DNA of 64,000 nucleotides from Candidatus Poribacteria bacterium (GTDB lineage: Bacteria; Poribacteria; WGA-4E; PCPOR2b), in contig OZ242326.1 in NCBI GenBank assembly GCA_965208325.1, forward strand, positions 2,912,001-2,976,000, given 5' to 3'. A program made the position numbers and the translations under genes. This document shows, one piece after another, positions 1 through 64,000 of the stretch (its first letter is position 1; each line of letters starts with the position of its first letter). Below the pieces are notes generated by a model. That model had not been told where the DNA came from, made no database searches, and was given only the letters and a program-made list of their open reading frames with translations.

Positions 1-12
1 TATGTGCAAGGC

Positions 13-198
13 TTAATCCTTCTCCTTCGCGTTAATAGTCAACCGGCGAAGGTACTCAATATTCATGTCGATACACTTCCGAATAAGCGAGCCAAACGAA
101 ACTCCGGTCGCGTTCTTGGCTTCTTTCAAGATAATTTCCTGCCGTTCCGTAAGGCGAATCATCACGTGGGATTGGGTGTCCTCTTTGTCGTTGTTCAT
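13..198 (-). CDS. small DNA-binding protein, ribbon-helix-helix/CopG-like
   Basis: 61 aa from ATG 198 after a purine-rich RBS; pattern HVMIRLTERQEIILKEAKNATGVSFGSLIRKCID fits beta-helix-helix. Confidence 0.5.
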   Translation of the reverse strand: MNNDKEDTQSHVMIRLTERQEIILKEAKNATGVSFGSLIRKCIDMNIEYLRRLTINAKEKD

Positions 199-392
199 GG
201 ACACGTTATAGTACCCCCTTTCTTTTAACCATGAGCGACAGGGAACGGATTGACACAAGAGAGTTGGGGCAATGAAAAGTGCTTTACCCGCGCCCCGTCA
301 TGCGTTGTTCGTCGGTAGAAAAACCGCACCCGGACCACGCTGACCGGGTTTGATAGACATACCACCTAAATTGCCGTGCTGCTATTAGTAGG

Positions 393-1565
393 TTATTCAA
401 AGAATTCCAATTGACCATCGGCGACAATCAATATTTTCGGCTCGTAAACCGCATCCCCGACGGCGTCAAAAGAGAACTTACCGAAGACAGTGTCGAAATC
501 CGCGATATTTGCCAATGCGTCACGAATTGCGGTTGCGTCAGTGGATTCGGCGTTGGCAACGGCTTCCGCCAGAACATGGAGCGTGGTGTAAGACCGCGCC
601 GCGGAATTACTCGGCTCCACGCCGAATTTGGCGCGATAGTTCTGGACAAAGGCAGCATTTCCCGGTGTGTCGGCTGTGCTTACCCACCCGACGAAAGTAA
701 TCGCCCCCTCGGCAGCCGCACCCGCTGCACGTACGTCAGCTATGGTCAAGGTTCGCATAACAAACGGCACCGAGTCGGGTATACCGAGTTGGCGCCGTTG
801 GGTCAGAATTCCCGGTTTTTCCGGCGATAAAGAGGAGACAAAGATAATATCGGGATTTGCGTCCCTTATCCGAGATAATTGTTCGCTAAAGTCGGTGTCG
901 CCGCCTTGAAACGTTGCTGTAACCAATACCTCGACGCCCTTCGCGGCAAGCGATTCCCTCACCGCCGCATCGCTATCCGTAGAGAAGACATCGCTTTCAT
1001 CGTACATCGTAGCGGCTTTTTGATAGCCGAGTTTTGCGTAAGTCGCCTCAATACCGCTTGGAATCAGCACGTCTGTGGTGAGAGAGACACGAAATGCATA
1101 ATCGCCAATCGCGCTGAGACCGCGTCCGGCGGATGTTGGGCTAAACGCCACCACCTGATTCTCTTGCGCAATCGGGAACACGACTTCTGCCTGACCCGAC
1201 GTGGCGGGACCGAGAATAACGGATATGCCATCCTGTTGAATCAGTTTATTGAATGCTTCAACCGCACCCTCAATGGTGCTTCGATCATCCTCTACGATAA
1301 ACTTGATGCTTCTCTCTCCGAGTTTTGAGTTGTTAATCTCTTCGAGAGCAAGTTCATAGCCGTTGACCGTGGGTTCCCCAAATGTAGAGGTAAGCCGTCC
1401 CGTAATGGGTAGCACAACACCGATGGGAATCTCTACACTCACATCTTCCATATCAGGCGGCGCGGGGAGGAGTAGTTGCCCAATCTGGTCACAAGCGGAA
1501 AGCCCAATTATGAAGAGGACTATCGCCGGTACAAACGAAAATGCTGTAATTCTTCCGATATACAT
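393..1565 (-). CDS. ABC transporter substrate-binding lipoprotein, branched-chain amino acid (LivK/LivJ-like) family
   Basis: lipobox LSAC; IGVVLPITG, DDRST, GPATSG, FQGGDTDFSEQL motifs; start moved to ATG 1565. Confidence 0.9.
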   Translation of the reverse strand: MYIGRITAFSFVPAIVLFIIGLSACDQIGQLLLPAPPDMEDVSVEIPIGVVLPITGRLTSTFGEPTVNGYELALEEINNSKLGERSIKFIVEDDRSTIEGAVEAFNKLIQQDGISVILGPATSGQAEVVFPIAQENQVVAFSPTSAGRGLSAIGDYAFRVSLTTDVLIPSGIEATYAKLGYQKAATMYDESDVFSTDSDAAVRESLAAKGVEVLVTATFQGGDTDFSEQLSRIRDANPDIIFVSSLSPEKPGILTQRRQLGIPDSVPFVMRTLTIADVRAAGAAAEGAITFVGWVSTADTPGNAAFVQNYRAKFGVEPSNSAARSYTTLHVLAEAVANAESTDATAIRDALANIADFDTVFGKFSFDAVGDAVYEPKILIVADGQLEFFE

Positions 1566-1766
1566 TTTGACATCCGTTGTTTTGAAATGAAAAATTTGGG
1601 CAGACGGGACACGAATTGACATAGGAGTTTCGTTTCCATGGGACAATTTATCCGCACCCCGCCATATTAAGTTTTGGCGGTGACAAACAGAACCAAGGAG
1701 ATTGTATTATCCACAGCACTTACAAACTATGAGCAACACAAAAACTGTTTGCCACCATACGAGAGA

Positions 1767-2351
1767 TTACTGCGATTCTGCCAACGCAATCACACCGCAG
1801 CCGATTCGCGCGCCGGCAGCCCCTGAGGGCTGGGACGTAAAGTCGTCGGCGCCGGCATGGACGATTATGCCTTTTCCGACAACGTCGCGGATGGAACCGG
1901 TACCGATTTCCCAAAGGTCTGTCGCCAATTCGATTTTGCCGGTGCCGTCCTCGCCAACCATTATATTGCCAATGTCTCCGAGATGAAATTCGCCCTCACC
2001 CCATTTGCCGTGGGAGGTGTTCGTCGGATTCCAGTGCCCGCCTGCCGATGTCCCGTCCGGTGCGCTGCAATCACCGTATTCGTGGATATGAACTGCGCGG
2101 AGCCCTGGTTCCGCGTTCTGAATCTCAATGGTCAGCGCGATTGTGTCTCCGATTTGTTCGAAAACCGCCGTACCGGTTACATTGCTTCCGCTTGTCGAAC
2201 CTATCGATGCGTGTGCCTGTTCTGACGGCGGCGGCGGCAAAAGGTCAGCCAAATCCTGTACCGCATCACAACTCAGAAAAGCAATCGAAACGGCAATCAC
2301 CAGTGACAGCATTAAGGCTTGTCTTCCAAACACGTTAACCCCTTTTTTCAT
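1767..2351 (-). CDS. sodC: Cu/Zn superoxide dismutase, lipoprotein
   Basis: AVHIHEYGDC, SAGGHWNP, HLGDIGN, IIVHAGADDFTSQPSGAAGARIGCGVI; lipobox FLSC. Confidence 0.93.
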   Translation of the reverse strand: MKKGVNVFGRQALMLSLVIAVSIAFLSCDAVQDLADLLPPPPSEQAHASIGSTSGSNVTGTAVFEQIGDTIALTIEIQNAEPGLRAVHIHEYGDCSAPDGTSAGGHWNPTNTSHGKWGEGEFHLGDIGNIMVGEDGTGKIELATDLWEIGTGSIRDVVGKGIIVHAGADDFTSQPSGAAGARIGCGVIALAESQ

Positions 2352-2655
2352 CGTTAACTCCTTTCGCTTTACTCCATCAAATGGTAGAAAACGTACCCGA
2401 GCTACGCCGCCCGGCTGCGCTCGATATACCACTAAACTCGGGACTATTCTTGCCCAAATAGGCGTCCTGTACGCCTATTCGGTTACTCGACGACTACCGG
2501 GGTTAACCCGGCTCTCGCCATAAGGTGGCGGGGAATTACTGCGATGGGAAAGGAAGGGTATTTCAGCCCCAATTAAAACCATCGCAGCCGCCCGTCATAA
2601 CGGGTTATCTGTTTACTTTGCCATTCACGATTTTCACAATCGCCTAAGCACCGCA

Positions 2656-2943
2656 TCAAGCTTTACCGCTGGAATTTGCTCTGTCCACTCGTTCAAATTC
2701 GCAACTAAGGCTATCCATAACAAGCGTAAGTACATGTCCGTCCTGCCAATGCGATAAGCAATTGACGAGCGTGTATAAAAAGTGTCTGGCATCTTCGGGT
2801 TTCGTTCCGACAGGCAATCGTATTTGACTAGTTCCAAGGTATAAATCTAATTTAAATAACCGAATCGACTTGATATTGTCCGCATTGATAAACCATATTT
2901 TGTCATCGTTGGCATTACAAGGGACAATGTAAATCCATCTCAT
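2656..2943 (-). CDS. hypothetical protein
   Basis: 95 aa, ATG with GAAGG RBS, bounded by two palindromic elements. Confidence 0.5.
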   Translation of the reverse strand: MRWIYIVPCNANDDKIWFINADNIKSIRLFKLDLYLGTSQIRLPVGTKPEDARHFLYTLVNCLSHWQDGHVLTLVMDSLSCEFERVDRANSSGKA

Positions 2944-3407
2944 GGGCTATTACCTTCGTTCGTAATAAGGCGGCGGGGACAGGAGCAGTGTTAGTTGTTC
3001 TATCGATTGGCTAGATTCCCCCACTCCCGTCATAAGCAAAACAGTTACGTTAAAAGGCGGCAGGCAACAGGGATAAGGAAGAATACGTTAGGCGATCGCA
3101 CATAACGCCTAATCATCAAAAAACCCTGCCGCCCGCCATAAAAACTTGACTTGCTTTCATTTTGCGTTTCACCGTCCGCGGCACAACCGGCGGTTGCGTC
3201 CGTATCCGCAAAATGTGCAAAGTCCCTTTCGCCCGCTGTGCGCGCCACTGAATAATTCAAGTGTATCCATGCCGAACTGCGGGCAATATGTTGGGACTTT
3301 TTTCAGACTGGGTATTTTTTAGTTTTTTTTTGTGTCTATATTCGTAACAAAACGCCTTTCGCGCCAGACATAAGAGCGTATTGGTTTAGATGTTCGTTAA
3401 AATCAAT

Positions 3408-3497
3408 CTAGAGGAGATGCTCTAGCATGAAAGTAACAACGCCAGCAAGTAATCCAATAATGAAAAAATAAAGGAGTAGAAAACCAAAATTGAACAT
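3408..3497 (-). CDS. 29-aa single-TM hydrophobic peptide
   Basis: GGAGG RBS then MFNFGFLLLYFFIIGLLAGVVTFMLEHLL. Confidence 0.45.
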   Translation of the reverse strand: MFNFGFLLLYFFIIGLLAGVVTFMLEHLL

Positions 3498-3845
3498 TGT
3501 TTCACCTCCATTTGCCGAAATAAGTGAGGGGGCAAGTGCGGGGGTGGTCGGTGTCCCGTTGATAAACATAGGAGCGCGCTTCACGTCATGAGTTGATACA
3601 TAGAGCATCGCAATCAGTGCCGCCCGCCAAACAACCGTGCCAAGCAATCAGTATGTGTTTCACCTAAGGCGGATTGATAGAAAGGGTGACGAGGGCGAGC
3701 GTTTGCGTTACACTCTGAAATCCATCGACAAATGAGTCCCCCGCCCCGTCTTAAGACCTCTGTCAGTATTGTTAATCCGACCGGTCTTGACGATCTCAGC
3801 GATACTTTATTCTCCGATTGAAGACAATGGTCTCTATCAGGAAAT

Positions 3846-4205
3846 CTATCCAACTTCCGCGTGGGCAGACCAAGTGCTAAATGATTCTCCTGATGCATCA
3901 AGCTTGATGTTCATCTTTTCACCCGGCGGCAAGGGCAAGTAGCTTGGCATAGTTGGGCCTAGTTCTGTGCCATTTGACAGATGGACTTCAACTCTAACGC
4001 GTTGCAGTGTACTGCTGGTGGTATTTTCTACCGTACCAACAAACGCCCTTGTTGCGGCATCGTAGTTGAGTATTAACCTTGCACCGCTTCGTACATCATC
4101 ATAAGTGTCGCCTTTGGCAAGCATTTGTAACGATTCTTCGTCCTCTACCGTGCCGCAAGCGAGGATAGCGATCAGCACCGTGAGTAAAACAATGTTGAAT
4201 TTCAT
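3846..4205 (-). CDS. hypothetical lipoprotein with an Ig-like beta domain
   Basis: lipobox ILAC; FVGTVENTT...VRVEVHL beta-strand pattern; AAGGA RBS. Confidence 0.7.
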   Translation of the reverse strand: MKFNIVLLTVLIAILACGTVEDEESLQMLAKGDTYDDVRSGARLILNYDAATRAFVGTVENTTSSTLQRVRVEVHLSNGTELGPTMPSYLPLPPGEKMNIKLDASGESFSTWSAHAEVG

Positions 4206-5227
4206 TTGATTGTCCTTTTTTGTAATTTAAGCATACAAATTCAACTGGGGCGGAAAGGTATTATGTAGCCTACCATTTAGCTATTGCATCATGCCCTAAA
4301 ACAGAAGCAACCGCCATAAGGTCAATTTAAATAAAATATAGGGAATTCCCTTCCCTCCTTCTATTCCTCGGCGAGAGGGAGCGGCAGGCATCACGGAGCC
4401 GTGATGTCGCCTCCTGCTGCGGGAAGGAAAATTGGATGCGTCAATCTCTTGGACCGGCCGGATCAGAGAAAGACGAATTGGCTCTCATAGTATGGCACAA
4501 ACCGTGCCAACGGTCGGACCAAGGAAGGGTTCAACTCTGTAGAGACGGATAAATCCAGTGGTAGTCTAGGTTCGATGGATATGCGAAGCAGCCGGGCGGG
4601 CAGTTAGCGTGACAGGGTGCAGGTTGAAAAAGTATCAAAATGAGACTGGAAAGGCGTGCAAAAATAGAGGAATTCGGCGGGGAATCCTGTAATGACGCGG
4701 GATGCGGGCGTTTATCTCAAAATAGGACTGAGTCTCATTTTGGGACAAATGTAAGAGGGTTTAAGGGCGGACTATTTCATTCAAAAAAAATATCGTTTTT
4801 TTGGCACAACTTTTTCAAGTTTTATTTATTTTCCGGTAATTTCTGAGTCATGTGCGGCGCGGTTAGGAAACTGAATCTACCGGAATGGGCCGCGCAGTTT
4901 ATACAACTTCAATTTCCGATAAAGTGTTGATTGACCAATCTTCAATGCTTACACCGTAATGGACTAGTATGACTGTCTAACATTGGGGGTAAGTTCAGTG
5001 CTGAAGCAGGGATTGAAACGCCGAACGGACAGCAGTCTCGCGTGTGGCACCGAGCCGATTGAACTGATTGAGCGCGGCGTAATAGTCTCTGACGGGTTTG
5101 TGGGCTGGTTTAAGATTAAGGTTTTCCATACGAGACATCGTCGAGATTTGAACCTTTATCTACAGCAGTTGAAAACGCACTGAATCGGATTCTTTAACTA
5201 GAGACAGCGGTTGAGACCGATTACAGA

Positions 5228-6007
5228 TTACCTGCGATAACTACTCAATCCCTTCAGAGCATTCGTGCTCTCCGATTCTGATTTTCGGCGTTCTTCTCTC
5301 AGCGCCGGCGCAGATTTGAGGAGCAGACTCGCGGCTTGCAAGCGAATTTTTTCGTCGTCGCTGTCGAGCAGCTTGTCCAATACAGAGATTGCTTTTTGTG
5401 CGCGGGCAGAGACGGCTGCGATTTGCGCTTCGAGATAGGAGTTGCGTGCGGCTTCCAGTTCGCGCTTAAAATCCGGGTCGTGATTTCGCCACCGGTTGAC
5501 TGTCTCTCGTGTTTTACCGATTGCTTCGCCGACTTCGGCATCGGGTTTGCCTTCAATAATGAGCGGTATCGCTTGTATCTGCTCCTCAGTCAAACCGTAG
5601 GGAGTTGCGCCGCTTTTCAGCTTGGTTGCGACCAAAACTTTCATCTCATCCAGCAACTCATTGAACTCGCTATCTTCTTCTTGCGCCCACTCTAAGATTG
5701 TGCCTTTTTTCAATCTAGTCGCGATTTCAGCATCGGCATAGGAGACGTTGCTGAAAACGAGCGCGGCGGCGTGTTTTTCTTTGGTTTCATACCCTCCGCC
5801 TAACACGTTCTGGGCAATCTCGGCGATGAACAGCGGCTGTGTTTCCCACTCGCGAATGACGGCGGGGGACACGCCGACAGCGGCAGCAAGCTCTTGTGTG
5901 TCTCTTGTATCCCAGAGCGTCGCCGCCCAAGCCTGTTCTTTGCTGAGTTTCATCATCGGTTTCACCGTTGGTGCGGCGGCAGGTTTTGATTTTTTATTGA
6001 CGTTCAT
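5228..6007 (-). CDS. helix-turn-helix protein with three tandem HTH repeats (phBC6A51/terminase-small-subunit-like)
   Basis: repeats LSKEQAWAA..AVGVSPAVIREW, KEKHAAA..TRLKKGTILEW, LTEEQIQAI..AIGKTRETVNRW; C-terminal LLDSDDEKIRLQAA. Confidence 0.7.
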   Translation of the reverse strand: MNVNKKSKPAAAPTVKPMMKLSKEQAWAATLWDTRDTQELAAAVGVSPAVIREWETQPLFIAEIAQNVLGGGYETKEKHAAALVFSNVSYADAEIATRLKKGTILEWAQEEDSEFNELLDEMKVLVATKLKSGATPYGLTEEQIQAIPLIIEGKPDAEVGEAIGKTRETVNRWRNHDPDFKRELEAARNSYLEAQIAAVSARAQKAISVLDKLLDSDDEKIRLQAASLLLKSAPALREERRKSESESTNALKGLSSYRR

Positions 6008-6079
6008 TTATATCGCTCCTTATTCGGAATGTTGTAAAATAATTCGTTTAGTTTACGGGTTGTCCAACCCGTAACGGGA

Positions 6080-6372
6080 TATCACAAACCCTCACACCAT
6101 GTCACATATTGTGAGGTAACCTGTGACATTTCGGCTTTCGGCTGCAATACCTTCAGAAATCCGCTTTACATGCGGGTTTCAAAGGTTTTTTGAATGCTCC
6201 GCATTCTCCGTTCTATGTCACAAAATATCACATATTGTGAGGTGTCTGTGATGTGGGAAATGGCTCGCGTAAGATTGGCGGAAAACCGCTTGACGTAAGG
6301 ATTCAACGCATATTTTATTTCCATGAGCCACCACTGTATGTCACAAAACCTCACACAATATCATACATATGG
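6080..6372. repeat. three clusters of phased TCACA/TGTGA motifs
   Basis: TCACATATTGTGAGGT at ~6102 and ~6228; TGTCACAAAA at ~6216 and ~6340. Confidence 0.6.
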
Positions 6373-6392
6373 CACACTGCCGATTTTTTGCC

Positions 6393-6457
6393 AAAAAAAA
6401 GGCGCACCATCTCCTTTGAAGGTGTAGGTCTCCCTCCACTAGAAAATGGTACGCCGT
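6393..6457 (-). ncRNA. putative ~65-nt small RNA or attenuator with intrinsic terminator
   Basis: GGCGTACCATTTTCT pairs with AGGAGATGGTGCGCC, followed by T8, immediately after a consensus promoter. Confidence 0.5.
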
Positions 6458-6463
6458 GATTAT

Positions 6464-6492
6464 ATTATATCAACACTAATTGATGTTGTCAA
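6464..6492 (-). promoter_or_regulatory. sigma70 promoter
   Basis: TTGACA-17nt-TATAAT exact consensus; spacer overlaps the imperfect palindrome CAACA-N8-TGTTG. Confidence 0.75.
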
Positions 6493-6541
6493 GTTTTTTT
6501 CTAAATTTATTACGTCGCGTCCGCCGGAATCGTTGCAGAAT

Positions 6542-8101
6542 ACTGTCTGAATCAGGATTTGCAGGATTGTAGGTTGGGTTGAGCGGTCTTCGCCGAATAA
6601 TGTACAATTTTACGTTCCTCTCCGGAAGCCTAACGACGTCCAGGATCCGATGCACGGAGCGTAACCCAACGCTTTTCGTATTTACTAAACGTTTCCAATA
6701 ACCCAAACGCTCCGCAATATCCAAATACTGTCTGAACTGTGATTTGTATGATTGAATGATGGGCTATGATTAAGAGAGCACATACTCATTAGGTGTTTGC
6801 GGCTCTTGTAGGTTGGGTAGAGCGGATTCACCCATAAACCGCCCATTTAAATCATCCACACTGTCAACCTAGCCACGCACAAAATCCTATGAATCGAGCG
6901 AAACCCAACGCTTTTGAAACCTCTGGCATTTCAATCGACTCCCAAACACCATCACCGCCCCTAATTCCAAACTAAACTCACTCGGTCAATCCTACAATAA
7001 CTGTCTGAACTGTGATTTGTGTGATTGAATGATGGGCTATGATTTAAAGAACTCATCTCTCTGCAGGAGCAATATCCGAATCGAGACACACTACCTGTGG
7101 GAGCGGCTTCCAGCCGCGATTTAGTAGCAGGCACACCCCGGTCTGAAAAGTTTTTTTAGGTTGGGTTGAACGGTTTTCACCAAATGATGTACAATTTTAC
7201 GTTGTGCTTTGGAAGGCTAACGTCATACAAAATCCTATGCGCGGAGAACCCGAAGACCGCAGAGGGAAAGACTATCGCCAGCGCTATTCGCTCAATTGAT
7301 CGTTGGGTTCGCTGCATCTTAACAAATTTCAAACACCTTCAAATACCAATATCCAGCCTACCTTTTCCAGACTTTCATTTAACCCGCTTAACCCAACCTA
7401 CAAAAAAACAGGAACCCTCATGGCGTCGAGCAACGAATATCAACAGCTCGAAATTCAAACCCACAAATTTCAGCCAAAATTACAGTTTTTACAGTCCATA
7501 AAAAAAGGGTGAAAATTTTGCGGTTTGTGTTATCCGAAAAAATTAAAAACGCTTCTGTTAGATTAGGTTGACGAGAGGTAGATTTGGGATATTTGATTTG
7601 CTTATTTTGTGAGTATTTGGGATATGCTAAAATTAGCGGAAATGGGCACAACGGTAGGCAGGGAGCGGGTTTGGAGCGTAGAACATTATTGAGTAATAAA
7701 AAAAATAAGTTGAGAATGCTCATTTTTAAACCCGCGGACGGGATAATCAATTCAATCATCATAGATTGCTCCTTACAACGTGCATCATTGGGGCCGATTC
7801 TTCTTCCGTTATTCCGTTTGGGAGCCTTTCGACGCATTCGAAGGTTGGGTTGAGCGAATTTCACCAAAAAATGTAAAATTTCGCTTTGCGCTCTAGAAGC
7901 CTAACGACTTTCAAAATTCGATTCGCAGAGCGCAACCCAACGCATTTTGTAATTCCGCACAGTCCACGATGACCTGAACGCCTTGCGATTAACGAAAAGC
8001 GTTGGGTTCGCTACACCTTAACTAATACCAAACAACTTCATTTTACCAAATTCCATTCAACATCTTACGCTCTTGAATTTACGCCGCTTAACCCAACCTA
8101 C
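6542..8101. repeat. cluster of REP/MITE-like repeats
   Basis: GTAGGTTGGGTTGAGCG..~70nt..CG(A/T/C)AACCCAAC at 6569-6672, 6808-6912, 7157-, 7842-7943; inverted copies 7301-7400, 7999-8101; second family ACTGTCTGAACTGTGATTTGT..GGGCTATGATT at 6727 and 7001. Confidence 0.85.
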
Positions 8102-8195
8102 AAAAGCTTCAAACAGAATTGTAATTGTGGCGGTTATGGTAATGGTTCGCTTGGTTGGCTTCTTTCTTGTAAGCCATCTCTTATAGAAGTACCTG

Positions 8196-8594
8196 TTACT
8201 CATGACGAACAATGTCAAAATTTATAGCGTCACCGTTTTTAAGCCATCTCTCATAAAGGTACTTGGAAGTTGGGTGCATTGGGTCGAAATCTGATACGGA
8301 AAGGAACCCGTCACGATACCATGCTTTTTCTTTTGTGCGTGGACGGAAAAACTTAGAATAGAATCGCGAATGCAAACTTGAATCCCAGTCTCGGTCTACT
8401 TCTTCGATAAAAACGCCATGCTTCTTCATCAAGCGTTTGCGCTGTTTTTGAAACCAGCGCATCGCACGCTGTTTTGCCTCTTCATCATTTCGGCATCGCA
8501 CAAAATTCTGGGACCAACACTGTTTGTCCCCAAGTGGTACGTAGAAGTAGTCGAAGTTATATGAGACGTAATAAACTCTCTTATTTTTCCGCAA
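8196..8594 (-). CDS. hypothetical protein
   Basis: 132 aa, overlaps the upstream ORF end; N-terminus YYVSYNFDY resembles YYISFKYVNY of the neighbouring ORF. Confidence 0.55.
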   Translation of the reverse strand: MRKNKRVYYVSYNFDYFYVPLGDKQCWSQNFVRCRNDEEAKQRAMRWFQKQRKRLMKKHGVFIEEVDRDWDSSLHSRFYSKFFRPRTKEKAWYRDGFLSVSDFDPMHPTSKYLYERWLKNGDAINFDIVRHE

Positions 8595-8826
8595 GGATAT
8601 CCTTAAGTTCCTTAATCGTACGTTCTAATATACGCGCGATTTCGGGGCCATCTCCTGTTTCTGACAAAAAATTATTGTTGAAATAACGATCTATATATTT
8701 CAACAATCTTCTTAATTCTTCTCTTGCTTCCAGTATTCTTGAACGTGTTTCTTCTCGCATCTGGGGTGTCCTTTCTAGAGTTGGGTAATTAACATATTTG
8801 AAACTGATGTAGTAGTTTCGAGTCAT
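8581..8826 (-). CDS. hypothetical protein
   Basis: 81 aa, ATG just after a dif-like site. Confidence 0.5.
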   Translation of the reverse strand: MTRNYYISFKYVNYPTLERTPQMREETRSRILEAREELRRLLKYIDRYFNNNFLSETGDGPEIARILERTIKELKDILAEK

Positions 8827-8840
8827 AGACTGGATCTAGG

Positions 8841-8868
8841 ATGTCCGATAATGCCGCTTATCGGACGT
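8841..8868. other. dif-like tyrosine-recombinase site
   Basis: ATGTCCGATAA-TGCCGC-TTATCGGACGT (11-6-11). Confidence 0.55.
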
Positions 8869-9136
8869 TTACACACCGCCAAAATAAAATGTTAGCAACT
8901 CATATAGATACACGCTCTTCATCTCTTGTAAGCAGATCTATCAGTATTTCCGCCGTATTTCATCGCATACACAAACATATTCACCATAAACTGTTGCACG
9001 TCCGCAGAACGGCGCATCCGCAGCATCGTTCGGCTGGGGATTTCCGCCGCCCCCGTCGCGCATATTCCACTATCTGAAACTCGGGCATCGGTGGATCGTT
9101 GTGTGCCTAAAACAAAACGAGACATATACGAAGAAT

Positions 9137-9442
9137 TCAAGGAGATTCTAGATTTAGATAGGATTCCCAATAAGCACGATCACGCGCTTTCACATCAGGA
9201 GGAGACTCTTTCGCAACACCTCCAGACGCTAGAATTCGACCTAATTCATCCATGATAAGAAGTGAAGTCGCAGGTTTACCGGATTTATCAAATAGATAAA
9301 TCGCCGGGCCAAAATCATCGGTACTCCCCATTATCACTATTTCGGGTGTTAGCGTGCCTTTTTTGAATAGTGTTATTCTTGGCTCGCTATGATCGCCGCC
9401 TGAATCTAGCATGATTCGAGGCTTGCCGTTAGAATCTGACAT
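9137..9442 (-). CDS. hypothetical beta-rich protein (start uncertain, possibly a 5' frameshift)
   Basis: repeated DxxGKP/hydrophobic beta motifs, similar in style to 59827-60225; an ATG with RBS at 9492 is out of frame. Confidence 0.45.
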   Translation of the reverse strand: MSDSNGKPRIMLDSGGDHSEPRITLFKKGTLTPEIVIMGSTDDFGPAIYLFDKSGKPATSLLIMDELGRILASGGVAKESPPDVKARDRAYWESYLNLESP

Positions 9443-9541
9443 CGTTAATGCGCGACATTCATTATTCTCAAAATTTTTCTTTCCAATAACATAAGAAATC
9501 TCCTTTTTGAGGTTTTTGAGGAGGTGACAGCCTCCCCCTTT

Positions 9542-9883
9542 TTATTTCTGCCGTATTTTACCGCGCCATTTAGGAATATCTGGGATGCTGGACGGATCCA
9601 CATAAAAGGGTTCTGTTTTCAGCTTTTTCGGGCGTTTGATAACAGGCGTTCTGTGGGTAATATCGATAAATCGCCCGTCTTTACCGACGTATTTGATGGT
9701 ACGAAAATCTTGGTTTGCTTTCTTTGTTTCTTCTGCCATATGCTCAATCAACCAGGCCCTTTCCCTATACAAAGTAATGGCGGTAAAGGGATGCTGGTTG
9801 GTATAGGACATGGCATCTAAGAACCAAAAGCAAAATCCAACAAATGCGAGCGCGATTATCGGGGGAATCAAGTTTCGGTTCAT
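9542..9883 (-). CDS. hypothetical protein with N-terminal TM/signal segment
   Basis: AGGAGG RBS; hydrophobic N-terminus. Confidence 0.6.
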   Translation of the reverse strand: MNRNLIPPIIALAFVGFCFWFLDAMSYTNQHPFTAITLYRERAWLIEHMAEETKKANQDFRTIKYVGKDGRFIDITHRTPVIKRPKKLKTEPFYVDPSSIPDIPKWRGKIRQK

Positions 9884-9908
9884 TTTGTTTCCCTCCTTTT
9901 TTTGCCAA

Positions 9909-9936
9909 ATTTCCGATAATACCTATTAGCGGACAT
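9909..9936. other. dif-like tyrosine-recombinase site
   Basis: ATTTCCGATAA-TACCTA-TTAGCGGACAT (11-6-11). Confidence 0.5.
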
Positions 9937-10012
9937 CCTTTCAGTCCGCGTCATAAGGAATGTCCATAACCCCGCCATTCATTTTCGCCTATGCACCAAT
10001 CTCTTTCCTTCT

Positions 10013-10210
10013 CTAACGCTTGTCTCCCCGCAGGTGTCTCGACAAACCCTTCAGCACCAGGTGGCCATGATACCGTTCGAGATATTCAGAACAATCAAGT
10101 TTAGGCAATTTAGGTTCTAAAACGATAATGGTATTATGGGCTTGGTCATGTCTGCCGCACGCCCAGCACAAGCAACATAGAAGGCAAAATAGGAACAATC
10201 GGTTTAACAT
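10013..10210 (-). CDS. small putative lipoprotein or fragment
   Basis: signal-like N-terminus ending CWAC; overlaps the upstream stop. Confidence 0.35.
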   Translation of the reverse strand: MLNRLFLFCLLCCLCWACGRHDQAHNTIIVLEPKLPKLDCSEYLERYHGHLVLKGLSRHLRGDKR

Positions 10211-10692
10211 TGTGAGACCCGCGATTGAACCGTTTTTAAGAGTTGTCTGCCTGCGTCCTCATCAATAGACCATAGCACTCCTATAGAAATGCTTTCCTTA
10301 CCGCGAATCTTATTGAACTCCTCGACTCTAACCGGATTATTAACGATTGGGAGATACCAGTCAACAGGGATTCGATATTCAAAACAAGCGGTATGCTGAT
10401 AAACCAACCGATCACTGCCTTTGAAGCTCGAACCCTGCCAACAGTCTGTGACTCGCCCCGCCGACACAACGCCTTTACGGTTTGCATACATGAAAAGAAT
10501 ATCTCCCGGTTTCAGCTTTCCAAGTATATCTACGCCATATTTCTTAAAGCCCTCTGTATCTACGGCGTATTCCTTATATTTGTCTGATGTAAAACTTGAA
10601 GTGAAGGCGTATTCATATTTAATCCACTTCGCATGGGGGCTGTAACCAAGTTGCTTATTACTAGCATCGGTATTGATGTAATAAAATTTCAT
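10204..10692 (-). CDS. EVE/PUA-like domain protein
   Basis: GGAGG RBS; LKPGDILFMYANRKGVVSAGRV and YRIPVDW motifs typical of PUA-like modified-DNA readers. Confidence 0.55.
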   Translation of the reverse strand: MKFYYINTDASNKQLGYSPHAKWIKYEYAFTSSFTSDKYKEYAVDTEGFKKYGVDILGKLKPGDILFMYANRKGVVSAGRVTDCWQGSSFKGSDRLVYQHTACFEYRIPVDWYLPIVNNPVRVEEFNKIRGKESISIGVLWSIDEDAGRQLLKTVQSRVSQC

Positions 10693-11009
10693 AACAATGT
10701 TCCTCCATGTTAGCGACCAGCACGCCAATGTTCAATTTCCACCCCACACTCTCGGCACGGTGTGAGATTACGCTGTGGCTTGCTGGGATTCTTGAGATGC
10801 GCCTCGTCGAGGCTTGAATAAATCATGATACTCTAAGAAATTCTCCATTTTATCACCAAATTGCTTTTTCTATAGCTCTGCACGCCTCAAATGAATCGTT
10901 GGTGGCTATAAGGCAGTGCCCCAATTGTTTGGACACAAAACTGAGCTCTTCAGTAAATTGTTGGCAGTGAAGGGAGTTGACACCAACCAACCGGATAATT
11001 CTTTTTCGT

Positions 11010-11729
11010 TTGGGTATAGCGGATTTCACCAAATGATGTACAATTTTACGTGCCGGTCTGGAAGCCTAACGACGAACAAAATTCGATGCACGGAGAACCC
11101 GAAGGCGGGAGAGGAAAAGACTATCGCCTTCGCACGTATTCGCCGCCGTTGCTCCGCTCGCCGTAGCCGTTCGTCCTTCAGGTTAGTCATAGCTATTGTC
11201 ACATTAAAACAAAGGTCTTTTCCATTCTCTGGCTATTAGCGTTCACAGTTGTTTACGTCTTGATGGCAGATTGTTGTGTCAACAGTTGGGTGATAGCGGC
11301 GTGGAAATAGTCAAATAATGTCCTCTGCATCTTTTTTCATTTCCTCGGATATGCCATAGGCCGTATCCGAAGTGGAGGTGATTTTACTCTGGGTTTGCGC
11401 AATGTTCTTTAATCTAGTAGCGCCGTATCTGGGGGAGGGTAACATGATTGCTGTATTCAAGATTCTTCCCGGATTGCTCACACCTTTTCAATTCGCTTGT
11501 AACGTTTTGCATTGCCGAACCGCATCCAATAAACCAAACGCGCCGGATTCAAGGCAAGACTATAACTCGAGAAAACTATTGCCCTCGTTATTCACTCGGT
11601 TGATCCTTCGCTATTCGCTCAGTTGCTCGTTGGGGTCGCTGCATCTTAACAAGTTCCGAGCATAATCAAATGCCGATATCCATTCGACATTTCTCGCGTC
11701 TCAAATTTACTCCGCTTACCCAAACTACA
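11010..11729. repeat. REP-like inverted pair plus ACTAT(C/T)GCC..TATTC..GTTGATCC repeat
   Basis: 11010-11150 closely matches 7160-7290; reverse copy at 11628-11729. Confidence 0.75.
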
Positions 11730-11757
11730 AAAACTTGCGCTCCCCTTCATCTTGGAA

Positions 11758-12480
11758 TTATTCAGGACGCCCCTTCGAGTTCAGTTTGTAACCGAACTCA
11801 GTCGCGTGGACAGCATACAGAAACCCGTGAGAATCCGTGTCAATCACTAAAGCCAGTAATTGCGCCTTTTCGTCGTAGTTGTCCAGTATCAGTTTCTTGA
11901 CCGCCTCCTTGTTATGATTACCCTCTGTAAGATCATGCTTAACATCCTTATCCGACAGCATCAGGAGGCCCAGTCTGGTGTAGTTAGACTTATCTGGTAG
12001 CTTACGACCCTTCTCACGATTAGACCGCCGAGTTTTTGCGAGATTAGTGCGATTCCGAACTTTCAGGATACGCGAATAGTCAATTTTACTTGGCTTTGCG
12101 CCGCCGACATTGCATACTTTCAGGATATGCTCAGCCTCGAGATACGCGAATAGGGTATTCTCCGTAGCGCTAAATACAAGATTGATAAACATAGTGGGAC
12201 CATAATTGAGACGGCGTGCCACGATCTTCACACGCTTGTATGTCTCAGTTTTCAGGTGCATGTTTATGCGCTTTTCGAACGGCGTCACATCTCTCTGTGT
12301 TTGCTCGATAAACTCCTTGCGCCCTTGCCTCATTCGTTCTATTAGTTTCTCGTCGTCCACGTTTAGGATAATGTTGAATACCTCGCTCGTGGGCTGTGCT
12401 CGACGATGGGATACACGCCGAATACGATAGCCACAGTCCGCTCGAACAGAAATACATTGAGTATTGCTCTTTTTCTTCAT
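11758..12480 (-). CDS. hypothetical basic protein, possibly DNA-binding
   Basis: long ORF; RINMHLKTETYKRVKIVARRL is RHH-like; start uncertain (12480 or 12525). Confidence 0.5.
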   Translation of the reverse strand: MKKKSNTQCISVRADCGYRIRRVSHRRAQPTSEVFNIILNVDDEKLIERMRQGRKEFIEQTQRDVTPFEKRINMHLKTETYKRVKIVARRLNYGPTMFINLVFSATENTLFAYLEAEHILKVCNVGGAKPSKIDYSRILKVRNRTNLAKTRRSNREKGRKLPDKSNYTRLGLLMLSDKDVKHDLTEGNHNKEAVKKLILDNYDEKAQLLALVIDTDSHGFLYAVHATEFGYKLNSKGRPE

Positions 12481-12540
12481 CCTCGGTATCTTTTGTATCT
12501 GTATTTGCTTAAGTGCCAAATTCATTTATACAGTAGAGAC

Positions 12541-13211
12541 TTACTTGAAGATTTTAAGTTCCCCGTTCTCGACAACCAGCACTACCGGGTCATAAACCAC
12601 ATCACCTCAACGTTAAACGAGAACGACCCTAAAATGGTATCCGAATCCGCGATATTCGCCAGCGCACGCCGAACCGCCGCCGCCTCGGTTGTGCCAGCGT
12701 TGACAATCATTACGGCTATGATATACAGGGCAGTATACGATTGGGCACCCCACTGATTCAGTTCAATGCTATACGTCGCCCGGTAATTCTCCACAAACGC
12801 TTGATTGCCCGGCGTGTCCGCTAGGCAGCTCCAATTTGGAAAAGAGACCGCTCCTTCCGCAACATCGCCTATAATAGCGATTTCATTGCCGGTCAATTCG
12901 GGCGTGATATACCGAACCGAGGCGGGGACACCCAGCGCACGCCCCTGGCTCATAATCCGAGTGCGTCCGGTCGGTAAAGCGGAGACATTGTTTTCGGGCA
13001 GGTGATGCAGCAATACACGCCCGATGGCTTTCGCCGCGTAGTATATCGTGTGTCCCTGCAGTTCCGTCCGAACGTCCTTAACAAATGTATACGTGTCAAA
13101 ACCGGGATAGATACGCTCAAGTTTTCGTCCAATGACCAAACCGTCTTGAGTCAGATCGAAAAGTGTGCGTTGACTCATGCCGGAAAATTTGCGCCGCTCT
13201 TTCACACTCAT
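12541..13211 (-). pseudogene. chimeric pseudogene: DNA-alkylation-repair-like N-terminus fused to the C-terminus of a LivK-like SBP
   Basis: ADTPGNQAFVENYRA..ALANIADSDTILGSFSF matches 393-1565; frameshifted tail GDVVYDPVVLVVENGELKIFK* ends at 12541. Confidence 0.7.
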
Positions 13212-13256
13212 TTAAATCTCCAGCGCGTTTTGCCGGATTGCATGAGGTTACTTAAA

Positions 13257-13378
13257 TAGGACTTACGCAATAAGTTCAAAAGTCCCCCTAACAAAGGGGA
13301 TTTAGGTGGTTAAAAACACTGAAAAAACGGCCGTTTGAGTCCAATAGTTCCTTTTTCTGCTCAATTTGCGTAAGTCCG
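13257..13378. mobile_element. MITE with terminal inverted repeats
   Basis: GGACTTACGCAA ... TTGCGTAAGTCC; internal CCCCCT..AGGGGATTTAGG repeat also present at 30929-30959. Confidence 0.7.
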
Positions 13379-13383
13379 TCTCA

Positions 13384-14610
13384 TCACAAATTCGATCGAA
13401 AAGAACGTTCTTCAGTCTCCTCAAAAAACAATTCCTCGCTCTGAGTCGCCATCTTAACTGCAATTCGATCTTTTAAAATTCGTGGACTGAAATTCTTGCG
13501 TACTTCCTCATCAATTCGGTTCAATAAAAATGGGATTTCATGGCCGGGACTGTTCATCTGACAATCGGAGGCCATGATGCGTAGCATATCCTCTAGATGA
13601 TGCTTATGTACTTCAAATCCGAATGCCTTGCTCCTAGGTTTAAAGACTCCTCTGAAAATATCACGGGCGATGCCATTTTTAAATCCATCGAAAGCATGCT
13701 GGTTACGGACACCGTTATTCTGATTTAAGTGGTTTTCTAATGTCTCGACTACGTAAACTTCACCAGCACTAAGGGCGCGAGCAAATTTGGTAAATGTAGG
13801 ATTAGCTATTTTTTTGACAATACCCAGAACTTGCTTTTTTTTGGTCTCAAACAATTTGTTATACAACTGCACCCCTTCTTGAGTTGATACAAGGTACTCA
13901 TCGACCAAAGGACCATCCAAAAACAGATAAGGTTCATCAATTTCTAAACAGTGCTCAACTTCGTAGTATCTCAAATATGCGGTTGGATATATGCCAAAGA
14001 GACCTTGTTTTTCGCGTGCAATGAAATCGTTTGTATCGACCGCATCAGAAAGCAAAACCTTACTTGACCAATAGTGCAGCGAATCTTGCATCGGCCGACG
14101 ATGTGAGAGGCTGCCGATGCCAACACAAATCGCTTGTCCGGCTGAATACTTTTGCATCGGTAGGGCAAAGGTGCCATCTATAGCGGCAACTTCCCCTTTC
14201 TCTAATTCTCTCGCCTCACTGAATAAACCAAACTCTACCTTACGCAATGGCGGTAAATCAGAATCGATTCGCCTGGCTTCCATAGTCTCGCGGGCTTTCC
14301 GTATTGCCCGAATTGCCCGATCGCTGCTGAGCATTTCTACAATATCCTCAGCGATCTCCCCGAAATTAGAAGCGAACTCATTTCTTGATACACGTCTCGA
14401 ACCATTGAGAAGTTCTTGAAAAATCTCAATATGCCGCTTGGGTGTCCCACGCCGGGATTGGTCGCTGTTACGTATTGCCACAACACCGTCGGCGGTCTCA
14501 TCGAAATTAACGACTGATTCATCTCTTGATTCACCTAGGAGTTTGTGAACCATTTCAACTTGTCGATTGGGTTTCGATGAATTGAAGAACTTCCTAATCC
14601 TTCTTAACAT
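13384..14610 (-). CDS. nurA: NurA-family nuclease
   Basis: VAAIDGT and LFLDGPL acidic motifs, C-terminal IPFLLNRIDEEV; directly downstream of herA. Confidence 0.75.
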   Translation of the reverse strand: MLRRIRKFFNSSKPNRQVEMVHKLLGESRDESVVNFDETADGVVAIRNSDQSRRGTPKRHIEIFQELLNGSRRVSRNEFASNFGEIAEDIVEMLSSDRAIRAIRKARETMEARRIDSDLPPLRKVEFGLFSEARELEKGEVAAIDGTFALPMQKYSAGQAICVGIGSLSHRRPMQDSLHYWSSKVLLSDAVDTNDFIAREKQGLFGIYPTAYLRYYEVEHCLEIDEPYLFLDGPLVDEYLVSTQEGVQLYNKLFETKKKQVLGIVKKIANPTFTKFARALSAGEVYVVETLENHLNQNNGVRNQHAFDGFKNGIARDIFRGVFKPRSKAFGFEVHKHHLEDMLRIMASDCQMNSPGHEIPFLLNRIDEEVRKNFSPRILKDRIAVKMATQSEELFFEETEERSFRSNL

Positions 14611-14620
14611 TTGAAATTCC

Positions 14621-16180
14621 TCACTTCTGATTGGTTCTGTTCGGGACGGTGTTATCGCTGCGCATTAGCTCAAATGGAGATGGTGCCATCTGCACTGGAA
14701 TTACGTTGAACGATTCAAACATCTTAACAAGAGCATGACCAGTTCCGAGTCCCAACGCTTCTATAGAGTACCTCTTTCCCATTGTCTGTGTTGCAGAGTC
14801 TGCTTCATCCTTGCTGTTCTGATGCATAACCATGTGCGTGTTGAGATTATTCATCACACGTTGAGGGATTTGTGAAGCGTTTTGAAGGCTAAGTATAATT
14901 GAGTGATCAAGTGTTCGTCCTTCTCGCATAATGCGGTTGAATGAACCAGCAAGTGTATCGCTGTAACGTGACTCATTATCAAAAATGCGGTGCGCTTCAT
15001 CTACCATGTGAACAATGCCCACTCCTTCCCCCTTACTGCGATGCGATTGGCAACCATCCAAGACGTAAGACAAGAGTAAGGCATAAGATGAATCGTCCAT
15101 CTGTGAATAATCAATGACCAATATTCGTCCTTTACTTACATCAAAATCAAATTGGCGTACTGTCTTGCCATCAACAGCATCTAGCCACGGCATTTCCTCC
15201 CTGCGGCCTCGGACTTTTCGCAAGATAGTATTCCCTGTTCCCCCATGAATCCGTTCTCCCGGATCTACGTTTGGCTCCATGCGATTTTGAACAACTTTCA
15301 AGATGTCATCAAGTGAATATGGCTTTTTCTCAATTGAATCGGCGGCACTTGCAAATCCTTCAAATTGCAATTCTTCTTCTGTTCTAGGAAAGAAGAAACC
15401 TGCCAACATAGGTGGTGATAAATCGGATGCCCTGCACCCCGCAACAATATCCACATGATTTGGATTGCACTTGCCATGGAATCCGACACGAGTCACGTGA
15501 TAAGCGGAACGAGGTTGCAGTTCATACTCACGAAAGCGCTTCCAGATAGTTTCTACGTTTGGGTCGCTATTTTTAGATTTAATCAACTCATAGTCCGGCT
15601 TTGCGTCATGCACCAAAACGCATTTGTTAAACTTCATTGCCTGATCGATTAAATTCGCAGCAACGTTCGACTTTCCCGAACCCGTACCGCCTGCTATCAT
15701 GATGTGGTGGTTTAACGTTCGCGCATCAATACAGAGCGGTACACCGTCGGCATTGAGAAGCTCACCTATGACGTTAAAACTACCATCTGAATGTGTAGCT
15801 TTCCGAGGGATTCCAATTACTTGACTTATCGTTTCTATATCCAGTTGAGTCACAGGGGCGCCCGGTAATGGCCTTACGCGTGATGTTAGCATCTGATGCC
15901 CGTCGTATTCTCCCAATACCAATATATCAAACACCTGCACCGACTCAACGGATTGTACATCAGCGCGGGATTCCATAAGTTTTAGTCCATGAAGAATCGT
16001 TGGATCAAGGGGGTTTCCTACCGTGGAGACGTTTCGGTTAGGTTGGATAATCTGTCCAATCCACAATTTACCGTCTTGCACTATACGAACATAATCAAAC
16101 AAAGCAAACTCTTCCTCCATTCGCCCCATTGCCTGAATGTTCGATAAGTTGCTGCTTGGACCGTCATGTAATACGAGCAT
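14621..16180 (-). CDS. herA: HerA/FtsK-family ATPase with N-terminal HAS-barrel
   Basis: HIMIAGGTGSGKS, MVDEAH, IMREGR, SLQ motifs; RPLPGAPV HAS-barrel end. Confidence 0.85.
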   Translation of the reverse strand: MLVLHDGPSSNLSNIQAMGRMEEEFALFDYVRIVQDGKLWIGQIIQPNRNVSTVGNPLDPTILHGLKLMESRADVQSVESVQVFDILVLGEYDGHQMLTSRVRPLPGAPVTQLDIETISQVIGIPRKATHSDGSFNVIGELLNADGVPLCIDARTLNHHIMIAGGTGSGKSNVAANLIDQAMKFNKCVLVHDAKPDYELIKSKNSDPNVETIWKRFREYELQPRSAYHVTRVGFHGKCNPNHVDIVAGCRASDLSPPMLAGFFFPRTEEELQFEGFASAADSIEKKPYSLDDILKVVQNRMEPNVDPGERIHGGTGNTILRKVRGRREEMPWLDAVDGKTVRQFDFDVSKGRILVIDYSQMDDSSYALLLSYVLDGCQSHRSKGEGVGIVHMVDEAHRIFDNESRYSDTLAGSFNRIMREGRTLDHSIILSLQNASQIPQRVMNNLNTHMVMHQNSKDEADSATQTMGKRYSIEALGLGTGHALVKMFESFNVIPVQMAPSPFELMRSDNTVPNRTNQK

Positions 16181-16476
16181 CTTCGCCTCTGAAAAGGTGA
16201 GTTAATTTTTACGGGCAAACTAACCTAGACACAATCTTAGCAATGCTTCCGAAGCAGTGATAGCGGTAAGTCCTCACAAAGAGCAAACAAACCCATGGCA
16301 TGTGCCAGGGTTTTCAGTGCTTGGGTTTCCTCAATTTCGTCCGGTCGGCGGAGCACTATTCCCAGGCAGATATTGCTCTATGAATCTTAGCGCTGATAGC
16401 AATTTTGTTTTCTTGATTCAATGTTGTAGGAACCGCTTATTGTAGTGTCGTCCCTAGAAATTCCGTCCGTGTGGCA

Positions 16477-16669
16477 TCATGCTTTCTCATACTCCTTGAG
16501 AAAACCAACAAATTCTCCGCGATGCTTTTCCTCATCAGCGCGCAGTTTGACACAGAGGTCTTGTGTGACGTAGTCAATGCCGTCGCACAAGCGGATAACC
16601 TTATTGTAATGTTCAATCGCCCCGTTCTCCGCGTCAATCACACCGTGGATAGCTGTGACAACATCGGTC
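16477..16669 (-). pseudogene. C-terminal fragment of a ferritin/Dps-like di-iron protein
   Basis: unannotated frame TDVVTAIHGVIDAENGAIEHYNKVIRLCDGIDYVTQDLCVKLRADEEKHRGEFVGFLKEYEKA*, preceded by an in-frame TAG. Confidence 0.7.
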
Positions 16670-16874
16670 TAATCTTCAGTCTGTCGCGCATTCTGATGCA
16701 AGATAATTATACCATCAGGCGTGATTGCGGGTGGAAAGCACGGAAGCGTCAGATTTTGCATCTGCACGGTAACATGACGGTTACTAAACCGGCCGGGAAA
16801 GAACAAGGATAGGAATGAAAACGGAAGAATTACCATGAAACATCGATAATAGCGAGCCTACCCAGTTGCTGCAT

Positions 16875-17166
16875 GTTAGGTAGAGCGATCAAGCGACCGA
16901 AAAGGGAGCACGATAGTTCTTACCTTCAGTAAAAATTACCATGACCGTGCGAAACCCAACCTACAAGAACTGCATACGTGATTGCACGATGAGGCGTTGT
17001 AATCTGACGATTCGTCACGAATGCGGGGCACGCGGAATACTATCGCCTTCGCTATTCACTCAGTTGATCCCCGCCTACAATGGGGGTAGCGTCTGACTCC
17101 TCCTTGCCAAGGGGGAGGATTTTACTAGACAAAACTATCGTCCTCCCTATTCGGTCGCTTGATCCC
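16875..17166. repeat. REP-like and ACTATCG..GATCCC repeats
   Basis: GGTAGAGCG..GCGAAACCCAACCTAC; ACTATCG..TATTC..TTGATCCC twice. Confidence 0.65.
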
Positions 17167-18276
17167 TCAGAATTTCAACCCCAAGCTAACGCGGTGCGCG
17201 CGCTGTAGATGACCAAAATCGGCAAACGCATAATCGAGAGAAAGCATCGTAGCGGCAAAATCCATGTGCATACCCAAGCCGAGCGTAAGCCCCTCTTCAT
17301 CATCACCCCGGTCAGCGCCCAACCGGAATTTATAACCGCCGCGGAGCGCAACCACCTTTTTGTACCAATACTCCAAACCGAAATTTACCCGTTCGCTATT
17401 GTCGTTCGGATGGTTGCCGTCGAGTGCGACCGTGAGCAGGCTTTCGCTAGAATCAATCAAATCGAAGGCGATGCCGAGGCGGAAATTTGACGGCAACGGA
17501 AATTCCACGGTTTCTAATTCAGCCGTTCGCGTCGGATTCGTCGTGTCCGGATACGGGCGGTAGTCCGCGTTTCTGGGATCGCCCGCCGCTTCGGCGCCGG
17601 TTTCAAGGTCGGGACCGCTGAAGCGCATTTCAGGCCCAAAATTCGAGAATGACATTCCAATGCGCAAACTTCTCCAGCCGGTGTGGTACAAGGTGCCGAC
17701 ATCCACGGCGACCCCTCTGGCGCTCTCGCGGTGAATCTGTTGATGAATGTATTTGGCATTGATACCGAAGGAGAGGCTGACCCCGGTTTCTTTCTCGTAA
17801 AGTTGTCTGGAATACGCCGCCGATACCGCCGCATCCCACGCCGAGAACCACAACCCCGTCCCATCCGGCTTTGAGAGCGTGGTAATTTCCATATCCGGGA
17901 CGTTCAGAAATGTAACGCTTGCGCCCAAGGTGCCCACCTTGTCAATCGGCGTGGCGAACGCAAGATAGTTGTACCGCACATCCGCCAACCATATTGTGTG
18001 CGTGTCTGAAAAGCTAGTGTGTTCGAGTTGGCTTAACCCGGCAGGATTCCAGTAGATGCTTGTGACATCGTTCGCAAGCCCGCCAAACGCGCCTCCCAAA
18101 CTATCCACCCGCGCGCCGGGTCCAATTTTCAGAAACTGTGCGCCGGCAGTACCGACATTTGTGGTCGCGTTACTCGTAGCCGCCTGTAAAAACACGGCGG
18201 CAACTATAAGCATAGAAATTAACGAGGTGAATCGCCGACTGTTCATCGCTTTATTCATAAAAATAGTTTTGTGCAT
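17167..18276 (-). CDS. PorV/PorQ (UPF0164)-family outer-membrane beta-barrel
   Basis: GAQFLKIGPGAR, SIYWNPAGL, LDYAFADFGHL..HRVSLGLKF. Confidence 0.85.
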   Translation of the reverse strand: MHKTIFMNKAMNSRRFTSLISMLIVAAVFLQAATSNATTNVGTAGAQFLKIGPGARVDSLGGAFGGLANDVTSIYWNPAGLSQLEHTSFSDTHTIWLADVRYNYLAFATPIDKVGTLGASVTFLNVPDMEITTLSKPDGTGLWFSAWDAAVSAAYSRQLYEKETGVSLSFGINAKYIHQQIHRESARGVAVDVGTLYHTGWRSLRIGMSFSNFGPEMRFSGPDLETGAEAAGDPRNADYRPYPDTTNPTRTAELETVEFPLPSNFRLGIAFDLIDSSESLLTVALDGNHPNDNSERVNFGLEYWYKKVVALRGGYKFRLGADRGDDEEGLTLGLGMHMDFAATMLSLDYAFADFGHLQRAHRVSLGLKF

Positions 18277-18320
18277 GGTCTTCTCCTGCTGAAGAGCGCG
18301 CCTCAAAGGCGCATCCCCAT

Positions 18321-21300
18321 TTATCGAATAATCGCAAACCGGCTAATTCTATTACCGACGACAGCGTCGCTCTCATCGCGCGCTTCAACATGATAGATAT
18401 AGACGCCGCTGGCAAGGGCTTGATTGTAAAGGTTTAGCAGCTCAAACGTCTCCGTGCCGCCCTTATCGCCCTGCGCCAACCGATCATCCGGACTGAAGGC
18501 TGCGGTATGTTCGTGTTCAATCTCTCGCACTAACTCGCCCGCCATCGTATAAATCCGAATCGTACATCGCGGCGGGAGATGCGTGAAGAAGATTTTATCC
18601 GTCCCTTCGGCAGTCACTGCCCGGTTGGTGACGAAATAGGGGTTCGGCACAACGCGAATTCGTCCTAGATCGGCTTCGATGTTTTCCGCGGTAAGCGTCT
18701 CTTCGCCCGTCTTCAGAAGCACTACGTCACCGTCCTGCGGGGCGCTGACGCCGCCCATCTCAACCATAAACACATCGCCTGCGGAGATTTCACCGTTGGG
18801 ATCTTTGATGTACACGTAACCGCCCCGAATGTAAATTCGAAAATGATCCGGTGTAGCTTCCCGACTATAGGTATCGACCCAAATGGGACCTGCTTGAATT
18901 GCATACCCATCGGCGCGCTCCCCGTTGAAAGCAATCTCTTCGCCCGTATTCTCATCCATCACTTTGACGTGTGTATCGTCGACAAACCTAATCGAGTAGG
19001 TATGCGGACGGTAATATGTCGCCCACCAAACGTTGGTCCACGTGTTCTCTCCCACGCCGGGCGACTGAATGTCCACCGTCCAACCCGAAACAGAGCCTTC
19101 ACTCAACTCAACGTTGATAATCGAGTTTTCGGTGGGACTCCCGTACGTTACATCAACGCCCTTTATCTTTAGGATAACGCCGTCAAACATCGGGGAAAGC
19201 ACCTCCACAGCCTCGCCGTGAGGGGGGTCATACCACTCAAACGATTGCCGTTCCACCACCGTCTGGTTTGTCGCCGCGTCAATAATCTCATAACTGGGCG
19301 GCTGGTACCCGGGACCTGTAATATACGCGCCGGCATCGGTCTGTTTGGCGCCCTGCCAGACGATTCTATATTCGTGTCCCGTCACCCTGTTCGGCGCAAG
19401 TACCATCGGTTCTACCGTGACTGTCCCCGTGAGAGCCGAAGGCGTATCCACCACATCGGCAGTGGCGCCTCGATACCCGGCCGGTTGCGCACGCGGCACC
19501 ACATGAACCATCGTCTCAATCTGGCTGCTTTCCATCGCGATAAGCCCGGTTTTCGGGTTGCCCGTATCATAAGAGGTAACCGCATAGGTGTACTCAAGGC
19601 CGTTGGTCAACCCTTCGTCGGTGTAGAAATTCTTGATGCCCGCATCCTCACCAAGCGACATCGAAGGCGTAGAAACAACCCGGAAGATATCGCCCGCCAC
19701 TGGAGGACCTGAAGGTCCATCCGAAATTGATACATACAAACCGCCAAAGTAGATTTGCGCACCGGAACGGTAGGTTCCATCAGGATACGGTTCACCCGTA
19801 GCCGAGTCTTTCACCACAACATAACCCTCACCGTTCGCGGGGAATTCCGGATTATGCGCCATTACCTCCCAGAGCGTCGTATTAATTACCTCAAAGGACG
19901 TGCTAGAGTTAAATTTGATGGCGTAAACCGCACTTTTGAAAAAGTCGGAAAAAAACGGCTCATCGCCCTCGTTAGTAATGGTAGCGTCCGACTGCTTGCC
20001 GACATGCGCCACTGTGAAGAAGTTGCCGGTTGCGCTCGGTTTATCAAATTCCATTAGCATCGTCCAATCTTCCACAGGGTTGCCGGACGATGAATCGTAA
20101 GAGGTATCTCTCCGGTACACCCGATAACCCTCAAACACCTTCTCCGAATCGGTCACATCAACATATTCTTCGATACTTTTATTCACACCTTGGTCCACCC
20201 AGCGTCCATCGCTTTCCCAAATGAGTGTCACCTGTCCGTCAGCAGGGAGTGCAGTGACCAGCGGGGACGGCGGCGGCGCCGGTGCAACATACGCATCATC
20301 GTACAACTTCTGCGCCCAGTCCGAAGATGCCTGCAGCCCTTCAAGCCCCTCGCCGATTGCCACTGCCGCGATGACCGTGAATTCCTGACCGGGAGCGAAC
20401 GCCGCGATGGGGCCGTACGATTGGATAAAGCGCTGGTCGTCGTAATTCGCGGGAAGCGGTTCAACGCCGGGGATGCTGATTAAAGCGTACTTTTCCGCGT
20501 CAGTTGTTGGATCGGTGGATATCGTAATCCGTTTGTGCGCCGTAAAAGGAATCTTCGCCCCGGCATCCTGCGCGTTGTCCCCAAAATACGCATCTAATAC
20601 CCGCAAACCGATGTACCCGACCGCAGACGCATTGGAGAAGCCGTAAGAGAGAAAACGGTTCGGATGGGCTTCAGGGTTGAGCGCATCCGGCGTCTCATCC
20701 AGCGCAACAAAGTCGTCAGCCGAGTAGCTCGCCGTGCCCGTTTCGTTGCTAGAGATATCAACGTCGTACCGGAACGCCATGAATAGGTCTTCGAGCGTCT
20801 CGTTCCCAACATTTTTGACGTTATATTCCAGAATAAAAAAGTCGTAGAGCGGCGCATAACTCCACTGAAAGCCGTTGACGTCAAGCTCCAACCCGAGAAT
20901 TAATCCCTTATTCGCCTCAGCGTTCATGTCCGTGCATCTGAACCGAATCGCTTGGCTCGCCGGTGTCCCTTGCGTAGTTACACCGGGCTTATCAGAAATC
21001 ACCTCGGGTACATCATCAGTCGGCCAAATCTCACTCTGCCTGCCATCCGATTCAGAAACCCCAACTTCGCCGCCAATCTTGGCGCCGATCCAGATATTGC
21101 CCTCATAAAGGTAGGAATCGTTCGTTCCCGCAGGCCACCAACCTGACGGGTTCGCGGTCGGGTTGCTGGGGTAGCCGACGACTGCGGTGTTGTAAACAGC
21201 AGACGATAGATTGCCTACGTCAAGCGCTTTCCAATCCACGCCTGCCTTCACCGGCAGAATTGCTATGGCGAATAGCGCAGATGCCAGTAATGCAGTAGGC

Positions 21301-21338
21301 TTAAATCCACGTGTCTGCCCTGTTCCGTGGGTTTTCAT
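18321..21338 (-). CDS. large secreted protein with FN3-like domains and a T9SS/FlgD-type C-terminal domain
   Basis: signal peptide; PAPPPSP..VTLIW, YTYAVTSYD, IRVVPNPY..TIRIYTMAGELV..ASGVYIYHV. Confidence 0.8.
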   Translation of the reverse strand: MKTHGTGQTRGFKPTALLASALFAIAILPVKAGVDWKALDVGNLSSAVYNTAVVGYPSNPTANPSGWWPAGTNDSYLYEGNIWIGAKIGGEVGVSESDGRQSEIWPTDDVPEVISDKPGVTTQGTPASQAIRFRCTDMNAEANKGLILGLELDVNGFQWSYAPLYDFFILEYNVKNVGNETLEDLFMAFRYDVDISSNETGTASYSADDFVALDETPDALNPEAHPNRFLSYGFSNASAVGYIGLRVLDAYFGDNAQDAGAKIPFTAHKRITISTDPTTDAEKYALISIPGVEPLPANYDDQRFIQSYGPIAAFAPGQEFTVIAAVAIGEGLEGLQASSDWAQKLYDDAYVAPAPPPSPLVTALPADGQVTLIWESDGRWVDQGVNKSIEEYVDVTDSEKVFEGYRVYRRDTSYDSSSGNPVEDWTMLMEFDKPSATGNFFTVAHVGKQSDATITNEGDEPFFSDFFKSAVYAIKFNSSTSFEVINTTLWEVMAHNPEFPANGEGYVVVKDSATGEPYPDGTYRSGAQIYFGGLYVSISDGPSGPPVAGDIFRVVSTPSMSLGEDAGIKNFYTDEGLTNGLEYTYAVTSYDTGNPKTGLIAMESSQIETMVHVVPRAQPAGYRGATADVVDTPSALTGTVTVEPMVLAPNRVTGHEYRIVWQGAKQTDAGAYITGPGYQPPSYEIIDAATNQTVVERQSFEWYDPPHGEAVEVLSPMFDGVILKIKGVDVTYGSPTENSIINVELSEGSVSGWTVDIQSPGVGENTWTNVWWATYYRPHTYSIRFVDDTHVKVMDENTGEEIAFNGERADGYAIQAGPIWVDTYSREATPDHFRIYIRGGYVYIKDPNGEISAGDVFMVEMGGVSAPQDGDVVLLKTGEETLTAENIEADLGRIRVVPNPYFVTNRAVTAEGTDKIFFTHLPPRCTIRIYTMAGELVREIEHEHTAAFSPDDRLAQGDKGGTETFELLNLYNQALASGVYIYHVEARDESDAVVGNRISRFAIIR

Positions 21339-21588
21339 TTTTCCCTCCTGAAAACGAGGTTAAATACACTCAAAATCTCTTACTCATATAGCCGAATCAA
21401 ACAATTCGCCGAAAATTCAAGGCTCTAATACAACTCATTGACCTTTTTCAGTGACAGTAATTGTTTTCAATTCAATATTGCTAACACGAAAGTGCGGGAA
21501 CTCATGATGAACTCAATCTGTTGGCGTTACTGAGAACCTCTGTCCTTGCACGACTAAAATCGGCGCCTGATTTCCTTATCACTCTATG

Positions 21589-22638
21589 TCATGCCTGTCG
21601 ATTATTCCACATTTCCGCTCGCCGCATGAATATCAGGGGATCTGCCACCCATTCTGCATAGCCGATATTCCGGTCATCTGTCAAATAGTTGAGTTTCTCG
21701 TCAATGCAACTAGCTAGCGCCGCATCTTCCACCGCCAGCGTAAATCCGCCGAGTTCTACTTCCTCGTCAAGGACGGTGACAGTGAATGTATTGTTGAAGG
21801 CTTGCACAGCATCACGGTTTCCAATCTCACCCCTGGCTATTGCATCAATTGTACCCGCCGCCAAGGCATCAAGGAGTTCCGATTCACCACCCTCATCTCC
21901 AAGATAAATGACTTGCGGCATATTTTCCAAGGGCGGATAGAGATGGCTCCGTCCTGCCAAATTCGGAGTGGCGTTGGCGGCGGTTATCATGTACATTTCG
22001 GTGCCATCCGCAACGACAGTGCCTTGCGGTGTCGTAACACGCGTACCCTCGGCGAGAACACCGTTGGCATCAACAAGTCCCGTCAGTTCCAGCAAACGTG
22101 CTTCTCCGGTCGTTGCGTAAAGCACGCCAACGCGCACATCGCGGGTCAAATCGGCATAGTCGGCCAGGCGTTCTGCATCTTCGGTGCGCACCAAAAGCGA
22201 CTGGCGAAACTTGATATGCCCTGACGTAAAATTAACGACTTTGTTGCCGTGCTCATCTCGGGTGCGAGAGTCGAGAATCGTGATGCCGCCGCCGACAATA
22301 TCGTATTCTGAATCGGCGGACTTCAGCCAGATGTCCGGCCAAACCGCGATAGGGTGGCGGACTAACGACAAGCCCGCGCCTTCCATAGCTTCAAGCGCCG
22401 TCAGCAGGTCTGCCTCATAGCCAAGATGTGTACTAAAGCCCTCGGCAGTAGGTTCTTCGTCAGCACTGTAACTCACAGGTGAAAAATAGGCGTAGAATCC
22501 AACATTGAGGACTTGGCCGCCATCTGTGCAGGCTTGCGATGGCGAAGTGGGATGGAGAATAGGCTGAAGTTGATCGCAGGCGGAAAGCCCCGCAATCGCA
22601 AACACGCAGGTGAGTATGATGATTTTCTTGGTGGTCAT
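21589..22638 (-). CDS. amino-acid ABC transporter substrate-binding lipoprotein (family 3)
   Basis: lipobox LSAC; GYEADLL, DIVGGGITILDSR, VNFT. Confidence 0.8.
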   Translation of the reverse strand: MTTKKIIILTCVFAIAGLSACDQLQPILHPTSPSQACTDGGQVLNVGFYAYFSPVSYSADEEPTAEGFSTHLGYEADLLTALEAMEGAGLSLVRHPIAVWPDIWLKSADSEYDIVGGGITILDSRTRDEHGNKVVNFTSGHIKFRQSLLVRTEDAERLADYADLTRDVRVGVLYATTGEARLLELTGLVDANGVLAEGTRVTTPQGTVVADGTEMYMITAANATPNLAGRSHLYPPLENMPQVIYLGDEGGESELLDALAAGTIDAIARGEIGNRDAVQAFNNTFTVTVLDEEVELGGFTLAVEDAALASCIDEKLNYLTDDRNIGYAEWVADPLIFMRRAEMWNNRQA

Positions 22639-22866
22639 CTCGGCAACACCCTTACCGATAAAACGTTCGTTTTCCGCCGCCCATACAATAATCCTGACGT
22701 GGTTCGCCCTTCGGGTGGCTTTTGAGATTCCCCAACTGTTCTATTGATTTCCTTATTTGTTGGTAATAGCGGTAACGGTATAATCGATATTCGGAATAAA
22801 ATACCGGCACGATTATAGCACAGGTTCCGAATTTCGTTCAAACAAATAAAACCCGCTCTTTTTTAC

Positions 22867-24792
22867 TCATGGGTAGAGGCTATAAACCTTTATACCGAGT
22901 GCGACGCCAATGAGGCTCCAAAGCCCCCAAGCGAGGAATTGGCCTAATATAAAGCCCAGAAACAGCGGCAACGCACGGCGATAGGCGCCGATTCCGCCGC
23001 CCTTAAAGACAAGCCGCTTGAGCAGCCATCCCCAAAATATTGAGAACCACATGCCGCTAATGCACCATCCGTAGGAAACAGCGAAACCCACAGGGTAAAA
23101 CGACCACCACAGAAACCGGCGTTTTAAGTACGCAAGCAAGACCGTAAAGGCGAATCCAAACCCAAATCCGCGAATCTGCCGCGTGCTCGGGTCGCGGGGA
23201 TTGGTAATCCAACTCGAAAGGAATTGGAACGGCGCGACGGCATCCCAGCCCTGCCTGTAGTGATGCTGATAGTAAAGCACGATATGCGCGCCAATGGCAA
23301 TCAACGATCCGACAATACCGGCAAAAATCATCGCCGCCACAAGCCGATTGTCCCGTATCCGCAGCGCTGAACCAATCTTGAACCCTTCGAGCTGGTGGGG
23401 CATCGGATGAGAACGGTAACCATAGGAAAGCCATTGAAGCAGTGTCGTCAGCGAAAGATTTCTTGCACCGACAACACGTGTCCCCGTAAACATGATGATA
23501 AGCCGGTCCGGCAGCGCGTCATGAAGTTCATGCGTGGGCGGCCCCAACTCTGCACGCATACGCGCCATAGCAATACACAGGAGGAAATGAATGATAAAGT
23601 AGAGCGCCGCCACCCAGTACGGCAGACCCGCAGCGTGCCAAAACGCCAGCATGAGGAGAAACCCGCCAATCCCTCCATAGATTGCGAAACGGTACAACGG
23701 CTCCTGCTTTGACGCCTCCCCGCTTTTGCTGAATAGCCCGCTAACCATCAACCAAATATGCCGCCGAGCCGTCCAGAGTGCAATAAATCCAATAGCAAGC
23801 CATGCGCCGGCGCGCTGTTCACCATGCCAACGGTCCAGAGGGCGCCAACCCATTGCAGAAAAGAAGACATGCTCTGCTTTCCAAAATAAGAAGAAAAACC
23901 AAAGCGAGAAGGAAAGCCCAAGCGGCATCAAGTAACCCACCCCCACCGCGAATAGGTAAATCTTCATCGGGAACCATGAGATAGCGCTCCACGGTTTCTC
24001 GGTCATAAACTGCGCAATCTCAATGTCCTTCAGCGGGAGCGCGGGAATCCATGGATAGAGATAGTTCAACCCGGCAAACACCTCTATTGCCAGCGCAACG
24101 GCGAAACCTATCCAAGTCAGCCGGCTAGAAAAAACGCCCGCCGTGTTGCCAATGATCTCGATGGGAAGTTGCGCAATCGGGTAGTTCAGCCGCTCATGCT
24201 CTATCCACTGTCTCCGGAGAACGATGTTGATACACAGCGTGACAAACAGGAAAATAGCCGTGAAAACCGACCACGCAACGAAAGGTTTAAGCCACGACAG
24301 CACAATGAACCGCTGCCAAAAAGGCTCAGTGCCGGGTTCATAATACCCCTGCAGCACGTTGAGGTCAGAGATAGTAAGCCAGTTCGGAAGGTAGGTGTGG
24401 AAAAGATTCGCCCAGTCGTTCTCGGGGGTCGCAAGCCAAAAACCGTTGATGGTTGTCGGCACAAGTTGGCGGGCGATGTCACGTCCCGAAAGCGCGGTAG
24501 CAATCGAAATCATGACGTAGAGCGTGGCAAGTTCGGATGCTGTCAGTGCGAAACGCGGGGCAAAGCGCTTTATGCCGTGATTGATCATCGCCAGCATAAA
24601 CACCGTGAAAAGCACCGTTGGAAAGAATGAGAAGACCGTGACTTCCCCAACAGCACGGTGCTCTGCCGCGACAATCCAGAAAACATTAAAAAATATCAGA
24701 GGAGCCCCAAATCCGAGCACCCTGACAATAAAGCGGATTGTGCTAGTGGTGTCGGCGGCACCCGGGCTCTTCGCTTGAGACGCTGAATACAT
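22867..24792 (-). CDS. multi-pass membrane protein, DUF6785/DUF6784-like (putative OPT-like transporter)
   Basis: many TM segments; FWLATPENDW, EHERLNYPI, HPMPHQLEGFK; paralog of 39906-41828. Confidence 0.75.
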   Translation of the reverse strand: MYSASQAKSPGAADTTSTIRFIVRVLGFGAPLIFFNVFWIVAAEHRAVGEVTVFSFFPTVLFTVFMLAMINHGIKRFAPRFALTASELATLYVMISIATALSGRDIARQLVPTTINGFWLATPENDWANLFHTYLPNWLTISDLNVLQGYYEPGTEPFWQRFIVLSWLKPFVAWSVFTAIFLFVTLCINIVLRRQWIEHERLNYPIAQLPIEIIGNTAGVFSSRLTWIGFAVALAIEVFAGLNYLYPWIPALPLKDIEIAQFMTEKPWSAISWFPMKIYLFAVGVGYLMPLGLSFSLWFFFLFWKAEHVFFSAMGWRPLDRWHGEQRAGAWLAIGFIALWTARRHIWLMVSGLFSKSGEASKQEPLYRFAIYGGIGGFLLMLAFWHAAGLPYWVAALYFIIHFLLCIAMARMRAELGPPTHELHDALPDRLIIMFTGTRVVGARNLSLTTLLQWLSYGYRSHPMPHQLEGFKIGSALRIRDNRLVAAMIFAGIVGSLIAIGAHIVLYYQHHYRQGWDAVAPFQFLSSWITNPRDPSTRQIRGFGFGFAFTVLLAYLKRRFLWWSFYPVGFAVSYGWCISGMWFSIFWGWLLKRLVFKGGGIGAYRRALPLFLGFILGQFLAWGLWSLIGVALGIKVYSLYP

Positions 24793-24868
24793 CCTAAACC
24801 ATTTCGTCAGAAGATAAAATCGTGAGATTTATGGGCATGAAATACGTACATACAAAGTCTGCGTCACC

Positions 24869-25075
24869 TTAACCGCCTTGAACGGCATGCACAATCTCAA
24901 CCTCGCTGCCCGCACGGACTACCGTCTCCTGCCACTGTTTTTTGGAAATTAACTCCTGATTCATGGCAACGGCAATCCCGGGTTGGACCGGATCAATTTG
25001 CAGGTCTAAAAGGAGTTGATAGAGCGATAACCCTTGCTCAACCGTCTTGACTTCGCCGTTCACACGTATATCCAT
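24869..25075 (-). CDS. thiS: sulfur carrier protein ThiS
   Basis: 68 aa ending VQGG; within the thi operon. Confidence 0.95.
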   Translation of the reverse strand: MDIRVNGEVKTVEQGLSLYQLLLDLQIDPVQPGIAVAMNQELISKKQWQETVVRAGSEVEIVHAVQGG

Positions 25076-25123
25076 CGGCTCTTCCCATCGGACATAATAA
25101 TCGCCAGCACAAAAATCACCGCG

Positions 25124-26278
25124 CTAATGTGTAAACCGTGACAACTGAAACGGTGAGATGATTTCCGAGGTTTTGCCCGTCAAAACGAGCGATGCAATCT
25201 CGCAGGCGGTCACGGGCGCAAGAAGGATACCGTGACGATAGTGTCCAGTTGCCATGACCAAATCCTCAATAGCCGTTGGGCCAAGGATTGGGGCGTTGTC
25301 ACGGCTTCCCGGACGCAGTCCGGTCCAAGTTTCTACAATTGGGAGGTCGTAAACGCCGGGAACCGCTTCCCATGCGCCCCGAAGCAGCTCGAATATACCG
25401 CCGGCGGTCAGTCGGGTATCGAACCCCATCTCTTCGCTCGTCGCTCCGATGACCAGACGCCCACCATTCTTGGGTACGAGATAGACATCTGTCGGATGCG
25501 TCGCGCGGGTTGTGCGAATCACCTTTTGGAGATTTAACCCCGACTCCATCTGCAGCGCCAAAATTTGACCCTTGACCGGGCGCAACGGAGGTTTCACATT
25601 TCGCGGCAACCCCTCAATCTCGCTAGACCAGCATCCGGCGGCAAGTACAATGACATCACAATCTTCCAGAACCCCATTGACCCACACCCCGTACGCCTTT
25701 TCACCTCGAATTTCAATTTTCTCGACGGGCGCGTTTTCGTACAGGTCTCCCCCGGCGTTTCCATACGCTGCAATCAGGGCGCGGACCATCAAACGGTTAT
25801 CAACCTGATGGTCGTTTGGGCTGGATATTGCCGCCGTGATTTTCGGGGAAAGCAACGGCTCTATCTCTCTCGCCTCGGCGCCGGTGAGCCATTCACACGG
25901 TAGGTTCAAAAATTGTTGCGATTCGTACAGATGCTCCAGTTCACGGGCATCATCCGGGTCTACGCCGACAATTAACGTCCCCTCCGTCCGGTAGCCGAGG
26001 GGCATCCCGCTGTCCGCCTCCAGTGCCGCCGTCCACTCCGGATACATCTCAAGGCTGAGACTGCCCAATCGTAAGAGCGCCTTCTCCTCAAGGTGAACTT
26101 CGGCGAGCGGCGCCAACATCCCCGCAGCCGCCCACGATGCCGAACGTCCCGCGCAGTCCCGCTCATAAATGGATACAGCGCAGCCCGCCTTGGCTAACTT
26201 CCAGCCGATGCTCAACCCAATCACCCCGCCGCCGATGATAATCACTCGCCGATTTGGATGTGGGTTGCGGCTATGCAT
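25124..26278 (-). CDS. thiO: glycine oxidase ThiO
   Basis: GGGVIG FAD motif, ASWAAAGML, GLRP, ATGHYRHGILLAP. Confidence 0.93.
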   Translation of the reverse strand: MHSRNPHPNRRVIIIGGGVIGLSIGWKLAKAGCAVSIYERDCAGRSASWAAAGMLAPLAEVHLEEKALLRLGSLSLEMYPEWTAALEADSGMPLGYRTEGTLIVGVDPDDARELEHLYESQQFLNLPCEWLTGAEAREIEPLLSPKITAAISSPNDHQVDNRLMVRALIAAYGNAGGDLYENAPVEKIEIRGEKAYGVWVNGVLEDCDVIVLAAGCWSSEIEGLPRNVKPPLRPVKGQILALQMESGLNLQKVIRTTRATHPTDVYLVPKNGGRLVIGATSEEMGFDTRLTAGGIFELLRGAWEAVPGVYDLPIVETWTGLRPGSRDNAPILGPTAIEDLVMATGHYRHGILLAPVTACEIASLVLTGKTSEIISPFQLSRFTH

Positions 26279-26448
26279 CCTTCTCCTCTGTGAACGAAAC
26301 ATATATTAATATACGCAAACCTAATGCCTCTGACGGGATTTTCGATCTTAAAATCGAAGATGGGGATTATTCTGGTTCGATTATTCTGGTTCATAGAAAC
26401 GCCAATCGCGCCCATTAGCGTTGCACACATTCCACTTGGCTCGACAAA

Positions 26449-28377
<1,929 letters not shown>

Positions 28378-28502
28378 CTATTCCTCCTGATAGATTTTAC
28401 TTTTGGCTATAGTAGCAGGCATACTCCGTATGCCGTAACCCTCGTCTCGACACCGGCATCACCATTCAATGCAATATGTGCAAGTTACACGGTACAACAA
28501 GC

Positions 28503-28536
28503 AAAAAAAAACCGCTTTCCAGCATAAGGAAAACGG
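28503..28536 (-). terminator. intrinsic terminator in the thiC leader (riboswitch expression platform)
   Basis: CCGTTTTCC-7nt-GGAAAGCGG followed by T9. Confidence 0.7.
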
Positions 28537-28611
28537 CGTCCTAATCGAAAATGCCGCCGCCGCATAACAACGGCGATTTTCCGACCTGAATCGATAATTG
28601 TGGGTTAACTC

Positions 28612-28703
28612 GTGTTTTCCTACGCTGGGATTACCCAGGTCAGGTTCAAAGGGTTTGTTCTCAGCCCTCGCCGACCCTTTAAAATAGAGAGAGCACCCCT
28701 AAC
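28612..28703 (-). promoter_or_regulatory. TPP riboswitch
   Basis: AGGGGTGC...GCTGAGA..ACCCTTTGAACCTGA.CTGGGTAATCCCAGCGTAGGAA upstream of thiC. Confidence 0.95.
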
Positions 28704-28765
28704 AACCTATACTGCGAGCTATATTACAACATCTACGCAAAAAAGTCAAGAAAAAGATGGTTCCC

Positions 28766-28956
28766 GTAGGTTGGGTAGAGCGGACTACTCCAATAATGCC
28801 CCTTCACCCATTAACCATTCCAAATCTGGTATGAAGCCTGGCGGAAAAATGCGCGCAGCGAAACCCAACTCATTTGAAACCTCCCGCACTCCAACTGATT
28901 ACCTGCCCCCCAATCATAGCCCATCATTTTATCACACGAACCACAGTTCAGACAAA
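28766..28956. repeat. REP-like element plus inverted ACTGTCTGAAC-family repeat
   Basis: GTAGGTTGGGTAGAGCGG..GCGAAACCCAAC; AATCATAGCCCATCAT..CACAGTTCAGACA. Confidence 0.75.
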
Positions 28957-29278
28957 AACTGTAAAGTTTCACAGTAACGCTATCCAAGGCTGTCCGGTTA
29001 TTGGAAACAATTCGGACTGAAATCCAGTCCCTGACTACATTTCACGCTTCCAAAATCTCGTTCTCATCTCCGGTTCAGTTTCAATTTACTGTGAAAACTG
29101 TGAAATTTACATTTGCTTCCCTTGAAGTAGTAGGCGTACTCCGTATGCCGCAACCCTCGCCCCAATACCGCCATCCGCCTTTAAAGCAATAGGCAGAAAA
29201 TCATTGACAATCGCGTCCACGCTAGATAAAGTATATCTGATATTGTTCCCATAATCTCCACCCCTAAGGATGAGGACA

Positions 29279-30817
29279 ATGAACCGTGACACCATTGTCG
29301 TTTTAGATTTTGGATCGCAGTATACGCAGTTGATTGCCAGGCGCATTCGTGAACAAGAGGTGTACTGTGAAATTCATCCATACTATACCTCCGCCGATCA
29401 GTTAGCCTCAATGCAGCCTAAGGGAATAGTCTTATCCGGCGGCCCCTCGAGCGTTTACGCGTCGGATGCGCCCCTTCCCGATTCCGGGATTTTTGCGCTT
29501 GGTGTTCCGATTCTAGGCATATGTTACGGCATGCAGCTCGTCGCACACCTGTCAAATGGCGGTGTGGTGCACCCCGCCGATGAACGTGAATACGGTTCGG
29601 CGGAACTGGTCGTTGATTTGCCGATTCCGCTGTTCGCAAATCTGCGGGGCGAGGTGAACGTGTGGATGAGTCACGGCGATCGAATCGAGGTGCTGCCGCA
29701 AGGATTCCTCCAGATCGCACACACACGCAACTCGCCAATCGCGGCGATGGGCGATATAGACCGGGATATCTACGGGTTGCAGTTCCATCCCGAGGTCGTT
29801 CACACAAAGGACAATAACCAGATTCTCTCGAACTTTGTCTTTGAAATCTGTGAGTGCAGCAAAGGATGGACCATGAAATCCTTTGTCGCCGAGGCAACAG
29901 AAAAAATCCAAAAGCAGATACAAGGCCACCGCGTCTTATGCGCCGTGAGCGGCGGCGTTGACTCAACCGTCCTTGCAGTTTTGCTCCGGCGCGCTATCGG
30001 CGAAGCGCTCGTTTGCGTGTTCGTTAACAACGGCTTGTTGCGAAAAAATGAAGCGGAAGGCGTGATTGAAGATTTTCACCAGCTTGGAATCGAAGTGCAC
30101 TGCATCGACGCTACAGATCGATTCCTGAATTGCCTCGCCAACGTTGACAGTCCAGAGGAAAAACGCAAGCGAATCGGGAACCAGTTTATCGAAGTTTTTC
30201 GAGACGAGTTGGGGACGTTAGGGGCGATTGACCACCTTGCGCAGGGCACCCTCTACCCCGATGTAATCGAAAGTGTGTCCGTCAAAGGGCCGTCTGCAAC
30301 CATAAAGACGCACCATAACGTTGGCGGATTGCCCAAAGATTTACCCTTCAAACTCGTCGAACCGTTCCGAGATTTGTTCAAAGACGAAGTCCGCGCAGTA
30401 GGCATCGAGTTAGGCATCCCGAAACCGATTCTTGGGCGGCATCCTTTTCCAGGTCCCGGTTTAGCTGTCCGGGTTATCGGCGCTGTTACCCAAGAGCGGC
30501 TAGATATTCTCCGTGAAGCGGACGAAATCTTCATCGCAGAAATTAAGAAAGCTGGGTTGTATAATGAGATTTGGCAAGCGCTGGCGGTGCTGCTGCCAGT
30601 TAAGAGTGTCGGAGTGATGGGAGATGAGCGAACCTACGAAAACGTGGTCGCGCTCCGCGCTGTCACCAGCACCGATGCCATGACCGCGGATTGGGCGCGC
30701 ATTCCTGACGGCGTACTAGCGGTAATCTCCAATCGTATCATCAACGAAGTGCAAGGCATTAACCGCGTCGTTTACGATATTAGCTCAAAACCGCCTAGCA
30801 CCATTGAATGGGAGTAA
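29279..30817 (+). CDS. guaA: GMP synthase (glutamine-hydrolysing)
   Basis: [37 protein letters not shown]. Confidence 0.98.
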
Positions 30818-30971
30818 GCTCTAGCCCAAGTGATTCTGTTGCTTCTCAACATGGACACATCTTGGGTATATTCACGTCGATCCGGCAAGGTGGGAATAGT
30901 AGATTCATCTTGAAATAACCACATTTTCAACCCCCTAAATCCCCCTTATCAGGGGGACTCTTGAACTTATA

Positions 30972-33134
30972 ATGACCGATCTCCTTGAATCCCTGAATTC
31001 AGTTCAACGCAAAGCGGTCCAACATACCGAAGGTCCTCTGCTGCTATTGTCAGGCGCAGGCAGCGGCAAAACCCGAGTGATTACCCACCGAATTGCCTAC
31101 CTCATCCGTCAACGCAAAATTTCACCGTTTAATATTCTTGCCGTAACCTTCACCAATAAAGCTGCCGCAGAGATGAAAGCGCGTCTTGAGAATCTAATTG
31201 GCCCCGACAGTCAATCCGTGTGGGCAGCGACCTTCCATTCAACCTGTGCACGGATTCTCCGCAAGGACATTGAACGGCTCGGCTATTCCCGCTACTTCAC
31301 GATTTACGATACCGTTGATCAGCTTACGCTGGTTAAAGATATACTCAAGCAACTCCAACTCCGTGAGAGCGATGTTCATCCAAGGGCTGCCCTCAGCGCC
31401 ATAAGCAACGCCAAGAACGAACTCACTACCTCTGAAATGTACGCAACGGCAGTCAGCGATTACATTGAAGAACGCATCGCACAGATTTACCGCATGTACC
31501 AAGACCGGCTTCGAGAAAACAACGCCCTCGATTTTGACGACCTTATCATGCTAACCGTCGTGCTGTTTGAATCGCACTCGGACGTCCTAGAGTACTATCA
31601 GAGCAAATTTCGATATATCCTCATTGATGAGTATCAGGACACAAACCACAGCCAGTATCGACTGATGCATGCGTTGGCGAAAAAGCATCACAACATCTGC
31701 GCCGTAGGCGACGACGATCAGTCGATATACTCGTGGAGAGGCGCTGACATCAACAACATCCTCGACTTCGAGCGGGACTATCCGAATGCCGCCGTTCTCC
31801 GCTTAGAGCAAAACTACCGTTCCACACAAAATATTCTCGAAGCCGCCTATGAAGTTGTCCGGAACAATCAGATGCGAACCGAGAAAAAACTCTGGACGCA
31901 GAACAAGATGGGCGAGTGCATCCGCTGCTTTCAGGCACAGGACGAGAACGAGGAGGCGGACGTAGTGCTGCGGGAGATTGAGCGCTGGCGGGAGAAAGGC
32001 GTGAAATACGGAGAATGCGTAATCTTCTATCGAATCAATGCACAGTCCCGCACATTTGAGGATGTTCTCAGAAAAGCCAATATCCCGTATCAGATTGTGG
32101 GCAGCGTCCGATTCTATGAGCGGATGGAAATTAAAGACATAATGGCGTACCTGCGAGTCATTGTCAACCCGGCAGACGCAATTAGTCTCAGGCGTATCAT
32201 CAATGTCCCGCGTCGAGGAATTGGCGACACGACGCTGCAGCGACTAGAGATTTTCGCTAGCGAGGCAAACATCTCCCTGTTCGAGGCTATCAAACGAGTC
32301 GGAGAGGTTGACAGGCTTCGTCATGCGGAACGGGACAGAGTCCGAAAATTCGCTAAACTCATCGACTCCTTTGATGCAGACGATGCACCGGCAAACACAA
32401 TAGAGCAACTACTCGAACGCTCCGGTTACCTTAAATCTCTGACGCAAGAAGGCACTATTGAAGCGCAAGGCCGCGTCGAGAATGTCCATGAGTTTATCAC
32501 TGCCGCCATTGAATATGAGACGCGTGACGCCGAACCGTCGTTAGCCGGATTTTTGGAGATGATTACGCTAGTCGCTGACATCGACACGATGGATGACAAA
32601 AGTGACGTGGTCACGCTCATGACGCTGCATAGCGCAAAAGGGTTGGAATTTCCGATTGTGTTCATGGCTGGGATGGAAGAAGGATTATTGCCGCATCAGC
32701 GTTCATTCTCCAGCGAAGCCGAACTTGAGGAGGAACGGCGGCTCTGTTACGTCGGCATCACACGCGCAAAAGAGCAGGTCTACATGATCCATGCCCGCGA
32801 GCGGCGGCAATACGGCTACACCGACTATCGGATGCCTTCGCGTTTCATTGAAGAAATTCCCCATGAATTGCTGGATCGCGAAGATGTCTTTCAACCGCCG
32901 CACCGTCCGGTCGTTTCATCCTACGACCCCGATACGCCCGACGCTGATGATGGCTTCTCATTCGATTACGACGTTGGTGAGGTTGTCTACCACACAAAAT
33001 TCGGAAAAGGCAAAATCACCGCCATGAGCGGATATGGACCTGATATGCGCCTTACTATACGGTTCACACGCGGAATCGAAAAAACACTAATGGCAGGCTA
33101 CGCAAAGCTGCAAAGGGCAGGAAGTGATTATTGA
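30972..33134 (+). CDS. pcrA: ATP-dependent DNA helicase PcrA/UvrD
   Basis: GAGSGKT, DEYQD, LEQNYRST, HSAKGLEF, EERRLCYVGITRA, C-terminal Tudor-like domain. Confidence 0.95.
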   Translation: MTDLLESLNSVQRKAVQHTEGPLLLLSGAGSGKTRVITHRIAYLIRQRKISPFNILAVTFTNKAAAEMKARLENLIGPDSQSVWAATFHSTCARILRKDIERLGYSRYFTIYDTVDQLTLVKDILKQLQLRESDVHPRAALSAISNAKNELTTSEMYATAVSDYIEERIAQIYRMYQDRLRENNALDFDDLIMLTVVLFESHSDVLEYYQSKFRYILIDEYQDTNHSQYRLMHALAKKHHNICAVGDDDQSIYSWRGADINNILDFERDYPNAAVLRLEQNYRSTQNILEAAYEVVRNNQMRTEKKLWTQNKMGECIRCFQAQDENEEADVVLREIERWREKGVKYGECVIFYRINAQSRTFEDVLRKANIPYQIVGSVRFYERMEIKDIMAYLRVIVNPADAISLRRIINVPRRGIGDTTLQRLEIFASEANISLFEAIKRVGEVDRLRHAERDRVRKFAKLIDSFDADDAPANTIEQLLERSGYLKSLTQEGTIEAQGRVENVHEFITAAIEYETRDAEPSLAGFLEMITLVADIDTMDDKSDVVTLMTLHSAKGLEFPIVFMAGMEEGLLPHQRSFSSEAELEEERRLCYVGITRAKEQVYMIHARERRQYGYTDYRMPSRFIEEIPHELLDREDVFQPPHRPVVSSYDPDTPDADDGFSFDYDVGEVVYHTKFGKGKITAMSGYGPDMRLTIRFTRGIEKTLMAGYAKLQRAGSDY

Positions 33135-33150
33135 AACCGACTTTCTTCCT

Positions 33151-33183
33151 GAACCCGAGTTTTTTATTCAAAACTCGGGTTCT
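33151..33183. terminator. strong hairpin after pcrA
   Basis: GAACCCGAGTTTT..AAAACTCGGGTTC. Confidence 0.5.
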
Positions 33184-33248
33184 TCAACCATTTACAACAG
33201 TTGAAATTTTATCGTAACGTAGAAACGCGAAAGGTTAGGAATACCCAG

Positions 33249-33539
33249 ATGGCAACCATCACAACAGAAGAAGTGAAACACGTTGCGGCCCTTGCACGGC
33301 TTGAATTCAACGAAGAAGATATTCAGCAGTTCGCCCATCAACTCGCCCGCATTATAGACTATATCGGAAAATTGAATGAATTGGATACGGCCGACGTACC
33401 GCCGACTTCGCATGTCCTTCCTATCCGCAATATCGTCAAAGCGGATGCCGCTAAGCCATCCAATCCCCGAGAAGATTTTTTGGAAGGCGCCCCGAGCGCC
33501 CAGGAAGGATATTTTGAGGTGCCGAAAGTCATTGAGTAA
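33249..33539 (+). CDS. gatC: Asp/Glu-tRNA amidotransferase subunit C
   Basis: ITTEEVKHVAALARL..YFEVPKVIE. Confidence 0.95.
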   Translation: MATITTEEVKHVAALARLEFNEEDIQQFAHQLARIIDYIGKLNELDTADVPPTSHVLPIRNIVKADAAKPSNPREDFLEGAPSAQEGYFEVPKVIE

Positions 33540-33601
33540 ACAGTGAGGGATTTGCGATTTTACGTAAACGAAGAAAACGCAAAGGAATTGAATCTTTGAA
33601 A

Positions 33602-33751
33602 ATGCGGGTGCTCGAACATCAAAAGAAAATCGCCGATGAAAAAGAGAAACCGATTCCTAACAATAACCGAATCAAACATTGGGAAATAGAATTGCGTGCA
33701 TTTGAGAATGGTATACTCAAACGAGAACAACAACTGAAGCGCAGGAGGTGA
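33602..33751 (+). CDS. small basic helical protein (not in the ORF track; open frame extends upstream to ~33542)
   Basis: MRVLEHQKKIADEKEKPIPNNNRIKHWEIELRAFENGILKREQQLKRRR; its 3' end supplies the AGGAGG RBS of the next gene. Confidence 0.55.
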   Translation: MRVLEHQKKIADEKEKPIPNNNRIKHWEIELRAFENGILKREQQLKRRR

Positions 33752-33758
33752 CTATACT

Positions 33759-34067
33759 ATGGCTTCAATAAAATCAACTGCTGACATTCCTTTAGACGAG
33801 ATTGACCGCTTGGACATTCTTCTAAAAAAATACATTCCGACGCTTAAAGCGAAGAAACGCGCGATGATTGCCCTTCACTTGAGCGACATTGCCGGAGAAA
33901 TACCACAGTTTGAAAAGTGTTATACAGCGCTTGTGCAAAGTGAAGAAATCTCTGAGGATAATCTGGTTGACTGTATTGAGGAGCTGGAAATTTCCGTCAT
34001 CCACATGCTTAATCACATGAAAGGCCTGAAGCCGCTGCTCAAGCAAGCCGTCAATGTGCTGCCATGA
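33759..34067 (+). CDS. hypothetical helical protein
   Basis: 102 aa, strong RBS, between gatC and gatA. Confidence 0.7.
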
Positions 34068-34092
34068 TTTTCCACAAAGGAGTACACGTTTC

Positions 34093-35553
34093 ATGCCGTT
34101 ACACGAACTGACAGCCCACGAACTTCACCAAAAATTAAAAGCGCGCGAAATCACTTCGGTTGAACTTACGCAATCCGTTTACGACCGGATCGGCGCCGTC
34201 GAACAACGGGTACAAGGGTACATCACATTAACGAAGGACATCGCTTTCGAGCAAGCCGAAGCTGCGGACGCGGGCTTCCAGCGCGGGGATGAAATGCAGC
34301 CCCTCGCAGGAATTCCAATCGCTGTCAAGGACGTAATCTGTACCAAAGACGTGTTGACAACCTGCGGCTCCAAGATTCTGCACAACTTCATTTCGCCCTA
34401 CGACGCCACCGTTATGACTAAAATTCGTCATCAAGGGTTTGTGATGATCGGCAAGACGAACATGGACGAATTTGCGATGGGGTCATCAACAGAGAATTCA
34501 GCGTTTAAGATTACTCGCAATCCCTGGAATCTGGATACCATTCCCGGCGGTTCAAGCGGCGGTTCAGCAGCCGTGGTCGCCGCAGACGCGGCAATCTGCG
34601 CCCTCGGATCGGACACTGGCGGATCAATTCGACAACCCGCCGCGCTGTGCGGTGTCGTTGGAATGAAGCCCACTTACGGGCGTGTGTCACGGTATGGGCT
34701 TGTGGCGTTTGCGTCGTCTTTAGATCAGATTGGCCCCTTCTCCAAAGATGTGACCGATTGCGCTTTGATGCTTAACGCCATCTGTGGGCACGACCCCATG
34801 GATTCTACCTCCGTGAATCGTCCCGACACAGACTTCACCCAGAGCCTAGTCAACGGCATCAGTGGAATCAAAATCGGCATCCCAAAGGAATATTTCATTG
34901 AAGGGTTAGATGCAGATGTGGAAGCGAGTGTTCGGGACGCAATTGAAGTGCTTCGCGGGTGCGGTGCAATCATCGAAGAGATTTCCTTACCCCACACCGA
35001 ATATGCCATCGCAACATATTACATCATCGCTCCTGCTGAAGCCAGTGCCAATCTAGCGCGGTACGACGGCGTTCGGTTCGGCTTCCGTGCCAGTAACGCC
35101 GAAAACCTCATTGACATGTACAGAAAGACGCGGAGCCAAGGCTTCGGAGAAGAAGTTAAACGCCGAATCATGCTCGGCACTTACGCGCTCAGTTCGGGAT
35201 ACTACGATGCTTACTACCTAAAAGCACAAAAAGTACGGACACTGATTAAGTCCGATTTTGATAGCGCATTTGAAAAAGTTGATGTCATCGTGGCGCCGAC
35301 TTCACCAACACCGGCATTTAAGGTTGGTGAGCGGACAGACGATCCGTTACAGATGTACCTTTCGGACATTTTGACTACGCCGGCAAGTCTCGCGGGTATA
35401 CCCGCAATCTCCATGCCGTGCGGTTTGACGCATAGCGGGTTGCCTGTTGGGTTGCAAATTATCGCCCCGGCGTTTGGGGAGAATAAAATTCTGCGAGTGG
35501 CGTACACTTATGAACAACACACCGGACGCCATCAAAAAAAGCCGAACTTGTGA
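34093..35553 (+). CDS. gatA: Asp/Glu-tRNA amidotransferase subunit A
   Basis: amidase signature [32 protein letters not shown]. Confidence 0.97.
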
Positions 35554-35619
35554 GTCGCAGCGGATACTAAACTGTAGGTGCAATCTCCAAATCGCGAAAT
35601 CTTTAATGATAGGAGCAAT

Positions 35620-36129
35620 ATGAGCAATTCAAAACCGGCTAACCTTGTCTTTGTCCCGACAGGCGGACTAATCGGCGCCGTTGCCGGGGGAATGCTTTGG
35701 GCAAAGTATGTCCAATGGACAGGCTACACAGCAGGCTGGGTCGCATTCGCCATCGGCGTCTTCACTGGACTCGGCGTACTGTTGACAGGCAGATCTCGGG
35801 CGGTAAGTGTCTGCACAATCGCCTCGCTGTTTGCCGTCCTTGGCATCATTTTCGGTAAATACCTTGATGTCCGTTGGAACGCTCTCGAACGGATTAAAAC
35901 TCAACTCATGGACACGCAGGGAATCTCCGCTAATCAAGCTGAACCCATAGCGCAGACCATTTTCGCGGGGCATTCTACGTGGGAACTCATGCGGGACCAG
36001 ATGCAGTGGATAGATTTAATCTTTTACGCCATTGCTGCCTTCATCGCGATTTATGTCGTTCGCAGCCGAGTCCTCCACCGAATTGTCTTCAAATCTAAAC
36101 AATCAAACATAATAAATCAAGACTCATAA
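35620..36129 (+). CDS. hypothetical membrane protein
   Basis: AGGAG RBS, about 4 hydrophobic segments. Confidence 0.7.
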   Translation: MSNSKPANLVFVPTGGLIGAVAGGMLWAKYVQWTGYTAGWVAFAIGVFTGLGVLLTGRSRAVSVCTIASLFAVLGIIFGKYLDVRWNALERIKTQLMDTQGISANQAEPIAQTIFAGHSTWELMRDQMQWIDLIFYAIAAFIAIYVVRSRVLHRIVFKSKQSNIINQDS

Positions 36130-36169
36130 CTTGAAACAAACTAACTGAATTCAATCAAAACCGCAATAG

Positions 36170-37627
36170 GTGAATATTATGAAAGCAAATCGACCCGTTA
36201 TAACAAGTTGGTTCGGTGGTGTTATGATTTTGGGGTGCATGTTATCCTTTATCCCCATAATGGTTATCGCTCAGGATGAAGAGCCGGCTTCCAGCAATCC
36301 GCTCGACGATGAACTTATGGAACAAATTCATCTTTTTTCTGAAATACTCGCCCGCACACAACAAGATCACCGAGACAATCCTGAAGCCAAGCAACTCATT
36401 TACGGTGCGATTCGTGGAATGCTGCGAACGTTAGACCCCTACAGCCAGTTCTTCGAACCAGAAAATTTCGCTGAATTGCGCGAGGAAAACCGCGGAACTT
36501 ATGGCGGCCTCGGCATGGCAATCGGCATTCGAGACAATCGGTTGACGGTCATCACCCCCTTCAAAAACACGCCTGCCGGTCAGGCAGGCATTCAAAGCGG
36601 CGACGTCATTGATGAAATCGAGGAAAAAGAGACAGCGAATATGACGCTCGAAGAGGCTGTTAAACTCCTTCGGGGCGAGCCGGGGACGCAAGTAAAGGTC
36701 ACAATTATCCGCGAGGGAGAACTTGAAAAGCTGGAAGTAACCATGACGCGGGATGTCATTCGTTTTCCCAACGTCGAATCCAAAACGCTCAAGGGGAATA
36801 TCGGATACATCCGAATTAACCAATTTCGCCAAACAACAGCCGCAGATGTCGATGATGTCTTTAAAACCTTCAACCAGCAAGATATTCGTGGAATTATTTT
36901 GGATTTAAGATCGAATCCCGGTGGAATCCTTCAGTCTGCCGTTGAAATTGCGAGTTACTTTTTGGAGCCGGAACAGTTGATTGTCTATACGCAAGGGAAA
37001 CAGCCGAGGCAAAACTTCGTCGCCATCGAAGCCAAGCTGCAAAAACACTATCCGCTAGTGGTGCTTGTGAACTATGGAAGTGCAAGCGGATCAGAGATTG
37101 TGGCGGCAGCCATCAAAGATCACGGCCGCGGCTTAGTCATGGGCCAAAAAACCTACGGAAAAGCTTCGGTGCAGCAAATCTTTCCGCTCAGCGGCGGCGC
37201 CGCAGTCAAGCTAACAACAGCCCACTACTACAGCCCTAGTGGTGTTGACATCCATGATGAAGGTATCTCTCCGAACATTGAGCTGCCGTGGTTCAATAGG
37301 TCAGAAGCCAGGATGTTAGAAAAACTCCGCACTAACGAGAAAATCAAGGCATTCATTGAGGAAAATGGCGATGACATCCTAAATCAGTTAGAAAAAGCGC
37401 GTGCGGCGCCCAGAAACGATGCTGAAGCAAAAGCGCTTCTTAAAAAATTCCGGCAGCTTGTAGATTCCCTCGCAAATGATCAAATTATCTTGAGCGATGC
37501 AGGCATAGAGCTGGCAATTGCGCGTCAGACCGAGAATGATCTCGATCAGTACGAATTCGATCCCCAGATTTCTTTAGCTATCCAGCAGTTACAAGCCGGT
37601 GCACTTCTCCAAACAATGTACGAGTAA
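36170..37627 (+). CDS. ctpA: S41 family C-terminal processing peptidase
   Basis: LDPYS, PDZ GGLG, LDLRSNPGG, SASGSEIV, TYGKASVQ. Confidence 0.92.
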   Translation: MNIMKANRPVITSWFGGVMILGCMLSFIPIMVIAQDEEPASSNPLDDELMEQIHLFSEILARTQQDHRDNPEAKQLIYGAIRGMLRTLDPYSQFFEPENFAELREENRGTYGGLGMAIGIRDNRLTVITPFKNTPAGQAGIQSGDVIDEIEEKETANMTLEEAVKLLRGEPGTQVKVTIIREGELEKLEVTMTRDVIRFPNVESKTLKGNIGYIRINQFRQTTAADVDDVFKTFNQQDIRGIILDLRSNPGGILQSAVEIASYFLEPEQLIVYTQGKQPRQNFVAIEAKLQKHYPLVVLVNYGSASGSEIVAAAIKDHGRGLVMGQKTYGKASVQQIFPLSGGAAVKLTTAHYYSPSGVDIHDEGISPNIELPWFNRSEARMLEKLRTNEKIKAFIEENGDDILNQLEKARAAPRNDAEAKALLKKFRQLVDSLANDQIILSDAGIELAIARQTENDLDQYEFDPQISLAIQQLQAGALLQTMYE

Positions 37628-37687
37628 AATCAACTGGCCCCATAATGCGTACGATTAGCCGCTAAATCACAGTTCAGACAACAGATT

Positions 37688-38467
37688 ATGATTACCAAAC
37701 GCATTATCCCCTGCCTTGATGTCCGTGCTGGAAAAGTGACAAAAGGAATCGCCTTTCGTGGAAACGTTGACATCGGCGATCCCGTCGAAATGGCGCGTTT
37801 CTATTATGAGTGCGGTGCGGACGAGCTTGTCTTCTACGACATTACCGCTAGCAACGAAAGACGTGATATCATGATCGATGTTGTATCGGCGGTAGCGCTG
37901 GAAATCTTCATCCCATTCTCCGTCGGCGGCGGGCTTCGTACTTTGGAGGATATGCGCCGTGTACTGCTCGCAGGCGCTGAAAAAGTCAGTATAGACTCTG
38001 GCGCCGTCAGAAACCCGGGTCTAATCGCAGAGGGCGCGAAGGCGTTTGGTAGCCAGTGTGTCGTCCTAAGTATGCAGGTGAAGAACGTGCCAAAAAGCCA
38101 TTCTATCCCGAGCGGTTACGAGGTCTATATTGATGGAGGGCGCCGTGCTACTGGTTTGGATGCACGGCAGTGGACGCAGCGCGGCGTCGAATTGGGAGCA
38201 GGCGAGGTTGTGGTTAACAGTATAGATCAAGACGGAACTAAAGCCGGATACGAACTCAAGCTAACACAGCTAATCGCGGATGCGGTGCCTGTGCCCGTGG
38301 TTGCATCGGGCGGCGCCGGAAACCCGGGTCATCTTCGCGACGTGTTCGTCGAAAGCCGTGCCGACGCCGCCATTGTTGCCTCCATCACCCACTATGGCGA
38401 ATTTTCGATTGAAAACATCAAACGGCACCTCAAAGCGCAACACGTGCCGGTTCGGAATACATGGTAG
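37688..38467 (+). CDS. hisF: imidazole glycerol phosphate synthase cyclase subunit
   Basis: [34 protein letters not shown]. Confidence 0.97.
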
Positions 38468-38491
38468 CCGGTCAACGCTAGTTTGGATAGA

Positions 38492-38520
38492 TTGACAACG
38501 GTTATTTCCCCTGTTAAAAT
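38492..38520 (+). promoter_or_regulatory. sigma70 promoter
   Basis: TTGACA-17nt-TAAAAT. Confidence 0.6.
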
Positions 38521-38630
38521 CGGCATAGGAAGCATGCGGTTGCCTCAACCTTTACACATACGAACTTACAAGATGACCGATATGCACTTAGAGTCTAGCA
38601 TTGATGAACTTTACCAGGAGGTTACGAGTC

Positions 38631-39641
38631 ATGGAAATCCGGAAATCGTTCGCATGTGCAGTATGCGTCAGTCTTATTCTCTTGGCGGCTATCGCGGTGC
38701 CGAGAAATGCCGCGGCGCAGGCACCCGATAATCCAACCATTGCGTTTACTGCCAACGCCGAAGGCGGCAATATCTGGCTGATGGATCCCGATGGGAAGAA
38801 TCAGCGCCCAATTCTCGCGATCAAGGGAAACCCCGTACCCTTGGGTTTAGTGTGGTCACCGGACGGCAACAAGCTCGCCTTCCATACCGAAATCAGGAAG
38901 AACATTGATGTTTATCTCGTTGATGCTAACGGCGAGAATCTCCGCCAACTCACGAACCATGAGGCAGAAGATAGTTGGCCAAACTGGCACCCCGGCGGTC
39001 AAAAGATAGCGTTTGCCACCAATCGAGACGGAAACTTTGAAATCTACGAGATGACTTCAAGAGGAGAAGTTCTGCAAAACATCACAAACGACGCTGTCTA
39101 CGACAGTTATCCCGCATGGTCGCGCGACGGGCGGAAGATTGCCTTCTCCTCCATCCGAGGGAAAACGCTCGGAGACATCTGGGTGATGGATGCAAGCGGC
39201 GAAAATCCCAAAAATCTCACCAATCATCGTGCAGAGGATTTCCGACCCAGATGGTCGCCGGATAGTCAGAAGATAGCATGGCTTTCCCGCCGCACCGGTA
39301 GAGGCCATGTTTATGTGATGGACGCCGATGGCGAGAATTTTCTACAAATCGTAAAACCGCCTAGCTCAGAAAAGCGCGATCCCGAATGGTCTCCGGATGG
39401 TAAAAAAATTGCCTGCGTTCACTTCGCAGGAAATATTGCAAGTATCCGAATTTTTGAGTCGGATGTGAAGGAACAAGACGCAGAGTTCGTCGAAATTCTT
39501 CCGGCTATAGGCTTCCCGAACCGGGCGCCGGCGTGGTTCGATCCCGACTTTGTCAAGCCTTTCTCCGTTTCCCCCGTTGAGAAACGAATTCTGGCTTGGG
39601 GCTGGCTCAAGCAGGCGGGAGACATGTTTTCCGGTAGATAG
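38631..39641 (+). CDS. TolB-like PD40 beta-propeller exported protein
   Basis: repeated P.WSPDG.KIAF motifs; signal peptide; C-terminal SVSPVEKRILAWGWLKQ tail. Confidence 0.88.
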   Translation: MEIRKSFACAVCVSLILLAAIAVPRNAAAQAPDNPTIAFTANAEGGNIWLMDPDGKNQRPILAIKGNPVPLGLVWSPDGNKLAFHTEIRKNIDVYLVDANGENLRQLTNHEAEDSWPNWHPGGQKIAFATNRDGNFEIYEMTSRGEVLQNITNDAVYDSYPAWSRDGRKIAFSSIRGKTLGDIWVMDASGENPKNLTNHRAEDFRPRWSPDSQKIAWLSRRTGRGHVYVMDADGENFLQIVKPPSSEKRDPEWSPDGKKIACVHFAGNIASIRIFESDVKEQDAEFVEILPAIGFPNRAPAWFDPDFVKPFSVSPVEKRILAWGWLKQAGDMFSGR

Positions 39642-39905
39642 CGTCGGAAAATCAGAAGCTACGGGATTGACATACGCTGCACCTCGTTGAATTGAGATAT
39701 CCCAATCCTTGGATTGTTTTTTTTCGGTCAACAGACTAAGACTTCAAGCCTTTTCTTCGCCGCGGATGTAATTATTGAAGTGCTTGTACCAACTGCCTCT
39801 ATCCCACCAAGCCGCGAAGTTGACGATTGCCGATTGGTCTAAAAACGTCAATCCAAAATCCAAAACTGAGCAGTGCGCATGCCCCAATCCCGTGCCGGGT
39901 GATTT

Positions 39906-41828
39906 GTGAATCAAGCCTCCACCATCAAAAACAGCGTGGCAAGCGGTGTTTCCCTCAAAGCGGTGTCGATTGGCCTTTTGGTGATGGCAATCAACGCCTA
40001 TTGGATTTCGGTCAACGACCTCGTCATAGGGCCGGCGCACAACTATATGTCGCTGTTCAGTAACGCCGTTTTTAGCCTCTTTGTGCTGATTCTCGCCAAT
40101 CTCCTCCTGAAAAAACTCTCGCCGAGATTCGCTTTCACTGCCTCCGACCTATTGGTCATCTATATCATGGTTGTCATGGTAACCACCGTGTCCGGACACC
40201 GAATGACCCGGCTGCTAGGAATTCTCGTCCACCCCTTCTGGTTCGCCACACCCGAGAATGATTGGCGGAATCTTTTCTGGAGTCATATTCCCGAATGGTT
40301 CACGGTCGGTGACAAAACCGCCCTGTCCGGCTTTTTTCTCGGCGAGTCCTCATTCTTCACACGGCAGCACATCGCCGCTTGGCTTGGGCCAATGTTTTAT
40401 TGGTCGGCTTTCATTTTTGTCGTCTACTTCGTTCTCATCTGCGTAAATACCATAGTCCAAAAACAGTTTACGGAGCATGAAAGACTCACCTATCCGATTA
40501 CTTGGCTGCCGCTGGAGATGGGGCGAGATACGTCCACTTTCCTAAAGAATAAATTAATGTGGATGGGCTTTGGCATTGCAGCCGGTATTAGTCTTCTTAA
40601 TGGTCTGCACACCTTTTACCCGTTCGTTCCGCCTATCCCCGTAGGGTGGCAGCCGCTAGCCTTCGAGGATAAACCTTGGATTTACATGGGCAGAACACTG
40701 GTATCCTTCCAACCGTTCGTCATCGGACTCGCCTTTTTCATGCCGCTAGACCTCGCCTTTTCCGCATGGTTCTTCTACATCCTAAAAAAAATGACCCAAA
40801 TCTTGATGGGGATTTCAGGATGGCACACGCTTTACTTCGACGAACAAGCACAAGGGGCGTGGGTCGGATTGGGCATCTTGGCGCTCTGGATCGGCCGCAG
40901 ACACCTCAAGTGGGTGTTTACGCAAGCCGTCACGGGCAAGCCGGCGACTGACGGCCCGAGTTCACCGATGCCGTATCGAACCGCTTGTTGGGGCATCATA
41001 GCAGGATTACTCGTTCTAATCTGGTTTGCGTATAAAGCCGGCCTTTCACTTTGGGTGCTTCTGCTTTTTTGGGGAATTTATGGTTGCGGCGCCATTGGCG
41101 TTACGAAAATCAGGAGCGGATTGGGCTTACCCGTTCATGAAATGCTCTGGATTGATCCCGCCCGGACGATGGTGACAGCAATGGGAACTCGCGTATTCGC
41201 CCCGCGAAATTTGACAGTTCTCTCCTTCTTCTATTGGTTGAATCGTGAACAGGTTGCCCATCCAATGCCCAATCAACTTGAAGCGTTTCGAATCGGCGAA
41301 CAGTCCAATATTGATAATCGTAAGTTGTTGCGGGTTATAATTCTAACCCTTGCTGTTGGGATACCGGTGACCTTTGTGATATACCTCAGCTATCTGTATA
41401 AACTCGGCGCAGTCAGCTCAGGGTCGTACATCGTGGGGATAGGGAGGGAAAGCTTTACTTGGCGGCTTCAACCGTGGTTAAGTCTTCCAACGACACATGA
41501 CTATTTTACGATGAGCGCCATGGGGCTCGGTTTTGGTATCACCGGTTTTCTGTTAGCTATGAAGATGCGGTTTCTCTGGTGGCCTTTTCATCCGGTCGGC
41601 TACGTATTGGGGGTAAGTCCGGGCGAGATGGTCTACGTTTGGGTGCCTGTTCTTGTCAGTTGGGCGCTCAAGTTCACCATCCTCCGCTACGGCGGGTTGA
41701 AAGCCTATCGCAGCGCCATCCCGTTTTTTGCCGGCTTGATACTGGGAGACTACTCCATGGGCTGCATTTGGAGCATTATCAGCGCGGTATTCAAAATAAA
41801 CACGTACAACATGGCATGGCACGGCTAA
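39906..41828 (+). CDS. multi-pass membrane protein, DUF6785/DUF6784-like
   Basis: FWFATPENDW, EHERLTYPI, HPMPNQLEAF, WWPFHPVGY. Confidence 0.75.
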   Translation: MNQASTIKNSVASGVSLKAVSIGLLVMAINAYWISVNDLVIGPAHNYMSLFSNAVFSLFVLILANLLLKKLSPRFAFTASDLLVIYIMVVMVTTVSGHRMTRLLGILVHPFWFATPENDWRNLFWSHIPEWFTVGDKTALSGFFLGESSFFTRQHIAAWLGPMFYWSAFIFVVYFVLICVNTIVQKQFTEHERLTYPITWLPLEMGRDTSTFLKNKLMWMGFGIAAGISLLNGLHTFYPFVPPIPVGWQPLAFEDKPWIYMGRTLVSFQPFVIGLAFFMPLDLAFSAWFFYILKKMTQILMGISGWHTLYFDEQAQGAWVGLGILALWIGRRHLKWVFTQAVTGKPATDGPSSPMPYRTACWGIIAGLLVLIWFAYKAGLSLWVLLLFWGIYGCGAIGVTKIRSGLGLPVHEMLWIDPARTMVTAMGTRVFAPRNLTVLSFFYWLNREQVAHPMPNQLEAFRIGEQSNIDNRKLLRVIILTLAVGIPVTFVIYLSYLYKLGAVSSGSYIVGIGRESFTWRLQPWLSLPTTHDYFTMSAMGLGFGITGFLLAMKMRFLWWPFHPVGYVLGVSPGEMVYVWVPVLVSWALKFTILRYGGLKAYRSAIPFFAGLILGDYSMGCIWSIISAVFKINTYNMAWHG

Positions 41829-41980
41829 TAAGCCAGGCATGCACCGGCGTGCGGTGGGCAGCTAGATTACGCAGCAATAGCGGTAAAACGGTGCGTCATT
41901 AAGAAGAGTTTCGGGACGGGAAACACGACTCACCGGCTCAAGAACTAAGCTAGCCGGATTAAACCTTTACTTGCCCGTGC

Positions 41981-43060
41981 TTAGACCGATGGCAGTGCAG
42001 GTACAACATGCTTCGCCAGCAATTCCATCGAGCGCATCCACTTCGCTTTGTCATCCCAGTCATGCGCCATCATCAGGAGTGTGCCAAATCCACCGGTAAC
42101 GTCCCACAAGTCATGCAGTTGCCGAATGCACTCGTCCACATCTCCGATGATGCAAAGGTGTTTTAGGACGTATTCCGGTGTCACCTCGTCATCGGGTATG
42201 TCCAAATCGTGCTTCATCAAGTTCAACACATTTCTCGCCCTTATGACTGAGATGAGGTAGTCGAACGACCGGGCGAACGCGCCATTCAGCACCTGGTTCC
42301 AAGCATCTTCGTTTGATTCGCCAACAAAGATGCTGCGCGCTACGCGCCAGATGGATCGGTCAGGGGGCGGCCGGTCCGCCTCTTCAGCACCGGCGCAGTA
42401 CGTCCGCCAGTGCTCAGCGACAGTTGTCGCGGCAGGCACGATATTCGTGCTCAGGGGCATATAGCCGCGTTGGCCAGCCATACGGCACGCCAGCGACTCG
42501 CCTTGGGTTGCGCTCATCGCGAGCGGTGGATGCGGTTTCTGGTACGGTCTGAGCAATTCGCCTATCCCGCGCTCGGGAACAGGGTTTTCGACTTTAATGT
42601 GCCAAAATTGGCCCTTGAAGTCGAAGGGTGCTTCAGCTTGCCACAACTTGAGAATCATGTCAATGCCTTCGACAGTCATCAGCCCTTGCGTCTTTCGGTC
42701 CGGCAGGTTGAACAATTCCGAATCGGTCGCTATCCCGGATTGGCCAAAACCGCAATTTATACGTCCGCGAGACAGATGGTCAAGGAACGCGAGGCGGGCG
42801 GCGACGTTCGCCGGATGGTGGTGGGGAATTATTGATACGCCGGGGCCGAGGCGGATGTTCTTCGTGTGCGGCAGCACGTTGGCGATAAAAACATCGTTAG
42901 ACGGGATGGGTTCCCAGGCAATCGTGTGATGTTGGCCGACCCAAGCCTCCGTAAATCCAAGCTTGTCGGCATGAACAACCAACTCAATGTCTTCTTCGAA
43001 ACACTGTGTACGGTCCTTCTCCGGCGGGTGTAATGGCATCATGAACAGCCCCAATTTCAT
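41981..43060 (-). CDS. LLM-class (luciferase-like) flavin-dependent monooxygenase
   Basis: MKLGLFMMPLHPP, GFTEAWVGQHH, LDHLSRGR. Confidence 0.9.
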   Translation of the reverse strand: MKLGLFMMPLHPPEKDRTQCFEEDIELVVHADKLGFTEAWVGQHHTIAWEPIPSNDVFIANVLPHTKNIRLGPGVSIIPHHHPANVAARLAFLDHLSRGRINCGFGQSGIATDSELFNLPDRKTQGLMTVEGIDMILKLWQAEAPFDFKGQFWHIKVENPVPERGIGELLRPYQKPHPPLAMSATQGESLACRMAGQRGYMPLSTNIVPAATTVAEHWRTYCAGAEEADRPPPDRSIWRVARSIFVGESNEDAWNQVLNGAFARSFDYLISVIRARNVLNLMKHDLDIPDDEVTPEYVLKHLCIIGDVDECIRQLHDLWDVTGGFGTLLMMAHDWDDKAKWMRSMELLAKHVVPALPSV

Positions 43061-43232
43061 TGTATAGCCTCCCCTTCAAAACACGCTATTTCTCGCCGTT
43101 CCATAGCAATCCGTGGACAATCGTATAATCAACCTTCAAATAGTATCATAACCCAACATTAAGTATCAATCACAATAATTGAGAGCATTGCCTGACGGAC
43201 AGATTTATGACCTAATTCTGCTAACCGTTATT

Positions 43233-43335
43233 GTAGGTTGGGTTAAGCGGATTATTCCAATTACATTCTATGTTAAATTAACGCCGCGAATTTAAAACCG
43301 CGTGCTTGCCAAAATACATGCAGCGTAACCCAACG
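43233..43335 (+). repeat. REP-like element
   Basis: GTAGGTTGGGTTAAGCGG..GCGTAACCCAACG. Confidence 0.75.
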
Positions 43336-43600
43336 ATCCACCGAACGAATAGTGAGGGCGATAGTTTTGTTTTCGTAGCTCCAGGATTGCGCGATAAACA
43401 CACCCCAATAATAAAAAAATATCGGGTTACCTGCCATTGCCCACCATCCCTCTGCCCTTCCATCCTTCCAGGCATCTATATTACCAGCTTTTAAGATAGA
43501 AATCTTGATCGCTATTCTCTTCCTTGATCTCGATGGAACGAAGTTGACACCGCCACCTCCTTCTGCTAGTATTTGACGTACTTAACGCATTAAAATCACC

Positions 43601-46600
43601 GTGCGCCGAAAAAAACTTTGTGCCGTGCCGCTAACGACTGACAACCCCATGGGTGCAGAGCTAGAAACGACCACCGAACTCTCCGAGAATTTCCTCTCAC
43701 TGGACCTTGAAGTCGGTGTCAAAGACCGCCGAATCCACGCCTTCGCAGCAATACGCTCAAATACGGAGCAACCGCTGACGCGCCGTCCGTCGAGCGGCGG
43801 ATTGGACGCCGCATTGGCGGAATTGGACAACTTTGCCGACGGCGTAGACTTTGTACTCGGTCACAATCTTATCCATTTCGATTTGCCCCACCTGCGAGCC
43901 GCAAACCCCAACTTGCGGTTACTGCGCCTGCCCGCTGTAGATACCCTCAGACTCAATCCCCTAGCCTTCCCCCGCAACCCCTATCATCACTTGGTTAAGC
44001 ATTACCAAGATGGACAACTCGTACGCGGACGCATCAACAACCCGGAACTAGACGCCAGACTTGCTATTGGGGTCTTCAGCGACCAGCAGATTGCGTTAAG
44101 TAATACATCGTCCGACCTGTTGACCGCTTGGCACGGGCTGACGACCGCCGTAGGTGGCGAGGGATTCGATCGGTTTTTCGCAACACTGCGGCACTCGCCA
44201 AGACCGACCGCCGCGAAAACCTCTAACGCCATCTACACACTTCTGAATAGCAAAGCGTGCCAAACGCATACCAGCGAGGCGATAGCAAATGCAGATAACC
44301 ACCCCTGGGAGTTGGCTTATGCCTTGGCGTGGATCTCGGTGTGCGGTGGCAATTCGGTCATGCCCCCTTGGGTGCGGCATCAATTTCCCGGGGCCGGACG
44401 TTTGGTGCACCAACTGCGAGACACCCCTTGCGCCGACATCAACTGCAACTGGTGCCGAGAGCGGCACAACGCCCGAAATGAGCTTAACCGATGGTTTCGC
44501 TTTGCCGATTTCCGGGAAAAGCCAGTCGATCATGACGGCAATTCCATTCAGCAGCCCATCGTTGAAGCCGCCATGGCGCACAAACATGTGCTGGGAATCT
44601 TACCGACCGGCTCCGGCAAATCGCTCTGCTACCAACTGCCCGCAATCTCGCGCTACGACAAGACGGGCGCCTTGACGGTGGTAATCTCTCCGCTGGTCGC
44701 ACTTATGGCCGATCAAGTAGCGAGCCTCGAACGTAAAGGAATCGGTTGCTGCCTCACTATCAACGGGCTGTTGTCGATGCCCGAAAGGGCGGATGCCCTG
44801 GATCGGGTGCGCTTGGGAGATGCAGGCATCGTCCTGGTTGCGCCGGAGCAACTTCGCAGCATCCCCTTCCGCCGAGCGTTAAAACAGCGCGAAATTGGCG
44901 CCTGGGTGCTTGACGAAGCCCACTGCCTCTCGAAGTGGGGCCACGACTTTCGGCCCGATTACCGGTACGTGGGTCGGTTCATCCGGGAAACCGCGGGGGA
45001 GCAGCCCGTTCCGCCTGTGTTGTGCCTGACTGCCACCGCCAAGCCCGATGTGAAGGCGGACATCATTGAATATTTTCTTGACAGACTCGACATCGAGCTG
45101 AATGTCTTTGATGGCGGCGCCCAAAGAGACAATCTGGAGTTCTTAGTCGTACGCACGAGCGGCGGTGAGAAGTTCGATCATGTCCATCAGATAATTGCAG
45201 AATATCTGCCGGCGCATGTACCGGGCGGCGCCATCGTGTATTGCGCCACGCGGCGACAGACTGAAGAGATTGCACAATTCCTGCAGGCGAATGAGACGGC
45301 AGCCGAATACTTCCATGCGGGCCTGCCGCCAGAGACCAAGAAAGACGTCCAACAGAATTTCATCAGCGGCGAGTTACGTGTCATCGCAGCTACCAACGCC
45401 TTCGGCATGGGCATTGACAAACCGGACGTGCGGCTGGTAATCCATGCCGACATTCCCGGTTCCCTAGAAAATTTTCTGCAGGAGGCGGGTCGCGCCGGGC
45501 GCGATCAGCAGACTGCACACTGCGTACTGTTATACACGCCGGAAGATGTGGAGCGCCAGTTTGGCATGTCGGCTTACTCTCGGCTCACACGGCGGGAAAT
45601 CCACGGCGTCCTAAGGGCGCTGCGTAATCTCGACCGGAGGAATCGGTTGAACGGCGAGGTGGTAGCCACCGCCGGTGAAATCCTCCTTGAGGACGAAGAC
45701 AAAGTCTTCCAACGGGATTCGGCGACCGACGACACCCGGGTACGCACCGCGGTGGCATGGCTGGAAGAAGCTGACCTGCTGCAGCGGGATGCAAATTACG
45801 TAAGGGTGTTTCCGTCGTCGCTGCGCGTGAATTCAACGAAAGATGCTCGTAACAAGCTGGAAACCGCTCGAATCAGAGATGACTATCGTCGCCAACTGTT
45901 AATCATTGTCGATAGGCTGATTGACGCGGGCCGGGACCAAGGTATCTCCACGGACGAACTGATGGCGGCTTCCGGTCTGACGCCGGAGGGCGTACGAGCC
46001 GCGCTCTACGACTTAGAGCAGTTGGGCATCGCAAACAACGACACGGTTTTGACGGCTTTCGTTCACGCAGGAGTCGAACATTCATCACAAAATCGCTACG
46101 ACAAGGCAGCGGCGCTTGAGTGTGCCCTAATCGATTTTTTGCGTGAGGACGCCCCCGATATGGATAAAGGAGAGAGCGCCATGCTGCATCTACGCGTCGC
46201 CGCCCAACGGCTAAAAGATGCCGGACATACCTATGCCCTGCCGGAACGCCTGTGGCGAAACCTCCGAAGCATCGCCGCTGACGGTCGCGGTGAAGGAAGC
46301 GGCGGCGGAAGTCTCGCCGTTCGAAAGCTTAATCCAGAGATTGTGCGAGTGACCATGCTGCGTGGGTGGAAAGCGTTGACTGAGACCGCTCGGTTGCGCC
46401 GCCAAGCCGCGGTGCGCCTGCTCGAACATCTTCTTTCCAGCCTGCCGTCCGGCAGCCGAGGCACAGACCTGCTCGCCGAGACGACCTTGGGGCAACTGCT
46501 GGGGGCGATTAAGTCAGACCTTATTCTGGCGAACCGCGTGAAGCACCACGGAAAACTCATGGACCGCGCCCTGCTGTGGCTTCACGAGCAGGAGGTAATC

Positions 46601-48763
46601 CAACTAAATAAAGGGCTAGCGGTGCTACGACCGGCGATGACCATCCGCCTTCAGCCGGAACGCCGCGGTTTTGCTCGATCGGATTTTCAACCCCTCAACC
46701 TTCACTACCTTGAAAAAACGCTGCAAATCCACGTAATAGCGGAATTTGCAGAGCGAGGACTTGAGGCAATTGTTGATAGTCTGCGTATGGCGATGGACTA
46801 TTTTGTGCTTACACGAAATGACTTTCTGCGCCGCTGGCTGCCGGACCGAGATATTTCGCGCCAGACTACACCGGAATCTTGGCGAACCATCGTCGAAAGC
46901 CTGAGAAATCCCATTCAACGCCGCATCGTGGCGGACGACCGGGAGCAGACGAACGTCCTGGTGCTCGCCGGTCCCGGCTCCGGCAAGACGCGGGTGCTCG
47001 TGCATCGTATCGCCTATCTGATACGCGTGAGACGCGAGAACCCCCGCGGCATCTTGGCGCTCGCTTACAACCGGCACGCCGCCGTCGAAATCCGTCGGCG
47101 CTTAGCAGAACTCATCGGTGTCGACGCCCGCGGGGTGTTGGTGTTCACCTGCCATGCACTCGCTATGCGGCTGGTCGGCGCCAGTTTCGAGGGACGCGCA
47201 AATCGCATGGATGACGAGGAATTCCGAGAAATACTCCGCGGTGCCGCGGCACTGCTGCACGGCGAAGGGCTGCCGCCGGACGAAGCCGACGAATACCGCG
47301 CGCGCCTGCTGGCAGGGTTCCGCTGGATTTTGGTAGATGAGTACCAGGACATCGGCGAAGATCAGTACGAACTAATTTCCGCACTGGCGGGCAGAACCCT
47401 TTCCGACGAAGATGACAAATTAAGCCTTTTCGCAGTGGGCGATGACGATCAGAACATCTACGCCTTCAACGGCTCCTCAGTCGAGTTTATTCGCCGCTTT
47501 GAGGAGGACTACCGCGCCCAACCCACCTTCCTGACCGGCAACTACCGTTCCACAGCCCGCATTATCGCAGCTTCCAATGCGTTAATCGAGCCGGCGCAGC
47601 AACGCATGAAGACCGAGCACCCAATCAAGGTCAACAGAGCGAGGAGGGATGAACCGCACGGCGGCGCATGGTCTACGCTTGACTCGGTCGCCGGCGGGAA
47701 AGTGCAGATATTGCTTGTGGGCGATAATCCTATCACCCAAGCGCAGGCCGTTGTCGTCGAACTGAAGCGATTGTCCGATTTAGATCCTGACTGGGATTGG
47801 TCGAAATGCGCCGTCATCGCGCGCAAATGGCGTTACCTAGACCCGGTGCGCAGCCTCTGCGAACTCGAGAAGATTCCGGTTCAGATGGCGAACGAAGACA
47901 ACTTGAAAGTTTGGCATCTACGGGAGACCCGCAGGCTAGTGGACTGGCTGCGCTCGCGGAAGTTTCGCTCGGTATCAGGGGAAGACCTGAACAACTGGAT
48001 GGACAACCAGCCCGCAAATCCTTGGTCCGAGCTGCTCCGCGACGGCATAACAGAGTACACGCTGGAAACCAGCGGAGCGGAAACACCGGCAAATCACTTC
48101 GTCGAGTGGCTGGCTGAATGGGCTCGCGAGGTACGCCGCCGCCAGCGGGGGCTGCTGCTGTTGACCGCCCACCGCGCCAAAGGCTTGGAATTCGACCATG
48201 TGGTCGTATTAGACGGAGGCTGGGATCGCGTTGATAGCAGCGAGGATGTGGATGCCCCGCGGCGGCTGTATTACGTCGCAATGACCCGCGCACGCCACAC
48301 CCTTGCGCTGGCGCGCTTTCCGGGTGAACACCGGCTGCAAGACGCCTTGCGGGGTAATCCTTCGGTGCTGCGCCGACGCGGAGACGGCAATCTCCCGCCC
48401 CCGCCGCCGGAACTTGAACGCCGCTACAGCCGGCTCAGCTTGAGCGACATCTTTCTGAGTTTCGCGGGGTATAAGCGCCCCGATGATCCCGTGTATCGGA
48501 ATATCGCCTCGCTCTCTCCCGGCGATCCGTTGCATGTGCGCGTCGGGTCGAAGCGATGGGAACTTCTCGATCGCAACGGGAATGTCGTCGGGCAGCTTGC
48601 CTCCGGATTCAACGGGTCTGGCAACGTGCGCTGCACACGCGCCAAAGTCTGGGCAATCGTCGCCTGGAACCGCGAGTATTCGGAACCCCAGTACCAACGC
48701 GGCATTCAACGCGATAGCTGGGAGGTCGTGGTGCCGGAGTTGATTTTCGAGCCGGATTCATAA
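43601..48763 (+). CDS. fusion of a DEDD-exonuclease-like domain, RecQ helicase and UvrD-like helicase
   Basis: LDLE/GHNLIHFD N-terminus; LPTGSGKS, DEAH, QEAGRAGRD; AGPGSGKT, DEYQD, HRAKGLEFD, YVAMTRAR; start may be ATG 43649; promoter TTGACA-17-TAGTAT at 43544-43572. Confidence 0.9.
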   Translation: MRRKKLCAVPLTTDNPMGAELETTTELSENFLSLDLEVGVKDRRIHAFAAIRSNTEQPLTRRPSSGGLDAALAELDNFADGVDFVLGHNLIHFDLPHLRAANPNLRLLRLPAVDTLRLNPLAFPRNPYHHLVKHYQDGQLVRGRINNPELDARLAIGVFSDQQIALSNTSSDLLTAWHGLTTAVGGEGFDRFFATLRHSPRPTAAKTSNAIYTLLNSKACQTHTSEAIANADNHPWELAYALAWISVCGGNSVMPPWVRHQFPGAGRLVHQLRDTPCADINCNWCRERHNARNELNRWFRFADFREKPVDHDGNSIQQPIVEAAMAHKHVLGILPTGSGKSLCYQLPAISRYDKTGALTVVISPLVALMADQVASLERKGIGCCLTINGLLSMPERADALDRVRLGDAGIVLVAPEQLRSIPFRRALKQREIGAWVLDEAHCLSKWGHDFRPDYRYVGRFIRETAGEQPVPPVLCLTATAKPDVKADIIEYFLDRLDIELNVFDGGAQRDNLEFLVVRTSGGEKFDHVHQIIAEYLPAHVPGGAIVYCATRRQTEEIAQFLQANETAAEYFHAGLPPETKKDVQQNFISGELRVIAATNAFGMGIDKPDVRLVIHADIPGSLENFLQEAGRAGRDQQTAHCVLLYTPEDVERQFGMSAYSRLTRREIHGVLRALRNLDRRNRLNGEVVATAGEILLEDEDKVFQRDSATDDTRVRTAVAWLEEADLLQRDANYVRVFPSSLRVNSTKDARNKLETARIRDDYRRQLLIIVDRLIDAGRDQGISTDELMAASGLTPEGVRAALYDLEQLGIANNDTVLTAFVHAGVEHSSQNRYDKAAALECALIDFLREDAPDMDKGESAMLHLRVAAQRLKDAGHTYALPERLWRNLRSIAADGRGEGSGGGSLAVRKLNPEIVRVTMLRGWKALTETARLRRQAAVRLLEHLLSSLPSGSRGTDLLAETTLGQLLGAIKSDLILANRVKHHGKLMDRALLWLHEQEVIQLNKGLAVLRPAMTIRLQPERRGFARSDFQPLNLHYLEKTLQIHVIAEFAERGLEAIVDSLRMAMDYFVLTRNDFLRRWLPDRDISRQTTPESWRTIVESLRNPIQRRIVADDREQTNVLVLAGPGSGKTRVLVHRIAYLIRVRRENPRGILALAYNRHAAVEIRRRLAELIGVDARGVLVFTCHALAMRLVGASFEGRANRMDDEEFREILRGAAALLHGEGLPPDEADEYRARLLAGFRWILVDEYQDIGEDQYELISALAGRTLSDEDDKLSLFAVGDDDQNIYAFNGSSVEFIRRFEEDYRAQPTFLTGNYRSTARIIAASNALIEPAQQRMKTEHPIKVNRARRDEPHGGAWSTLDSVAGGKVQILLVGDNPITQAQAVVVELKRLSDLDPDWDWSKCAVIARKWRYLDPVRSLCELEKIPVQMANEDNLKVWHLRETRRLVDWLRSRKFRSVSGEDLNNWMDNQPANPWSELLRDGITEYTLETSGAETPANHFVEWLAEWAREVRRRQRGLLLLTAHRAKGLEFDHVVVLDGGWDRVDSSEDVDAPRRLYYVAMTRARHTLALARFPGEHRLQDALRGNPSVLRRRGDGNLPPPPPELERRYSRLSLSDIFLSFAGYKRPDDPVYRNIASLSPGDPLHVRVGSKRWELLDRNGNVVGQLASGFNGSGNVRCTRAKVWAIVAWNREYSEPQYQRGIQRDSWEVVVPELIFEPDS

Positions 48764-48849
48764 ACTTACCAATTCCCCCGCATACCGGTATACTTTCCAT
48801 TTCACGATACGAATCAAGGCCCGGGGGAAATGATTAATATTTACGCAAA

Positions 48850-49590
48850 ATGAATTCTTACAAATTCACAGATTATACATACTTGGAAATTAAGGGCTTC
48901 ATTGAGGAAGGGTACTTGGCAATCTTACCGACAGGATGCACAGAACAGCAGGGCCCGCACCTGCCGGTGGGTTTCGACACATGGTTCGCTGAGACCGTTG
49001 CTTTAGCGGCTGTGCAGCACAATCGCGGCCGTGCCCTAGTGTTGCCGGCAATGCCATTTGGCCCAACGCCGGAACATCAGGGCTTCGGTTCAGGCTATGT
49101 CAACATCCCGCACCCGGTCCACGAAGAGTTCATCTATTTCGTCCTTGAATCGCTCGCACAACAAGGCTTCAGTACCATCGTTGTCTGGCGAGGCTGCGGA
49201 GAGCATCGGTTACAGAGAACAGTAAACAACTTCAACGCGAAATTTCAGGATCGATGCACCGCATGTGTTCCAGCCCTTCCGTACCGTGACATTTGGCTGC
49301 GTGTAGCTGATCCAACTGTTCCGTGCGGTCACGCCGACAGCTTTGCGACTTCGATCGCTCTATACAAATGCCCGGAGATTGTTCGCGTCGACAAAATCCC
49401 TCCACCCAACGCCGGTCAAGTGGACTGGAACGATCCGCATCTCGATTTTTCGAAATACTCAGAAACCGGTGTCATCGGCGACGCTACCAAAGCGAGCGCC
49501 GAATTAGGCAGTAGGCTTTGGAACGAGGTCGTAACGACATCAGCAACAATAATCAGAAATGCTGCCGTAAATTGTGCACCGAATGGATAA
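48850..49590 (+). CDS. creatininase-family amidohydrolase
   Basis: LPTGCTEQQGPHLPVGFD, GHAD, GVIGDATKASAELG. Confidence 0.85.
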   Translation: MNSYKFTDYTYLEIKGFIEEGYLAILPTGCTEQQGPHLPVGFDTWFAETVALAAVQHNRGRALVLPAMPFGPTPEHQGFGSGYVNIPHPVHEEFIYFVLESLAQQGFSTIVVWRGCGEHRLQRTVNNFNAKFQDRCTACVPALPYRDIWLRVADPTVPCGHADSFATSIALYKCPEIVRVDKIPPPNAGQVDWNDPHLDFSKYSETGVIGDATKASAELGSRLWNEVVTTSATIIRNAAVNCAPNG

Positions 49591-49943
49591 CGAGAGGGAT
49601 TGAACCGGCCAATCCAAAATCTTTAATCATCTGGACACTCCACTCACACTTCGGAGCATAACAGGATTGTTGCCGCGGTCGAGGCGGTAGAACCGCAAGG
49701 GGCGTGTAATGAAGTATTGAAAGAAATCGAGAGGATGTATAAGATGTTTGTGCGTCGGGGAATCCGAACTTTCACTCGAATCCCCCTGAAGCCACCCGAG
49801 ATCGACCCTCGGATTCAAAAAGGGGACTGTGTGCTTCACTTGCACAGTCCCTTTTCCATTCTAACGACATCGCTCGTTTTTTTGCGGCGGCTTGATTCTT
49901 GTGCTATAGTTAAACGCCAGTAAGAATATCATCGCCCATTCCC

Positions 49944-50816
49944 ATGCCAAAAATCCCGGTTCTGATTCTCTTTTTGATTTCCGTGTCGTTATGCTCAGCG
50001 GAATTAAGCGAGCCGCTATCGGTTGAAAGGTTGCTTGCCATAACCGAAAAAGAACTGGAAACGGAACTGCCAAAGTTTGATATTGCCTACATCAACATGG
50101 TCTGTGCACAGGGGTTGCCCGGTGCGGAAGCATTTGATGTTCCAAAGGCTTTAGCAAAACTCGATGAATGGGCGAAACATATTCAACATGAAACCCAACG
50201 CCACGAATATCTGTTTCATCGAGATAAGGACTATTACAACGGCTCACTTGCATACTACCAGATTGAGATGATGGTGTCGGTCTTATCACAGGATATGGGG
50301 GTCAGGTATAATCCCGAACTGATTGAGTCCGGCGCATTGTACGACCTTGAATCAACACGGTTCTATGCCGATTCAAGAGATGTGTTCCTTCATGGGTTGC
50401 TATCCCCGCGTCCGTGGGGAACTTGCGCCTCAATGCCTGTCTTGGTCGTTGCTATCGGTAGACGCTTGGGCTATCCGTTAAAACTAGTGCGCGCCAAAGC
50501 CCATCTTTTTGTGCGGTGGGAGTCGGAAACAGAGCGTTTCAACATTGAGGCGACAGGGCGAGGATGGAATCCTTATCCGGATTCGCATTATCGCCGGTGG
50601 CCGCATCCATTCACCAAAGCGGAAGAATACGCCAACCGCTTTTTGAAATCGCTATCGCCGGCAGAAGCACTGGCGGATTTTCTGGGTCAACGCGCCTACT
50701 GTCTCAAGGAACATAAAAGAGATGCCGAAGCCAAAAAAGCGCATGTCAAAACTATCTGGATCTATCAATTGTTCAACGAACGGAGCGGGCGAATAAAACG
50801 CCCGAACATGCTATGA
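49944..50816 (+). CDS. exported transglutaminase/papain-like (SirB1-related) protein
   Basis: signal peptide; putative triad GTCASMP, AHLFVRW, FNIEAT. Confidence 0.75.
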   Translation: MPKIPVLILFLISVSLCSAELSEPLSVERLLAITEKELETELPKFDIAYINMVCAQGLPGAEAFDVPKALAKLDEWAKHIQHETQRHEYLFHRDKDYYNGSLAYYQIEMMVSVLSQDMGVRYNPELIESGALYDLESTRFYADSRDVFLHGLLSPRPWGTCASMPVLVVAIGRRLGYPLKLVRAKAHLFVRWESETERFNIEATGRGWNPYPDSHYRRWPHPFTKAEEYANRFLKSLSPAEALADFLGQRAYCLKEHKRDAEAKKAHVKTIWIYQLFNERSGRIKRPNML

Positions 50817-51643
50817 CTATGAACACAGTTAAACGATTTACCCTACTGATACTACCGCTGACCTTTATCGCTTCACCCGTTTTAGAAGCCTATTATGACC
50901 CGCACATCGGACGCTTTACACAGCGAGACCCCGCGGGAGAAGGGGTCAACTGGTATGCCTATGGCGCGAACAATCCGATGAAGTTTGTTGACCCAACGGG
51001 GATGTATATCGTCCTGCCGGGCGGCACCGAAATAAGAAGCGTCCCTGACATAGTTGGTGGTAACTATGTAAGGCCGGAGGGTCTGTCAGACGAAGCCAGT
51101 ATACTTTGGGATTCAATATTCACAGGCGGAAACAACGGAACCGGAATCGCTGGAAGTAACAGCGCGGGCGGTATTGTGACCGATATTATCGAAAGCCCCA
51201 CGCCAGTGACAATAAATTTTTCAGAAAAAGTACAAGGAAATGCGGAAGCCGTTGCCATATTGAATCCTAATAACGGTTCTATTACAGTAAACATCAATAA
51301 GGAAAGGGTCAAACCGCCGAACCCAGAAATTTTGGGACAGATGGCTAGGCTGACAATGGCTCTGGTTCATGAATTTTCTCATGTCCATGACTATATGAAC
51401 ATACCACTAGACTTCATATATGGCCAGCCATACCATTTTAGTTATGTTACGGAAATGAAGGCTTTTGGTCTTGAAGCCCGGTACGCAATAGAAACGGATA
51501 GAAAAGACGGAAATTATAAGTTCGGCTGGCATAGCATGTATTCTGGCTTTAGTGCACATGAACTCACGCACTATGGTTCCACGGACTATTACGGGAAACT
51601 TAATAGACTGGCACTTAAGGCAATGGGGTTGAATTATCGATAA
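50813..51643 (+). CDS. signal peptide + minimal RHS-core motif + HExxH metallopeptidase domain
   Basis: YYDPHIGRFTQRDP..NWYAYGANNPMKFVDPTG; ALVHEFSHVHDY..TEMKA. Confidence 0.8.
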   Translation: MTMNTVKRFTLLILPLTFIASPVLEAYYDPHIGRFTQRDPAGEGVNWYAYGANNPMKFVDPTGMYIVLPGGTEIRSVPDIVGGNYVRPEGLSDEASILWDSIFTGGNNGTGIAGSNSAGGIVTDIIESPTPVTINFSEKVQGNAEAVAILNPNNGSITVNINKERVKPPNPEILGQMARLTMALVHEFSHVHDYMNIPLDFIYGQPYHFSYVTEMKAFGLEARYAIETDRKDGNYKFGWHSMYSGFSAHELTHYGSTDYYGKLNRLALKAMGLNYR

Positions 51644-51660
51644 TCGGCAGGAGAAAAACA

Positions 51661-52782
51661 ATGCGGCTTGTCCTTATCTGTCTATATTTGGTTAGCATGG
51701 CAAATATTGTATCTTACGCTCATGATCAGAACATCGCGTCGTTAATTCAGCAACTTGAACATACAGATGCGGATGTCCGAGACAGCGCGGGTAAATCCCT
51801 CATCGAAATTGGCGAAACAGCAGTGCCGGCATTGATTGTGGGATTAAACCACGAAAAAGTCATTGTGCGCCGGGCGGTTGTGGATATACTGTACAATATT
51901 AGAGCGAGTGTCCCTCACAATAAAGACATAGACCGTGCTTTGGCTAAAGCCCTACAAGATATAGAGGTGCGTTATCAAATAATACAATGCTTCACTCCGA
52001 CCGATTCGGAATTACCGCCGGAGTTTATTTCAGGCTTAGTGCAGTTACTCTATTATGGATCGCCCTACTTTGGACACGCCGATCCCTGCATGGTTTTGCT
52101 CAAGTGGACGGGCAATCAAGGACGAGTTGCTTTAATCGAGGCGTTGCACAGTAGCGAATGGCCGCTTCGTTTTGGTGCTGCCATCACCTATGGGCATCTG
52201 TTTGGCTTCTTCACTGGCTTTAATAACCCTGATGCTGCGCCTCTTCCTAATGAAGCAATCTCTCCTAAAGAGGTAATCTCTATAATAGCTGGAGGATTAA
52301 CCCATCCGGATTGGAAGACACGAGATGAAGCGATGAGGGTCTTGAGTATCATTAGCAAGTCCGACCCTGCTCGCTTTGGCGAAACGGCAAAAGCGTTTGA
52401 TGAAGCCAGACAGGCACTTAAAGCATTGCCGGCCTTCGCTATCATATCCCAAACTATCACAGATGGGTGTTACCTTGATGACACAAATTTCGATGCTTTC
52501 GATTCATTGAATACCGAGGGCATTACGTTCAAATTCAACCGCTCAATTCACGGGAGCGGGACGCTTACAATCAAAACCGTTGATGGTGAACCGCTAGGTT
52601 GGAACGTCGAAAAGGGCAGCCATTCAGTGACCATAACCCCGCCAGAAGGGAAAGAACTGGTAAAAGGTCAACGCTATACGATTCAACTCAGGGATGTTAA
52701 GGACATTCTGGGTAATCAAGTCGATGCCGAAATCGAGTTCTCAACTGAAGTGCTGATTCGTAGTTCCAGGCACGCCCATTAA
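51661..52782 (+). CDS. exported HEAT-repeat + Ig-like (SbsA/Big_5-type) protein, candidate immunity or partner
   Basis: signal peptide, HEAT motifs IGETAVPALI, C-terminal ITFKFNRSI..VTITPP..YTIQL..DILGN. Confidence 0.75.
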   Translation: MRLVLICLYLVSMANIVSYAHDQNIASLIQQLEHTDADVRDSAGKSLIEIGETAVPALIVGLNHEKVIVRRAVVDILYNIRASVPHNKDIDRALAKALQDIEVRYQIIQCFTPTDSELPPEFISGLVQLLYYGSPYFGHADPCMVLLKWTGNQGRVALIEALHSSEWPLRFGAAITYGHLFGFFTGFNNPDAAPLPNEAISPKEVISIIAGGLTHPDWKTRDEAMRVLSIISKSDPARFGETAKAFDEARQALKALPAFAIISQTITDGCYLDDTNFDAFDSLNTEGITFKFNRSIHGSGTLTIKTVDGEPLGWNVEKGSHSVTITPPEGKELVKGQRYTIQLRDVKDILGNQVDAEIEFSTEVLIRSSRHAH

Positions 52783-52806
52783 AGCCCCTAACTCGAAGGA
52801 AAAGCA

Positions 52807-53916
52807 ATGAACAAGCCCACGCGAGTTTGCCTTACTTGTCTATATTTGGCGAGCATGGCAAGCATAGTATCTCATGCTCACAATGAGAACATCGCATCGT
52901 TGATTCAGCAATTTGAACATGCGGATGTGGATGTCCGAGACAGCGCAAGTAAAGCCCTCACCGAAATAGGTGAAGCAGCAGTGCCGGCATTGATTGCGGC
53001 ATTAGACCACGAAAATACCGGGGTGCAGGCGTAGGCTTTGAATACACTGCATGATATGAGAGATCAGTTTCATCAGCTTCTCGACAAGGACACGAGCACC
53101 CCGTATTATAAACACATCGTCCGTGGGTTGGTTAAAGCCCTAAAAGCTGAAGATTCGGATTTGCGTTATGCGGCGATAGTTGGCTTCATAGGTTACACAG
53201 GGCGCGAAGTACTCACACCGGAAGAAATTTCGGGTTTTATCCGGTTATTCTATTATGGATCTCCCATCTTTTCCCCAGATGCCTCCCATATTTTGCTCCC
53301 GCGTATGGGACTTCACGGGCGTTCTGCCTTAATCGAGGCGTTGCACAGTAGCAATTGGGCGCTTAGTTTCGGTACCGCTATCGCTTATGGATATGGTTTT
53401 GCATATACTTACAATAGGCCGGAGCTGAAAGTGGGGCATCTCCCGCCAGCGGTGGTTCCTAGATTAGCTGAAGGATTATCCCATCCAGATTGGAGGGCGC
53501 GAGAAGGAGCGGCTAAGGTCTTGAAACGCCTCGAATCGTGTCGCATTGGCGAAGCGGGAAAAGCGCTTGAAGCATTGCCGCCCTTCGGTATCATATCCCA
53601 AACCATCAAAGATAGGCAGCGATTTAGGGATCCCGATGCTCTCGATTCATTGAATGCCGATGGCATTACTTTCAAATTCAACCGTTCAATTTATTACGAT
53701 GGCGAGATTACAATCAGTTCCCATGATGGTGAACAGCTAGGTTGGAATGTTGAAAGGAGCAGTCATTCAGTGACCATAACCCCTCCGGAAGGCAAAGTAC
53801 TGGTGGAAGGTCGGCGCTATACGATTCAACTCAGGGATGTTCGGGACATTGTGGGCAATCAAATCGATGCCGAAATCGAGTTCTCCACAGAAGTGCCGCT
53901 CAGACGCGCCCCTTAA
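52807..53916 (+). pseudogene. paralog of the HEAT+Ig protein interrupted by an in-frame TAG (53032-53034)
   Basis: ORFs 52807-53034 and 53038-53916 are in the same frame and together align with 51661-52782. Confidence 0.8.
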
Positions 53917-53956
53917 AGCCTCTAACTCGGATAGACAACATGTGAAACTTCACATC

Positions 53957-54745
53957 ATGCTGTTGAAAAGTTTAATGCTCTTTTGTGGGTTTTGTTTGTT
54001 CATTAGCTGCTCAACGAATGAAGGGACACAACCAATGACGATAAAAACGATAATTGATGCTTGGGTGGCATCAGACCCGTCTTACACTTGGAGTCCGCCA
54101 GCAACTGAAGCCGAAATTCGCGCTGCGGAAGAACAAATCGGCTCGCCCCTTCCGCCCCCGCTGCGTGAACTCTATCAATTCTCTAATGGTGGTGACATTA
54201 TGGACGTAGTGTTTTTATTTCAGCTTTTACCCAACAACATTTCTTCTTTAGGACTAAGCAATTCCACTGCAATGTTCAATGAGTTGGGTTGGCATAATCC
54301 TCAAGAAATTCTGTTGTTTGCTACCAATGGGCTTTCGGAGGCGTATGGTATCTGGTTGCCAGAAACTGACAGTGAGGTTTTCAAACAACCGATTATCGAA
54401 GTTGCCCCTACCGACGAAGGGTGCATGGCTGTTGTTGGAACAAACTTGACATCTTTTTTGCTTGGCAGAACTGCCTACCACTTAGTGTTTGAGATTGACA
54501 ATTTCGATGGTAGCAAGAAACCAGACGCATCCAAGAAATTAAAGCAACTACAGATAGCTCTGGATATTTTACAAGTGCCACAAACATTTCGGCATGTTGA
54601 ATTTTTCGACGATTCTGACCATCACTTTTCGCAAATTATAAAGTGGGCAGATCCATCACTACCCAATCCGTGTGCCAGTTCTTATATCCAGGAGTATACC
54701 GTCACAGACCTAAAAAAACTGTTTGGCGATTCGAGAGATGACTAA
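53957..54745 (+). CDS. SMI1/KNR4 (SUKH) family lipoprotein, candidate immunity protein
   Basis: lipobox FISC; PPATEAEIRAAEEQIGSPLPPPLRELYQFSNGG. Confidence 0.85.
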   Translation: MLLKSLMLFCGFCLFISCSTNEGTQPMTIKTIIDAWVASDPSYTWSPPATEAEIRAAEEQIGSPLPPPLRELYQFSNGGDIMDVVFLFQLLPNNISSLGLSNSTAMFNELGWHNPQEILLFATNGLSEAYGIWLPETDSEVFKQPIIEVAPTDEGCMAVVGTNLTSFLLGRTAYHLVFEIDNFDGSKKPDASKKLKQLQIALDILQVPQTFRHVEFFDDSDHHFSQIIKWADPSLPNPCASSYIQEYTVTDLKKLFGDSRDD

Positions 54746-54767
54746 TCCATCAATCTAGGGAGACAAA

Positions 54768-56219
54768 ATGAAACACAAAAGGAGCATTCTTCTTTTTATT
54801 TTTGTGTTAGCTAGTTTGGCTTGGAACGCTCCAGCATCGATTGGACAAGAGATAGAATCGCTTATCAATCAGCTTGACAACGAAGATGAAGATGATTCGG
54901 TTCGTCACAATGCGTCTAAACGCTTGGCTCAAAATGGCGCCCCAGCCGTGCCGGAATTGGTGAGCGTATTGCCGGAAGCAGATCTGGAACTCGCTTTAAG
55001 CATCGTTGAGACTTTGACGCTTATGGGCAGCGATGCCGAGTCCGCTGTATCAGCATTGATAGAGGCATTAAGGAAGCCGAATTTTTCTGTCTACAGACGA
55101 AAAATGTTTGTGGATTTTCACGATAGCTGCGTTGAAGCTCTTGTTGAAATTGGCACTCCCGCTGTCCCGGCGCTAAAAGACGTTTTAAGCGATGCCAATG
55201 CAGAATTGCGTTATCATGCGGCACGGACGCTAAGTAACATGGGTTATAAAGCTAACCCCGCCGCCATTGCGTTAGTACCCCTGCTGAACGATGAATATGA
55301 TAAAGTGCGCATAGCAGCTGCTTCAGCATTAGGTGGCATGAGGTCGCAACCTGTCCCAGATATTGTTATCAATATTAAGAAACAGGCGCTTGAGAGGAGC
55401 ATACAGACAGATGATGCGATGCTTGATAGAGCGGCAGAAGCCGCGATTCCCGATTTGATGAAGATGATAGGGGATGAGAGTAATTCGATTCGCGCCGCCG
55501 CAGTGCGTGCATTAGGCACGTTGGGCGGAGCTGCCGCCGTCCCAGCGTTGACAGTGGCGCTGAAAGACAGGGACGATAACGTCCGCACGATAGCTGCAAT
55601 AACGCTGGGCGAGATTGGCTTTCCCGCCAATGCAGCTGTGCCCACACTGATAAACAAATTGAAGAAGGGCCTATACGAAACAGAAGGGATTCGAGTGTCG
55701 GTTGTGCAAGGATTGGGCGGAATTGGCACTCCTGCTGCTGTGTCCGGGTTGATAGAAGCCTTAAACGATCCATCTGGCTTTGTTCGTAGAATGTCTATAA
55801 CCGAATTAGCCAGAATTGGCGAGCCTGTTGACGACATCATTTTACTACTCATGAAAACGTTAGCCGATACGGATGCTGATGTCCGTGTTGAGGGTTCTCA
55901 AGCGTTAGGCAGAATTGGTGTTCCCGCCGTTCCTGCCTTGACTGAGGGATTGAGCCACGAAACACTAGAGGTTCGGATTTGGTCTGCCTACGCCTTGTCA
56001 CAGATAGAGGGGGACATTCAAGTTGCCGAGCCCGTCTTAATACAGGCATTACGAGATAAAGACAAGGATGTTCGTCGCTATGCGGCTTATGCATTGAAAA
56101 AGATTGGAACGCCTGAAGCGATTAAGGCTGCCATTCCTGTATTGGAGAAAGACGACGAACCTATCATGTCAACGCACGTAAAAAAGCAACTGAAGCATCG
56201 AAAGCCGTCGGGGTTTTGA
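54768..56219 (+). CDS. exported HEAT/PBS-lyase repeat protein
   Basis: signal peptide; many VR..AA.ALG.IG..AVPAL repeats. Confidence 0.88.
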   Translation: MKHKRSILLFIFVLASLAWNAPASIGQEIESLINQLDNEDEDDSVRHNASKRLAQNGAPAVPELVSVLPEADLELALSIVETLTLMGSDAESAVSALIEALRKPNFSVYRRKMFVDFHDSCVEALVEIGTPAVPALKDVLSDANAELRYHAARTLSNMGYKANPAAIALVPLLNDEYDKVRIAAASALGGMRSQPVPDIVINIKKQALERSIQTDDAMLDRAAEAAIPDLMKMIGDESNSIRAAAVRALGTLGGAAAVPALTVALKDRDDNVRTIAAITLGEIGFPANAAVPTLINKLKKGLYETEGIRVSVVQGLGGIGTPAAVSGLIEALNDPSGFVRRMSITELARIGEPVDDIILLLMKTLADTDADVRVEGSQALGRIGVPAVPALTEGLSHETLEVRIWSAYALSQIEGDIQVAEPVLIQALRDKDKDVRRYAAYALKKIGTPEAIKAAIPVLEKDDEPIMSTHVKKQLKHRKPSGF

Positions 56220-56225
56220 AAAACA

Positions 56226-56366
56226 ATGATAAAGCACAAGCGATTTGTCCTTATCTGTCTATATTCGGTGAGCATAGTACCTCACGCTCACAATGTGAAA
56301 ACCATCTGGATTCATCAACAATTCGACGAAAGGAGCGGGCGAATAAAACGCCCGAATACGCAATGA
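56226..56366 (+). pseudogene. 46-aa chimeric junction ORF (HEAT-Ig signal peptide fused to the transglutaminase C-terminus)
   Basis: MIKHKRFVLICLYSVSIVPHAH + NVKTIWIHQQFDERSGRIKRPNTQ, versus HVKTIWIYQLFNERSGRIKRPNML in 49944-50816. Confidence 0.7.
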
Positions 56367-57219
56367 CTATGAACACAGTTAAACGATTTACCCTTCTGAT
56401 AATACTGTTGATCTTTATCGCTTCACCGGCTATAGAAGCCTATTACGACCCACACGTCGGACGCTTTACGCAGAGAGACCCCGCCGGAGACGGGGTGAAC
56501 CACTATGCGTATGGCGCGAATAACCCGATGAAGTTTGTTGACCCGACAGGGATGTATATCGTCCTGCCGGGCGGCACCGAAATAAGAAGCGTCCCTGATC
56601 AAATTGATGGTAGCTATGTAATGCCCGGCGGTTTGTCAAGCGACAGCCAGGCGGTTTGGGATTCATTATTCACAGGGGGGAAGGGCACAGGAATCGCTGG
56701 CAGTAACACCGCACGCGATATGCTGGCCACTATTATTAACAGCCCGATACGAGTGGAGATAAAGTTTGATCGGTCGTTACCGAAGGCGACTCTAGGCACG
56801 GCAGAAAATGTGGGCGAACTCATTCTGGTAGACATCAATACGGATCTCAGGTCGTCGAATCCAAAGCGGACAATGACTCTACTTCATGAACTGTCTCATG
56901 CCCATGACTATATGACAATGCCGTCAGACTACGGAAATGGTAATCCCTACCATGCTAGTATGTTTCGGAGTTGAGGGCTTATGGTCTTGGAGCCAAGTAC
57001 GCAAGAGAGATGGATAGAAAAAATGGAAATTATAATCCCGACGGCTTGTTTAGCAGATATACCGGCTTTAATCCACACCGCCACCTTACAGACCCTGGCC
57101 CCGTACCACCTACGTCCGCGGGCTATACGGGCTATCGTTTAAGTGGCAGTGCCGGCTATAATTCCATGGGCTATTACAGGCAACTTCACTCTTTAGCAAT
57201 GGGGTCAATGACATATTAA
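56363..57219 (+). pseudogene. second signal peptide-RHS core-HExxH gene with a 1-bp frameshift near 56959
   Basis: near-identical leader and core; LLHELSHAHDY; restoring one T gives SYVSELRAYGL, matching SYVTEMKAFGL. Confidence 0.8.
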
Positions 57220-57247
57220 CTTGGCACTAATCTACAGAGGGCAAAAC

Positions 57248-58530
57248 ATGAACAAGCATAAACTGGGAGGGATTATCTGTCTATATTTGGTGAGCATGGC
57301 AAGCATAGTATCTCACGCTCATCTTCAAGATAAGGAAATCGCATCGCTAATTCAGCAATTTGACCATCCGGAGGCGCGTGTTCAATACAGCGCGGCGTGG
57401 AATGCGGCGCTCGATGCACAGCGATCACTCGTCGAAATTGGCGAACCCGCAGTGCCGGCTTTGATTATGGCATTAGACCACAAAAGCCCCGATGTGCGCC
57501 AGAATACTGCGGAGGTGCTAATCGATATGCTGGCTCAAAATAACGGTGCTATCAATGACTTGTCAGAGTTAAAGCCTTTAGTCCCGAATTTTAATGATAC
57601 TCCAATTACAACTTCGGCCCGCATCGAACACTTTACCCGCCTCAACGAAGTCATTACACATGCACTGATTAAACGCTTAAAAGATGATGATGCTCAGGTG
57701 CGTTCTAGGGTAGTGGATTATTTCTTGAGATCTTCCGAGATTTCCTCGAAAGCATTAGCCCCGGAAGTTGTTTCGGGCTTAACCCTGTCACTCTATTATG
57801 GATCGCCCTTCTTTAGTAGATCCGATGCCCTCAAAATTCGGCGCAAAATAACGGGTGCGGCACGGATAACCCATGCGTTGACGTTGCAAAACAATGATGT
57901 GTTGCACAGTAGCGAATGGCCGCTTCGTTTCGGTTCCGCCATCGCTTATGGATATGCGATTGGTAGTCGTGCGGTGTTCATAGAGGACGTGCCCCATCCC
58001 TCTAAAACTATAAAAGCAATAACTTCTACGTTAATTGAAGGATTAACCCATCCAGATTGGCAGACACAAGAAGACGCGATTGATGTCTTGGATTGTCTCA
58101 GATATTACTATTATCATCTCTTTGATGATAGAGCGAAACAAGCGCTTGAAGCATTACCTCCTTTCGGTATCATATTCCAAACCATCAGAGATAAAGATGA
58201 CGTTCCCCATCTTCTCGATTCATTGAATACCGACGGCATAACTTTCAAATTCAACCGTTCAATTCATAGGATGGGGACGATTACAATCAAACAAGTTAGT
58301 GTTCGTGGTAGACCGGTTGAGCCTGGTTTGGAATTGGGTTGGAATATTGAAAAGAGCAGCCATTCAGTGACCATAACCCCCCCGAAGGGAAAGAACTGGT
58401 GAATGTTAGCCGCTATACGATTCAACTTAGGGGTTTTGAGGATGTTCTGGGGTATCATCAACTCGCCGCCGAAATCGAGTTTTCAGTAGAAGTGCCGCTC
58501 AACCTCCGACACCTACACCAAAGCCCCTAA
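57248..58530 (+). pseudogene. third HEAT+Ig paralog, frameshifted in a C7 run (~58377-58383)
   Basis: continuation frame ELVNVSRYTIQLRGFEDVLG..AEIEFSVEVP matches the paralog C-termini. Confidence 0.75.
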
Positions 58531-58642
58531 TCTCGATTCTAAGCGTTTTTTGCTGTCAGTAAGGATTACTCTCTAGGGAGCAAAAAACGCTCAGAACCCG
58601 CCATTCTGTAAAGCCTGTTGGCGTTTTTCTTACAGTCCGCTT

Positions 58643-58996
58643 TTAATCAATGCAATAATACACAGGACTTTGGGGTGCGCCATTCCAATCACATTCTAAG
58701 TATTCCATGAGAGCAGTCATCGACGCCGGTTCGTAGTGGTTACATTGCCTCGCCATTACTAATTCGTGACGATTGGCGTCTTTGGCAGCCATGCGTTCCA
58801 AACGACAGTGATATGCCCAGCCTAGCAGCCGTCTCACCTCGATCGCACGCTTGCAATCGTCAAATATCTTGCGACTATGAAACGACACAAGCCAAAATAA
58901 ATCATCGTGGGAGTAAAAACGGCGGAAGTGCAAACGACCATAGACCTGCCGCTTGCGATTGGGATACTGTGTGGGCCCGCACGTCTTATCGAGCAT
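58643..58996 (-). CDS. hypothetical protein
   Basis: 117 aa, ATG after AAAGGTG. Confidence 0.45.
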   Translation of the reverse strand: MLDKTCGPTQYPNRKRQVYGRLHFRRFYSHDDLFWLVSFHSRKIFDDCKRAIEVRRLLGWAYHCRLERMAAKDANRHELVMARQCNHYEPASMTALMEYLECDWNGAPQSPVYYCID

Positions 58997-59122
58997 TTAG
59001 CACCTTTCAGTCCGCTTTATCACGATTGACCGGTACGTGTCAATCTATACGCTTGCAGCTTCAATCGAATCCACGCCATTACAGGAGACCGCGGCGGCGA
59101 TTCCGAGCGTTTTACCAAGCCT

Positions 59123-59310
59123 TTATTCCAAGATTTTCATGTTCCCATGTCTATCTTGTGTGAAAACTATCCCGCCGTGGTCATGGATACCGACCTTCGC
59201 CCGCGAATTGATGTCCTTGCCTTGCGCAACGACAAAACCGCCGTCGTCATTGACATCGAGCCTCGACATTGATAGGCCGTCATTGCCATAGGCATCAACC
59301 GTCCCGCCGT
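59123..59310 (-). pseudogene. C-terminal fragment of a paralog of 59827-60225
   Basis: unannotated frame DGGTVDAYGNDGLSMSRLDVNDDGGFVVAQGKDINSRAKVGIHDHGGIVFTQDRHGNMKILE*. Confidence 0.55.
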
Positions 59311-59801
59311 CTGCATATCAACGACAGTGGCGCCGGCACGGGCTAACGATACCGCCGAACCGACACGTAGCGAATGCCCACTGATAAATCCCTCAACGCC
59401 GGCTTCACTGGCCCAACGCTTAATGGCGTTCCTAGCCACCTCAGCCGATAGCCGCCCCTTGCCGATATGCTGATGGTATCGAACACGGCGAAACAAAGCC
59501 CCCGATTCGATTCCCGCTCTCTTACAGTAACGCTTAATCACCCGGCACGTCGATTCGCCGATGTAAAGCGTAGCACCCTCACCTTCTTGATCGGTCTTAC
59601 TCTTCCTGACTTCCAAAACGCCGTCGTGGATGTCCTCTACATTGACCGCGACAGCTTCAGAGACCCGGAGCAGACAATCACTCATGAGATTGATTATGGC
59701 TGAATCACGCAGACCCGCTAACGTTCTACTGGCTTCGGCAAACGAACATACCCGTTCAACTTCCTGCCATGTAAGCCCTTCAACTTGACCGCGACCGCCT
59801 T
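59297..59801 (-). pseudogene. Cre-like tyrosine recombinase fragment
   Basis: GRGQVEGLTWQEVERVC..GLRDSAII..LLRVSE, SKTDQEG, SGHSLRVG, DMQTAGR; N-terminus and the C-terminal catalytic Tyr segment are missing. Confidence 0.85.
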
Positions 59802-59826
59802 TTTACCTTGTTCCGCTTGTGCGATC

Positions 59827-60225
59827 TCATTCATCTTCGTCCCCCTTACGTCCTTTCCCCAGGACTTTTGATTCCCCGTCCTCATCCATGAGAACAAGCA
59901 GCCCGCCGTGTTTACCGGCGCCAAGTCCGCCCTGCAATACCCCTTGCTCGCCATAAACACTGACCCGCCCACCCTGTTCACCAGCGTGAAGGAGCGCCCC
60001 CGACTTTCTGTCCTTCTTGCCATAGACTGTGACGACCCCGCCGTGATCGCCGGCACTGAGAAGCACCTGCGCGTCGCCCAACATATCCACGACCTCAAGT
60101 TCGGCACACCGTATCTTGGCAAACGTATCGCGTTGTGCCGTGCCGGACGAAACCAGCACCGCCGTGATTAAACTGCCTATTATGCCGCCGATGATACTGC
60201 TGATAACCTGCTTTTTCGTGTTCAA
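59827..60225 (-). CDS. hypothetical exported Gly-rich beta-repeat protein
   Basis: AGGAGG RBS, TTG start, signal anchor, GG.V.VYG repeats. Confidence 0.65.
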   Translation of the reverse strand: MNTKKQVISSIIGGIIGSLITAVLVSSGTAQRDTFAKIRCAELEVVDMLGDAQVLLSAGDHGGVVTVYGKKDRKSGALLHAGEQGGRVSVYGEQGVLQGGLGAGKHGGLLVLMDEDGESKVLGKGRKGDEDE

Positions 60226-60308
60226 AGCGACCTCCTTTTAGGTTGGGTTAGAGACGCACATCCTTATTACTAATGATTACATCATGACTTTCCAACCATC
60301 CCGAACCG

Positions 60309-60590
60309 CTACAACTTCTTCCTCGTATTGAACTGCGCAATAAAATCTAGATGGTTCTGCAGTATCGTCGCTAGCATCGCGTCTTGTTTGTCTAATCGTC
60401 GATTGACATCATCTATCCTTCGATCCATCTCCGATGCCCGCTGATCCATGCGGTTCTCTAACATTCTCGCTTGTGTCAGTACCTCCTTTTTTACCCCTTT
60501 GCGCAAGTTCGAGAGCGCTTTCCACACGATACCTACTATCACGATTATCGTCCCCGCCGTATACACAACATCCATCAAATACACATTCAC
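60309..60590 (-). CDS. TM-anchored coiled-coil protein
   Basis: N-terminal TM, then RMDQR..MDRRIDDVNRRLD heptads. Confidence 0.65.
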   Translation of the reverse strand: MNVYLMDVVYTAGTIIVIVGIVWKALSNLRKGVKKEVLTQARMLENRMDQRASEMDRRIDDVNRRLDKQDAMLATILQNHLDFIAQFNTRKKL

Positions 60591-61067
60591 TGTTTTCCCC
60601 CTTTCAATTGGTCATTCACTCATTGGAATTTGCTCATCCTAATCTTCTTGCGCCGCCGCCGATACCCGTGATCATTCAAGGTCAATCTCTGTCTCCATAC
60701 CGGTCAAAAGCAAGTTGACACGAGTTAATGCCTGTGTTAGAATGGCGCAGTATTTCAACCCTTGCGCTATATGGTGTGGCATAGTACCCCAAATACGCTG
60801 TGTGTATCCGCCCTTATTGACGAAAATCACATTGATGGGAATAGACATCAATTGGGTTTGTAAATAAATTGCCCACTCAAGGGAAGGTGTTTTAGCAAAT
60901 ATCCAGTGTTTAAGCGTTAGGAGCGATTTGGGGGCAAATAAATTGGAGTGCGAAAGTTCAATTTCCGCCGGTCCATACACGTAAGCAATTCAGTCATGGA
61001 CATGAGAATCTCATCATCAGCGAAAACAAAATTTCCGCACTCCTTTGGTAGGGTCTGATTCTAAAGG

Positions 61068-61439
61068 TTAGTTCGTCGCTTCGGCGCTGAATCCTGCTTG
61101 TTTAACAGCGTCAGTAAGTTGTGCAACTGAGGCTTTACCTGTATCGCACTGAACTACCGCTTTACCTTCCGCTTGAGAAACATTGACACTAATCACGCCA
61201 GGTACTTGAGTAAGTGCAGACTGCACTTTGGCTACACAACCGCCTCACGTGAGTCCCGTAACCGCTAACGTGATTTCTTTAGCGGCAGCAGTCTCCATTG
61301 ATGGCTCTTCAGCCGCGGCATCCGCAGCCTCACTAGTCTGCTGTGATGTTTCGGGTGCCTGTTCCATCTTCTCCGATGCGCAGCCAATGACGAAAATCAT
61401 CGCCGCGCAACAGAGCAGAGCCAACTGTAATAAACGCAT
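61068..61439 (-). CDS. selenocysteine-containing heavy-metal-associated (HMA/CopZ-like) lipoprotein, 123 aa
   Basis: lipobox VIGC; ITLAVTGLT-[TGA 61247-61245]-GGCVAKVQSALTQVPGV..AVKQAGF continues the HMA fold in frame. Confidence 0.85.
61212..61228 (-). promoter_or_regulatory. putative bacterial SECIS hairpin
   Basis: AAGTGCA-GTC-TGCACTT starting 16 nt after the TGA; resembles the GCAGGUCUGC apex of the E. coli fdhF SECIS. Confidence 0.75.
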
Positions 61440-61616
61440 TTTGAGTAACCTCCTCTTCCATTAAAGATTTAAGTATGCGGTTATTCTACGCCATTGACTC
61501 ACATTTTGTCAATTATAATCGGAACGAAGCGTGAAATACAAATTCAATGTGATTGCAACCCTAAGCGTTCAGGGTATAAACTTAAATACACATCGCGTCC
61601 AACCGCGCACGCCCTT

Positions 61617-64000
61617 ATGCAACGATTTCCCCGGATTTTTGTCCTATATTTTGCTCTATACTCCTCAATTTTCAATGTAATTGCTCAGAGCGGTTCCTAT
61701 GAATCAACAAACTCCCGGAAGGACGAAAACATCCACCCGCTCGCTCAAGACGTTCAAATCATCCCGGCGCCTATCACAGAATCAACTAACTCACAAGTAC
61801 GTTCAACAGTGCCCCGCCAATCAAAAGATTGGAACGCGATTATCAGGTCAGTCGGCATCCGACCCGATGCTGAGAAGTGTCTGGATTGTCACTTCAAAGG
61901 GCAGTCTTCGACGACGCGGCACCCCGGAAATCACCTGAATCTCCACCGCGTGGAGATATTCGGCTGTACGCTCTGCCATGGCGGAGATGCAGGGGCGTCC
62001 GAGATGAGCCAAGCGCACTCATCTACAGCCGAATTACCGTTTTTTAGTGGACGTCGCGTGGAGGCGGCTTGCGGAAAATGCCACACCGCACCAGCGGTGC
62101 CGGGCGCGCTCTCGCTCTCCGGCGGTAGGTTTGTGTTAAATAAATACGGATGTGTGACATGCCACGACCTCCCCATAGAAATTCCCGCAGTGCGGTATGC
62201 GCCTAGTCTTGATACCATTGGCAATAAAGTCACAAGATCATGGCTGAGGCAGTGGCTTGAAGATCCAACAACCTATCTTAAAGAATCAAAGATGCCAAAA
62301 ATCGAGATGTCTCAGCATGAACGCGAAGCCATCGTCGAATTTCTACTGACCCTACGGAATGACGGACTTTTCCAAGTGATTGATGGAACAGGTGACGCCG
62401 AAAATGGCAGGAAAATCTTCGCGGCGAACGAATGCCAAGCGTGTCATGAATCGAATGGAGTAAACGACAACCCAGGTCCCAATCTTGAACGGGTCGGGAC
62501 GAAAATAAACCGCTTGTGGCTCATAACCTATCTCCGAAACCCCGCGGCACTCCATCCACGTACAAAAATGCCGGACTACGAGTTTTCAGATCAGGAAATT
62601 CTAGATGTGAGCGAATATCTGTTGACCCGATTTTCTGATGGCAAAACCCCAATGGAAACATTCCCTGATTATGTTTCCAATCCCTCCAAAGCGAGCGAAG
62701 GTTTTAAACACTACATCAGCAACGGATGCGCTCAGTGCCACGGCATTACAAAATATATGGGGGTGAACATCACTGAAAAACTGAAGGCGCGGGATATTGA
62801 GGAAGCCATAGCGCGAATTCGTGCGCATCGCGGAGTACACATGCAAACCCCGCAAATTGACATTCCCGAGTCGTACCTGGAATTGATGAAGAACCCCCTT
62901 TTGGCAATGCAACAAAACGACAAATATCAATTGCTCAGATTCAATATAGAAGGGCAATCCCAAGAAGATGTAAGCGAATTCTTGTCGAAATTCTGGCAAT
63001 TCCCAATCCCGCTTCAGGGCGAACCGCCCGAATATTACAACAATACGGTGACACCGCTCGCCTCTGAATCCTGCGGAAATTGCCATGCAAAACAGTGGGA
63101 AGATTGGAAATCCACCCGTCATGCGATAGCGATGGGACCTGGGATTTGGGGACAGTTAGTCGGCCAGACTCCCCGTTATATTGACAGTTGCTCTCCATGC
63201 CATGCGCCATTATCCGAACAACATCAGCATTTACCAACGCCGAAAGGCGGACACGCCGTGAATCAACTGTATGATGCAAAACTACAATCTCAAGGGCTTG
63301 CTTGTGCCGCGTGTCACGTCCGATCACACCAGCGGTTTGGTCCCCCTTTCTCAGAAACTGCAGCCGCAGCAAGCGTTTTTGGCGAAGGACACCACGGCGG
63401 TGCCGTAGCCAACCGCGCATACGAAGACTCCGCCTTCTGCAAACCGTGCCATCAGTTTGAACCGAACGGGTTCAGTCTGAATGGCAAACTTCTAGAAAAT
63501 ACGTACAATGAGTGGCTTGAAAGCCCTCACGCCCAACAGGGAGAAACCTGCCAATCGTGCCACATGCCGAACCGCCGTCATCAATGGCGCGGCATACACG
63601 ATTCCGAAACTGTACGAAACGCCCTCAAATTAGATGTCGAGGTAATGAATCAACACAAAACCATAGAAGCCGACATTCGGTTGACAAATGCTGGAGCAGG
63701 CCACTACTTGCCAACCTACATCACGCCCGCGATATTTGTCAAGGTGCGGCAACTGGATTCAGCCGGAAATCCTGTTCCCGGCACCGACCAGATGCGCGCC
63801 ATTCAACGGCGGGCGCCAGTGTCGTTAAACCGGGAAATCTTTGACACACGCATCCCGCCGGGCGGGACATGGGTGTATACCTACAACATTTCAAAATCCG
63901 AAGGGGCGAAATCCCTCGAAATCCGCATTGATGTCCATCCCGACCACTTCTATAACGGTTTTTTTAAGATATTCCGCGCAAAATCCCCGGAGGCGCAAAA
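61617..64000 (+). CDS. multiheme cytochrome c (>=11 CxxCH), 3' end beyond the window
   Basis: open frame from ATG 61617 with a signal-like N-terminus: CLDCH, CTLCH, CGKCH, CVTCH, CQACH, CAQCH, CGNCH, CSPCH, CAACH, CKPCH, CQSCH. Confidence 0.9.
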   Translation, partial: MQRFPRIFVLYFALYSSIFNVIAQSGSYESTNSRKDENIHPLAQDVQIIPAPITESTNSQVRSTVPRQSKDWNAIIRSVGIRPDAEKCLDCHFKGQSSTTRHPGNHLNLHRVEIFGCTLCHGGDAGASEMSQAHSSTAELPFFSGRRVEAACGKCHTAPAVPGALSLSGGRFVLNKYGCVTCHDLPIEIPAVRYAPSLDTIGNKVTRSWLRQWLEDPTTYLKESKMPKIEMSQHEREAIVEFLLTLRNDGLFQVIDGTGDAENGRKIFAANECQACHESNGVNDNPGPNLERVGTKINRLWLITYLRNPAALHPRTKMPDYEFSDQEILDVSEYLLTRFSDGKTPMETFPDYVSNPSKASEGFKHYISNGCAQCHGITKYMGVNITEKLKARDIEEAIARIRAHRGVHMQTPQIDIPESYLELMKNPLLAMQQNDKYQLLRFNIEGQSQEDVSEFLSKFWQFPIPLQGEPPEYYNNTVTPLASESCGNCHAKQWEDWKSTRHAIAMGPGIWGQLVGQTPRYIDSCSPCHAPLSEQHQHLPTPKGGHAVNQLYDAKLQSQGLACAACHVRSHQRFGPPFSETAAAASVFGEGHHGGAVANRAYEDSAFCKPCHQFEPNGFSLNGKLLENTYNEWLESPHAQQGETCQSCHMPNRRHQWRGIHDSETVRNALKLDVEVMNQHKTIEADIRLTNAGAGHYLPTYITPAIFVKVRQLDSAGNPVPGTDQMRAIQRRAPVSLNREIFDTRIPPGGTWVYTYNISKSEGAKSLEIRIDVHPDHFYNGFFKIFRAKSPEAQ

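Follow-up and report, generated by a model that had tools for sequence, protein, structure and literature searches.

Signal-peptide-bearing RHS core tips encoded beside a transglutaminase-like gene: a possible split polymorphic-toxin system

Short genes that encode only the tip of an RHS core are commonly taken for a silent stock, dependent on DNA recombination. Elsewhere, a dedicated cysteine enzyme cuts a co-encoded exported protein, as sortases, LapG and the lasso-peptide B proteases do (sortases also re-ligate it); we know of no such enzyme dedicated to RHS toxins. The closest described relatives of the locus analyzed here are the RHS/YD-repeat toxins (Rhs1, RhsP, TcC proteins such as YenC2, WapA and bacterial teneurin-like proteins), which share with it the two-Asp core motif, a polymorphic C-terminal domain (CT) after DPxG, adjacent immunity genes (putative here) and cassette arrays. 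Some of these toxins are Sec-exported, according to the available portions of PMC3482391 and PMC13018210; the latter also reports an Arg (R650 in YenC2) as essential for autocleavage. The protease plug comprises about 95 aa (PMC8636562). The small genes described here, which we call mini-RHS, differ from these toxins in having no YD shell and no catalytic Arg, in their length (190-290 aa against 1400 or more), in a signal peptide of their own fused at a fixed residue, and in a dedicated transglutaminase-like gene (TG).

Orphan rhs-CT/rhsI and cdiA-CT/cdiI modules, as described in the available part of PMC3150448, likewise combine a short core remnant, a CT and an immunity gene, form arrays behind full-length genes and are exchanged at DPxG. 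Such orphans retain variable lengths of upstream core, and in that text the CDI orphans lack a start and signal sequence, whereas mini-RHS genes have a conserved leader and an invariant junction. The accessible sections of PMC3482391 describe two further points of contact. Inactive N-terminal transglutaminase domains tie this fold to Sec-exported RHS toxins, as here, although those domains are catalytically dead and lie inside a long toxin, whereas TG is a separate gene with invariant Cys and His and an acidic third residue. The Tox-MPTase zincins, Imm-SUKH and Imm-HEAT families match our locus in placing an HExxH toxin domain at the RHS C-terminus and in their immunity types, but the counterparts found here are all predicted to be exported. 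We found no earlier description of a system joining TG to such tips in the literature searched.

The window is a stretch of 64,000 nucleotides from Candidatus Poribacteria (GenBank GCA_965208325.1, contig OZ242326.1, positions 2,912,001 to 2,976,000 of the forward strand), a sponge-associated bacterium. The features of the locus are listed in Table 1.

Table 1. Features of the TG/mini-RHS locus, in window coordinates
Feature	Coordinates	Strand	Remarks
TG, exported transglutaminase-like enzyme (Transglut_core2/SirB1-like subfamily)	49944..50816	+	290 aa; C161-H187-E202
mini-RHS 1 leader, 26 aa, signal-peptide-like	50813..50890	+	heuristic; start overlaps TG stop (ATGA)
mini-RHS 1 RHS core tip, 37 aa	50891..51001	+	both Asp kept; starts one residue after catalytic-Arg position
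mini-RHS 1 polymorphic C-terminal zincin domain	51002..51643	+	HExxH 51368-51382; Glu 214
HEAT + Ig-like exported protein 1 (HEAT-Ig 1), intact; probable cognate immunity protein (inferred)	51661..52782	+	
HEAT + Ig-like protein 2 (HEAT-Ig 2), in-frame stop 53032-53034 in window strain	52807..53916	+	
SUKH (SMI1/KNR4) protein, lipoprotein-type leader	53957..54745	+	
Exported HEAT-repeat protein, 483 aa	54768..56219	+	probably orphan immunity gene in window
Recombination scar: HEAT-Ig gene 5' remnant joined to TG 3' end	56218..56362	+	repeat families D1, D8
mini-RHS 2: same leader + tip, related zincin CT, frameshifted near 56960	56363..57219	+	ORF ends 56974
HEAT + Ig-like protein 3 (HEAT-Ig 3), frameshifted near 58380	57248..58530	+	

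An initial annotation, made from the sequence alone, had described a signal peptide of about 26 aa directly before the last ~37 aa of an RHS core, with both Asp (RDP and DPTG) kept in both copies, and an ATGA overlap of the first copy with the upstream stop. All of this was confirmed. Both mini ORFs open with a hydrophobic leader of 26 aa whose last residues are A-x-A-like (called by a rule on hydropathy, charge and A-x-A), followed by the motif YYDP..GRF..RDP..N.Y.Y..NNP..DPTG; the first ORF spans 50813-51643 and encodes 276 aa. The HExxH..E peptidase domain reported for both copies stands for copy 1 (H186-H190, E214 and a zincin model) and is cut short in copy 2, whose frameshift ends the ORF before the Glu ligand motif. 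The claim of a dedicated ribosome-binding site had to be dropped: neither mini gene of the window has a normally spaced one, and a GGAG lies ~25-28 nt upstream of each, with a short inverted repeat between. The scar lies upstream of the second leader. Truncation of mini-RHS 2 recurs in P0005, and contigs of X1, X4 and X5 have no indel at that place; at the HEAT-Ig 2 stop codon, X1 and X4 contigs agree with the window and X5 differs.

The downstream series of exported HEAT-Ig, SUKH and HEAT proteins was upheld at the level of domain matches, with SUKH (SMI1_KNR4) and HEAT above cut-off, but HEAT-Ig 2 and 3 are broken and the Ig part is a weak Big_5 match (E 0.005). These neighbors behave like the immunity genes of RHS loci, which supports the immunity role proposed for them. 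Homologues of HEAT-Ig 1 accompany the same CT type in a full-length RHS locus and in G002, and on this comparison it is the probable cognate immunity protein of mini-RHS 1. The G002 counterpart of the 483-aa HEAT protein lies directly 3' of a different mini-RHS, and for this reason we regard the window copy as probably an orphan immunity gene. Of the 17 further Poribacteria RHS regions examined, 6 contain a SUKH homologue.

The mini tip matches TIGR03696 at 47 bits (cut-off 32.5) over model positions 37-76 only, and mini-RHS 1 has no RHS_repeat match, that is, no YD-repeat shell. Its leader ends exactly at the Arg position of full-length RHS proteins, 'Y-x-Y-R↓Y-Y-x-P'; the predicted mature N-terminus thus falls directly after that position and 12 residues before the first catalytic Asp. 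Of the autoprotease residues (R650, D663 and D686 in YenC2), both Asp are present and the Arg position is filled by the last leader residue. At ~37 aa the tip is under half of the plug, and it was unfolded on its own in a structure model (pLDDT under 50). Between copies its dN/dS is 0.08-0.39, indicating that the tip is under purifying selection. A homologue search returned the signal peptide plus tip in 26 of 33 mini homologues, which supports the view, already taken in the initial annotation, of a dedicated conserved architecture unlike a plain orphan tip. The mini head had no match at 0.9 in the ESM Atlas.

TG matches Transglut_core2 above the Pfam cut-off (E 8e-7), in keeping with the Cys-His-Glu motif set noticed earlier; across 28 aligned homologues C161 and H187 never vary, and the residue at 202 is either Glu or Asp. 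TG is single-copy in the window genome, and comparison with the G002 paralogue gives a dN/dS of about 0.25. The structure model (pLDDT 88) has a papain-like fold with Cys-His-Asp/Glu. Its structural matches include menin (Z 12.6, rmsd 5.0, 218 aligned), TglA (Z 8.7, rmsd 3.9, 164 aligned), PNGase (Z 8.3) and LapG (Z 6.8), and besides proteases the amine acyltransferases NAT and GdmF (Z 6-7); as modeled, the fold is common to protease, transpeptidase and acyltransferase types. The analogy with sortases, LapG and lasso-peptide B proteases is a lead only. Foldseek with the TG model returned nothing at E 0.001 or better, and three complex predictions of TG with a 40-aa tip scored 0.00, 0.42 and 0.01, with the median below the mark, and carry no weight in what follows.

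We examined 78 TG loci, mostly from Verrucomicrobiota and Planctomycetota, for genes with a signal peptide fused to a tip (SP-tips). Such genes were found in 61 of 78, and within 300 nt 3' of TG in 52 of 78. No SP-tip and no TG-then-SP-tip order was found in 73 control loci (0/73 for each), which were ordinary-core loci from a metagenome scan with the mini alignment, covering 445 kb against 943 kb and drawn from other taxa; that scan returned ordinary RHS cores only. A separate genome sample gave two further TGs, each followed by an SP-tip (2/2). The architecture recurs in Poribacteria, Verrucomicrobiota and Planctomycetota records, so the predicted conservation of TG adjacency in other genomes was borne out across phyla. 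Querying 1.84 billion representatives with a profile of the Poribacteria head alignment gave close heads first and ordinary cores after them. This search stopped short of the PVC SP-tips, to which TG led instead.

Within this set the start register is constant: 112 of 112 SP-tips begin 12 residues before the first Asp, and divergent ones read by eye do likewise. Core-type tips have Arg at -1 in 19/19. The second Asp is retained in 85 of the 87 tips with a placeable site (18 more were not placed). An Arg stands just before the first Asp (+12) in 110/112 SP-tips, and also in 17/19 ordinary cores of the same loci. The leaders diverge freely, apart from keeping their charge and hydrophobic core across phyla and Ala at -3 in 90/112 (the filter did not require Ala). 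The recurring SP-tip class combines an export signal of its own, cut at a fixed and mechanistically meaningful residue, with a dedicated partner enzyme, and it opens to testing how RHS toxins work in bacteria without a T6SS.

The CT of mini-RHS 1 models as a zincin with a conserved HExxH motif, resembling a large number of zincins at Z 6-7.5, none of them clearly ahead; there was no Pfam or NCBIfam match above cut-off, and for copy 2 M91 and SprT matched only below cut-off. Kinship with the botulinum light chain was rejected, as the Z of 7.5 or less is tied with aminopeptidases and others and holds at fold level only. Describing the locus as a metallopeptidase system proved too narrow: HExxH occurs in 19 of 112 SP-tip CTs, 104 CTs fall into 91 clusters, and G002 has a different CT at the same site. 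Of 111 CTs, 98 have no Pfam match, and the recognized ones include the extracytoplasmic-type PLA2, M91 and M76 and, in 2/111, Ntox44, whose predicted site of action is the cytoplasm. The SP-tip set brings to light about 90 candidate toxin domains, most of them without annotation.

'Cage-less', as the locus had been called, is right for the mini gene and wrong for the genome, where four full-length RHS genes are present, each with a signal peptide of its own. One of these has the same peptidase and the same HEAT-Ig neighbors as the mini locus; the tip and CT of mini-RHS 1 are 51% identical to the end of the full-length RHS at G000:C1:3675878-3680911. CT types are common to minis and full-length RHS, and CTs have been exchanged at DPxG between G000 and G002. 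The reported absence of PAAR holds genome-wide: neither TssC (PF05943) nor PAAR (PF05488) was found in G000, G002 or G007. A search with PF25023 was dropped as insensitive, having no match even in G000. A non-exhaustive look for an RHS gene that consists of the shell alone and stops at the Arg gave none in G000, where the only piece was an N-terminal fragment of 166 aa, and none in the TG loci.

The account we prefer, which we hold tentatively and at slightly less than even chance, is a split RHS polymorphic-toxin system: TG would open a full-length cage at the Arg, and an exported tip would be added by ligation or docking. TG heads arrays of small genes that each encode a signal peptide, a tip and a variable toxin-like domain, with a putative immunity gene behind each of them. 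After Sec export and cleavage by signal peptidase, the tip would have a free N-terminus mimicking a full-length RHS cut after the Arg. Periplasmic TG would cut the cage precursor at the Arg-aromatic bond and either transfer the cage to the free amine of the tip (transpeptidation) or hydrolyze the bond, with the tip docking non-covalently; the cage Arg and the two tip Asp would together restore the autoprotease, whose cut behind DPxG would release the toxin within the cage. A single cage gene could in this way serve many toxins with no rearrangement of DNA. For the window, the cargo would be a zinc metallopeptidase whose targets are probably other bacteria, and the exported HEAT-Ig and SUKH proteins would provide immunity. 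We count in favor the tight linkage of TG and SP-tips, the fixed register, the partial, unfolded tip under purifying selection, the shared CT types, the TG fold, a TG directly before a full-length RHS in G002, the closer resemblance of tips to cores of their own locus than to the average of other loci (14/14 cases, 10.4 vs 8.6 of 15 residues), and the Ntox44 CTs, which, as predicted cytoplasm-acting domains, need a carrier. That 12 of 15 TG genomes have a cage adds little, because RHS cores occur in 147 of 251 sampled Verrucomicrobiota genomes anyway. Against the split system, there is no direct sign of ligation; the window locus lies a long way from the nearest full-length RHS, and only 10/78 TG loci showed a frame of at least 300 aa upstream of a core; one TG-adjacent mini (L228) retains the Arg; the Arg-Tyr bond is buried in the folded cage, so that TG would have to act during export; and tip similarity and selection could stem from DNA recombination with full-length cores. 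The bolder claim that TG is a dedicated protein ligase, which trans-splices separately exported tips to the RHS cage with the catalytic Arg as the junction, we consider doubtful. If it is true, toxins would be switched on proteins, with one cage gene firing a whole toxin array at once, and toxin exchange would take place post-translationally in a new manner; if ligation is not real, the locus would still represent an undescribed route by which minimal RHS toxins mature.

We see a lesser but appreciable chance that these are small toxins which do without a cage and are matured by TG, their tip being a recognition and spacer peptide that TG cleaves in trans near DPxG, or whose free N-terminus it acylates or cross-links to anchor the toxin to the envelope or vesicles. 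The operon pairing fits this, a full-length RHS is often absent from the locus, and 3 of 15 TG genomes, of unstated completeness, yielded no cage gene (G177, with fragments only, G180 and G189), which also counts against the split system. The in-frame fusion of TG to leader, tip and CT in L080, the joint loss of TG and the leader and tip of copy 1 in strain X5, the periplasmic proteases and TGases among TG's structural relatives (LapG, TglA) and the extracytoplasmic-type CTs likewise fit the cage-independent reading; it leaves unexplained the start one residue after the catalytic Arg, the retention of the second Asp and the TG before a full-length RHS. The reading in the initial annotation, an autonomous self-cleaving pro-peptide with TG as an accessory, is improbable. 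The retention of both Asp speaks for it. Either the N-terminal amine, suited by its constant distance to the first Asp, or the Arg at +12 would have to replace the lost Arg, and an intact SP-tip without TG or cage in G007 (99% complete) favors this reading over the split system, as would a stand-in Arg. However, that Arg is also a feature of ordinary cores and hence no mini-specific replacement, the idea is weakened by a tip that lacks the catalytic Arg, contains less than half of the plug and is unfolded in the model, and the TG linkage goes unexplained. Silent cassettes donating DNA to full-length rhs genes, with the leader as a passenger, seem very unlikely to us. Downstream copies do have homology arms in the form of TG 3' remnants and are frequently broken (copy 2 of the window, and a third genome copy with a stop after DPTG), and CTs are swapped at DPxG; yet divergent leaders keep their signal features, ordinary orphans retain upstream core sequence and have no leader, CDI orphans in the available text of PMC3150448 have no start and signal, and a donor needs no dedicated enzyme.

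TG resembles SirB1/YchA in its Pfam family but belongs to a distinct subfamily, the canonical SirB1-like members scoring far higher on the Pfam model. Across five genomes, the canonical genes had no RHS tip within 1.5 kb (3/3), while the TG-subfamily copies had one (7/7). The subfamily comprises 607 proteins at E 1e-10 or better, and in the ESM Atlas TG falls with unnamed Transglut_core2 clusters; the SP-tip linkage is the first concrete functional lead for this large unannotated group. In a quick tree, used solely to see the spread of the linkage, it spans long branches. Records titled Chloroflexota and Actinomycetota nest among the Verrucomicrobiota TGs and may be mis-binned.

We examined the locus gene by gene in genome G000, the Candidatus Poribacteria genome that contains the window and that is assembled as one contig of 4.7 Mb. 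Eight forward-strand genes lie between 49944 and approximately 58530. They begin with TG, an exported transglutaminase-like enzyme, whose stop codon is overlapped by the start of the first mini-RHS gene, a gene encoding a signal peptide (leader), the last 37 residues of an RHS core (tip) and a variable C-terminal domain (CT). The tip aligns with positions 37-76 only of TIGR03696. The CT has an HExxH motif with a downstream Glu and gives a confident zincin model in structure prediction, and residues 1-37 of the mature chain have pLDDT <50. A heuristic rule predicts a hydrophobic leader at the start of all eight genes, in agreement with the initial annotation, which took the downstream genes to encode exported proteins.

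Features of the window locus and its surroundings (window coordinates)
Feature	Position	Strand	Remarks
RecQ-like/UvrD fused helicase	43601-48763		1720 aa; higher GC
Creatininase-family gene	48850-49590		
TG	49944-50816	+	Transglut_core2 match
GGAG, then short inverted repeat	50778-50812		5' of first leader
Mini-RHS 1	50813-51643	+	26-aa leader, 37-aa core tip, zincin-like CT
HEAT-Ig 1	downstream of mini-RHS 1	+	intact
HEAT-Ig 2	after HEAT-Ig 1	+	stop at 53032
SUKH lipoprotein gene	after HEAT-Ig 2	+	
HEAT protein	after SUKH lipoprotein gene	+	483 aa
Scar	between 483-aa HEAT gene and mini-RHS 2		HEAT-Ig 5' piece joined to TG 3' end
GGAG, then short inverted repeat	56328-56362		5' of second leader
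Mini-RHS 2	after scar	+	frameshift near 56960
HEAT-Ig 3	last gene of locus	+	frameshift near 58380
Phage-integrase fragment	59167-59685	-	directly past locus

The window contains one intact and one decayed module. Both toxin modules of the initial annotation are present, but only the first is intact, a point which that annotation missed; likewise, its three HEAT-Ig genes are all there, but the second and third are broken. Because contigs from three sequencing runs show no indel difference at the break in mini-RHS 2, this frameshift is not an assembly error. Most of the stretch is also present in run X5, labelled a sponge metagenome, whose contigs have lost the TG gene together with the leader and tip of mini-RHS 1. 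The integrase fragment beside the locus suggests a mobile island; the helicase and creatininase-family genes flank the locus in the sister genome G002 as well. With the hairpin ahead of each leader folded out, GGAG would lie at a normal ribosome-binding distance from the leader start. The same DNA doubles as coding sequence for the C-terminal tail of the preceding gene (TG, or a HEAT-Ig gene at the third leader-plus-tip copy of G000).

The initial annotation's architecture of a signal peptide followed by the end of an RHS core recurs in other genomes: 26 of 33 homologues of mini-RHS 1 have leader and tip, while 5 are ordinary cores (no leader of their own at the junction) and 2 are partial, and the CTs of the 33 are widely divergent. 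In G002, of the same genus as G000, the orthologous TG (98.6%) precedes the same leader and tip but a different CT, and a TG paralogue (77%) stands directly 5' of a full-length RHS gene. Among 176 genomes of the phylum, RHS cores occur in 19, leader-plus-tip genes (SP-tips) in three (G000, 3; G002, 3; G007, 1), and TG of this type in two, G000 and G002.

Scanning species genomes with a TG alignment yielded 232 confirmed stretches, the best 80 of which gave 78 loci, two from G002. Within this best-80 set, 69 of the 78 loci have an RHS core match, 61 have an SP-tip by rule-based classification, and in 52 the SP-tip starts at most 300 nt past TG, so that the proposed transglutaminase adjacency is conserved elsewhere. 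Counts over the same loci came to 112 SP-tips, with 19 ordinary cores and a further 11 left unclassified. We inspected the 26 misses by eye: 7 loci break off no more than 126 nt from TG, and another 5 have a divergent SP-tip directly after it, which gives an adjacent SP-tip in 57 of 71 informative loci from the best 80, plus one in-frame fusion. At L080:6293-7915, on one MAG contig, TG, leader, tip and CT form a single open frame.

As a control, 73 RHS loci from metagenomes were scored; they contained 90 ordinary cores, with neither an SP-tip nor a TG among them. Sequence within 10 kb of an RHS core makes up approximately 2% of G000, and canonical SirB1-like genes had no tip nearby. In a sample of 251 Verrucomicrobiota genomes, TG was rare (3/251) and RHS cores common (147/251); an SP-tip followed both of the further TGs found there. 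For the reverse test, we chose 20 extra regions by RHS matches in TG genomes. Several yielded no tip under the search pattern used; six independent ones had SP-tips, five of them with a TG or TG remnant, and seven Haloferula and G181 regions with ordinary cores only had neither. On a quick TG tree (rows titled Verrucomicrobiota, 47/82; Planctomycetota, 14/82), linked loci occur across long branches, and by these sequence comparisons the link between TG and SP-tip is strong and wide. At six loci (L100, L108, L111, L112, L122 and L228), TG frames of 530-675 aa have long N-terminal extensions without a Pfam match.

The initial annotation's description of a metallopeptidase system does not extend to the family, since HExxH occurs in just 19 of 112 SP-tip proteins and 104 CTs fall into 91 clusters. 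Pfam matched 13 of the 111 proteins scanned, the types being PLA2 (2), Ntox44 (2), Ntox16, M91, M76, AMOP (3), PT-TG, DUF922 and Cys-rich repeats. The system is a general polymorphic-toxin format, with the metallopeptidase as the cargo of the window locus. The TG domains reported in PMC3482391 are inactive and sit N-terminally within long RHS toxins, an arrangement unlike that of the locus TG. We found no description of signal peptide plus RHS-tip genes, or of a TG partner for them, in the non-subscription literature searched; an Additional File of PMC3482391 may list such neighbourhoods. This is a real, widespread and apparently undescribed RHS polymorphic-toxin variant with a dedicated enzyme.

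In all 112 SP-tips the leader ends 12 residues ahead of the first Asp, a register that the filter itself examines and that divergent tips read by eye also hold. Leader position -1 is Ala in 102 of 112 (the filter demands a small residue) and position -3 in 90 of 112 (not demanded). In ordinary cores, position -1 is Arg in 19 of 19, Arg being part of the class rule, from which just one unclassified true core departs. This Arg aligns to R650 of YenC2, and the two Asp to D663 and D686, all three named as autoproteolysis residues in PMC8455502; PMC13018210 reports the conserved RHS Arg as essential, its mutation reducing autoproteolysis. With the leader ending at the position of the catalytic Arg, the mature mini protein resembles the C-terminal fragment that a cut after this Arg would release from an RHS protein. 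Purifying selection acts on the tip (dN/dS 0.08-0.39; 13 of the 15 pairs were computable) and on TG (0.25), and less strongly on the leader (0.33-1.66, few sites). One TG-adjacent exception, L228:8086-8748, has Met-Arg between leader and tip and so retains the Arg. In many PVC SP-tips (L058, L064, L070, L109, L131 and others), an insertion of 10-50 aa separates N.Y.Y from the first Asp motif and is often accompanied by a second RDP-like motif, and two proteins of approximately 3800 aa (P0164, P0199) contain 16-26 stretches resembling the first half of the tip.

The TG structure model (pLDDT 88) has its structural matches in the transglutaminase superfamily (menin, TglA, PNGase, NAT, GdmF, LapG). 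Enzymes of this fold carry out hydrolysis or acyl transfer to amines, and the model is compatible with either reaction. The reading we favour, tentatively and at somewhat under even odds, is a split system: TG would cut a cage precursor, the barrel of a full-length RHS protein, at the Arg/aromatic bond, and the exported tip would then be ligated to, or docked in, the cut cage. We favour it because it accounts for the invariant register, the retention of both Asp residues, the CT types common to minis and full-length genes, and the presence of TG ahead of both mini and full-length RHS genes. Autonomous self-cleavage of the mini protein we consider improbable, and the proposal that the minis are silent donors is the least probable of all.

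Of 15 TG genomes, 12 have a full-length RHS of at least 1000 aa with a core; given how common RHS cores are in the background, this supports the split system weakly. None was found in G177, G180, G189 or the same-phylum G007, which counts against it, as does the burial of the Arg/aromatic bond once the cage has folded; PMC8636562 describes an RHS plug of approximately 95 residues buried in the barrel. Processing of the tip by TG independently of any cage is the nearest competitor, rather unlikely in our view. We infer the enzymatic steps, export, toxicity and immunity of the system.

Of the seven RHS cores in G000, four belong to full-length genes, with frames of 1644-1717 aa, and the other three to short genes; the third leader-plus-tip copy lies within a full-length RHS locus and stops after DPTG. 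The full-length proteins are predicted to start with their own signal-peptide-like sequence, and the corresponding G002 proteins combine RHS repeats with a LamG insert. One of the G000 full-length proteins carries the locus peptidase at its end (51% identity over tip and CT), with HEAT-Ig genes as in the window 3' of it. Judging from these RHS loci elsewhere in the genome, exported immunity-like genes are the norm at RHS loci of the G000 lineage. Searches of G000, G002 and G007 returned neither TssC nor PAAR. Immediately 5' of one full-length RHS locus, G000:C1:3654685-3660605 (L240) encodes a secretin, PilN-like and GspC-like proteins and an unknown exported protein of 400 aa, a set that could possibly provide an outer-membrane export route; a gene resembling the last also precedes the other RHS locus of G000. 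At Poribacteria locus L034 (4960-9888 and 14438-19390), the full-length RHS proteins start with a signal peptide, and their LamG lectin-like insert lies close to the shell end; the one encoded behind TG has two extra residues inserted after the core Arg.
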